In this document: positions 1 to 40,855 of the stretch, piece by piece
Layout: the number at the start of each line of letters is the position of its first letter
How positions within the stretch are numbered: position 1 is the first letter of the stretch
Virus record (IMG/VR): IMGVR_UViG_3300021560_000011
Coordinates: 1 to 40,855 of that record
Direction: 5' to 3' (one strand)
DNA: 40,855 bases
DNA from: a virus
Taxonomy: Duplodnaviria > Caudoviricetes
Program-made: the position numbers and the translations under genes
Notes under the pieces: generated by a model
Told to the model about the DNA's origin: nothing
The model's database searches: none
Seen by the model: only the letters and a program-made list of their open reading frames with translations

Positions 1-123
1 GGTTTATTACTTTCAATTAGCTTTGTTCTCATCTTGCCCTCTTTTTACATTTTCAGTCCCTTGGCAGGGGTCAGTTGTGTTGACTGGTTGGGGAGTTTTC
101 TTTACTACATTTAGTCTAGCAAA
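1..123. repeat. 123-bp exact direct repeat of the window end (circular-assembly overlap)
   Basis: 1-123 is identical to 40733-40855; the 40204..40764 ORF start lies inside it and gene order is continuous across the join, giving a 40,732-bp circle. Confidence 0.95.
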
Positions 124-588
124 CTCTCCAAAATACTTGACTGCGGCTCGATTATAAGCTTCTGCTGCTTCAGCTTCATCTCTATATCTACCAAGATTCA
201 TAAGTTTTCTATTAACCCTGATAGAAGATTTCCATGATTTAGACTCTTTATCCCAAGATACACCTTTATGCTCAGATGAGCAAGATTTTAAAAATCTATC
301 TTGCTTAGCACTATTTGCCATTTGTTGAGACATAGTAGCATATCTGAGATTACATTTTCTATTATCCAAAGTGTCTCTGCTTATATGGTCAACAGTCATT
401 TTTTTACCATCTCCTAATGGCAGTATTAATTGGTGCATATAAATCATCTTACCACCACTAAGCATAGTAATTGCATAACGTTTATCCTGGGCTATTTTTA
501 CTAGCCAACTATATGAGGATAATTTAGCATAATCCTCATCATCAACTATAGCAACTAAACTTGAAGCGTATAGGGGTATCTCTCTCAT
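13..588 (-). CDS. HNH endonuclease with C-terminal AP2-like DNA-binding domain (free-standing homing endonuclease 1)
   Basis: VDDEDY N-terminus, MHQLIL, VDHISRDTLDNRKCNLR HNH motif, KGVSW...NLGRY...EAAEAYN...KYFGEFARLN AP2 domain. Start moved from 624 to ATG 588 (MREIPL) because 624 is the -35 box and the paralog at 5169 also starts MREI. Confidence 0.9.
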   Translation of the reverse strand: MREIPLYASSLVAIVDDEDYAKLSSYSWLVKIAQDKRYAITMLSGGKMIYMHQLILPLGDGKKMTVDHISRDTLDNRKCNLRYATMSQQMANSAKQDRFLKSCSSEHKGVSWDKESKSWKSSIRVNRKLMNLGRYRDEAEAAEAYNRAAVKYFGEFARLNVVKKTPQPVNTTDPCQGTENVKRGQDENKAN

Positions 589-723
589 GATGTAACTGTA
601 GCATGGTTGGTAACACCTTGTCAACAGTTACCCTGTTTCCAGTGAGCCACTCAAGTCCGTTTTCAGCCACCTGATTCAGCATCGATACCCCATCCGGTAC
701 ACAGACCGTCAACCACTAACCCC
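67..723 (-). ncRNA. candidate structured RNA split by the HNH-AP2 gene (5' part ~625-723, 3' part ~67-110)
   Basis: Minus-strand long-range pairings: GGGGUUAGU(723-715)/ACUGACCCC(75-67), GUUGAC(713-708)/GUCAAC(84-79), UGGGG(692-688)/CCCCA(93-89). Local hairpins UCAGGU..ACUUGA and CUG-GAAA-CAG. Confidence 0.45.
589..624 (-). promoter_or_regulatory. sigma70-type promoter, leaderless, for HNH-AP2 gene 1
   Basis: TTGACA(624-619)-18 nt-TACAGT(600-595, preceded by TGc)-6 nt-ATG; no SD. Confidence 0.75.
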
Positions 724-727
724 TTTG

Positions 728-1879
728 TTAACTAGCATATGAGCGTGCAAACTTCGCTAACACACCCTGTTTACGCCTATTGTTCACGGAAACGTTTCCC
801 ATCCAACCGACGTGTCCTACCCTACTGTCGCCGTTGATTGGCTTTGCGAATGTATTACCATTCTCATCCTTTAACATATCCCAGTTCCGCGAAGGGTGAT
901 AGCGAATCTTAAAGAACTTCGCATTAACATAAACACAAGAACCAAAACTCATGGAACCAGGATTAACTACACCACCAACTGCTGTACCTGGTTTGTTATT
1001 AAAGAAATCAGGAACTTTGTCATCCATGATAACTTTAGCATTCAAGAACTTCTTACCAATGAAGGGATACTCAAAGTTAAGCGCATCAGCATTTGCCTTA
1101 TACACAGCAAAGTAAGCATGAATAAAATTCTGGTAAGTAATCTGATCCATCAACATATGTGTAGCTGGTCCACCAGTTCCAAGTGAAGTCAGGTTATACA
1201 TACCCTCAAGTTCATACATAAACTGAGAGTAAGTAGTAGCTGCACTTGTACCCCAGTGATTCTGCCACCAAGTATTAGGTGCTGCTTCTGAAATACCGCC
1301 AATAGTTAAAGCCGTGCCGGTAGCAGCAGCCCCACTAATACTATCCGAACCCGCAGTATTATAACTTATTAGCATTGGTAAAGGATTCACATGGTAACTA
1401 CCATTCACAGTGGAGGTTTTAGGAACCTGCATAGCACCAGCGCCTGAACCCCACATGAAAGCTTGTGCCCAGTTTTCCTGTAAGCCTAGTTCACTCTGTT
1501 GGATACGAGCTTTCACTAAGTTAATAATCTTATGCTCATTCTGAACTACTTCCTTAGTATTGTAACTAATAGGTGAAGCAATCTGGCGCCACTCAAACTG
1601 AGCCTGAGTGATACCATCAGTAGGTTGTGTACTTAAATCATCATAACCATCATAGGAGTCAGCAGGTGCAAGACCATACATTAATTCTTCAGCAATATAA
1701 GTTCCTCCATCAGCTTCTTCATAAGACTCACCTTTGATAAGATCGTACAGGATAGAATTTGTCGCACCGATATTATCTATCAAGGTCTTTCTATAGTTAG
1801 CCAAGCTGGTAGAGAATACAGAATCCAAATAAGTTGTGATATTATTTGGAGCACTTGCATTCCCAAAAGTTAGTCCCAC
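728..1879 (-). CDS. major capsid protein
   Basis: 383 aa directly after scaffold and portal; LIDNI, SYDGYD, AQFEWRQ, final G..GN...NNRRKQG pattern typical of podovirus HK97-fold capsids. Confidence 0.85.
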   Translation of the reverse strand: MGLTFGNASAPNNITTYLDSVFSTSLANYRKTLIDNIGATNSILYDLIKGESYEEADGGTYIAEELMYGLAPADSYDGYDDLSTQPTDGITQAQFEWRQIASPISYNTKEVVQNEHKIINLVKARIQQSELGLQENWAQAFMWGSGAGAMQVPKTSTVNGSYHVNPLPMLISYNTAGSDSISGAAATGTALTIGGISEAAPNTWWQNHWGTSAATTYSQFMYELEGMYNLTSLGTGGPATHMLMDQITYQNFIHAYFAVYKANADALNFEYPFIGKKFLNAKVIMDDKVPDFFNNKPGTAVGGVVNPGSMSFGSCVYVNAKFFKIRYHPSRNWDMLKDENGNTFAKPINGDSRVGHVGWMGNVSVNNRRKQGVLAKFARSYAS

Positions 1880-1888
1880 GGTTTTTCT

Positions 1889-2719
1889 TTACTTTCTGGA
1901 GCTTTGTTCTACTTGTTCCATTGCAAGTGAGACAGCATCCTTTAGAGACATCTTACGTGAAGTAGCTCCAGTATTACTACTAGGTGCAACCCCCCTGTTG
2001 TTAGCACTTAAAGATCGTGCAACCGAATCAGCCCTACTTCTATCTGCACGGTCGCTCCTAGACTTATTACCCTTTTGAATACCAAGTTCACCTACAGCTA
2101 GTGCGAAGATCCTTCTGTAGTACCTATCTGGACTCATAGCAGGATCTGTAGGAGGAAATTCATCCATAGCTTTGGACATTTCCTTCACCACAGAATCCGG
2201 CATGTCATCAGCTCCAAACCACTCCTGAGCTAAATCCAAATGAGTAGAAGCCGTTTCCTGCTCTATAGCTTTTAGTTCCTGTTTCTCTACCCTAGATCGA
2301 AGATCTGAGTCCGTACTGCGGCTTGAGATTTTAGCTTCCAGCGCCTCTTCAAGAGCCGGGCCAAGCTTAGGAGCCAGAAAAGAGAATTCCTGGCCTAAGT
2401 GTTTTTCCAAGATTTTACTTATATCCGCCGCAGCCTGTTCCGGTTCCGCGGTACGTAGTTCAGCTTTAGTATAACCAGCCTGCCGCGCAAGGAAATCAAT
2501 AAAAGCACCGGCTTTCTGCTGATCTTTAAGTATCTGTACAATAGCCTTACCTTGTATAGCCTCTTCATCCACCCCAGGCGGCTCAACTTTATCTTCCACA
2601 TGACTTTCAGTCTTATCCACAGCCTGCTTTTCTTCCACCTGAACATCAGACTTATCTTGGCTTTCAACAGCCTTAGTCACTGCCTCAGTGAGGCTTTCAA
2701 CTTTCTCTTCTACTGGCAT
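1889..2719 (-). CDS. capsid scaffolding protein
   Basis: Acidic, helical, between portal and MCP; C-terminal MSLKDAVSLAMEQ-type capsid-binding helix; RBS AGGAG. Confidence 0.7.
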   Translation of the reverse strand: MPVEEKVESLTEAVTKAVESQDKSDVQVEEKQAVDKTESHVEDKVEPPGVDEEAIQGKAIVQILKDQQKAGAFIDFLARQAGYTKAELRTAEPEQAAADISKILEKHLGQEFSFLAPKLGPALEEALEAKISSRSTDSDLRSRVEKQELKAIEQETASTHLDLAQEWFGADDMPDSVVKEMSKAMDEFPPTDPAMSPDRYYRRIFALAVGELGIQKGNKSRSDRADRSRADSVARSLSANNRGVAPSSNTGATSRKMSLKDAVSLAMEQVEQSSRK

Positions 2720-2751
2720 AAGTAACTCCTATTTGTAAACCAACCCACCCA

Positions 2752-4626
2752 CTACTGAATCTGTTGTGCCAATTGTTCATTAACATCAGAAGTACCTGGA
2801 ACAGCCATCTGAGCATTTCTAGCTTTAGCAAGATTCCCTGGTGCCTGTGCTCCTTGCGCTCCTTGGGTAGCTTGCTGCTGCATCTGTTGTGCTTGCATCT
2901 GTGCTTGAGCTAGTGCTACTTGTATCATCTCTTGTATAACAGCCTCATTTTTATAACCAGTCCTATAAGCAGCTTCCCTGATAAGCTTAGGACTCATCTT
3001 TATATCAGGAAACTGAGTACACATACTCATAAAGTTAACAAAACTTGTTTGAGCTTGAGCCATTGCTGCTGGAGTAGCATTCTGGATATCAAAATTTATC
3101 TCAAAATCATAACCATCATCTATTTCTTGACTAGTAACATATCTATAAACAGGTTCCTGAGTTAACTGTTGCTGTGGTTGCTGTGGACCAGGATTTGTTG
3201 TATACTTTATCCAAAGACCTGATACAAGTCTCTCCTGACACTGACATAGCAGTTCTCTACCTATAGAGCATAACCACAGACTAAAATCCAACTGTTCCGC
3301 TGATTCTCTTATCTGCGCTCTACTTTGTACAATTTTCGCTTGTGTCGCAGTCTCCCTATCCGTATCCTGTCCTCTAGCTTCAGCACTAGTTCCACTGATG
3401 GTATTAAAGTCATCTTTAGCAAGTGTAAGAGCATTCTCAGAGGTAGGTCCAATTTCAGGATTATCAATAGCTTTAATAGCATCAGGTTGTTTAACTTCTA
3501 CTAAGATACCATCCGGCCCACTAGAAAACTTTTCCTTCTCCTCCTCATCTATCATTCCTTTAACAGTTTGAAACTTACGGGTAAATCTTCTGCGGTAGCT
3601 TCTAACTTGTTCCCGCGCTTCATTAATTTCATCCTGCGGAGAGAGCCATTGGAACACGGGAGGTATAGGATAAAATCCGCGTATTCTGAAGTCCCATCGA
3701 AGGTCAATAAAAGGTAATCTGTCGTAATTTCCAGACCATAACTCATGCATTTCGTAATCATCAAGTAGTAGCAGCCTCTTTTTCTGCACTTGATCCCAGA
3801 TATTCCATACCTTACATATTTCACCACTGTTATATAGAGTTTTTAAAACATCATCATTACTAGTGTATCCAGAACCCCCACCAACAAAACCACTAGCATA
3901 TTCAGCACTTATATAAGATCCACCAGAGTAGTCCTGCGGCCACGCTATACCTTTAGTGTTCTCTAAGACACTCTTATAGAAGTAGTCATAGTATCCTACC
4001 CAATCACAATCATTAAGATCAGTAGCTTCACTAGCACATACTCTGAACCTATGCGGCCAGATTCTCTTCACAAAGAATCTTTCATTCACAGGTACAGGAT
4101 CTTCCTTAACTATCCTGTCTTCTGATTCTGGAACATCCGGATCAGTCCAACTAGCTAGTTCCGGGTCTATCTTCTGGGGATTCCTCCAGTCATTCGCATA
4201 ACCTACTTCTATCATCCCGAACCGGAAGAAACTATCCATCGCGGCCCGTTTTATATGTTTAGTGAAGTTTATATTAGGATTACCAACTATAGTATTCAGT
4301 ACATTCTCTTTAAGTTGTGCTGATTGAACTGCGAAGTCCTGATTCCATTGACTGTTACCAGGTGTCGGATTTATAACATACTGAGGTTTTTGAAAGAGAA
4401 TACCTGCTAGCTTAATCTTGACAGTAGAGTATACAAGATTAAGAGTGTAAGGATTATAATTAGTGGTCGGATAATCTCGTCGTTGCTTCCACTGAAATCC
4501 CTCATAATACTCCTCCAGTAGTTTACACTTGAATTTTCCTTCCCATTCTTTAAACATTTTGTCAGCACCCTGAATCCTACTGACCCAAGGATTGTTTAGA
4601 TTGTATTCTGTTCTGTAATCAGGCAC
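2752..4626 (-). CDS. portal protein
   Basis: 624 aa downstream of TerL; YYEGFQW, NLVYSTV, RETATQA motifs and Gln-rich C-terminal barrel as in P22-like portals; GTG start with AGGAG. Confidence 0.85.
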   Translation of the reverse strand: MPDYRTEYNLNNPWVSRIQGADKMFKEWEGKFKCKLLEEYYEGFQWKQRRDYPTTNYNPYTLNLVYSTVKIKLAGILFQKPQYVINPTPGNSQWNQDFAVQSAQLKENVLNTIVGNPNINFTKHIKRAAMDSFFRFGMIEVGYANDWRNPQKIDPELASWTDPDVPESEDRIVKEDPVPVNERFFVKRIWPHRFRVCASEATDLNDCDWVGYYDYFYKSVLENTKGIAWPQDYSGGSYISAEYASGFVGGGSGYTSNDDVLKTLYNSGEICKVWNIWDQVQKKRLLLLDDYEMHELWSGNYDRLPFIDLRWDFRIRGFYPIPPVFQWLSPQDEINEAREQVRSYRRRFTRKFQTVKGMIDEEEKEKFSSGPDGILVEVKQPDAIKAIDNPEIGPTSENALTLAKDDFNTISGTSAEARGQDTDRETATQAKIVQSRAQIRESAEQLDFSLWLCSIGRELLCQCQERLVSGLWIKYTTNPGPQQPQQQLTQEPVYRYVTSQEIDDGYDFEINFDIQNATPAAMAQAQTSFVNFMSMCTQFPDIKMSPKLIREAAYRTGYKNEAVIQEMIQVALAQAQMQAQQMQQQATQGAQGAQAPGNLAKARNAQMAVPGTSDVNEQLAQQIQ

Positions 4627-4698
4627 CAGTAAACTCCTAGAGAATTTACTAGCAAGGGGTAATTAGAAGGGAAAATTTAGTAGCAGAATTACTAACTA

Positions 4699-5169
4699 TT
4701 AATTAGAGAATTCACCAAAGTACTTCTTAGTTGCTATATTATAAGCTTCTACAGCTTTCTCTTTATCTGGAAAATAACCAAGATTATACCGAATTTTATT
4801 AGCATATATTCTAGCATTCCACTTATTTAGATGTGGTACATAACTTATACCACGATGCCCATTTTTATTATCTGATCTTAATTTAGAATTCTGCATGTTT
4901 TGAGATTTTGTAGCCCGTCTTAAGTTCTCTTCTTGATTATTTAAGCCATTGCCATCCTTATGATCTATTAAATCAGCACCTTCTAATGGTAAGATAAAAT
5001 GATGCATATAAATATGTTTTTTATCTATTATAGTGATAGCATATTTATATTTTCCTTTTATATTAAGAAACCAATCATGTTTCCTTATCATATCATATTT
5101 CCAGTCATCCACCAACGCAACACAGCCGGCACGCCGATCACCACGCTTCCATAGCGTTATCTCTCTCAT
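4699..5169 (-). CDS. HNH endonuclease with AP2-like domain (homing endonuclease 2), between terL and portal
   Basis: LVDD, YMHHFIL, IDHKDGNGLNNQEENLR, RGIS...YNLGYF...EAYN...KYFGEF; more AT-rich than neighbours. Confidence 0.92.
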   Translation of the reverse strand: MREITLWKRGDRRAGCVALVDDWKYDMIRKHDWFLNIKGKYKYAITIIDKKHIYMHHFILPLEGADLIDHKDGNGLNNQEENLRRATKSQNMQNSKLRSDNKNGHRGISYVPHLNKWNARIYANKIRYNLGYFPDKEKAVEAYNIATKKYFGEFSN

Positions 5170-5205
5170 GAATCCAGTTTAGCATGTCAGAACCAACCAT
5201 GTCAA
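5170..5205 (-). promoter_or_regulatory. sigma70-type promoter, leaderless, for HNH-AP2 gene 2
   Basis: TTGACA(5205-5200)-18 nt-TAAACT(5181-5176, preceded by TGc)-6 nt-ATG. Confidence 0.78.
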
Positions 5206-5208
5206 CCA

Positions 5209-6711
5209 CTATTCAGTACTAGCCGCATTAGACACATGTCCACCAAGTGACCTACTAAGTAAACTATTGAAATAAGCAAAACTGTTCCTGGAAGGTTTTC
5301 TCAGTGCCTGTTTAGGTTGCGAGCCGTGCATAGCTACAAAATATCTTATACAATCATATGAGTGATCAGCTACTTTAATTTCTCTATCGTCACTGTAGAA
5401 ACTCTTACCATCCACAGTACCTACAAGTTTTTTCCGCTGTAATCCTATCTCCCTGATAGCTTCCCGGCAGCCAAAAGGATAATCAAAGTCACCCTTCAAA
5501 AAGTAAAGTCCTGGGGCGGGCTGAGTTTTAGCTATAGGGTGTTTATAGCGAAAGGAGGGTGCAAGTAATTCATTAATCCGATTCCGCGTTGCGAATTCAT
5601 TATTATCCGCCGGTATCCACACTAACTCAGGAGCTTCAAGAGTAGAATCCATATATTCATCAGCTATAGACCAGAAGCCACCAGCTTTCTGATTGGTCTT
5701 CTTGAAGATCTGAGGGTCAGCATAATTAGCTGAGTAATCCTCACTTCCACTCATAGCAGAGATTTCACGCCGATGGTAAGAAATAATCTGACCGGCTACA
5801 TAATATTCTCTATATACAATATAAACACCATCTATAGCTGCTATCCACAAGCAACATGTAGGTGAAGCATCCCCATGATCTAGTATCCTGAATAGGTTTC
5901 CTTTATGTATAATCTTTTCAAGTAACTCTTTATCAAAGTTAAGTATAGATTCCTTCCTCACATAATGTATTGCAGAACTAGCTATTCCCCACTTACCGAA
6001 TATATACTTATCCTGCCACTCTTTATCCCTACCAAGAGCATTATCATAAGTTTCCTCAGAACCTAGGTCACGTTGCCAAGCACCCTCACAGAAGAAATAA
6101 TCTTTCACACGATCATTAGACTCAGGATGATACTTCCTGTAGATATAGTGGAATTCCGTATCAGGGTTACAGAGCAGCATTAGGTAGGAAGGAACAATAA
6201 ACTTACCGTATTTATTTTTAGGCCAATCAGTTCCGAAGATTTCCTGATGTTGTTCTTGAAGCCAAGTTGGAACTACCACTCCATCCCATCTTCCTACACG
6301 GCTATCCAACACATCGTATACTTTCTCTTCAGTTTCTTCAGCCTGATCTATTAGAATAGAATTAGGTTCGATACCACGTAACGTGTTTTCATCTACATTA
6401 TCTAGGTGTATCCAATATATTCTGCTACCATTCTTTAAAAGTGTATTCCCATCCTGCTCACTGTGAGATTCAATCAACTCCGCTGGTAAGATCTTAAAGA
6501 AAGTCTGCATTGTTGTCTTCTTAAGATCACTATACCTCTGTCGAGCTATGATCATACGATAATTATAAAACAGGTTAAGTAGATTTATCGACTTGAAACA
6601 ACCTACCCAGGTCTTACCATTATTGAATCCACCACTAAAACAGGCATTCCTAGCTGTAGCGTGATAGAACTTCTCCTGTTGAGGATTAGCGAATTTAACA
6701 TTCAGATCCAC
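5209..6711 (-). CDS. terL: terminase large subunit
   Basis: NPQQ adenine-binding motif, Walker A GGFNNGKT, Walker B ILIDQAEE, coupling motif LLCNP, RNase H-like nuclease ILDHG / YADP / DHSYDCIRY. Confidence 0.95.
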   Translation of the reverse strand: MDLNVKFANPQQEKFYHATARNACFSGGFNNGKTWVGCFKSINLLNLFYNYRMIIARQRYSDLKKTTMQTFFKILPAELIESHSEQDGNTLLKNGSRIYWIHLDNVDENTLRGIEPNSILIDQAEETEEKVYDVLDSRVGRWDGVVVPTWLQEQHQEIFGTDWPKNKYGKFIVPSYLMLLCNPDTEFHYIYRKYHPESNDRVKDYFFCEGAWQRDLGSEETYDNALGRDKEWQDKYIFGKWGIASSAIHYVRKESILNFDKELLEKIIHKGNLFRILDHGDASPTCCLWIAAIDGVYIVYREYYVAGQIISYHRREISAMSGSEDYSANYADPQIFKKTNQKAGGFWSIADEYMDSTLEAPELVWIPADNNEFATRNRINELLAPSFRYKHPIAKTQPAPGLYFLKGDFDYPFGCREAIREIGLQRKKLVGTVDGKSFYSDDREIKVADHSYDCIRYFVAMHGSQPKQALRKPSRNSFAYFNSLLSRSLGGHVSNAASTE

Positions 6712-6716
6712 GCTGG

Positions 6717-6941
6717 TTAAACTCTAGGTAGTCCTGGTATTTTAGGGAACCCTATTTTCTTCATCCTAAGGCTGTGTATCAGCCCACCAGCTTTGAAAGC
6801 ACTAGACATATTAGAAGTTAAGGGGTGCATTCTAGGAACACCTTCACTAGTTCCACTCATTCCACTAAAATATCTAGAACCTAAAGGTGAAGCTTGCCTC
6901 TCCAGAAAGTGTTGCTGAGTTACAGATTGTAGTCTAGCCAT
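6717..6941 (-). CDS. small basic hypothetical protein
   Basis: 74-aa ORF, RBS AAGGAG, tightly packed in the late operon. Confidence 0.6.
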   Translation of the reverse strand: MARLQSVTQQHFLERQASPLGSRYFSGMSGTSEGVPRMHPLTSNMSSAFKAGGLIHSLRMKKIGFPKIPGLPRV

Positions 6942-6965
6942 TTCTAGCTCCTTAGTGCTTAACTC

Positions 6966-7310
6966 CTAGTGTTTAGGATTAGTCTGAACCACCTGGCCAG
7001 ATTTAGCTTGGGCCTGTGCTTTCTCTAATTGAGCATGAAGTTGTTTATTCTGGCTCTCAAGTTTGTCCAAAAGATCTAAAACAGGGTTGAAAGGAACCTG
7101 AACTAGCCAAGGATAACCTGTTTCAGATTCAAAAGCTCCCGCAGCATCACTTAAAACTTCATCGGGAGTTCTAACCTGACCCGGTTTAAGTGCTGTCAGC
7201 ACAGGAGGATTACCTGAAAACCGGTTATACTGCATAAGTCCAAGCAGTGGAAGGTTAATATCAGGTTTTTGCGTTGCAGTTGAGGATTCTGTGGATGTTT
7301 GTTGTGCCAT
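6966..7310 (-). CDS. hypothetical protein with C-terminal coiled coil
   Basis: 114-aa ORF, RBS AAGGAG, operon context. Confidence 0.7.
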   Translation of the reverse strand: MAQQTSTESSTATQKPDINLPLLGLMQYNRFSGNPPVLTALKPGQVRTPDEVLSDAAGAFESETGYPWLVQVPFNPVLDLLDKLESQNKQLHAQLEKAQAQAKSGQVVQTNPKH

Positions 7311-7325
7311 TTCTTTCTCCTTTTG

Positions 7326-7937
7326 CTATTCTTTAACCCTAGCAAGTCTTGGATTTGCTTTTTTAGCCGCAGCACTGGCATGTCTAGTCCTAAAAGCTAG
7401 TATTCTTCTAGCAGCATCCTTACTCACACCTTGTTTTGAGGCGATCTTACTAGCTACAGCAGCAAATCCAGGGTGCTTTGTACTCTGACCGTGCCTCAGA
7501 AGATTGTGCTTATCGTGTTTTTCGGACCCGCGATACTCTTTATCCCCTGCCCTTACTAAATCCGCTCCAGAACCTCTCTCACCGAACTCAGCTTCGGATC
7601 TATTTTTAACTTTGTTAGAAGCATCTCTTCCTCTAGGACTGACTGAAGATCCTTCCCTATCCACTGTATCACCTTTATCTTCATATTCCTTACTAGATCT
7701 TGTACCATAGTTATGAATATCTCCAGAACCCTCATCATCTTTATCCACCATCTCACCAGACTCACCCATATCACATATCTCACAGTCATCATCGCAGCAA
7801 CCCATTAAGTGATCCGCGATTCTACCATGATCCATACGCTTAGTTCTTTCCATTAACGCATGTTTATTCCTAGAAGTACTTTGTATAGCCTTTGGATTAT
7901 CTTTCCTACGCCGTTCTTCTAAATCCGATCCAAACAT
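7326..7937 (-). CDS. hypothetical protein: Cys/His cluster, charged linker, basic C-terminal domain
   Basis: HLMGCCDDDCEIC; C-terminal HPGFAAVASKIASKQGVS...ASAAAKKANPRL; RBS AAGGAG. Confidence 0.7.
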   Translation of the reverse strand: MFGSDLEERRRKDNPKAIQSTSRNKHALMERTKRMDHGRIADHLMGCCDDDCEICDMGESGEMVDKDDEGSGDIHNYGTRSSKEYEDKGDTVDREGSSVSPRGRDASNKVKNRSEAEFGERGSGADLVRAGDKEYRGSEKHDKHNLLRHGQSTKHPGFAAVASKIASKQGVSKDAARRILAFRTRHASAAAKKANPRLARVKE

Positions 7938-8003
7938 TTTAGACTCCTTGGAAGGGCCAGACTATCAAGCCCAGCCCTATTCCTACTTAAATCCTGCTGA
8001 TAC

Positions 8004-8441
8004 TTACTTCTGGCCCGGCCCAGGAGGATACTCTGAAGGTAGATCTACACTCAGCCAGCGTAGTCCTACTCCTACAATATTAGCTAAAAGAACACCTTTT
8101 CCTCCTACCCCAGAATCACAAGGAAGTGGAGGCCATACAGAACCAGGAGGTAGTGCTATTGGGTGAGTAGGTTCTACTGGCAAGAAGATAGGATGTGTTG
8201 GAACACCTGGAACTTGCGGAGGTAGAACTATTGGATGTTCCGGTTTAAGATCTGGCGGGACCGGTGGTAATACTATAGGGTGTGAAGGATGTTCACCTAC
8301 TGGCGGCGTAGGTAATACTATTGGATGCGTAGGAACTCCAGGGACTCCTGGCTGTGTTGGAGGCTGGTCAGGAGGTAAAACTATTGGATGTGATGGATGT
8401 AACCCCTGTGGTACAGGAGTGATCCAAGCTAAAAAGCTCAT
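8004..8441 (-). CDS. proline-rich PxHPIxLP repeat protein
   Basis: Six copies: PSHPIVLP, PTHPIVLP, PSHPIVLP, PEHPIVLP, PTHPIFLP, PTHPIALP; ATGA overlap with the upstream gene. Confidence 0.8.
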   Translation of the reverse strand: MSFLAWITPVPQGLHPSHPIVLPPDQPPTQPGVPGVPTHPIVLPTPPVGEHPSHPIVLPPVPPDLKPEHPIVLPPQVPGVPTHPIFLPVEPTHPIALPPGSVWPPLPCDSGVGGKGVLLANIVGVGLRWLSVDLPSEYPPGPGQK

Positions 8442-8641
8442 CTTTTTGATCTCCTTACTGTTTGGATTTTCTTACTGGCCTTAGACACGCTTGCGGGAAG
8501 CTTAGATTCTTTAGTGGAAGCAAAATCGTGAAGTTGCTGATGGCTCATCTTCAGAACACCCTTGTTCTTAGCTGAAACTTGTGAAGGGTGATGTTCTGCC
8601 AGAGCCATTAAGCGTCTTTGAGCTACTGATACTGAAGGCAT
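8438..8641 (-). CDS. small basic protein, DUF3008-like
   Basis: MPSVSVAQRR...MSHQQLHDFASTKESKLP resembles the MPAKSKAQ...L.DFASTK..LP pattern of DUF3008. Confidence 0.6.
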   Translation of the reverse strand: MPSVSVAQRRLMALAEHHPSQVSAKNKGVLKMSHQQLHDFASTKESKLPASVSKASKKIQTVRRSKR

Positions 8642-8651
8642 AGCTTTAATC

Positions 8652-8966
8652 TTAACCCGGACCCAACCCAGAATAAACCTCTTCCGGCGAGCTGCCTTTT
8701 AACTTATACTCTTCTTCCGCCTCTATGTCGCATACTAGTGGACGAACCCATATATATTTATAACCCATAATTTGACAGTGCAGTTGTGCTTTCTTTATTG
8801 CAATCTGTAAGTTACCATCGCAAAGAAAGTTCTTAGTGAGAGTAGCATTCATTCCGTGACGGTAATGAAGAGTCCAAAGATTAGAGAATCTCTGAACTTT
8901 ATTTAGGGAATTAGCAGAAGATCCCATAACCGGTGTCTGGGTGGGATTTGGATTTGAAGTAGCCAT
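8652..8966 (-). CDS. hypothetical protein
   Basis: 104-aa ORF, 2-nt gap to the upstream gene. Confidence 0.65.
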   Translation of the reverse strand: MATSNPNPTQTPVMGSSANSLNKVQRFSNLWTLHYRHGMNATLTKNFLCDGNLQIAIKKAQLHCQIMGYKYIWVRPLVCDIEAEEEYKLKGSSPEEVYSGLGPG

Positions 8967-8968
8967 CT

Positions 8969-9376
8969 TTAATTAACCTGTTCTTGTTCAGACTCAGAAT
9001 CAGAATCAACAGAATCAACAGACTCATAAGAAGAGTCCAAGCCCTGTAAGGACTGTCTAGGAAATAAGTGTGAAGCAAGACCCTTAGTTTTAGTTAAGTC
9101 TTGCCCATCACTTTGTATGATAACAGTAAAACTAGGTACCTGAACAGGTGTTTCTTTAAGAGCACCACGGGCCTTCATTACTATTTCCAGTGCTCTTAGT
9201 TTTAGTGCTTCATTATTGGAATGGAGTGCTAAAGATACTAGTTCATCCGCGATAGTCTCATTAGTAAGACCAGCACTAGTCAGACCATCAACAAAAGATC
9301 CACTATCAGCTTTTTCATCCTCAAGAAGTCCAGCTTTCCTTAGAACTTGTTGAACTTCAGGTTTTATTAAGGGCAT
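8969..9376 (-). CDS. probable terminase small subunit
   Basis: Near the start of the late operon upstream of terL; GLT..TIADEL...KLRALEIVMKARG helix pattern seen in TerS-like proteins. Assignment largely positional. Confidence 0.45.
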   Translation of the reverse strand: MPLIKPEVQQVLRKAGLLEDEKADSGSFVDGLTSAGLTNETIADELVSLALHSNNEALKLRALEIVMKARGALKETPVQVPSFTVIIQSDGQDLTKTKGLASHLFPRQSLQGLDSSYESVDSVDSDSESEQEQVN

Positions 9377-9813
9377 TAGTAACCTCCACCTTCCAGAGGT
9401 CTAGCAGCCTGTTCATCCTCTAACTCTGCTAATTCCTTCTGTAATCCTTCAGGTACAAAATCCCAAGAAGCTCTATCACTCATAGCTTCTACTAGAACTT
9501 TCAAGTCTACTGGAGTTAAGTTATTGAAAGAATCAAGAGTAACCCGGATTGCATCCAGAACTTCTGTGTAGGTAGGACTAAGAGGCGGGGTACAAATCTC
9601 AGACAGGATTAAAGCTATGGAGTCTTTTATGTATACTAGGTCTGATTCTATTAGCCTGCTGTTACTCGTAGCTGGCCCGGCGGGTGAGTTTCCTAAATCT
9701 TTAGAGGTTAAGAAGCCCAAGCCTAAAGCTTTAAGTGGAGAGTTTTGAATCCTATCCTGTACGTAATCTTCTCTTAAGGCATCTACCTGTCCTGGAACCT
9801 GTACTGAGTGCAT
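9376..9813 (-). CDS. hypothetical acidic protein, first gene of the late arm
   Basis: 145-aa ORF with AGGAG upstream; TAATG overlap with the next gene. Confidence 0.6.
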   Translation of the reverse strand: MHSVQVPGQVDALREDYVQDRIQNSPLKALGLGFLTSKDLGNSPAGPATSNSRLIESDLVYIKDSIALILSEICTPPLSPTYTEVLDAIRVTLDSFNNLTPVDLKVLVEAMSDRASWDFVPEGLQKELAELEDEQAARPLEGGGY

Positions 9814-9896
9814 CCAGCTTTGCTCCTAAGCGGGGGGACTAAGCAGCAATGGTAAGGTAGAATAGGTTATATTAGAACTGCGCTTGTAATAAGAAA

Positions 9897-9925
9897 AGTG
9901 TAGCTCGTGACCTGAGTGAAGTCAA
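9897..9925 (-). promoter_or_regulatory. candidate promoter for the packaging/structural arm
   Basis: TTGACT(9925-9920)-17 nt-TACACT(9902-9897). Confidence 0.6.
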
Positions 9926-9938
9926 TAGCGCTTGGCTG

Positions 9939-9963
9939 TAAGCCACTGAAAACAGGCAGGATA
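9939..9963. promoter_or_regulatory. 25-bp TAAG...type motif, copy 1
   Basis: TAAGCCACTGAAAACAGGCAGGATA, 13 bp upstream of the -35 of the late promoter; similar to four copies at 12222-12729. Confidence 0.45.
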
Positions 9964-10009
9964 AAGTTGTAATCTTATTTTAGCATAGAATTCACAATTG
10001 TTAACTCTT

Positions 10010-10258
10010 TTAATTCTTAGTTTTTTTACTGGAAGTTTTTTCTAGCTTAGGAGTTTTTTCTAGCCTACTGGAAGAATCTAAGTAATGCGCCTCCCTTTTT
10101 ATTTCCACCTGCTCCTGTCCTTCTGAGTCCCCAAGCAGAGCTTCCCTGAGCTTCCAAGCTTTAACCAGTGCGGAATTCTTTTCATTCCTTAACTTCTGCC
10201 TGAGCCGGCGCTGAGTCCAGTCTTTATTTAGTATATTCTTTATTTCCTGTTTGTTCAT
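10010..10258 (-). CDS. small basic hypothetical protein
   Basis: 82-aa ORF, RBS AGGAG. Confidence 0.6.
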   Translation of the reverse strand: MNKQEIKNILNKDWTQRRLRQKLRNEKNSALVKAWKLREALLGDSEGQEQVEIKREAHYLDSSSRLEKTPKLEKTSSKKTKN

Positions 10259-10291
10259 TTGTTCTCCTGTTTCTAACCTATTCAGCTATCT

Positions 10292-10326
10292 AAGTGAAAG
10301 TGAAAGTGAAAGTGAAAGTGAAAGTG
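10292..10326. repeat. tandem hexamer array (AAAGTG)x5 plus a partial copy, followed by a G run
   Basis: aagtg aaagtg aaagtg aaagtg aaagtg aaagtg ggggg read directly. Confidence 0.9.
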
Positions 10327-10344
10327 GGGGGCCGATTTTTAAAA

Positions 10345-10392
10345 AAGTACCAGTACTTTTGGGGAGTCCATCCCTACTTAGTACTGGTACTT
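10345..10392. repeat. 13-bp perfect inverted repeat (cruciform/hairpin)
   Basis: AAGTACCAGTACT (10345-10357) and AGTACTGGTACTT (10380-10392), with an inner GGGA/TCCC pairing. Confidence 0.85.
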
Positions 10393-10449
10393 AAATTAGT
10401 ACTTGACTTTTACTTTCTCTATCAGAGCAGATTCCACACCTGTCCGTAG

Positions 10450-10845
10450 TTAGTAGTCATATCTATTCTCCATGTACTCCATGTACCTCTCATCCTCGTT
10501 CCAATGCTCATAAGGGCGCATCATTCTAGCACCTATTGCCTCGAGCTTATCTTCAACTAACTCTATTTCAAGCTCGAATTCAGCCTGTTTAGCATCTCTA
10601 TCAGTTTGCCATTGCTTCCTAGATTCACACTCAGTATGGTTAGCGACTAAACAGTACTCACACTCGCAATCCTCAAATGGATCATAATCACAGCCGTCTT
10701 CATTCCTAGCTAAAGAGTCATAGTATTTGTTCTCCCTTTGCGTTTCAAGTTCGCTCCATTTCTTAGCTAAAGCTTTAGCGCGGGCGTAATCAGAATCACT
10801 ATGCTCCTGGTTCTCATTGATCCAAGTAAAACTTCTATTCGTCAT
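10450..10845 (-). CDS. acidic hypothetical protein with a Cys/His cluster
   Basis: 131 aa, CECEYC...HTEC; RBS AAGGA. Confidence 0.7.
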   Translation of the reverse strand: MTNRSFTWINENQEHSDSDYARAKALAKKWSELETQRENKYYDSLARNEDGCDYDPFEDCECEYCLVANHTECESRKQWQTDRDAKQAEFELEIELVEDKLEAIGARMMRPYEHWNEDERYMEYMENRYDY

Positions 10846-10938
10846 TTTAGTTTCCTTTAGAGTTTAAATAAACCCTCCATTAGGTATAGGCGGAGAATTC
10901 ACGTAGGTCCGCAATAACTCAAGACCTCAGACTCGCTT

Positions 10939-11305
10939 AAAACACCTTGGAGGTTGCAGGTTGCATCCTGACCCAAGGCATTTTCTCAGCCTAACCTCTA
11001 ACGTTAGAGGGTACTTAAAATATAACAAGAAGCAACCTGGAGCGTAACAACATTTCACCCCATAAAATGTTTTAGGCTACCTGCAACTCATTTGCAACCC
11101 GGCCCGGCCCGCTTTATACTTTAAAGTACTCCGAAACACAAAGCAGACTACCCCCCAGAGTACTCTCTAGAGGATAGTTGTTTATAGCTTATACTTATTT
11201 GTGGGAGAAAGGATCTCCCTTATTCCCCCTCACTAACTCACTCCCCTCCAAAAGTCACTACTAAGTCCGGGGGGAGTTAGTTTTTAGGCTAGGGAGTTAG
11301 TTTTT
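10939..11305 (-). other. non-coding hairpin cluster (structured RNA or processing sites)
   Basis: 12-bp stem 10939-10984, 16-bp palindrome 10995-11010, 14-bp stem 11147-11178, GGGAGA/TCTCCC 11203-11219, ACTAACTC/GAGTTAGT 11232-11281. The G-U pairs work only on the minus strand. Confidence 0.55.
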
Positions 11306-11334
11306 TAGTCTAGCCCCCCTGCCTTAGCTTTGCC

Positions 11335-11838
11335 TTAGCTCTGCAATCCTCCCAGCATTGCCGGATTCTCACGGAGGAACTTCCTCGCCGCTTCTTTCTT
11401 TGCCTCTTTATCTTCCGCGCTCATGGACTTATCGTATCCATTAAGCTTGGCAAGAGTCAGTACAGCGGCATCGATCATTGCCTTTTTGTTCTTATCCGCA
11501 TAGCTACCAGTATAAAGAGTGGTAGTAATGTTATTCTCACTGTCAGTCAGGAACCACCCATCATTTGCATCGCTGTTATAGGTTGCATCCTGAACCTGCT
11601 TGATAAGCCCTGCATGGATAAGATCCAGTAGAGCACTGGTATCGTTATTCATTGTGGCTAGGACTTCCTGAATACTGGTAGGCTTCTTTGGGACAGTGTA
11701 GGTCTTTTTCAGAAGCACATTGTCGAAAGTCTTAAGGTCAAAAACAGTCTTCTGAGACTCCTTAGTCTCCCCGCCTGTAGCAGGGCTAGCTTGCTGGCTT
11801 TCCTGCTCATCCTGTACCTGCACGTTTTCATCACTCAT
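11335..11838 (-). CDS. hypothetical early protein (167 aa)
   Basis: Start moved from 11994 to ATG 11838 (MSDENVQ; GAAAGG upstream) because 11994 overlaps a -35 box. Confidence 0.75.
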   Translation of the reverse strand: MSDENVQVQDEQESQQASPATGGETKESQKTVFDLKTFDNVLLKKTYTVPKKPTSIQEVLATMNNDTSALLDLIHAGLIKQVQDATYNSDANDGWFLTDSENNITTTLYTGSYADKNKKAMIDAAVLTLAKLNGYDKSMSAEDKEAKKEAARKFLRENPAMLGGLQS

Positions 11839-11961
11839 CTCTTTAACTACCTTTCTGCGCTTTGACCCGCGCCGGGTTGCTACTGCTAAACTCTGATCGA
11901 TTTCGGTTCTGATTACTAGTGCGCTCATTCCTTGGATTCCCCTTTCCTCTACTGAAAATCT

Positions 11962-11991
11962 AGGATACCAGGAAGCACTAGAGGTTGTCAA
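11962..11991 (-). promoter_or_regulatory. leftward sigma70-type promoter
   Basis: TTGACA(11991-11986)-18 nt-TATCCT(11967-11962, preceded by TGg). Confidence 0.7.
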
Positions 11992-12082
11992 CATCTTTTT
12001 TTACCTTCAGGGGTGGGTTGGGATGAAATCTGCGTACCGATTGAGCAGCTCTGCATGCAGCAACTAAAGTTAATTTATCCAT
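11978..12082 (-). CDS. putative leaderless 34-aa peptide MDKLTLVAACRAAQSVRRFHPNPPLKVKKDVDNL
   Basis: ATG lies exactly 6 nt after a -10 box, as for the two HNH genes; translated by hand. Confidence 0.3.
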   Translation of the reverse strand: MDKLTLVAACRAAQSVRRFHPNPPLKVKKDVDNL

Positions 12083-12118
12083 ATTCAGACCTTAACACTT
12101 CCCCTGGGAACTTGTCAA
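12083..12118 (-). promoter_or_regulatory. leftward sigma70-type promoter, leaderless
   Basis: TTGACA(12118-12113)-18 nt-TAAGGT(12094-12089, preceded by TGt)-6 nt-ATG. Confidence 0.65.
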
Positions 12119-12157
12119 GCCTCTGGCTGGAAGTTAGCTTGGCTGAAAGTTAAATCC

Positions 12158-12291
12158 AGATTTAAGGTAAATCAATCCAGCTGATACGTAGTTTTACCCT
12201 GTGCCTGAGATTCACACTGTTTAAGCTCTCTAGAATGACTAACTTACAAATTTGACGTGTCAGATAACCCACACTTTTTTACCTTAAATCT
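12158..12291. repeat. 14-bp perfect inverted repeat pair flanking 25-bp motif copy 2
   Basis: AGATTTAAGGTAAA (12158-12171) and TTTACCTTAAATCT (12278-12291). Confidence 0.85.
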
Positions 12292-12729
12292 AGTTAATAC
12301 GCAAAATTTTGACTCCTAAGCCAATGTAAGGCTCGTTTGTTACATTTCCCTGAAGTCCTGGACGCCAGTTCCGACACTCCAGACTACGATGCGCCTACAG
12401 TGGGGTCACAATAGGGTACGCATGTAAGCCCTAACACGATAGAGGGATAAGGACTTAGCTTACTACCCCCCTACCCCTTTAATCGCTACCCCCCCCCCCG
12501 TTCCCAGAATAGGATTTTGTGTGTCTGTATATATATGATAATAATATATATAATAAAAATAAAAAAAAAACACCTTTAGCGCTACCTACTGTACTGCTTT
12601 GCTTTTATGTAAGACTAATAACATCAATAACTTGAGTCACTGTACACCATGTGTACACCATAGGGGGTATAGGGGTACACTTCTCCAGTGAGTAGGGTAC
12701 TCGCTAATCCTATGATTCTGAAGCAAATA
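12222..12729. promoter_or_regulatory. four further copies of the 25-26-bp TAA(G)...(CT)TA motif
   Basis: 12222 TAAGCTCTCTAGAATGACTAACTTA; 12432 TAACACGATAGAGGGATAAGGACTTA; 12610 TAAGACTAATAACATCAATAACTTG; 12705 TAATCCTATGATTCTGAAGCAAATA. Confidence 0.5.
12464..12680. other. candidate replication origin: C tracts, AT-rich unwinding tract, A run, short repeats
   Basis: CTACCCC x3 including a long C run, then a nearly pure A/T tract (~12528-12570), TGTACACCAT x2 and TAGGGG x2, at the strand-switch point. Confidence 0.4.
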
Positions 12730-12735
12730 AACAGC

Positions 12736-12764
12736 TTGCATCATTCCTATACATGGTATACACT
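12736..12764 (+). promoter_or_regulatory. rightward promoter for the early/replication arm
   Basis: TTGCAT(12736-12741)-17 nt-TACACT(12759-12764). Confidence 0.55.
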
Positions 12765-12870
12765 CAGGATTCCATGAGTTACGCATCACTTCAGCACTCA
12801 TCAGGGCTTTACCCTAGTAAGGTACTAGTACCCTTAAATTCTACGTATCAGCTATAGGATACTTAAAGCT

Positions 12871-13473
12871 ATGCTTATTTATCATAAAAAGCCACTTTCT
12901 AAAGCCTACTCACAAGTATCACAGGATCAACCCTTAGAACTTTTTAGAGTCTATAAAGTATTTCCAGCTAATACTCCTAACTTACCTCCCGGTAAGAATA
13001 CCCAAACCTTAGTTTTAAGTCAAGAGAATCAAGCTTATTCCACATGGACTGCTGCGAATAAACCTTCAGAAGCTAAATTCATCATATGGATAGATTCTAG
13101 ACGCTGGTTCTTAGAACATTCTATTAATGTACTAGCGAATGGTTCTAGGCTATCACCTTCTGATTTTAGAGAACATCTCTATAAATTAGGTTATAAAGAT
13201 ACTCCTACAATAACTGAGAAAACTATAAAAGCTATTAAACCATCATTCTTAGGATCAGCACTTAAAGCCACTAAGCCTAAACAAAAAGATCATCGAGTTC
13301 TGAATCCTGAAATTTGGGCACCAGAAGTACTTTTTAGAAATAAAGCAAAACATAAACAGCCTACAGCTTTAGAAAAAGAACAAGCACACCTAGCTGCAAT
13401 AGAAAAAGAGATTGCTAACCTGATCGAATCTAAGAAGCTACGGGACTCACAGAAGAAGATAAGACCTCTGTAG
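12871..13473 (+). CDS. basic hypothetical protein
   Basis: 200-aa ORF, first long ORF of the rightward arm. Confidence 0.65.
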   Translation: MLIYHKKPLSKAYSQVSQDQPLELFRVYKVFPANTPNLPPGKNTQTLVLSQENQAYSTWTAANKPSEAKFIIWIDSRRWFLEHSINVLANGSRLSPSDFREHLYKLGYKDTPTITEKTIKAIKPSFLGSALKATKPKQKDHRVLNPEIWAPEVLFRNKAKHKQPTALEKEQAHLAAIEKEIANLIESKKLRDSQKKIRPL

Positions 13474-13523
13474 CTTAGCTTCCCCTGTAGCTTAGCTTAA
13501 AAAAGAAAGGATAAGATAAAAGA

Positions 13524-13868
13524 ATGGCACAGTTCATTCAACTAACAACTGAAGAGATAGATTACCTGCTTAACCTGATATCAGAACTTGATTTCGATAC
13601 TGCCTACACAGTAGAGATCCGTATCACGACAGTGGAAAAGCTTATGGCTATCAGAAAGCAGCCTAGGTCTTACAAGCTTTTCTATAACGAAGTTACTTAC
13701 CTGCTAGAACTTATAGAAGATGATGACTTGGAAGCTGACTCCGCAATACGCGGGCAGACACTAGCGGTACTGGAAGATATTCAGAACTTACAGGCTAAGC
13801 GCTTCCAGGAAACTCTTAGCATAGAGGAACAGCGGGAGCTTCGGCGCGCTAAGAGAACTATCCGCTAA
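13524..13868 (+). CDS. hypothetical protein with internal duplication (LTTEEIDYLLNLI / LFYNEVTYLLELI)
   Basis: 114-aa ORF, RBS AAGGA. Confidence 0.7.
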   Translation: MAQFIQLTTEEIDYLLNLISELDFDTAYTVEIRITTVEKLMAIRKQPRSYKLFYNEVTYLLELIEDDDLEADSAIRGQTLAVLEDIQNLQAKRFQETLSIEEQRELRRAKRTIR

Positions 13869-13889
13869 AGCTCTAAGAAAGGATAGAAT

Positions 13890-14033
13890 ATGAGTGATAA
13901 CTTTAACTTAATTTTAGGAATAACTTTAACCGGATGGTCACTAGGTTGGTTCTGGTCTGTACTTAAAGCACCATATCATTTTACAATCCCAGTGGAGGTG
14001 ACAATAAAACATGACCCAACCACTTCTCACTAA
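13890..14033 (+). CDS. 47-aa single-TM membrane peptide (not in ORF track)
   Basis: MSDNFNLILGITLTGWSLGWFWSVLKAPYHFTIPVEVTIKHDPTTSH; RBS AAGGA; fills the gap. Confidence 0.6.
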   Translation: MSDNFNLILGITLTGWSLGWFWSVLKAPYHFTIPVEVTIKHDPTTSH

Positions 14034-14811
14034 AGAGGCAGAATTTACAGAATGTGTAATCTGTCAGAAACCACTAGGCCAAGACTCACGGGACTCAGGT
14101 TACAGCTTGTGTCACGAGCATAGGAAGTGTATCTATTGCGAAAAGGATATTTCACCCGCTGAGAATACTACTTGCCTTAAAGCTTTACGTGAACACCGGT
14201 CAGCTTTAAGCCGGTCAGCTTTAAGTAACGGTACACCTCCAGACTATTCTGAGATAACAGTTACTCATGCTTCCTGTTGGATCATACAACAGAGAAAGAT
14301 AGACGATCCTGAGATAACTGTTAGGCAAAGTACTTATGATTTCGCTAACCTTTGCAGACTAGCTATAATACCTGAACTAGAACTTAATGCTAAGACTAAC
14401 AGGGAGAATGCGGAGATAGAAGGTCACAAGCTTGTCCAAAACATGGATTATCTTGAAAAGACCATGTTCATAGAGAGACTTGAGGCTATAGCTTCTTTCC
14501 AAAGGATGTTACTAAAGCAAGATCCTAAGTTTAATAAGGAACTTCTAGAACTTCGGGAGAAACAGAAAGCTTCCGTAGCTAGGGTAGAAGCTTCTACCTC
14601 TGCTCGTCCACAACCTAAGATCAGAGCACAGGATATACAACTAGCACACTTTATGGAGATTTATGATATTAAGGAAGCTGAAGTAGGTAAGAAGCTTCTA
14701 GTTCAATTTAACAAAGCAATACAGGATTTACAAAATAGATCAGGATTTGACGAACCCACTGCAAGAGAAATGGTAGCCAGAGTTATGAAGTTACAGCGTA
14801 AGGTAGAATAA
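14011..14811 (+). CDS. hypothetical protein with N-terminal Zn-binding region
   Basis: CVIC...LCHEH.KCIYC...C...HASC; RBS GGAGG. Confidence 0.75.
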   Translation: MTQPLLTKEAEFTECVICQKPLGQDSRDSGYSLCHEHRKCIYCEKDISPAENTTCLKALREHRSALSRSALSNGTPPDYSEITVTHASCWIIQQRKIDDPEITVRQSTYDFANLCRLAIIPELELNAKTNRENAEIEGHKLVQNMDYLEKTMFIERLEAIASFQRMLLKQDPKFNKELLELREKQKASVARVEASTSARPQPKIRAQDIQLAHFMEIYDIKEAEVGKKLLVQFNKAIQDLQNRSGFDEPTAREMVARVMKLQRKVE

Positions 14812-14834
14812 ACCACATAGGATAGAATAAACCA

Positions 14835-15041
14835 ATGACAGACCTCAATGAGAAACTTTTAGATTATCTTAACGAACGTATCGCGGGTTGCCAGGGGAGT
14901 AACAGCGCCTTTTCAACTGTACAGCTAGGAGTACTTCTAGATGTGAAAGCTTTTCTCCTCACAGACGGAAAGCTTTACCAACCCACTAGTACTAGTACCT
15001 ACAGGACCTCTAGGACTAAAAATGAACCGGCGGTACTATAG
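14835..15041 (+). CDS. hypothetical protein
   Basis: 68-aa ORF, AGGA upstream. Confidence 0.55.
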   Translation: MTDLNEKLLDYLNERIAGCQGSNSAFSTVQLGVLLDVKAFLLTDGKLYQPTSTSTYRTSRTKNEPAVL

Positions 15042-15067
15042 ACATTCCACTAAGGGTATGGTAAAAT
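15039..15067 (+). promoter_or_regulatory. promoter upstream of the SNF2 helicase
   Basis: TAGACA(15039-15044)-17 nt-TAAAAT(15062-15067, preceded by TGg), then 6 nt to an ATG. Confidence 0.65.
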
Positions 15068-15181
15068 AAAAGCATGACAAATCTATGAATAGTAGGTGAT
15101 AAACCTACAATACAAAATGCTAGAATTCCCTATGGCACAGTCTTTACAAGAGAGAATTAGAGTTAAAGAGAGATATAAATA

Positions 15182-16927
15182 ATGCCTAAATTAACTTACA
15201 CTTGCCCTATATGTTCCAAGCAGCTTAAGCTTAAAGAGGAACTAGAGCTAGGAGGAGAGAAGTTATTCTCCTATACCTGTGGACACTCCTTTGCACGTGA
15301 TATAACCCACTTATCCAAGGATAGCATTGATTTTAATGCTGTGGATGGTTCCGGTAAAGCTGCTAGACACTATCAGGAGGATGGAATCCAGTTTATACTA
15401 GAGTCCGATTTTAACTGTATTGTAGCGGACCAGATGCGTTTAGGTAAAACTCCGCAAGCTCTCCTAGCTCTCAAGCATGCTTACAAGGATAGGACTCCTG
15501 CACTTATTCTGGTTAAAGGTGCAAACTTGTGGCAATGGTGCCGTGAGTATAAAGTATGGTGTGACTCACTCCCCAATGGAATCTTTCCTATCATTGGTTC
15601 CAAGGCTTGGATTCCCCCAGGTTTCTCCGCTTACATTATAAGTATGGATACCTTCGCTAAGCCTACTATCCAAGAAGCTTTGCGGAAGATTCACTTTAAA
15701 CTTATCATCGCTGACGAAGCTCACTCCTACAAGAACACTGACTCTAACCGATCACAAGCTCTAGTAGAGTTTATGGCTTTCCAGAATACAGGTGAGCTTC
15801 CCCAGTCTATAAAGTTTACCTGTCCTAAGTGTTCTACAGAGTGGGAAGAAAAGTCTATCCAGAAAATAGATAAGCGGATAGGCTTGAAGACTGTATACAA
15901 GCACTCCAAGTGTCCTAAGTGCTCCTGGTACCAGTCTATAACTGCTGGTTCCTCAGAACAGGATAAGGATGACCCAGAACTTAAACCCTGTGGTATAGTC
16001 TTACTGACTGGTACTCCTATCTTAAACCGGGCTTCAGAATATTTTGTACCCCTTAACTTAGTTAACCCGGAAAAATTTTCATCCTTTGAGCGTTTCAAGA
16101 ATAACTGGCTAGATCCCACAGGACAACGCCCTTACAGTAGGGTTAAAGATTGGAAGCTAGGAGACTTTAAACGTGAAATAGCTTCCTTTTTAATCCGGCG
16201 AGAAAAGGAGGATGTATACAAGGAATTACCAAAGTTGAATAAACTTTACACACTAATAGACCCTGATAAGACCCTCCTAGCTAAGAAGTATAATCAGGTT
16301 CTAGACCAGCTAGAGCTTAAACTAGCTAGTAAGGCTAAGCTAACTTTCTTTGATTCCCTAGCTGAGATGACTGAACTCCGCCGCTTGTGTGGTCTTATGA
16401 AAGTATGTTGGTCCCAAGACTACCTTGAGGATTGCAGAAATGAGACTGAAGCTAAATATGCTATAGGTATTCATCATGAGTCAGTTCGGGATACTCTCTA
16501 CCTAGCTTTAGGTGGTGCTGACCACTGCTTTAAGCTATCCGGTGAAGATAATTCAGACCGGAAAGACTGGATCATGCGGAACTGGGCTGAGAGTAATAAG
16601 CAATTCCTAATCATAAATATGCTAGCAGGCGGAGTAGGTATGGACTTTCACTACTGTGATAACGTGCTAGTACTTGAAAGACAGTGGAATGGGGAGATAG
16701 AGTCACAATTTGAATTTCGCTTCTACAATCCGGATTTAAGTATCAAAAAGAATCCAACCAATGTGGAATACATTATATGTAGAGGTACTCTTGATGAGTG
16801 GTTTTATGATCTTATTGAGAGTAAGAAACAAGCCGTAGGTGAAACTGTCTACAATAACTTTGATTTAGAGACTGATGTGGATTCATTTAGGAATCTAGTA
16901 GAGAGGACTGTGTCGAATAGGTTATGA
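15182..16927 (+). CDS. SNF2-family (SF2) helicase/ATPase with two Zn-binding modules
   Basis: YQEDGI Q-motif, ADQMRLGKT, IIADEAH, LLTGTPILN, AGGVGMDF; N-terminal CPIC..CGH; inserted CPKC..CPKC. Confidence 0.9.
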   Translation: MPKLTYTCPICSKQLKLKEELELGGEKLFSYTCGHSFARDITHLSKDSIDFNAVDGSGKAARHYQEDGIQFILESDFNCIVADQMRLGKTPQALLALKHAYKDRTPALILVKGANLWQWCREYKVWCDSLPNGIFPIIGSKAWIPPGFSAYIISMDTFAKPTIQEALRKIHFKLIIADEAHSYKNTDSNRSQALVEFMAFQNTGELPQSIKFTCPKCSTEWEEKSIQKIDKRIGLKTVYKHSKCPKCSWYQSITAGSSEQDKDDPELKPCGIVLLTGTPILNRASEYFVPLNLVNPEKFSSFERFKNNWLDPTGQRPYSRVKDWKLGDFKREIASFLIRREKEDVYKELPKLNKLYTLIDPDKTLLAKKYNQVLDQLELKLASKAKLTFFDSLAEMTELRRLCGLMKVCWSQDYLEDCRNETEAKYAIGIHHESVRDTLYLALGGADHCFKLSGEDNSDRKDWIMRNWAESNKQFLIINMLAGGVGMDFHYCDNVLVLERQWNGEIESQFEFRFYNPDLSIKKNPTNVEYIICRGTLDEWFYDLIESKKQAVGETVYNNFDLETDVDSFRNLVERTVSNRL

Positions 16928-17088
16928 ATAAAAGAAGAGAAGAAAACTTAAAGAAAAGTGAGCAACTAGCTAACTTTTGGTTAATACTAGGTTGTCTAGC
17001 TCTCTTATGGTATGCAATATACTGTTGGAGTAACCCTGATCCAACAAGATTTGCAATTCCAGTATATAATGTAGATAAGGGAAGCTAA
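16924..17088 (+). CDS. 54-aa single-TM membrane peptide (not in ORF track)
   Basis: MNKRREENLKKSEQLANFWLILGCLALLWYAIYCWSNPDPTRFAIPVYNVDKGS; ATGA overlap with the helicase. Confidence 0.65.
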   Translation: MNKRREENLKKSEQLANFWLILGCLALLWYAIYCWSNPDPTRFAIPVYNVDKGS

Positions 17089-17091
17089 AGT

Positions 17092-17307
17092 ATGACTAAA
17101 CCTTCCCTACGCGGGCCTAACTCGGTTTTAAGTGACTTCATGCGGAATATAGAAGATAACGTACACTTAATATCAGTGAAAGAAAGACTTGCTGATGGCC
17201 GATACGTTACAGTCTACTTGGAAACCTTACCACTCAAGAGGTTTATCTACTGGGTTAATAGATGGCATAGCTTGAATCAAGTACCTTATAAGGTAATACC
17301 TAAATGA
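17092..17307 (+). CDS. hypothetical protein
   Basis: 71-aa ORF in a tightly packed operon. Confidence 0.6.
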   Translation: MTKPSLRGPNSVLSDFMRNIEDNVHLISVKERLADGRYVTVYLETLPLKRFIYWVNRWHSLNQVPYKVIPK

Positions 17308-17909
17308 AGCTGGATTCAAGAGAATATGCTAGAGATAGTATCCTGGTTAAGGATAAGCCTATTAGACAGTACAAAGGCAGGCCTAAGTTAAAGTTTATTA
17401 TCCCTCACCTTACTCTATGCTTCTACTGTAAGGATGAACTAGCTAACACTTGGGACCATATAATACCTTATTCATTAGGAGGTGAAGATATCAGAGAGAA
17501 TTTAGTTCCTTCATGTCAGAAATGTAACTCACTAGCTGGTGCTATGCTATTTAGCACATTAGAAGATAAAAAGACATATATTAATGATAAAAGACTGACT
17601 TCTAGAGAAAAGCATAGAGATAAGCACTTTTTCAAGCAGGCTACACCTAGAGCGTCTAGGGATGCTAGAAAAGTAGCACCTACTAAGGAACTAGTAGTCA
17701 AGCCCCCCAAAACCTTCATAAAATGGACCCGCTCAAAGCTACCCTCAGAACGTCACGCTTTGAAGCCAGGAGGCTTACCAGCGAATCAATTTGAGGAACT
17801 GGTCCCTTTCCATCAATCTAACGTGCTCAACGCTGTACGCCTTCACTTGAGGGAAGTCGCTCAAAAACAGCGTGCTTGCAAGAGGGGAACCCCCTATGCT
17901 ACACTCTAG
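17304..17909 (+). CDS. HNH endonuclease (Zn-finger, McrA-like) with basic C-terminal tail
   Basis: CFYC...TWDHIIPYSLGG...ENLVPSCQKCN. Confidence 0.85.
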   Translation: MKLDSREYARDSILVKDKPIRQYKGRPKLKFIIPHLTLCFYCKDELANTWDHIIPYSLGGEDIRENLVPSCQKCNSLAGAMLFSTLEDKKTYINDKRLTSREKHRDKHFFKQATPRASRDARKVAPTKELVVKPPKTFIKWTRSKLPSERHALKPGGLPANQFEELVPFHQSNVLNAVRLHLREVAQKQRACKRGTPYATL

Positions 17910-17954
17910 GGGTGTGCTGAAAAAGTACGTTACAGGAGGATTTAAGATAAAATA

Positions 17955-18617
17955 ATGGACAACTCTAGCATAATCGATAAAATAAAGAAGCTCATAGCTC
18001 TTTCTGAAGATTCAGGAGCTACAGAAGCTGAGAAGCTCTTAGCTCTTAAGCAAGCTCAACGCCTAATGCTCAAGTACTCACTTAGTGAAGAAGCTTTACT
18101 TAATGGGGCGGAACCGGAAATAATCGAATCCGAATTTAAGTTGGACCGGCCAATCTTCTATCTTGATGCTAAGAAGCTTTGTCTGATAGCTAGTCTGGTA
18201 GGAGAAAGCTTTGGTTGTTATGCTTGTTTCAACTTAAAAGGGCAAGTGAAGCTTTTCGGATTCCGGGTTAACTGTCAGATAGTAGATTACACTATCAAGG
18301 TACTACTTAACCAGGGTATAAGAGATTGCGCAACTGGATGGAAGTTGAATCCATCAGCAAGTTACAAGATGAGCTTCTGGAAAGGTTTCGCAGTAGGTTT
18401 AGAGGAACGTTTTACTAAAATTAAATTAAGTGACGAGGTAGGAATACAACTTTATGATAAGGTCAAAGACTTCTTTAGTCAAAGAGTTAAGTTTACTGAT
18501 ACTACTAGCTTCCTTGGTTATTCTCTTGAAGCACACAGTGCTGGGAAAAAGAGTGCTAGGGATGCAGTGGTTACTCAGGCTCTAGGAACTGAGAGCAAGG
18601 AGAGAAAACTACTGTGA
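17955..18617 (+). CDS. DUF2786-domain protein
   Basis: IIDKIKKLIALS...TEAE...ALKQAQRLMLKY N-terminal signature; SFWKGF later; RBS GGAGG. Confidence 0.8.
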   Translation: MDNSSIIDKIKKLIALSEDSGATEAEKLLALKQAQRLMLKYSLSEEALLNGAEPEIIESEFKLDRPIFYLDAKKLCLIASLVGESFGCYACFNLKGQVKLFGFRVNCQIVDYTIKVLLNQGIRDCATGWKLNPSASYKMSFWKGFAVGLEERFTKIKLSDEVGIQLYDKVKDFFSQRVKFTDTTSFLGYSLEAHSAGKKSARDAVVTQALGTESKERKLL

Positions 18618-18811
18618 CAGATACCGTAATTGTAGCTCTAATTAGCTCTAGCAGTGCTGTTTTAGTATCAGTAACAGCACTTATTCTTAACTACAGACTG
18701 TTCAATAGTCTAGAACGCAGAATTGAAGTTATCGAGAAAGATCTAAAGGAATTTTTCAAGTTACTTGCTGAACATGATAAGAGAATCTCTAAACTAGAGG
18801 ATAAAAATTAA
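18614..18811 (+). CDS. small TM plus coiled-coil protein
   Basis: Hydrophobic N-terminus then LERRIEVIEKDL...HDKRISKLE. Confidence 0.7.
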   Translation: MTDTVIVALISSSSAVLVSVTALILNYRLFNSLERRIEVIEKDLKEFFKLLAEHDKRISKLEDKN

Positions 18812-18814
18812 CCG

Positions 18815-19804
18815 ATGCCTAAATTTACCCTTGCTGTTGATAGCAGCCAGATAAGCTGCTTTCTAGAATGTCCGCAAAAGTGGGTTAACCAGTATCTTAA
18901 GCGGCTTGTACCCATAAGATACCAACAAGATGAATCCCTGAATATGGGGTCTTATGCTCATAAGCTCCTAGAGATATATTATCAGTGTAAAGCTCGTGGA
19001 GTTGGTCTTAATGATACTATGCTCCTAATGGATGCTTACAATCCGGATAATAACCAATGTGAATGCGGGTGTGCTAAAGAGTATCATACTGAAATACCTA
19101 CCTTAGGGATAGTAGAATGTTCTCGTTGCTCTATGATTAAAAGAGGATGCTCTAACTTCCGTCCCAAGTCGCTAGAACTCCCTGATAAGGTCAGAAAGAA
19201 GGTACGGAAGAGAATAGTAGACTATGTAGGTTACTATCAGCGAGATGATATCCAACCACTAAGTGAGAAACACGTAGAAGTCGGGTTCAGTGAGACTATC
19301 TACGAAGATCAGGATAACCTGTTTGTACTTGAAGGTCGGATAGACCTGATAGGTAAAGTGCAGGGTCTTGATTGTTTCATGGATCATAAGATTCAGGGTA
19401 AGACTTATTACCTATACGATAAAAATATCCAAATGAAGAATTACATGCTTATAACGAAGCTCCCTATGGGCTTGATTAACTATATTAGACTAACAGATAA
19501 GGTAGAGAAAGATATAACCCTTCAACGACATATAGTTAATATGAACCGGGTTGAGTTAGGAATCTGGCATAAGCGTTTGATTCAAGTATTCTATCGTATG
19601 AAGAAAACTGTGCAGGCTTTCAGTAATAAGCAAGAATCAGAACGTAACTGGAATGCTTGTTCTGGAGGTAAGCTTACTTATGATTTAACTAAACCTTCCT
19701 GGTGTTGGTATACTTCCTTGTGTGAATCAACTGATCCTGAAATAGCTAGCAGAGAGGAGTCTAGACTTTTCAAAATCAATGAGAATCCTTGGAGGCCGTG
19801 GTGA
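18815..19804 (+). CDS. PD-(D/E)XK exonuclease, Cas4/RecB-like
   Basis: SQISCFLECP, GSYAH, VEV, GRIDLI, MDHK, QMKNY and C-terminal C..C..C cluster (NAC...WCWYTSLC). Confidence 0.85.
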   Translation: MPKFTLAVDSSQISCFLECPQKWVNQYLKRLVPIRYQQDESLNMGSYAHKLLEIYYQCKARGVGLNDTMLLMDAYNPDNNQCECGCAKEYHTEIPTLGIVECSRCSMIKRGCSNFRPKSLELPDKVRKKVRKRIVDYVGYYQRDDIQPLSEKHVEVGFSETIYEDQDNLFVLEGRIDLIGKVQGLDCFMDHKIQGKTYYLYDKNIQMKNYMLITKLPMGLINYIRLTDKVEKDITLQRHIVNMNRVELGIWHKRLIQVFYRMKKTVQAFSNKQESERNWNACSGGKLTYDLTKPSWCWYTSLCESTDPEIASREESRLFKINENPWRPW

Positions 19805-20007
19805 CACCTATAGATAAACTTACTGAGAGAGTAGATGCTCTTACTCACACAGTGGAGAATCTTAGCGGACTGATGCAAACCTATATGGCTAAAATTGATG
19901 ACTATATAGGTAAGTCTGAAGCTATGTTTACAGTCCTAGTTAAAGCTGTAGCGGACCATGAACATAGACTTACTGACATAGAGGAGGATGAAAATAACCA
20001 TGCCTAG
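19801..20007 (+). CDS. small coiled-coil protein
   Basis: GTG start after GGAGG with GTGA overlap; ERVDALTHTVENL...DHEHRLTDIE. Confidence 0.7.
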   Translation: MTPIDKLTERVDALTHTVENLSGLMQTYMAKIDDYIGKSEAMFTVLVKAVADHEHRLTDIEEDENNHA

Positions 20008-20377
20008 CCTCAAACACACTCATACTTACGCTAAGTTCAAAGGCAAGCCCGGATTCTGGAAGTGTAATGCCCCTGATTGCACTCACTACGCACACAGAGA
20101 ACTAGTGGTAGGTAAGTACAGTCTATGTAATATTTGTGGAGCACAGATGAAACTTACCTTCCAAGACATGAAGAGAGTAGAGCCTAGATGCTTAAACTGT
20201 TCAAATACTAAAAAGGGTCGTATGGCTCGTAAGGCTCTTGAGATTACACAGTACCTTGGAACCGAATCCTTCGCTAAGACCGAATCCTTACCTCTTGAAG
20301 AGAATCCAGAACTAAACTTTGATCCGCCACTACCAGAACTGCCCAGGTTTAGAATAGAGGATGAAGAGAATGGATAA
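19988..20377 (+). CDS. Cys/His-rich Zn-binding protein
   Basis: HTHTY, CNAPDCTH, CNIC, CLNC; start may be ATG 20000. Confidence 0.7.
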   Translation: MKITMPSLKHTHTYAKFKGKPGFWKCNAPDCTHYAHRELVVGKYSLCNICGAQMKLTFQDMKRVEPRCLNCSNTKKGRMARKALEITQYLGTESFAKTESLPLEENPELNFDPPLPELPRFRIEDEENG

Positions 20378-20591
20378 GACCGGAATACGTATTGCGCGTC
20401 GGGTTGTGGCTTATATGTTGTCAGTAGCTGAACAGCAAGTGGATTTAGCTTTCTTCCAAGGTTTAGGTATGGGACTAGCTATCTGCTTTGAGGAGATGAC
20501 TGGAAGCACAGCTAAGAATAAAAAGCCGCAGGAACTTATGCAGTGGGCTTTAGCCTTACCGGACGAAAAGTACCCTAAGGTGAGTACCTAA
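20361..20591 (+). CDS. hypothetical protein
   Basis: 76-aa ORF in operon; start may be 20370. Confidence 0.6.
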   Translation: MKRMDKTGIRIARRVVAYMLSVAEQQVDLAFFQGLGMGLAICFEEMTGSTAKNKKPQELMQWALALPDEKYPKVST

Positions 20592-20744
20592 ATGGAACTA
20601 TTTATTCAAGTAACTTTCCCTCTAGTTTTAACTATCAGTCTTAACGGTTGGCTGTTAGTAGCTTGGATTTAGAGTAAAAGAATAGACGATCTTTCTAAGC
20701 GAATTAGAGAGATAGAAAAGAAGGAATATGCCCATAGCCTCTAA
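20592..20744 (+). pseudogene. TM plus coiled-coil small gene interrupted by an in-frame TAG (20670-20672)
   Basis: MELFIQVTFPLVLTISLNGWLLVAWI*SKRIDDLSKRIREIEKKEYAHSL; fills the gap exactly and resembles the 18614 architecture. Confidence 0.6.
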
Positions 20745-21576
20745 CTTAACCCCCGAATCAAGATTCATGGCTCTTTTTGTTGGGCCTAAGCACAGTGGTA
20801 AAACTGTTGCAGCTTGTTCTTGGCTTGGGGATAATAAGCAGAAGAGACTGAAAGTCTTGGACGGTGATGGTAGAATCAGGGGAATCTTAGGAGCATCCTG
20901 GATTGATCTTTCTCGTATAGATTATGATTATTTCCCTCCAAGAATCGCTGGTAATACAAAGACTTTTTTTGAGCGTGTTAATGAAGATCTTGATGCTTTT
21001 CTTACCTTAATTAGCTCAGGTCGTTCGCCCTATGAAACTTATGTAAGTGACTCTGCTACTGCTTTTTGTGGTAATCTTATTATTGACGCTACACCTTTAA
21101 CCCACGCAGATGGTAAAGGAAAGAAACTAGGTACTCTTAACATGCCTGGACCTGAAGATTATGGATTCGAGTCTACTGGTATGAATAGTTACTTAAGCTT
21201 CTTACGCTCTCTCCCTATCAATGTTATTATGACCGCACATGTAGTTGATAAATATGATAAGCCACTTATAACAGATTCTCGTGGCCGGACTTATAAAGAT
21301 CAGTACGCGGATAGTATAAAAGTAGGCGAAAAACTCTCCCTACGGGATAAAATTAGTGCCAACATGAGTATATACTTTGACCATATCTTTAGATTTGACC
21401 GGCAGATGGTTCAAGGTGACGAAAGATTCTTTGTAGAATATATTGGGGATATAGCTTGTACTAGTTTCCCTAATTTAAAGCCTGGTCAACATGATATCAC
21501 CAGCAAAGACTTTAGAAAGTTTACTCTGGATCTTGTAGGTAAAGCTAGAGTAGAATCAGAAGTAGTAGTTAAATAA
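20728..21576 (+). CDS. Sak4-like / AAA_24 P-loop ATPase (single-strand annealing recombinase)
   Basis: Walker A GPKHSGKT, VLDGD, YVSDSAT, DYG, IMTAH, YFD; located between exonuclease and SSB. Confidence 0.8.
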   Translation: MPIASNLTPESRFMALFVGPKHSGKTVAACSWLGDNKQKRLKVLDGDGRIRGILGASWIDLSRIDYDYFPPRIAGNTKTFFERVNEDLDAFLTLISSGRSPYETYVSDSATAFCGNLIIDATPLTHADGKGKKLGTLNMPGPEDYGFESTGMNSYLSFLRSLPINVIMTAHVVDKYDKPLITDSRGRTYKDQYADSIKVGEKLSLRDKISANMSIYFDHIFRFDRQMVQGDERFFVEYIGDIACTSFPNLKPGQHDITSKDFRKFTLDLVGKARVESEVVVK

Positions 21577-21595
21577 CATAAAGGAGCTAAACCAG

Positions 21596-22033
21596 ATGCC
21601 TGTAATTCAGTTTTCACCAGCAGATGCCCTACAAACAACAGTAGTGCCTGCTAACATATATCCTTCTCAGATTGCTTCTATCACTGGACCTAAAAACTCC
21701 AGTAGTGGAAAGTCTGTTCACTACTTTGTGGACATTGAGATTATTGAGGGACAGTACAAAGGTAAAACTCGTACTGTTATCTTTAACTCAGAGTCCAACA
21801 ACATTAGTATGCTGGGAGATATGCAGTTCTTCCCTCAGTCTTATTTTCTATTGGTAGATTCTGCTATCAACGGACGTGAAGTTAAAGCTGTGGATTATGC
21901 TTTCGACACAGATTCTGTACTTCACAAACCTTTTGATGCAGCCTGGGGAGTGGAAACAGTGGAAGGACACTTAGTTAATGTTATTAATAGCTTTCACCCG
22001 AAAGGATACGGAGCACAAGCTCCTTCCTTCTAG
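21596..22033 (+). CDS. probable single-stranded DNA-binding protein (DUF669-like OB fold)
   Basis: Follows Sak4; VPANIY...I, EGQYKGK, N.I..F pattern; ends in aromatic PSF. Confidence 0.6.
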   Translation: MPVIQFSPADALQTTVVPANIYPSQIASITGPKNSSSGKSVHYFVDIEIIEGQYKGKTRTVIFNSESNNISMLGDMQFFPQSYFLLVDSAINGREVKAVDYAFDTDSVLHKPFDAAWGVETVEGHLVNVINSFHPKGYGAQAPSF

Positions 22034-22204
22034 ACTAGGGTGAAGTTTAAAGGAAGGTAAGTCGCGCGCACAAAAACCTAGAAGCTAAGGTATACAATAT
22101 CGGAGGAGGGTTCCGAAAGAACCTAGAATTGGGATCTGCACAGATGTTGGAACTGATCCTACCACCGAACGCGGCTTAGGTTTTAAGTACTGGAGAGCTT
22201 AAAA
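22022..22204 (+). ncRNA. candidate structured RNA / cis-regulatory element
   Basis: Helices 22022-29/22050-57, 22058-66/22170-78, 22073-79/22178-84, 22101-06/22162-67, 22109-13/22119-23, 22132-36/22155-59, 22181-87/22198-204. Confidence 0.55.
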
Positions 22205-22247
22205 TGCAATACGAAAAGAAGAACCTATACCAGCTAATATTAGACAA

Positions 22248-22475
22248 TTGATGAATGATATAGGTAATATTATTGGAAGAGTAATCCAAGAGCAGGTTAA
22301 CAAGGGGGATGAGAAATACGGTTTTGCTTTATTTATGTTTGATTTTAAACCTGGGAGAATAAGTTATATATCAAATGCTGATAGACAAGATATGTTAGCT
22401 GCTATTAAAGAATTTATAGCTAAAAGTGAAGGGCGATTTGATGACACTATAGATTTCACTAAGAGGAAAGTATAG
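22248..22475 (+). CDS. hypothetical phage protein (YISNAxRxDM motif)
   Basis: GFALFMFDF...SYISNADRQDMLAAIKEFI; likely start ATG 22251. Confidence 0.7.
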   Translation: MMNDIGNIIGRVIQEQVNKGDEKYGFALFMFDFKPGRISYISNADRQDMLAAIKEFIAKSEGRFDDTIDFTKRKV

Positions 22476-22487
22476 AACACTAAACTT

Positions 22488-24971
22488 ATGGTAAAAGGTT
22501 TCGGTCCTGTAAATGCTAAAGCTGCTTTCATAGCTGACTATCCTCAAGGCAAAGACTTTGAGACTAGTTATGCTCTTACTGGATATAGCGGTGACTTACT
22601 ACGTAAGTTCTGTAAGGAGCACAACCTTACATTAGAAGATTTTTATCGGACCTGCCTAATAAAAGAAGCACCACCAGACTCTCGCTTGGATAAAACAAAA
22701 TATGAAGCCACGATAGTAGAACTTAAGCAGACTTATGGTCCTATGCTGCTTGATGAACTTAACGGACTTAAGTTGAATCTCTTGATTCCTCTTGGTGAGT
22801 TAAGCTTCAACTACTTAACGAACTTAACCAGCATCCGTAAGTTCCGTGGTTCTGTTCTTCCTCCTACAGGTGAGTTAAGTATAAACAATGAGAATCTAAA
22901 AGTTCTACCTATCCTTGGTCCTTATCCTTACCTAAACCAGGAATACCGACTACGTGTAATAAGTCGTATAGATTTTGGTAAAATACCCAAGTACTTAAAT
23001 AATAATCCTATACCAGATAACCAATATAATATATGGGTAGCCCGGTCTGCATCAGCATTACGAGCCTATCTAGATAGAGCCTATAAAGAATGTGTAGCTA
23101 GGGAAGGCTTCCTAGTCTTTGATATTGAAACCTACCTTCAGATACCTATCTGTATAAGCTTCTGCTTTGATGGCTTTGAGTCTGTCTGTATACCTATCTT
23201 AGATTCTACTATCGATATAGACCAGCGAGCACTAATGATTGAGTTGGTGGATAGGATCTTACGCTCACCTCTTCCAAAGGTAAATCAGAATATAAAATAT
23301 GATTGGAAGATTCTCGAGCGTTGGGGATTCCAAGTCAATAACGTAATGGGAGACACTATGCTTGCTACTAGTGTTATCTACTGTGAGTTCCCAAAGAATT
23401 TAGGTTTCCTTACTTCTATCTATACTGAACTTCCCTACTTTAAGGATGAAGGTAAAGAATTTGATCCTGATAAAGGTAAGCGTGATAGATACTATCTATA
23501 TAACGCTAAGGATTCTCTTGCTACAAGTCAGATCTACACACAACAAAAAATAGAGCTGATTGAAACTGGCACGAAGTTAGTATATGATAACTTGACAACT
23601 ATTCTACCTATCTACAGAAGAATGGAAGATAGGGGTTTCAGAATTGATGATACTAAGAGACAGAAGCTTTTAGCTCGATACCAAAGCTTACTTCATGTTC
23701 AAGAGTTAAAGTGCAGGAAACTTTTAGGTTGGGATTACTTTAATCCTATTAGTCATAAGCAATGTCATGATGCTATCTTTGAAGAGTTAGGATACAAAAA
23801 ACTACGTGGGATGAAATCCACTAAAGATGGTAAACCTAGCACTGATGAGGAATCTCTAGACTATCTTTCTGTACATGGTATCGCGGAACGCAGTCCAAAC
23901 TTTGGGCCTGTAGTACTTGCAGCTATCATAGGAGCTAGGAAGGTCAAAAAAGTTCTTGAGATCCTAGAATTACCAACTTATCCTGATGGCCGTTTCAGGT
24001 GCGAGTATAACTTGACTGGAACTGAAAATGCCAGAACAAGTGCAGGTAAGTCTACAGATCAGATTTTAGTACTGGATGGGAATAAGATATTTATAGTTAA
24101 TTTAGGTCATAGTCTCCAAACTATCGGTAAACATGGATTCACTATTGATGGGATTACATATGGGAAGGATCTACGTAGTATCTTTGTACCTAGTCATGGT
24201 TACAACTTTGTAGAGTGTGATTTAAACTCTGCTGAAGCTAGAGTGGATCGGGTTTTAAGTGGAAACCTGGATATGAGTATCTTCGAGCCGCCTGGTATTC
24301 ACAGACTGACAGGATCTTGGCTCTACTCATGTAAACCTAATGAGATTAAGAAAAACACTCTAGTAGATGGAGTGGACAGATATCATATGGCTAAGACTGT
24401 CAGACATGCTGCTGAAAGAAACATGGGACCAGACAGACTTGTCATGATGACACAACGTCCATTGAAGGAATGTAAAGATATTCTAGATAAGCTTCATGGT
24501 TTCCAACCTGAAATTAAAAGAAGTTTTCATAGCGGAATTAAGAATGCTTTAGATATGCCAAGTCACTGTCTTGTAGCTCCGAATGGTAGAAGAAGAGATT
24601 TCTTTGATAGGATTGAGAAGGAAACTTATAATCAGGCTATTAGTTTCTTGCCACAAGCTATAGTTAGTGACCAGACTAAGTTTGCTGGTATAGGACGTAC
24701 CTTCAGTGACAACAGTATCTACTCTTGGGCACACTTGCTAGAAGAAGGTCATGATGGTATTCTAGCGGAGGTTAAGAAAGGACGTGAGCTAGAATTTGCT
24801 GAGTTGTATAAACGAAACGTTGAGAGTGAACCGATTGACTTTAGGAAGTGTACACTATCTAGAGATATTCGGCTAGTAATACCTTGTGAAGTGGCTGTAG
24901 GTGAAAGTTGGTTCGAGGAAGATTTAAAGGAAGTGCAGCTCTCTGAGCTTGCTACTACTAGAGTTATCTAA
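22488..24971 (+). CDS. polA: family A DNA polymerase with N-terminal UDG-like domain and 3'-5' exonuclease
   Basis: ExoI FDIET, ExoII NQNIKYD, ExoIII YNAKD; PSTDEESL, TENARTS; motif A ECDLNSAEARV, motif B AKTVRH, motif C GHDGI; N-terminal VKGFGPVNAK...GYSGDLL UDG-family-4-like fold. Confidence 0.92.
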   Translation: MVKGFGPVNAKAAFIADYPQGKDFETSYALTGYSGDLLRKFCKEHNLTLEDFYRTCLIKEAPPDSRLDKTKYEATIVELKQTYGPMLLDELNGLKLNLLIPLGELSFNYLTNLTSIRKFRGSVLPPTGELSINNENLKVLPILGPYPYLNQEYRLRVISRIDFGKIPKYLNNNPIPDNQYNIWVARSASALRAYLDRAYKECVAREGFLVFDIETYLQIPICISFCFDGFESVCIPILDSTIDIDQRALMIELVDRILRSPLPKVNQNIKYDWKILERWGFQVNNVMGDTMLATSVIYCEFPKNLGFLTSIYTELPYFKDEGKEFDPDKGKRDRYYLYNAKDSLATSQIYTQQKIELIETGTKLVYDNLTTILPIYRRMEDRGFRIDDTKRQKLLARYQSLLHVQELKCRKLLGWDYFNPISHKQCHDAIFEELGYKKLRGMKSTKDGKPSTDEESLDYLSVHGIAERSPNFGPVVLAAIIGARKVKKVLEILELPTYPDGRFRCEYNLTGTENARTSAGKSTDQILVLDGNKIFIVNLGHSLQTIGKHGFTIDGITYGKDLRSIFVPSHGYNFVECDLNSAEARVDRVLSGNLDMSIFEPPGIHRLTGSWLYSCKPNEIKKNTLVDGVDRYHMAKTVRHAAERNMGPDRLVMMTQRPLKECKDILDKLHGFQPEIKRSFHSGIKNALDMPSHCLVAPNGRRRDFFDRIEKETYNQAISFLPQAIVSDQTKFAGIGRTFSDNSIYSWAHLLEEGHDGILAEVKKGRELEFAELYKRNVESEPIDFRKCTLSRDIRLVIPCEVAVGESWFEEDLKEVQLSELATTRVI

Positions 24972-25054
24972 AGGAGAATGCTAACTAAATAAGTTAGTAG
25001 CTATAAAGTCTAAAGCTTCTTAGTAGGCTAAAAGCCTGGAGGGATAGGAGTGAT

Positions 25055-26233
25055 GTGGCTGAAAACTTCATCAGTGCAGTTATTAACCACACAGAACGTA
25101 ATGAAAGTCCAACAAGTTTTTGGAAGTGGAGTAGTTTCTCAACGATTTCGTCAGTTATGCGGGACCGTTGCTATCTTAAATTTGGAGATAGTTTCCTCTT
25201 CCCTAATCTTTATATTATGCTTTTGGCTGAAAGCTCGGGCCATAGAAAAAATGCCCCTGTTGAATTAAGCCAAGGGTTAGTAACTAATATAGCTGGCATA
25301 AAATCTATAGCTGGCAGAGCTTCTGTGGAAGGTATACTTGATGAATTAGCTGTGGCTGAAACTGATAACTTTGGTAAACTTGTGAAGTGTAACTCAGCTA
25401 CCTTTTTCTCAACTGAACTTAGTGCTGGTATAGTGAATAATGTAGAAGGTATTAAGATACTTACCGATATATATGATTACAAGCCTACACCTTATCAACA
25501 TAGGCTTCGTACCGGACCCAAGTTCGACTTAACGCGGGTCGTATTTTCAATGTTTTCTGCAAGTAACGAAAAGATGCTGCAAGGATTCTTTAATGATGCT
25601 ATCATAGGTGGTGGCTTTATTGCCCGTACCTTACTTATAATGCCGGATGAGTTCCGTGAACCTAATAGTTTACTTAGAGTTGACCATGATGCTAGGAAGG
25701 AAAGTAAAGACCGTGTAGTTCAACACCTGAAAAAGGTAGCTCAAGTTACTGGTGAGTTTGGTTTTATAGAAGAAGCTATTACAGAATACGAATCATGGTA
25801 TAGTCCATTCAGAAAGGAGTATAACAAAAGAAAAGAAACTACAGGTTTTATAGGTAGAGTACATACTCATGTATTAAAGTTAAGTATGATACTTGCAGCG
25901 AATGACCTAACAAAGTGTATTCAGAAAAGACACATTGAGCAAGCAATCGAGGAATGCCTGAGTTTAATTAAAAACTACAGCATGTTTACTATGAGCAACG
26001 CAAAAACAGATTTGGGTAGTGTTGGTGGGGTGATTGTTCTTGAATTGGCAGCAGCTAAAGATAACATGCTTGCCAGAAAGAGTATAGTTAGAGCACACTG
26101 GCAGAACTTAGATATAACACTGCTAGATAAAGCTAGGGATGCTTTAGTGGAAGCGGGGATGTTACAAATTCACATGATGAAAGAAGGCGAATACTGGAAA
26201 TTAACACAAACAGCACTGGAGATGTTGAAGTGA
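25055..26233 (+). CDS. DUF3987-like AAA+ helicase with C-terminal winged helix
   Basis: ESPTSFWKWS, PNLYIMLLAESSGHRKNAP (Walker A-like), STELS, LTDIYD, GGGFIAR; follows polA. Confidence 0.75.
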   Translation: MAENFISAVINHTERNESPTSFWKWSSFSTISSVMRDRCYLKFGDSFLFPNLYIMLLAESSGHRKNAPVELSQGLVTNIAGIKSIAGRASVEGILDELAVAETDNFGKLVKCNSATFFSTELSAGIVNNVEGIKILTDIYDYKPTPYQHRLRTGPKFDLTRVVFSMFSASNEKMLQGFFNDAIIGGGFIARTLLIMPDEFREPNSLLRVDHDARKESKDRVVQHLKKVAQVTGEFGFIEEAITEYESWYSPFRKEYNKRKETTGFIGRVHTHVLKLSMILAANDLTKCIQKRHIEQAIEECLSLIKNYSMFTMSNAKTDLGSVGGVIVLELAAAKDNMLARKSIVRAHWQNLDITLLDKARDALVEAGMLQIHMMKEGEYWKLTQTALEMLK

Positions 26234-26457
26234 GTGGGTGTTCTAATTTCAGAACCAGCAAAGGAAGCAGGGAGGAGTGTCTAACGTGCGGGCGGGCCAG
26301 GTCTGAACATCAGCCAGAAAGTACTAAAAAAGAGCTGGAAGTAAAACCTGACCCGCTGGAACCTGACCCCGCGCGGATCAAGATTTACTTTGCTGGTAGG
26401 TGGTACGAATACGCTAACTGGCAGGAAGCTCAAAAGGATGGATTCTACCTTGGCTAA
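26230..26457 (+). CDS. small Zn-finger protein
   Basis: CSNF...CLTCG...H; GTGA overlap; RBS GGAG. Confidence 0.6.
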   Translation: MSGCSNFRTSKGSREECLTCGRARSEHQPESTKKELEVKPDPLEPDPARIKIYFAGRWYEYANWQEAQKDGFYLG

Positions 26458-26653
26458 ACCTGAAGCTAAACCTAAAGCTAAAGAAACACCTAGATGCCCA
26501 CAGTGTGACTCAGAAGAATTTGTAACTAAAGAATACGACTATGGGATAGATTTTGAAACTGGCTACTCAGATAGTGGAACAATAGCTAGGTGCTTAAAGT
26601 GTGGGTTTCAAGGGGAGATTGAAGAGTTTCTAGGGTTTGAGTCTGAAGGTTAG
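26438..26653 (+). CDS. small Zn-ribbon protein
   Basis: CPQC...CLKCG; start taken at ATG 26438. Confidence 0.65.
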   Translation: MDSTLAKPEAKPKAKETPRCPQCDSEEFVTKEYDYGIDFETGYSDSGTIARCLKCGFQGEIEEFLGFESEG

Positions 26654-26946
26654 AAGCCTGCCTCTTCTTCAGTTACCTGAACTGCTGTATCCAACACCTG
26701 TTCAAAGTATTTAGCATCTATGTTAGTAGGTTCTGAAGGTACACCTTGAAAGTAGCTGTAGTTATTTCTTATCATACGGTTAAAATAGTATCCTTTAGAT
26801 ACACTCCGCTTGAGCGCAACATAAGTTTGTGGAGAAACATTTTCATATGTATAAACACTACCATCTTGAAACTGTACCGTTAGATAGCCTCTTTCAAAAC
26901 CCGCAGCCCGAAGGCAGAATGAGTCCCCCAAAAACTCTAGGTCCAT
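26650..26946 (-). CDS. KTSC-domain protein
   Basis: LTVQFQDGSVYTYENVSPQTYVAL...SKGYYFNRMIRNNY matches the KTSC pattern; RBS AAGGAG. Confidence 0.88.
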   Translation of the reverse strand: MDLEFLGDSFCLRAAGFERGYLTVQFQDGSVYTYENVSPQTYVALKRSVSKGYYFNRMIRNNYSYFQGVPSEPTNIDAKYFEQVLDTAVQVTEEEAGF

Positions 26947-26964
26947 TACTAAAAGACTCCTTTT

Positions 26965-27459
26965 ATGAAAGCTATTCCTACAACTAATCCAAAATATTCT
27001 ATTCTAGTAGATGATGAAGATTACGATAGAGTTAAACTTTATAATTGGTGTATTCACGGTGCTGCTAGAGGTTATAATATAACAAGAAGAATTGATAGTA
27101 CACAAAGGCCACATATAAAACTTTCAAATTATATTATGAGGAATAACAATGTTATTTATGACCATATTGATAGAAATTTCTTAAATAATCAGAAAGAAAA
27201 TTTAAGAATTTGTACAGCTACACAAAATGCTCAGAATAAAACTAAATTATATAGTGATTTAATTAATTATAGCTCTAAATATAAAGGGGTAGCTTGGTAT
27301 AGTAGAGGTAAAAAATGGATGGTTAGAATAAGAGCTAATCATGAAAATTATTTCATAGGTTATTTCAAAGACGAACTAGAAGCAGCCCATGCCTACGATA
27401 AAGCTGCTCTTAAGTATCATGGTGAGTTCGCATGTTTAAACTTCCCACCTACTTATTAG
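26965..27459 (+). CDS. HNH endonuclease with AP2-like domain (homing endonuclease 3), antisense to the late arm
   Basis: LVDDEDY, YDHIDRNFLNNQKENLR, SSKYKGV...IGYF.DELEAAHAYD.AA.KYHGEFACLNF; very AT-rich. Confidence 0.92.
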   Translation: MKAIPTTNPKYSILVDDEDYDRVKLYNWCIHGAARGYNITRRIDSTQRPHIKLSNYIMRNNNVIYDHIDRNFLNNQKENLRICTATQNAQNKTKLYSDLINYSSKYKGVAWYSRGKKWMVRIRANHENYFIGYFKDELEAAHAYDKAALKYHGEFACLNFPPTY

Positions 27460-28918
27460 GTACAAAACTATAGTCTCCACTTCCACCCTCTGTTTTTTCT
27501 AAAGTACCCCACTGTTTATTCCCCTTCGTATCTATTGCAGCTATATTAATACCTTGTAACGCGCTAGTAAGTGCTTTAGCTATATAACCTGATGAAGCAT
27601 CAAGTGGCTGACTACCTGCAATCTTTGTAACTATTTTAGATGTAGCTGGATTAGTTAATAATCTTCCCATAGCTGCAACTGGTAGGTACAGACCAGCTAT
27701 ACTTGTAGCACTTGTAGCAGCCATATGCAAGTTGTTACTTAACAAACCTAAGCCTAATGAGAAACCTGAACCTAAGAACCTAAGTTGTTTAGCTACAGGA
27801 TAAGTTTGCTGCTTGTCTTGTGTATAAGCTATATTTTTAATAAAATCCTGAACATCCTGCATTCCAGACTTACCAAAAAGCGTATTAAGACTAGTGTTCA
27901 TCTCTGGATCTGTCCACATCCTAGTTAGTTTATTAGGATCTAACCTAGTTACTGCACCTGAAGCATCCCTAGTAGCTGCTGTATTAACTATACGCATAAA
28001 CTGATAAGCTTGAAGATCTTTTCTAACATTAAGCCCACTTGGACCCATAAGTTGACCGGCTTTAAGTACTTTACTTAACCTATCAGGATCTTGAATCACA
28101 TCATCAAGTTTCTGAAAAGGATTCTGTCCTCCACTCAGAATATCTAAGGCTTCCTCACTAGCATAATGGGAGGCAGGTCTAAAAGAAGTAGCTGGATTAG
28201 TACTTAACCCACCTTCAAGTGTAGTTCTGAGCTTATCGGCTAGCTTTACTGGGTCAGTGTTAACAGTAAAAGGTCTACCGTTCATAGCATTAGCCATACC
28301 TAAAGCTTGTGTAAATCCTGCGCCACCAGCTTTATCCAAAGCAGCAGCTTTAGCACCAGTAGCACCAAAATCCTCCGCAAATTTAGCACTTGTGGCTAAC
28401 ATATGATGACCATAAGCTTCTAGAGCTTGGCTAGTAGTAGGAGCAAATTTATATATCTCTGGTGTACTTGCGTTAGCTATAGCTTTCCCACCTCTCCACA
28501 AACCACCTATGATTCTTCCACCTATAGCATTAATAAAACCATCCTTTAAACTATCTGTTATACCCTCATTCTGTTGACCAGCTGGAGTTTGCTGGATAGG
28601 TTTAAGTGCATTCAGCATTCTATCTATAGCAGCATAACCTCCTACCTCAGCTCCAAAACCAACTATAGGATTTGCAGTTAATAAACCAGCACCAGCACCT
28701 GCTGCTGTACCTCCTGCTCCAGCTATGAAAGGTCTTACAAAATCAATAGCAGCACTTAACGCCGGGTCGAAATTATACTTATCTGGACCTGGCTTTGCTT
28801 TTGGTAGTCCAAGTGAAAGTGCAGCTTGCATCTCATCAGCAGTAGCATCTGAAGGAAAGACATGAGTTGTTCCATCAGGTAAATTTACTATATTCGATAA
28901 ACCATCCGCTAGTGGCAT
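27449..28918 (-). CDS. probable internal virion / DNA ejection protein
   Basis: Ala/Gly-rich, hydrophobic GAG stretches, N-terminal LPDGTTHVFPSDATADEM; end of structural module. Confidence 0.6.
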   Translation of the reverse strand: MPLADGLSNIVNLPDGTTHVFPSDATADEMQAALSLGLPKAKPGPDKYNFDPALSAAIDFVRPFIAGAGGTAAGAGAGLLTANPIVGFGAEVGGYAAIDRMLNALKPIQQTPAGQQNEGITDSLKDGFINAIGGRIIGGLWRGGKAIANASTPEIYKFAPTTSQALEAYGHHMLATSAKFAEDFGATGAKAAALDKAGGAGFTQALGMANAMNGRPFTVNTDPVKLADKLRTTLEGGLSTNPATSFRPASHYASEEALDILSGGQNPFQKLDDVIQDPDRLSKVLKAGQLMGPSGLNVRKDLQAYQFMRIVNTAATRDASGAVTRLDPNKLTRMWTDPEMNTSLNTLFGKSGMQDVQDFIKNIAYTQDKQQTYPVAKQLRFLGSGFSLGLGLLSNNLHMAATSATSIAGLYLPVAAMGRLLTNPATSKIVTKIAGSQPLDASSGYIAKALTSALQGINIAAIDTKGNKQWGTLEKTEGGSGDYSFVPNK

Positions 28919-28919
28919 C

Positions 28920-30440
28920 CTATTGACCTCCCGCTTGTACTAATTTACCTGTTTTAGGATCTCTTATCCACTGTATAGTTTTACTTTTAGTAGGCCCACC
29001 ACCAGGTTTAGTTATAATAGTACTTGGTAGTTGAGTAAATTTATAACCACTTAGAATAGCATTTTGTTGACCTTCAGGCAACCCTTGCACAAGATCTTTA
29101 GCTCTACCCCACAGATCTTGTGTCACAAACTTATTGTACTTCTCATTCTCAGGTTCTGCTCCAGATATAACAGGTATTCTATTAGGTGAGTAACCCTCAA
29201 AGTATCTCTTAAGCTCAGGTTCTGACATTCTCTTACTGCCGCTTAAAGAAGTAGCTATTTTAGGAATTAAGGTATCTAGTTGATTCTGAAGAGATTGGAA
29301 TTTTTTAAAATCAGTAGTTCCAGGGATATTAATAAGTGTAGGGGAGTCTCTCCTAAGTATATGCAGGTCATGTAGAATTGGGGCAGCTTGTGCCATAAGT
29401 TGAGTGTCTTTTAAATCTTTAACCTCCTGGTCTGTTAGAGAACCTACATTATAAGCTGCTGCTGCACTTGAGATTACCTGTTTAAGTTTAGGGTTAACTT
29501 TTTCCTGTCTTTCCAAACTATCAGTACCTTTATAGATATTAGTTAAAGACTGGTTAATAGTAGATCCTATTGGACCAGGAACATTAAACTGTGGTTGCCC
29601 ATCTCCTGAAGTTATAGCTACTCCACCTTGCCCTGTTCCTTTAGGTTGACCAAATAAATTACCACCAGAGAGTTCACTCAACCCGCCAGTAGCTGCTATC
29701 ATAGATTGTCTAATTCTCTCAGCAGCCTCAATATTAGCTATAGAAATTCTACCTGCTGTTTCTGCAGCTGCTCTTTTAGCATCAAAATCTTTCTGAGCAT
29801 TTATCTGGGCTAAGTATCTCTTAGTTTCCTCCGCTTGGGTAATCTTGGCTAATTCTGATTCCCTATTCAGCATTTCCTGCTGTAATACTCTTTGCTCATT
29901 AATCCTAGCAGCTTCCTGTTGTCTAGCTACTGCTGCTGCTTGAAGTGCTGCAGGACTAGAACTTAACGGCGGCGCGGAATATGTTCTTCCTGTGCCTGGA
30001 AAGAATACCTGGTTATTTTCTGCCCCTGTTAAAGTTAAAGGGGCTACTTTATTCTCCTGTGGGAAAGTAATTTGACCAGTCTGTGGATTAAAAGTTGAAA
30101 CAGGTGCTTGATAAGGTTGTGCAGGTGTTAGTCCTGGTTGAACTGCTGCACCTGAAGGAGTTATTCCTGTTTGTTGAAAAGCTTGAACTTGAGCTAGCTC
30201 TTTCTGAGCTTGATTAGCTTCTGCTTCAGATTTCTGTAACTCAAAAAGTTTCTCAGCAGCTTTCTGTTGTGCATCAAAATGAGCACTTTCTAGATTTAAA
30301 GTATTTTCATGCTCCTGCTTTCTCTCAGCAAGCTCGTTCTCCCTAAACTCTTGTTCTTTCTTGAACTGACTTGCAGCTTGAGCACCTTGAAGACCCCTGA
30401 GCCAAGCTTCAAGGATCATATTAGCTTGTTCTTGAGCCAT
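28920..30440 (-). CDS. probable internal virion / DNA ejection protein
   Basis: Gln/Ala-rich coiled coils, C-terminal RDPKTGKLV; position after the tail genes. Confidence 0.6.
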   Translation of the reverse strand: MAQEQANMILEAWLRGLQGAQAASQFKKEQEFRENELAERKQEHENTLNLESAHFDAQQKAAEKLFELQKSEAEANQAQKELAQVQAFQQTGITPSGAAVQPGLTPAQPYQAPVSTFNPQTGQITFPQENKVAPLTLTGAENNQVFFPGTGRTYSAPPLSSSPAALQAAAVARQQEAARINEQRVLQQEMLNRESELAKITQAEETKRYLAQINAQKDFDAKRAAAETAGRISIANIEAAERIRQSMIAATGGLSELSGGNLFGQPKGTGQGGVAITSGDGQPQFNVPGPIGSTINQSLTNIYKGTDSLERQEKVNPKLKQVISSAAAAYNVGSLTDQEVKDLKDTQLMAQAAPILHDLHILRRDSPTLINIPGTTDFKKFQSLQNQLDTLIPKIATSLSGSKRMSEPELKRYFEGYSPNRIPVISGAEPENEKYNKFVTQDLWGRAKDLVQGLPEGQQNAILSGYKFTQLPSTIITKPGGGPTKSKTIQWIRDPKTGKLVQAGGQ

Positions 30441-30442
30441 AG

Positions 30443-31495
30443 CTAACTCCCACTCCCGACCCGCTTATCAAGGTTCTGAACAGCTCCAACAAGATAAGGG
30501 ATTATACCAGCATAGTTAATAGCTTTATAACCTATAGGGGTTTCTTTAACAAGATCAGGTAGAACTTTCTCTACATCTTGAGCTATAAAACCTATATCTT
30601 TATTTTCAGGTCCGCTGTGACTGCCGCGCCAAGCCCACTCTGCACTCCTAAGTGCTCTTATTTTATTTATAGCTTTATCTTGTGGGATCTCTTTAATTTC
30701 AGTCTTAAGCCGTTCATCAGAAAGGAATAAGAAGGGTAAAACACTAGCTAAGACACTTCCAGCACCACCTAAAGCACCAGCTAATCCTCCAGGTTTAGTT
30801 TGTGTTGAAGTTCCTGTAGTAGCTGATGTTCCTGTCTGCATCCCAGACTGATTTGCCATTGTACTTCCGGTTTGCTGTCCAGTTTGAGTTCCAGTCTGAG
30901 TTTGAGTACTAGTTCCAGCTTGAGTACCTGTAGTAGTTGTGCCTTTAGGCAAGTTAGCAAATAAACCACCTGCACCAGCTAGGTTGGCCAGTTGTAACTG
31001 ATTAAGTAAAAGCGGTGCTTGTTGCTCCATACCTGTTATTTGATTAATCCTATTTTGTTGTACTCCACCTTGTGCTGTAGCTGCAACAGGGCTAGTGCTT
31101 AAACCTCTGGAAGCCATAATAGCATCCACAGCTTTACTTTGAGCATCAGCACCAGCATTAATATTAGCAGTTTGTCCAGCTACATATCCTCCTAAACTAG
31201 GAGCCTGTAATCCTCCAGCCTGACTAACAAGTTTAGTCATCAAAGCTTGCTCTTCTGGAGTTAAAACAGGAGTAGTAGTTCCAGTAGTGGTTTGCTGTGT
31301 AGCACCACTTATTTGCATTAGGGTTTGGAGGAAGTTAAGTAGATCACTAGAAGTAGCTGAAGTTCCACTTGTATTCTGGGTAGAACTTGTATTTTGATCT
31401 GTAGTTCCTGAAGTAGTTGACGGTATAGCTCCTGCTGCACCTGCTAATGCTGCTGCTATTCCTGTTAGTAATCCTGCATTTGGACTTGGTGTCAT
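30443..31495 (-). CDS. ejection/pilot-like protein with C-terminal peptidase S74 (intramolecular chaperone) domain
   Basis: Thr/Gln/Gly-rich body; SDERLK...IGFIAQDVEKVLPDLV...INYAGIIPYLVGAVQ. Confidence 0.8.
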   Translation of the reverse strand: MTPSPNAGLLTGIAAALAGAAGAIPSTTSGTTDQNTSSTQNTSGTSATSSDLLNFLQTLMQISGATQQTTTGTTTPVLTPEEQALMTKLVSQAGGLQAPSLGGYVAGQTANINAGADAQSKAVDAIMASRGLSTSPVAATAQGGVQQNRINQITGMEQQAPLLLNQLQLANLAGAGGLFANLPKGTTTTGTQAGTSTQTQTGTQTGQQTGSTMANQSGMQTGTSATTGTSTQTKPGGLAGALGGAGSVLASVLPFLFLSDERLKTEIKEIPQDKAINKIRALRSAEWAWRGSHSGPENKDIGFIAQDVEKVLPDLVKETPIGYKAINYAGIIPYLVGAVQNLDKRVGSGS

Positions 31496-31509
31496 ACTTC
31501 CCTTCCCTC

Positions 31510-34500
31510 CTAAATCCCGCCGGCTAACTGACTAGTTATACCAGGATAAGTTATCCACTGTAATTCAGTATCTTTCTGGGCACCACTTATAGCTACCTGG
31601 AATTTCATGTAGTATCTGTTAAAAGTGAATCCGCAGGGACCAAGTTCTATCCTCATAATAGTTCCACTTACACCCTTAGGTAGGTCTACAACATATTCAT
31701 CCTCCTTACCCGGGTTTACATTGAAATTACCAGTGTAAGTTACAGTATCACCTATATAAATCTTAAAAGGTATAGGACTCCCCTGACTCATAGTTCTAAG
31801 TGCCATCCGTACTATCTTACCATATCTGAATATTTCTATAGGTCCAACCTGATCGAATTCATGAGCTATAGGTAAGTTCTGAACAATATCCGGACTTAAT
31901 CCTCCACTAGTAATACCATTGTCCCAAACTTCCATAAGTCCTGTAGAGTCGTAGAGTGTCCCACCATAATCTATACCAAATATATCTGTAGTGAAAAAGT
32001 GAAATACGGTTTGCTTATATGTTGTATTGAATGTTGTTGGAAGCTGTTGAACACCATCAACATCAGGTGTAAAGACTACATTATTTCCAAGTGTATCTAT
32101 AACCAAAGGCCAAGTTCTAAGCCGCTTCTGAGTAGCACTACCCATGTTAGAAGGATAAATACGGAGAAAAGTTAGGGGTACAGGTCTTGCATCATAGTCT
32201 ATTGAGAAATCTTCTATACTAAAGTCAGAAGACTGTCCAGTTATAGCTATCTGATAAGACTTAGGACGGTTCTGGCCTAGAGCTTGGGAGGCATCTAGAA
32301 ACTTTTCCGTAATCGCGGAACCAGAAACTATCGTACCTATGGTGTAAGAAGAGTTGTTCTCATCTATTAGCCTAACACTAAAACTACCCTGCCCAGTGAA
32401 ACACCTAGACTTAAAAGTATAAGTATCCTTCCTCTGTCGTGGCTTACCATTATCCTTATAAGGTAGAAGTAAGTTAATGGTCTGTTTAGTAGTGTTGTCT
32501 ATCAACTTACTATTTTGGATACCTATCTCCCGTATTTTTAGATCCCCATAGAAAGCTAGGATTTGACCATCCTGAGTTGCTGCCACAGCAGTAGCATCAC
32601 CCAAGTTATAATTAAAAGTTCTCCAATACTGCCTAACAAAATCATATACTTCACACCGGCCTGTACCTGTAATAAAACACCAAAGTTTATTCTGACCTAT
32701 AGTTACTGGATAGCGGACACTCCCAGGGGCTATTTGAAGTCTAGCCGGTACATATCCATAGCAAATTTCATTATTATAGAGTCTATCTAGGTTAGGTGCA
32801 ACAATAAGTTGGTTATTCTGGTTAGCATAAGTTGTACCAAAACTAGTAGGCATAACAATCCTCCAACCATCACTACTAAGATAATAAATAGCACCACCGT
32901 AACTTACAGCATCATAAGTTATAGGTGGGAACTTTACACCAAGTGATTGATAGTAAATATCAATAGTGTTATCTGGAAATGTTGTAAAAGTACCAGTCAA
33001 CAGATAACAATCTACATTAGTTCCTATAACTACCACAGCAGCACTTATAGCCCGTGCCCACATAATTAGTTCACTAGAACTTCCACTAGTCCGCACTGCG
33101 AGTGAAGTATCAACAAGATCAGGGTCATTAATATCTGAAGGGTACATAAAATTAGTTGTAAAGTAATACCAGCGACCTGCAATAGGTCCAACTATATCAT
33201 AAATTTTATCTGTTATAGAACTAGCTGTGATAGAAACCAAATTTAAATTAACAGTTATATCTAGATTTAAAGCAGTCTGATCCAGAGTAGTATCCCAGAA
33301 AGTTGTAGTTCCTACAGGTACTACTCCTACCCTATACCATTGATTTAACCCGCCTATACTCCCACCTGCCGCGGCGTTACGTCTAAAAATCCAAATTTCA
33401 GTAATCTGTGGATCAGAAGGTGCAGCCCAAGCTAGCTTTGTTATAGTATAATAATCTTGTGTATTCATATTAAGAAGTAGTGGACCTAACACAGATTTAG
33501 CTAAGTAAGATCCTGTGTTACTTACTCCCATCAGAGCATAATCCCAAAGCCCCAAAGGAGTAGCAGTACCACCTTTGAAAGCTATACCACTAGCTTCTAC
33601 ACCTACATAAAGTGTTTGTGGTGCAACCCTTAAAGTACTGAAAGAAAGTCTAACACCATAAACTGTAGACCATGAGAGATTACTTGCTGTACCGTAACGA
33701 GTAAACATTCCACGTTGAATTTTAAGCTGAATACCAGTTGCAAAAATATCAACACTAACTTGATTTGCACCCTCACCACTTCCTGTATTATAAGAGTAAT
33801 AGTCACTTACCTGGTCACCACTAGAATTTGGAACATCAAGTAGAAAATCTATCTGAAACCCATCAGAAGCTAAGTAGAAGTTATTAAGTAATACATAGAC
33901 GATATCAGTATCAAGCATAGTACCAGAATTTGAAGCACTAGTAAGTTTGGTATAGTCGAATGGTATACTAGGTATGTTATAAGATTGTACAACAGCACCA
34001 CCGCTAGAATTAGTAGTCATCTGAAGTAAACTACCACTAGCAGTAGCAGAACCTTGCCCAGGCGGGACTACAATATTGGATAAGTGAGGAATGAAAGGTG
34101 TAAAACAAGTCTCATTACCAGCCACACTAAGTTGGCCTACAGGTGTTACTCCCAAATTTTCTAATGTGGTACCTGTATCTTTCCACCTGCTATTCCCACT
34201 ACAAATCAGGGTAAAGTTGAAAGCTGTTCCAAAAGCAGCATTCTGTGAATCCCCCCCTATCATGATACTAGCATTATCACGCCAGACAGTTCCATCAGTA
34301 AGAGCAGCATAATCATGCCTAACGCCATTAATATATCTAGAAAATAAAGTATGCGCGGAAGCTGGGAATCCACTATACTTAACCCGGGTTCCACCTATAA
34401 GTTGCAGCGCACCATTCTTATCCAGCTCTAAATTATCCATCTGGAGCAAAGCATTAGATCGCCCATTCACAACGTCATCGCTAGGGCACCAACCAGCACT

Positions 34501-34530
34501 AAAGTCTTTAATAAATAAAGTTTCAGGCAC
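31510..34530 (-). CDS. large tail protein (nozzle / tubular B / packaged-DNA stabilisation-like)
   Basis: 1006 aa, beta-rich, N-terminal DFSAG...MDNLEL...G, YPSD..DPD, YYLSSDG propeller-like motifs. Confidence 0.65.
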   Translation of the reverse strand: MPETLFIKDFSAGWCPSDDVVNGRSNALLQMDNLELDKNGALQLIGGTRVKYSGFPASAHTLFSRYINGVRHDYAALTDGTVWRDNASIMIGGDSQNAAFGTAFNFTLICSGNSRWKDTGTTLENLGVTPVGQLSVAGNETCFTPFIPHLSNIVVPPGQGSATASGSLLQMTTNSSGGAVVQSYNIPSIPFDYTKLTSASNSGTMLDTDIVYVLLNNFYLASDGFQIDFLLDVPNSSGDQVSDYYSYNTGSGEGANQVSVDIFATGIQLKIQRGMFTRYGTASNLSWSTVYGVRLSFSTLRVAPQTLYVGVEASGIAFKGGTATPLGLWDYALMGVSNTGSYLAKSVLGPLLLNMNTQDYYTITKLAWAAPSDPQITEIWIFRRNAAAGGSIGGLNQWYRVGVVPVGTTTFWDTTLDQTALNLDITVNLNLVSITASSITDKIYDIVGPIAGRWYYFTTNFMYPSDINDPDLVDTSLAVRTSGSSSELIMWARAISAAVVVIGTNVDCYLLTGTFTTFPDNTIDIYYQSLGVKFPPITYDAVSYGGAIYYLSSDGWRIVMPTSFGTTYANQNNQLIVAPNLDRLYNNEICYGYVPARLQIAPGSVRYPVTIGQNKLWCFITGTGRCEVYDFVRQYWRTFNYNLGDATAVAATQDGQILAFYGDLKIREIGIQNSKLIDNTTKQTINLLLPYKDNGKPRQRKDTYTFKSRCFTGQGSFSVRLIDENNSSYTIGTIVSGSAITEKFLDASQALGQNRPKSYQIAITGQSSDFSIEDFSIDYDARPVPLTFLRIYPSNMGSATQKRLRTWPLVIDTLGNNVVFTPDVDGVQQLPTTFNTTYKQTVFHFFTTDIFGIDYGGTLYDSTGLMEVWDNGITSGGLSPDIVQNLPIAHEFDQVGPIEIFRYGKIVRMALRTMSQGSPIPFKIYIGDTVTYTGNFNVNPGKEDEYVVDLPKGVSGTIMRIELGPCGFTFNRYYMKFQVAISGAQKDTELQWITYPGITSQLAGGI

Positions 34531-34699
34531 GCGGTGTTGCTGCCTTTCCTTTAAGTTGCTGCTCTAGTTTCTTTATTCTGTCCTCCAGATTCACTAACCT
34601 GAACTCCCAAGATTCTTTGATTTGATCAAGCTCATTAATAAACTTCTCTATTTGAGCAGTTTCAAAAGTTATAAATTTACTTGCAGGTAGCCGGATCAT
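34523..34699 (-). CDS. 58-aa coiled-coil protein (not in ORF track)
   Basis: MIRLPASKFITFETAQIEKFINELDQIKESWEFRLVNLEDRIKKLEQQLKGKAATPRA; RBS AGGAGG. Confidence 0.7.
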   Translation of the reverse strand: MIRLPASKFITFETAQIEKFINELDQIKESWEFRLVNLEDRIKKLEQQLKGKAATPRA

Positions 34700-34838
34700 T
34701 CACATACCTCCTGTAGTAACATAAATTTGGATCAGGTGCTTGGCTTTTAGGTATTTGCTGTGGAGTATTAGATTCCATAGGAGTTTGTGGGTCTATCAAG
34801 TAGCGTCTATAATAGTAAAGATTAATATCAACAGCCAT
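34677..34838 (-). CDS. 53-aa protein with duplicated NLxYYRRYxxDP motif (not in ORF track)
   Basis: MAVDINLYYYRRYLIDPQTPMESNTPQQIPKSQAPDPNLCYYRRYVNDPATCK; starts 2 nt after the upstream stop. Confidence 0.7.
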   Translation of the reverse strand: MAVDINLYYYRRYLIDPQTPMESNTPQQIPKSQAPDPNLCYYRRYVNDPATCK

Positions 34839-34840
34839 AG

Positions 34841-35515
34841 TTAATACCCGTCATCGATTCCAATTCCAAACTTGCTAACAGGTAAGATAGGTGTATGTGG
34901 AAAAAACTGACTGCTAGTTATACCATTCAAGCACAGCTTTCGTGACTTGTTATGTATTTCATCCAGAAACACACCATAGACTTGCTTAAGTTGATTCCAC
35001 CTATTACTAAAGTAGTCTCTATTCTTTAAATTCTGCCCCGCACCCTCTACACCAAAGCACTGTTTTAGCACATAAGCTTTTAAAAGGCGCCTCCGGAAGT
35101 AAACAGGTATAGTGTAATTTACAAAGTCAGGTAAGATAAAGTACTCTATAATTACATCTGAAGTTATAGCATCACTATAGAGGTTACCACCGCTTGGATT
35201 TATAGTCTGATCCGGAATTGGGAAAAACTGGATAGTATTTGCACCTATGTTATTAAATACATACCAATAAGGTTTACTTATCTGTGTAGCGAAGTTAAAC
35301 ACTTCCCTCATGTTTCTTTGACTTAGAGGATCTAACTTAGTCCCCTGCCATGTAATCCGCCTGATACTCCGAATTGAATCCGGTAGTAAGTATTTTGCTT
35401 GTGTAGCTATTACAGGTAAGCTCATTCTGGTCAGAATACAAGGATACTCCTCAGCGAAATCATTCTCACCATCATTACTAAACCGGGTTATAGTTTGATC
35501 AGTCCAGAGACTCAT
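34841..35515 (-). CDS. head-tail adaptor / tail tubular A-like protein
   Basis: YLLPDSIRSIRRI, KPYWY, IQFFPIPD patterns; start moved to ATG 35515 (MSLWTD), ATGA overlap with the upstream small gene. Confidence 0.65.
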   Translation of the reverse strand: MSLWTDQTITRFSNDGENDFAEEYPCILTRMSLPVIATQAKYLLPDSIRSIRRITWQGTKLDPLSQRNMREVFNFATQISKPYWYVFNNIGANTIQFFPIPDQTINPSGGNLYSDAITSDVIIEYFILPDFVNYTIPVYFRRRLLKAYVLKQCFGVEGAGQNLKNRDYFSNRWNQLKQVYGVFLDEIHNKSRKLCLNGITSSQFFPHTPILPVSKFGIGIDDGY

Positions 35516-35649
35516 CTCAGTAACCCTGCTAAAGCAAAGAAGAATAAACCTAACCAACCTAAGTTAAGCTTAGGTGATTGAACACCTATTGCGGCTAGCA
35601 TAAAACATATAAGTGCCAAAATGATTGAAAGCATACCTAGAGAAGCCAT
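35512..35649 (-). CDS. 45-aa two-TM membrane protein, holin-like (not in ORF track)
   Basis: MASLGMLSIILALICFMLAAIGVQSPKLNLGWLGLFFFALAGLLR; RBS GAGG. Confidence 0.65.
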   Translation of the reverse strand: MASLGMLSIILALICFMLAAIGVQSPKLNLGWLGLFFFALAGLLR

Positions 35650-35664
35650 TTCTTTACCTCTTTC

Positions 35665-36378
35665 TTAAATCCTGAGTAACAAATCCGCTTTATTGTTCCG
35701 TTTCACGCGGTCAGCATACTCAACTACATCTTCCTGATAAGGTGCCCAAAAAAGTTGTGCTTTATTAAATTCTTGAGCTTGTTCAAGTAAATCCGCAGTA
35801 GCATATCTAGTTATTGCTGTTGTTTTATCACTGGCTATCAAGAAAGTGTCACTGTCAGAAACTAGCTGAGGTGCCAAAGCCCAGTAGTAAAGAATAAAAC
35901 TACCTAACGGCGTCTGAGCAGAATTATCAACCCAATAAGAATTAGAATCAAAAGCACCCGACCAGAAAGCTCCATAGGTAATATTACTAGCCAGATATTT
36001 CGGGCAGATACCAATGTTTTTATAATCAGAAGGTGCCCAAAATAAAGGTGTACCAATCCACTTCTCCCAATCTCTTCTAATTCTATCAAAGTCTTTTAAG
36101 CTCAAATCATCTCTCAGCCATAGATTAGTAACCTGATTGAAAATAGCAATAGTACCTAAATAGTCACTCACTCCTAGATTATTTTTAAAATCATAGTAAC
36201 TAAGATTACTTATCCAATTTAACGTTATGTTCTTTTGTATACACTGAGTCAGTATAGCTATATCATCATAAGCATCTTGTACAGAATTATTTAAATCATT
36301 ATCACTATAGAAGTTATAGTTTAACTCTATCAAGTTGTTTTGAATATCAGCTTTAACTTGACCTCTTGTTTTACCCAT
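35665..36378 (-). CDS. second head-tail adaptor-like protein
   Basis: T..QVKADIQ..L, YSDNDLNNSVQDAY, GTPLFW, AITRYATADLL adaptor-like pattern. Confidence 0.6.
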   Translation of the reverse strand: MGKTRGQVKADIQNNLIELNYNFYSDNDLNNSVQDAYDDIAILTQCIQKNITLNWISNLSYYDFKNNLGVSDYLGTIAIFNQVTNLWLRDDLSLKDFDRIRRDWEKWIGTPLFWAPSDYKNIGICPKYLASNITYGAFWSGAFDSNSYWVDNSAQTPLGSFILYYWALAPQLVSDSDTFLIASDKTTAITRYATADLLEQAQEFNKAQLFWAPYQEDVVEYADRVKRNNKADLLLRI

Positions 36379-36381
36379 ACC

Positions 36382-37068
36382 TTAAGACCACTCAGTCCAA
36401 TAGTTGATTCCAATACTACCAGTAGCACTTGTAGTTACCCTATAGTAGTTATTAGGAAGAACTATAAAGGTCATTGTACCATTACTACTTCCACCAGTAG
36501 TAGCATTCACAGAAACAATACCCACAAAAGTTGTTGGTGGGTTTGAAGCATCAGTTTGAGCAACCGCGTAGACTTGAGTACCTGTTAACCATGCTATACC
36601 TACAGCTACAGCAACATAAATAGGTGTTACACCAGTATTTTGATAAATAATACTAAATGCTCTAGTGGGACTTGACTGAGTACTAGGTGGCCTAGCACTA
36701 GTAGGTATTTGAGCTAGGCTTAAAGAACCACTTAGATCATTAAAACTAGGTTGAGCAAGCTTAGGATTCCCAAGATTATCAATCCATTGTACAAATTGAT
36801 GAGCTACCTGAGCTATAGATTTTATACCACCAAGTTTTGTTGGTGTAGGATTAGGTAGCTGAGCCGAGGATAAGATTCCACTAGTTATATTATTAGCCTG
36901 TGTAGTATCCGTATAAGCACTAGGTGCAAGTTTAGTCTGTAAGTCATTAAGTGTTATGTAATCCTGTTTATCCTGAGCATCTCCACAATTAATATCTCTA
37001 CGCCCACGCATATCTATATTTTTAGTAGATAGCTTCTGTACAATATCATTAGTTGTTTCTTGAAGCAT
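36382..37068 (-). CDS. short tail fibre / receptor-binding-like protein
   Basis: NIDMRGRR..N.GD.QD.QDY.T, P.PT.LGGIK, QPSFNDLSG fibre repeats; C-terminal YQNTG..PI...FIVLPNNYYRV domain; start 37068 or 37080. Confidence 0.65.
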   Translation of the reverse strand: MLQETTNDIVQKLSTKNIDMRGRRDINCGDAQDKQDYITLNDLQTKLAPSAYTDTTQANNITSGILSSAQLPNPTPTKLGGIKSIAQVAHQFVQWIDNLGNPKLAQPSFNDLSGSLSLAQIPTSARPPSTQSSPTRAFSIIYQNTGVTPIYVAVAVGIAWLTGTQVYAVAQTDASNPPTTFVGIVSVNATTGGSSNGTMTFIVLPNNYYRVTTSATGSIGINYWTEWS

Positions 37069-37070
37069 AG

Positions 37071-38846
37071 CTAGTACCAATTAGTTCCATCAAAAGTTAA
37101 ATCTAGAGCTGTATTTTGTGTCATACTATGGGTTCCAGGTATATTTCCACCACCACCTACAGTCAAAGTTCCAGTATCAGTTTTTACTAGTCTAATTCTT
37201 CTTCCAATCCAGCCACCAGTTATTGTTAATACACTGGTCACACCAGTTATAGTTGAAACTAAATTAAATGGTGTAGCTATTGAAGCAGCAGAAGAAATCG
37301 GACCACCAGTAATACTATCAATACCTAAATTATTTATAATTATACCATTAATAGCCCCAGTAATATTAATAGGCCCAGATGTATTACCTGTCAAATCATT
37401 TCCAATTATAGTTCCACCAAAAGTGCCAGCAATAGAAATACCATAGTTTTGATGCCCAGAACCTGCTCTTCCATTACCTATTGTATTATTTTCTATATGT
37501 ATATCAGTAAGCCCCCCAACCATAGATATTCCATGATGAGCAGCATTAGAAAGATTATTATCTGTTATATAATTATTACATATTATAAGATTGCTAGCTC
37601 CTGGACCTACAGCTATTCCATCAAAACTAGCAGATTGAATATTACAACCTAGTATTTGTACATTTTTAGGGCTACAAGCAGCTACTGAACCTATATCAAT
37701 AGCATAGCCTTGTGATAATGTCTGACCATTAACATGACAATTAGAAAGCCTTATAGAATTAAATGCTGTAGTGACACCCTGAAAACTAATAGCAGCACTT
37801 CCATATCCATCAAATTGTAAGTTATCAGCCCAAATATTCATGCATTTACCAGTAGTTGTAGTTGCTTGAAGGAGTAAACTATAAATACCAGCAAATCCAG
37901 AATTAGCAAGCATAGCTCCATCTACATCTAATAACCAAACACCTGTAGCATTAAAATTAGATCCAGTAACATAACCGCCAATCACACAATTCGCGATATA
38001 AATATTACTTGCTGGTCCGATAACTTTAATACCACCTTGTGGTTGCCCATCATTTACACCATTAACCCAAGAACTTTCATATACGTATAAAGAAGCTGGT
38101 TGTTCCGCAAGAATTCCAAAATATCCATTAAGTAGCTGAGTATTTAGTACCCTTAAATTAGCATTACCGAGTGAATGTATTAGTGCAAAAGGAGGTACGT
38201 TTGAAACTGCTGATAGACTTATATTCCTAAACTCACAAATCGAACCAGCAGTAAGTTCAAACATATGATAATTACTAGTTGTACCAGGTCTAGTAATTGT
38301 AGCCCCAAAGTAACCAGCACCCTCTATAACATAAGCTGATACTGGAATATTAATTGTAGCATAAGAAGTAACATTTTGTGGTATGTAAATTTTAGCTTGA
38401 TAACCAACACTAGAACTTTTAGGTGCATGTATAATAGCTTCCTGAATTCCACCAGTAGCACTACTTAGAGTCCAAGCACCACTATGACTATTAGCTGGAG
38501 TAAAAGTTAAAGTTTGATTTGTGCTACCTTCAGTTGCAGTTCCCCCTGTAATTAGAACAGCTTCAGCAGCACCAGTACCCCCACTTATATATAAATAATG
38601 TTTAGAATCAGCTCCATTTACACCCAGAGGAACATTAGGAAGTGTTATAGTATTAGAAATACCACCAATTAAATTTCCACCAGGAGAGATAGCTGCAAAA
38701 TTATAGTCTAGATTATTATATATATTATAAGAACTGCTAGTATCTGTAACAGTATGAAGTGCATTCCACTCATTAGGCCCTATGAGACTAGGGTCAGTCT
38801 GTTCAGGTTTTGCTGAAACAAAGCTATGTTTTACTGTAATTGACAA
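37071..38846 (-). CDS. tailspike with right-handed beta-helix (putative depolymerase)
   Basis: GIQEAI, Asn-ladder repeats (I.NN.I, GN.L.GN), N-terminal KHSFVS...P.EWN..H anchor, C-terminal L.FDGTNWY. Confidence 0.8.
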   Translation of the reverse strand: MSITVKHSFVSAKPEQTDPSLIGPNEWNALHTVTDTSSSYNIYNNLDYNFAAISPGGNLIGGISNTITLPNVPLGVNGADSKHYLYISGGTGAAEAVLITGGTATEGSTNQTLTFTPANSHSGAWTLSSATGGIQEAIIHAPKSSSVGYQAKIYIPQNVTSYATINIPVSAYVIEGAGYFGATITRPGTTSNYHMFELTAGSICEFRNISLSAVSNVPPFALIHSLGNANLRVLNTQLLNGYFGILAEQPASLYVYESSWVNGVNDGQPQGGIKVIGPASNIYIANCVIGGYVTGSNFNATGVWLLDVDGAMLANSGFAGIYSLLLQATTTTGKCMNIWADNLQFDGYGSAAISFQGVTTAFNSIRLSNCHVNGQTLSQGYAIDIGSVAACSPKNVQILGCNIQSASFDGIAVGPGASNLIICNNYITDNNLSNAAHHGISMVGGLTDIHIENNTIGNGRAGSGHQNYGISIAGTFGGTIIGNDLTGNTSGPINITGAINGIIINNLGIDSITGGPISSAASIATPFNLVSTITGVTSVLTITGGWIGRRIRLVKTDTGTLTVGGGGNIPGTHSMTQNTALDLTFDGTNWY

Positions 38847-39384
38847 TGTGAACCTCCATGTTACGTATGTCTATAGCTAATAACTCTTCATAAGTTACTG
38901 CCGGCTTAGATTTCTTTACTGCCTTGGTTATTCTGTTATAGGGTTCTTTAGATTCTGGTGTAGTACTTATAGATTCAAAACCGCACTCTATCAATAGCAT
39001 CTTAAGCTCATCAGAATCCATAGCACATACATGAAAATCCTGTGGGCTAGTTTGCCTACCATAAAGTGTAGCTTCCCAAAAATCCTTCATACCTAACATA
39101 TTCTTACGCCACCGTTGAGCACATTCCCAGAAATCAGGATAACTTATAAGCAGCATACCATCTACCTTAAGTACTCTTGAGCATTCCAGAAGTATCTTAC
39201 GATGGAACCGCTTCTGAATATGCTCTATACAGTGGAAGAAGAGAATTTCCTCTACCGACCCATCAGTATAAGGAAAGTCTTTCTTAACAAAATCAAGAAC
39301 AAAATCAGGTTTACAATTCCTGTCACTATCGATATTAACATAACCTTTGAATTTACTAAGCCCGCTTCCTAGATTTAGTTTCAT
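38824..39384 (-). CDS. class I SAM-dependent methyltransferase
   Basis: KLNLGSG, YVNID, FPYTDGSV, HCIEHI, ECSRVLKVDG. Confidence 0.88.
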   Translation of the reverse strand: MKLNLGSGLSKFKGYVNIDSDRNCKPDFVLDFVKKDFPYTDGSVEEILFFHCIEHIQKRFHRKILLECSRVLKVDGMLLISYPDFWECAQRWRKNMLGMKDFWEATLYGRQTSPQDFHVCAMDSDELKMLLIECGFESISTTPESKEPYNRITKAVKKSKPAVTYEELLAIDIRNMEVHIVNYSKT

Positions 39385-40138
39385 GTTTCACCATAGCAAG
39401 ATATTCTGCATCTCTGTCTTTTCTGTTGACACTGCTAGCACTTAACCCCGGTCCATTTTTATCTACCGGAGTGACTTTATTCAGCATCTCGAAGTACTTT
39501 TTGTAAGCATCCCTGTTGGCTTCATGTATAACCTCAGGCCATAAAATATGACCACATTCACATTCGCAGTTGATACATATTTTCGCATCCGGGTTAAGTT
39601 GTTTAAGCTTTATACAGTAATATACATCCTCAGTAAAATTCGGCCCGGTCATAAAATAAGGTTCCCTCAGGTGACTAAGAGGCTCAACTTTAAGTAGTGC
39701 AAAAGAAAATCCTACAGCTTCCTTGTTAACTATTCCAGTTCTAGGAAGCTCTTTATCTATTACAAGTCCTTGCTCCTTATCCCTAGAGAAACTCATATAG
39801 TCAAAAGGATAACCACGGACACAGATCTTACCAGCAGCTACATCCGCTTTACAGTCCAACAGTTGCTTTAGTCCGTAGTTAGGATTTACAATAACATCAT
39901 CATCCAAAAATAAGATATAGTCAGCTGAAGCTTCCAGTGCAACCCGCGCTGTCATGTTTCTCATTCTGTCTATACTCATCCTAGCAGGATTAGATATAAT
40001 AAAATCCACTTCAGGGTAACTCCGACCCAAGCGGAACCAAAACTGGCAGTGATTCGTATAAGCAGGATATTGCATCTCAGTCAGACTATTAGTTCCAACC
40101 ACGATACGTGTTCTCTTCTTCTTCTTCTTAATAGGCAT
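39356..40138 (-). CDS. GT-A fold (GT2-like) glycosyltransferase
   Basis: DRMRN, DYILFLDDDV (DxD), AVGFSFALL, TEDVYYC, CGHI; start moved to ATG 40138 with RBS GGAG. Confidence 0.85.
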   Translation of the reverse strand: MPIKKKKKRTRIVVGTNSLTEMQYPAYTNHCQFWFRLGRSYPEVDFIISNPARMSIDRMRNMTARVALEASADYILFLDDDVIVNPNYGLKQLLDCKADVAAGKICVRGYPFDYMSFSRDKEQGLVIDKELPRTGIVNKEAVGFSFALLKVEPLSHLREPYFMTGPNFTEDVYYCIKLKQLNPDAKICINCECECGHILWPEVIHEANRDAYKKYFEMLNKVTPVDKNGPGLSASSVNRKDRDAEYLAMVKHETKSRKRA

Positions 40139-40151
40139 CAGAATCTCCAAG

Positions 40152-40187
40152 AAAAAGGCAGCCAGAAAATCCTCCACCCTGACTGCC
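40152..40187 (-). terminator. intrinsic terminator after the capsid gene pair
   Basis: GGCAGUCAG...CUGGCUGCC stem followed by UUUUU on the minus strand. Confidence 0.75.
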
Positions 40188-40203
40188 CATGACGTGAGGG
40201 GAA

Positions 40204-40764
40204 TCACATCTGTCTAACAAAAGTTCTTAACAAAACTGTAGCAGCAAGTCTAGTATCTGTAGCATTAGTAGCGGAACCAGCCATAGTAGCAAAGTTATCA
40301 AGTAGGATAGCTTGAGCACTGGCAGCACTTGCAGCAGTACCAAAAGCATTATTAACAGTATCAATAGTTAAAGCATCACCACTAACACTTGCAGTAGCTC
40401 CAGAAGCCCAACTTACAGTAGTAGCGGAACGAGTGGCACGAACTACTGCCGACATACAGACTCCTGAAACTACAGCCTCTCCATAAGCAGGATAGACAAT
40501 AGGTCCAGCAGCTACTCCGAAATAAAATAAACTAGGTGCGGAAGCATTAGCAGCCGCCGCAGTACTTGGAAGTACAACTTGAAGTCCATCTTCCCAACCA
40601 GCAGGTAAACCATTAGAATAAGCTGGAGGTTGGGGAGTTGCACTCAGGTTTAAAATAAGAGGCGTACCAACAGGGATTGTAGCTGCCGCAGCAGAACTAT
40701 CAGCATTCCTAACACTATTAATATATCTTTCCGGTTTATTACTTTCAATTAGCTTTGTTCTCAT
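40204..40764 (-). CDS. probable capsid decoration/cement protein, Ala/Ser/Thr-rich
   Basis: First structural gene after MCP (across the circular join) and before a terminator; IPVGTP, FGVAAGPI....YG pattern. Confidence 0.6.
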   Translation of the reverse strand: MRTKLIESNKPERYINSVRNADSSAAAATIPVGTPLILNLSATPQPPAYSNGLPAGWEDGLQVVLPSTAAAANASAPSLFYFGVAAGPIVYPAYGEAVVSGVCMSAVVRATRSATTVSWASGATASVSGDALTIDTVNNAFGTAASAASAQAILLDNFATMAGSATNATDTRLAATVLLRTFVRQM

Positions 40765-40855
40765 CTTGCCCTCTTTTTACATTTTCAGTCCCTTGGCAGG
40801 GGTCAGTTGTGTTGACTGGTTGGGGAGTTTTCTTTACTACATTTAGTCTAGCAAA
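40733..40855. repeat. second copy of the 123-bp terminal overlap
   Basis: Identical to 1-123. Confidence 0.95.

What the first reader, a model, noticed from the sequence alone, without database searches (positions are those of the whole stretch)
30..730. HNH-AP2 endonuclease gene nested inside a structured RNA that could loop it out of the capsid mRNA
Seen: 4 nt after the MCP stop, the minus-strand RNA begins GGGGUUAGU-G-GUUGAC-GGU...UGGGG. About 600 nt later, past the AP2 domain, comes the complementary CCCCA-ACC-A-GUCAAC-ACA-ACUGACCCC (93-67); UGCUG/UAGUA may extend the pairing inward. The 5' part has its own hairpins (UCUG/CGGA; UCAGGU..CUG-AAAA-CGG..ACUUGA; CUG-GAAA-CAG). The two paralogous endonucleases stop within a few codons of GEF, whereas this one runs ~30 extra codons through the 3' arm, as expected if the ORF was inserted into a pre-existing RNA. 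I see no group I (P7 R/S) or group II (domain V) signature, and the site is intergenic. Inference: either an undescribed phage ncRNA invaded by a homing endonuclease, or an RNA+ORF mobile unit. In the second case the closing stem would bring the MCP stop within ~40 nt of the next start (32) and offset the insertion without splicing. An RNA cofactor/guide role is possible but unsupported.
Basis: partly seen in the sequence, partly recalled or inferred. Interest (0 to 1): 0.75.

Follow-up and report, generated by a model that had tools for sequence, protein, structure and literature searches.

The report
Homing nuclease clamped over capsid-operon switch
In a soil phage, a selfish nuclease gene sits between the capsid gene and a predicted capsid-cement gene, and the RNA on either side is predicted to pair across it, likely holding open a small conserved RNA switch that would otherwise damp the cement gene.

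Summary
The long-range pairing is real, but it is not a large RNA invaded by an ORF. Three parts. (1) A free-standing HNH-AP2 gene (588-13) with its own sigma-70-like promoter and a likely leaderless start. (2) A ~55-nt RNA motif (86-30) just before the predicted capsid-cement gene, present in 9 of 10 closest relatives, 6 of them ORF-less: a covarying 4-bp hairpin, a T-loop-like element and a probable pseudoknot over the Shine-Dalgarno. No Rfam match. (3) A derived 5' arm (724-705), found only in the 3 HNH-bearing alleles, that pairs with the motif's 5' half (88-66; predicted P near 1). One allele (L002) carries a different HNH (36% identical) and keeps the stem through G-U changes and shifted bulges. 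Arm and hairpin are mutually exclusive: hairpin probability is 0.01-0.13 with the arm and 0.97-1.0 in the HNH's own transcript. Best reading: the arm is an anti-operator that offsets the insertion without splicing. Rivals: RNase III clamp, loop-out re-initiation, by-product of the -35 box. Only three alleles, no double compensatory pair in the stem, no RNA data.

The parts
728..1879 (-). Major capsid protein gene (383 aa)
   Evidence: phrog_9953 major head protein, E 1e-25; ORF
705..724 (-). Derived 5' arm; pairs with 88-66 across the HNH gene; contains a TTGAC box (712-708)
   Evidence: P 0.99-1.0 for core pairs; present in window, L056, L002 only
625..704 (-). Non-conserved 5' flank with weak local hairpins; looks like a decayed earlier promoter copy (inferred)
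   Evidence: 11-nt deletion in L056, absent in L002
595..624 (-). Sigma-70-like promoter TTGACA-18-TACAGT, 6 nt before the ATG: likely leaderless HNH transcript
   Evidence: same layout before the paralogue at 5169 and in L002
13..588 (-). Free-standing HNH_3-AP2 endonuclease gene (191 aa); last 35 codons read through the motif and into the cement gene
66..88 (-). 3' arm of the long stem = 5' half of the native motif
30..86 (-). Native ~55-nt RNA motif: YAAC-WY-AAC leader, hairpin P1, T-loop-like element, pseudoknot onto the SD
   Evidence: 9 distinct loci; 18 invariant columns in 8 sequences; covariation
58..69 (-). P1 hairpin CCCU-GCCA-AGGG; loop GCC (65-63) is the 5' strand of the proposed pseudoknot
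   Evidence: 3 of 4 pairs change on both sides
47..57 (-). RC-UGNAAAU-GY, T-loop-like (label recalled)
   Evidence: outer pair AU in 6, GC in 2 of 8 distinct rows
36..41 (-). Shine-Dalgarno-like GAGG (41-38) overlapping GGC (38-36), the pseudoknot's 3' strand
   Evidence: sequence; GCC/GGC in 8 of 9 loci, ACC/GGU in L003
40204..40764 (-). Downstream gene (start also at 32 through the 123-nt terminal repeat): predicted capsid cement/decoration protein
   Evidence: AlphaFold pLDDT 85; top rows are capsid-stabilising proteins, Z 8-10; Foldseek E 0.003 and weaker

Best explanation
A free-standing HNH-AP2 gene lies just upstream of a conserved RNA motif that likely damps translation of the predicted capsid-cement gene, and a 20-nt arm after the capsid stop is predicted to pair across the HNH gene with the motif's 5' half, which would hold the motif open and offset the insertion without splicing. 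Shown: the anatomy, the motif's conservation and P1 covariation, the arm's confinement to HNH-bearing alleles, and its survival through an ORF swap. Computed: arm and P1 exclude each other. Inferred: that the pseudoknot forms and closes the SD (probably stabilised by a phage protein such as the cement protein), and that opening it compensates for ~600 untranslated bases in the capsid-operon mRNA. On the HNH's own leaderless transcript the arm is absent, so the motif can refold.
For: Motif in 9 of the 10 closest MCP relatives while 4-fold sites between window and ORF-less phages are 0.33-0.44 identical. P1: 8 cells change on both sides, 0 of 500 shuffles as high, slid controls 24-40% paired against 87.5%; RNAalifold finds P1 unaided. 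Loop GCC / SD-overlapping GGC in 8 of 9, ACC/GGU in L003, 5 bp in L007. Stem predicted in 3 of 3 HNH alleles; L002 has a 36%-identical HNH, unrelated sequence on both sides of the arm, and keeps 19 pairs. Letter changes in paired positions give G-U pairs on the mRNA strand. P1 probability 0.01-0.13 with arm, 0.97-1.0 from the HNH start. L005 lacks the motif inside the same clade, so an always-open state is viable. Two independent HNH_3 insertions at the same junction in motif-less relatives (L083, L122) show no comparable arm. SD-closing structures opened by a competing event are an established mechanism (PMC6728339, passages).
Against: Only 3 alleles from 2 HNH lineages; no pair of the long stem changes on both sides. 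The pseudoknot is 3-5 bp with one compensatory event and was not modelled energetically. Computed SD-region accessibility rises only from 0.52-0.60 to 0.70-0.74 (window, L056) and from 0.59 to 0.58-0.72 (L002). In L002 the arm's TTGAC is the -35 box of the HNH promoter, which explains part of its conservation without RNA pairing. Window and L002 are mosaic: the start of the cement gene is 38 of 44 identical at 4-fold sites, so the shared 3' side may be recent co-inheritance. The motif keeps all its invariant letters in HNH alleles, which is odd if it is simply switched off. A ribosome covering +9 after the MCP stop flips the switch in window and L056 but not in L002. The covariation shuffle ignores relatedness and the alignment was fitted to the structure.
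Confidence: 0.45

Rival explanations
1. Processing clamp: the stem is cut by RNase III (or merely holds the two halves together after cuts in the loop), removing the HNH segment from the abundant capsid mRNA and protecting the capsid and cement halves; the HNH's own transcript lacks the arm and escapes.
For: 16-20 bp stem closing an ORF, as in RNase III-excised rRNA intervening sequences (PMC4990558, abstract). RNase E processing of phage endonuclease transcripts is described (PMC2988022, passages). Explains why the motif stays intact.
Against: The stem is short and bulged in the middle; bulge positions differ between window and L002. The HNH has no clear SD, so the long mRNA should make little nuclease anyway (sequence). 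No RNA data.
Confidence: 0.2
2. Loop-out re-initiation: the stem brings the capsid stop near the cement start so that terminating ribosomes re-initiate.
For: Linear distance falls from 695 to about 38 nt in the window, about 48 in L002.
Against: 38 nt cut re-initiation by 80-100% in three E. coli pairs (PMC10666635, passages); ORF-less motif-bearing spacers are about 47-80 nt, so re-initiation is not the ancestral mode; a helix would stand in the path.
Confidence: 0.1
3. By-product: the arm is an old inverted copy, or chance complement, of the motif that supplied the HNH's -35 box (TTGAC is the complement of the motif's GTYAA); pairing is incidental.
For: TTGAC of the arm is the -35 box in L002; TAGTGGTTGAC also precedes the paralogue at 5205, where no partner exists; 4 equally strong duplexes occur elsewhere in the genome.
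Against: AGGGGTTAG is no promoter element yet is identical in window and L002 between unrelated flanks; in the window the arm is not part of the active promoter and still pairs; L056's change keeps a G-U pair; HNH alleles changed the motif's AA to UG, which extends the pairing.
Confidence: 0.2
4. A larger ncRNA, intron or guide RNA that hosts the endonuclease.
For: ORF enclosed by a stem; some local hairpins in the window's 5' flank.
Against: No Rfam match in the window or 8 relatives; L002 has only 65 nt before its ATG, nearly all arm and promoter; no ORF-less version with both arms in 69 distinct loci; no gene is interrupted.
Confidence: 0.05

Closest known systems
Free-standing HNH-AP2 (IPA-HNH) homing endonuclease genes of phages (PMC10448857, passages; T4 seg/mob genes, PMC2988022, passages)
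   Same: N-terminal HNH + C-terminal AP2, intergenic beside essential genes, patchy occupancy, unrelated endonucleases exchanged at one site (also PMC3706429, sections 19 and 25).
   Different: RNA structures described for these genes are local hairpins that mask the endonuclease's own RBS on upstream-started transcripts. Here a stem spans the whole ORF and targets the control element of the next gene.
T4 gene 32 translational operator pseudoknot (PMC3014915, passages); T4 segG lies between genes 59 and 32 (PMC2988022, table passage)
   Same: Small H-type pseudoknot upstream of a phage gene, with a free-standing endonuclease gene directly upstream.
   Different: There the pseudoknot is 67 nt upstream and nucleates gp32 binding; here it overlaps the SD, precedes a predicted cement gene, has a T-loop-like insert, and no binder is known. 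No spanning stem was seen in the passages read.
ORF-containing rRNA intervening sequences excised by RNase III (PMC4990558, abstract)
   Same: Selfish ORF closed off by a stem, no splicing core.
   Different: Those sit in 23S rRNA and both arms belong to the helix/element; here the site is an mRNA spacer, one arm is a native regulatory motif, and cleavage is untested.
Translational coupling by structure opening (UTNI; PMC6728339, passages)
   Same: A structure over the downstream initiation region that a competing event opens.
   Different: In the known cases the long-range pairing is the inhibitor and the ribosome opens it; here the long-range pairing would be the opener.

Membership tests
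Free-standing HNH-AP2 homing endonuclease | HNH nuclease domain plus C-terminal AP2 domain | tested here: met
   HNH_3 E 6e-6 above cut-off; AP2 E 6e-5, below the curated cut-off; phrog_99 E 6e-40
Free-standing HNH-AP2 homing endonuclease | Intergenic, optional among close relatives, near essential genes | tested here: met
   3 of the 10 closest relatives carry it between MCP and cement genes
Free-standing HNH-AP2 homing endonuclease | Site-specific cleavage and homing | not testable with these tools
   no assay
Group I / group II intron | Catalytic core matching family models | tested here: not met
   no Rfam match; L002 leaves 65 nt, too little for a core
Group I / group II intron | Interrupts a gene | tested here: not met
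   MCP and cement ORFs are whole and match ORF-less relatives
HEARO / omega RNA with IscB | Large structured RNA with an Rfam model; RuvC+HNH protein (features recalled; papers seen as search listing only) | tested here: not met
   no Rfam match; 191-aa protein with HNH_3 and AP2 only
RNase III-excised intervening sequence | ORF closed by a long stem | tested here: met
   16-20 bp, bulged
RNase III-excised intervening sequence | Located in rRNA | tested here: not met
   mRNA spacer of a phage operon
RNase III-excised intervening sequence | Cut by RNase III | not testable with these tools
   no RNA holder listed
Bulge-helix-bulge intron | Two 3-nt bulges on opposite strands around a 4-bp helix (recalled) | tested here: not met
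   1-nt bulges on the 3' strand in window; 2x1 loop and 1-nt bulge in L002
Gene-32-type operator pseudoknot / translational riboswitch | Conserved H-type pseudoknot at the initiation region | tested here: inconclusive
   P1 covaries; second helix 3-5 bp, one compensatory event
Gene-32-type operator pseudoknot / translational riboswitch | Match to a described family | tested here: not met
   no Rfam match in 6 ORF-less and 3 HNH-bearing loci
Gene-32-type operator pseudoknot / translational riboswitch | Binds a protein or metabolite and changes translation | not testable with these tools
   no assay

The most novel reading that the evidence does not exclude
A homing endonuclease cassette carries an RNA anti-operator: an arm that base-pairs over 600 nt with the host operon's own undescribed pseudoknot switch, neutralising the insertion without splicing, and that persists as a frame in which unrelated endonuclease genes are swapped. 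The host switch would be a new protein- or metabolite-sensing RNA that sets capsid-to-cement stoichiometry.
Probability: 0.3. Interest if true: 0.72.

Novelty: new variant of a known kind. Interest (0 to 1): 0.48.

Why it matters
Free-standing endonucleases must avoid harming neighbouring essential genes, and known fixes are introns, inteins, embedded promoters and local hairpins. A spanning stem aimed at the next gene's control element would be a further, splice-free route and a plausible precursor state for intron-like capture. Separately, the 55-nt motif is a compact candidate cis-regulator of a capsid-cement gene with natural with-arm, without-arm and motif-less alleles, so it is directly testable in a reporter.

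Tried and rejected
Rfam: no match at gathering in the window or 8 relatives; 5 weak matches (13-20 bits, far under cut-off) in 1-900. The two arms joined without the ORF were not scanned; natural ORF-less loci were scanned instead. tRNA/tmRNA-like reading of the GCCA after the stem: ARAGORN none, L002 has GCCU. More alleles: HNH queries in viral contigs gave only self and 2 distant hits each; tail-only searches of 5.8 billion proteins gave only the query cluster; cement-gene scan gave 8 loci, all known; no MCP relative in GTDB genomes; phage isolates only 22-28% identical. Motif elsewhere: pattern scans (24 loci; 118 loci from 30 of 64 parts; 14 loci) gave only known loci plus apparent chance hits; the model on 100 of these pre-selected loci gave at most 25.6 bits against 60-73, and 4 of the top 5 inspected lie in open frames with the fifth a duplicate. 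Motif as a late promoter: no second full copy in the genome. Antisense terminator reading: stem only 4 conserved pairs and G-U pairs favour the mRNA strand; not excluded. Looped-out form rebuilding the motif from the MCP end: fits the window, not L002. Ribosome toggle: not conserved. Sequencing runs: no RNA holder listed; DNA contigs show an L002-like replacement and an ORF-less relative, no precise skip. Similarities to SAM-II, pistol, twister, HDV-like and IS200/605 ends were considered from memory and did not map. Literature: 10 searches found no spanning stem of this kind; of the PMC10690425 supplements, 4 of 6 listed files were searched without a hit, two zip files and three large files could not be read, so the motif may be among its 10,006 candidates. 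The 4-fold values for ORF-less loci were out of register and are replaced.

Full report
Setting. The window is a complete virus record with direct terminal repeats (123 nt). On the minus strand: terminase, HNH paralogue, portal, a 276-aa gene, major capsid protein (1879-728), the HNH-AP2 gene (588-13) and a 186-aa gene starting at 32. The last folds (pLDDT 85, 44 sequences) like capsid cement/decoration proteins: the top rows of both searches are such proteins (Z 8-10, rmsd 2.5-4.1 over 101-146 residues; Foldseek E 0.003 and weaker). The host is unknown; no close isolate or prophage was found.

The observation. 724-705 pairs with 88-66 with core probabilities of 0.99-1.0. In an anchored control 0 of 147 random placements reach its -26.6 kcal/mol (2 of 147 reach L002's -23.5) and the genome's 3 other HNH genes give about -13. 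But 4 other duplexes as strong exist genome-wide, and 10-64 of 1000 shuffles match the wider duplex, so the case rests on relatives.

Relatives. MCP scans gave 10, 14 and 74 loci. I examined 88 of these 98 (10 repeated); 13 were duplicates and 6 ran off before the stop, leaving 69, three with under 70 nt downstream. Five of 69 have an HNH at this junction: the window type (L001), L056 (94% identical HNH), L002 (36% identical HNH) and two distant HNH_3 genes (L083, L122). The first three form one clade (100/100) within a 10-member group (84/90, not starred). All three have the stem. In L002 the arm lies 15 nt after the stop, is flanked by unrelated sequence, has different bulges, and still forms 19 pairs. 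Differences in paired positions give G-U pairs; none is a double change. L083 and L122 show only short pairings near the gene ends and sit in spacers without the motif.

The native motif. L005 lacks it. Eighteen columns are invariant in 8 sequences while 4-fold sites between the window and ORF-less phages are 0.33-0.44 identical. P1 covaries (3 of 4 pairs; 0 of 500 shuffles; slid controls far lower, with the caveats that kin share changes and the alignment was fitted), and RNAalifold recovers it. The loop's GCC matches a GGC overlapping the SD in 8 of 9 loci, with ACC/GGU in L003: a probable H-type pseudoknot. A model built from 8 of these finds only the 9 among 70 sources. Rfam has no match.

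The HNH cassette. TTGACA-18-TACAGT lies 6 nt before the ATG, the same layout as before the paralogue at 5169 and in L002; such scan hits are no more frequent than in shuffles, so it is the repeated spacing to the ATG that carries weight. A leaderless transcript is inferred. In L002 the -35 box is inside the arm. Both HNH lineages lost their stop and read through the motif in one frame; in L002 the stop overlaps the cement start.

Mechanism. Arm and P1 compete for the same bases: P1 probability is 0.01-0.13 in transcripts that include the arm and 0.97-1.0 in transcripts starting at the HNH ATG. I infer that the motif normally limits cement translation by closing the SD, probably helped by a protein, and that the arm evolved after the insertion to hold it open in the capsid-operon mRNA. 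L005 shows the open state is viable. Against this: computed SD accessibility changes little without the pseudoknot term, the motif is intact in HNH alleles (possibly recent co-inheritance), and part of the arm is a promoter box. Rivals are an RNase III clamp, re-initiation over the looped-out gap (disfavoured by PMC10666635, passages) and a by-product of the -35 box. An intron or guide RNA is unlikely.

Comparison and novelty. The protein is an ordinary free-standing HNH-AP2 endonuclease, and swaps of unrelated endonucleases at one site are known (PMC10448857, passages; PMC3706429, abstract and sections 19, 25). RNA structures reported at such genes mask their own RBS (PMC2988022, passages). 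The T4 gene 32 pseudoknot is the nearest operator (PMC3014915, passages). Ten literature searches found no stem spanning an endonuclease gene to pair with the next gene's control element; PMC11855218 was seen as abstract only, PMC10690425 as passages and 4 supplement files, with its alignment archives unreadable. Verdict: a real, modestly supported new variant; interest 0.48.

Noticed in passing
L082, L086, L090, L098, L100, L103-L106, L108, L113, L115 and others, MCP-cement spacer: Distant relatives have a different spacer hairpin whose loop RAGAYAAAY is repeated at the SD of the cement gene (motif in 22 of 69 loci, two copies in 16): looks like a two-site translational operator.
   Followed up: partly
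window 701-684; L056, L064, L067, L071 spacers: A TGYAC-N-GGTRYC element occurs in the window's 5' flank and in three distant ORF-less spacers, in two of them after a terminator-like hairpin. Meaning unknown.
   Followed up: no
window 5205-5169: The HNH-AP2 paralogue between terminase and portal has the same promoter-6 nt-ATG layout and the same MREI start; no flanking stem.
   Followed up: partly
window 25388-25749: Near-perfect 20-bp inverted repeat 340 nt apart inside the DUF3987 gene.
   Followed up: no
window 11087-11886: GC-rich inverted pairing (-31 kcal/mol), the strongest in the genome-wide scan.
   Followed up: no
L077, 35-70 nt after the MCP stop: ORF-less distant relative with a local GGGGUUAG...CUAACCCC hairpin that resembles the arm; L007's P1 and loop also read GGGTTAGCC like L002's arm. 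Chance or source of the arm is open.
   Followed up: partly
L083:3654-4076, L122:497-916: Independent HNH_3 insertions at the MCP-cement junction: the site is a repeated target.
   Followed up: yes
window 728-1879 against L002: MCP divergence is mosaic (4-fold sites 16 of 16 identical in one block, 2 of 10 in another), as expected from recombination or homing co-conversion.
   Followed up: partly
window 38824-40207: An Anp1-like glycosyltransferase-type gene and a methyltransferase gene follow the cement gene in this family; possibly virion or DNA modification.
   Followed up: no
window 22488-24971: Family A DNA polymerase with an N-terminal uracil-DNA-glycosylase-like domain.
   Followed up: no
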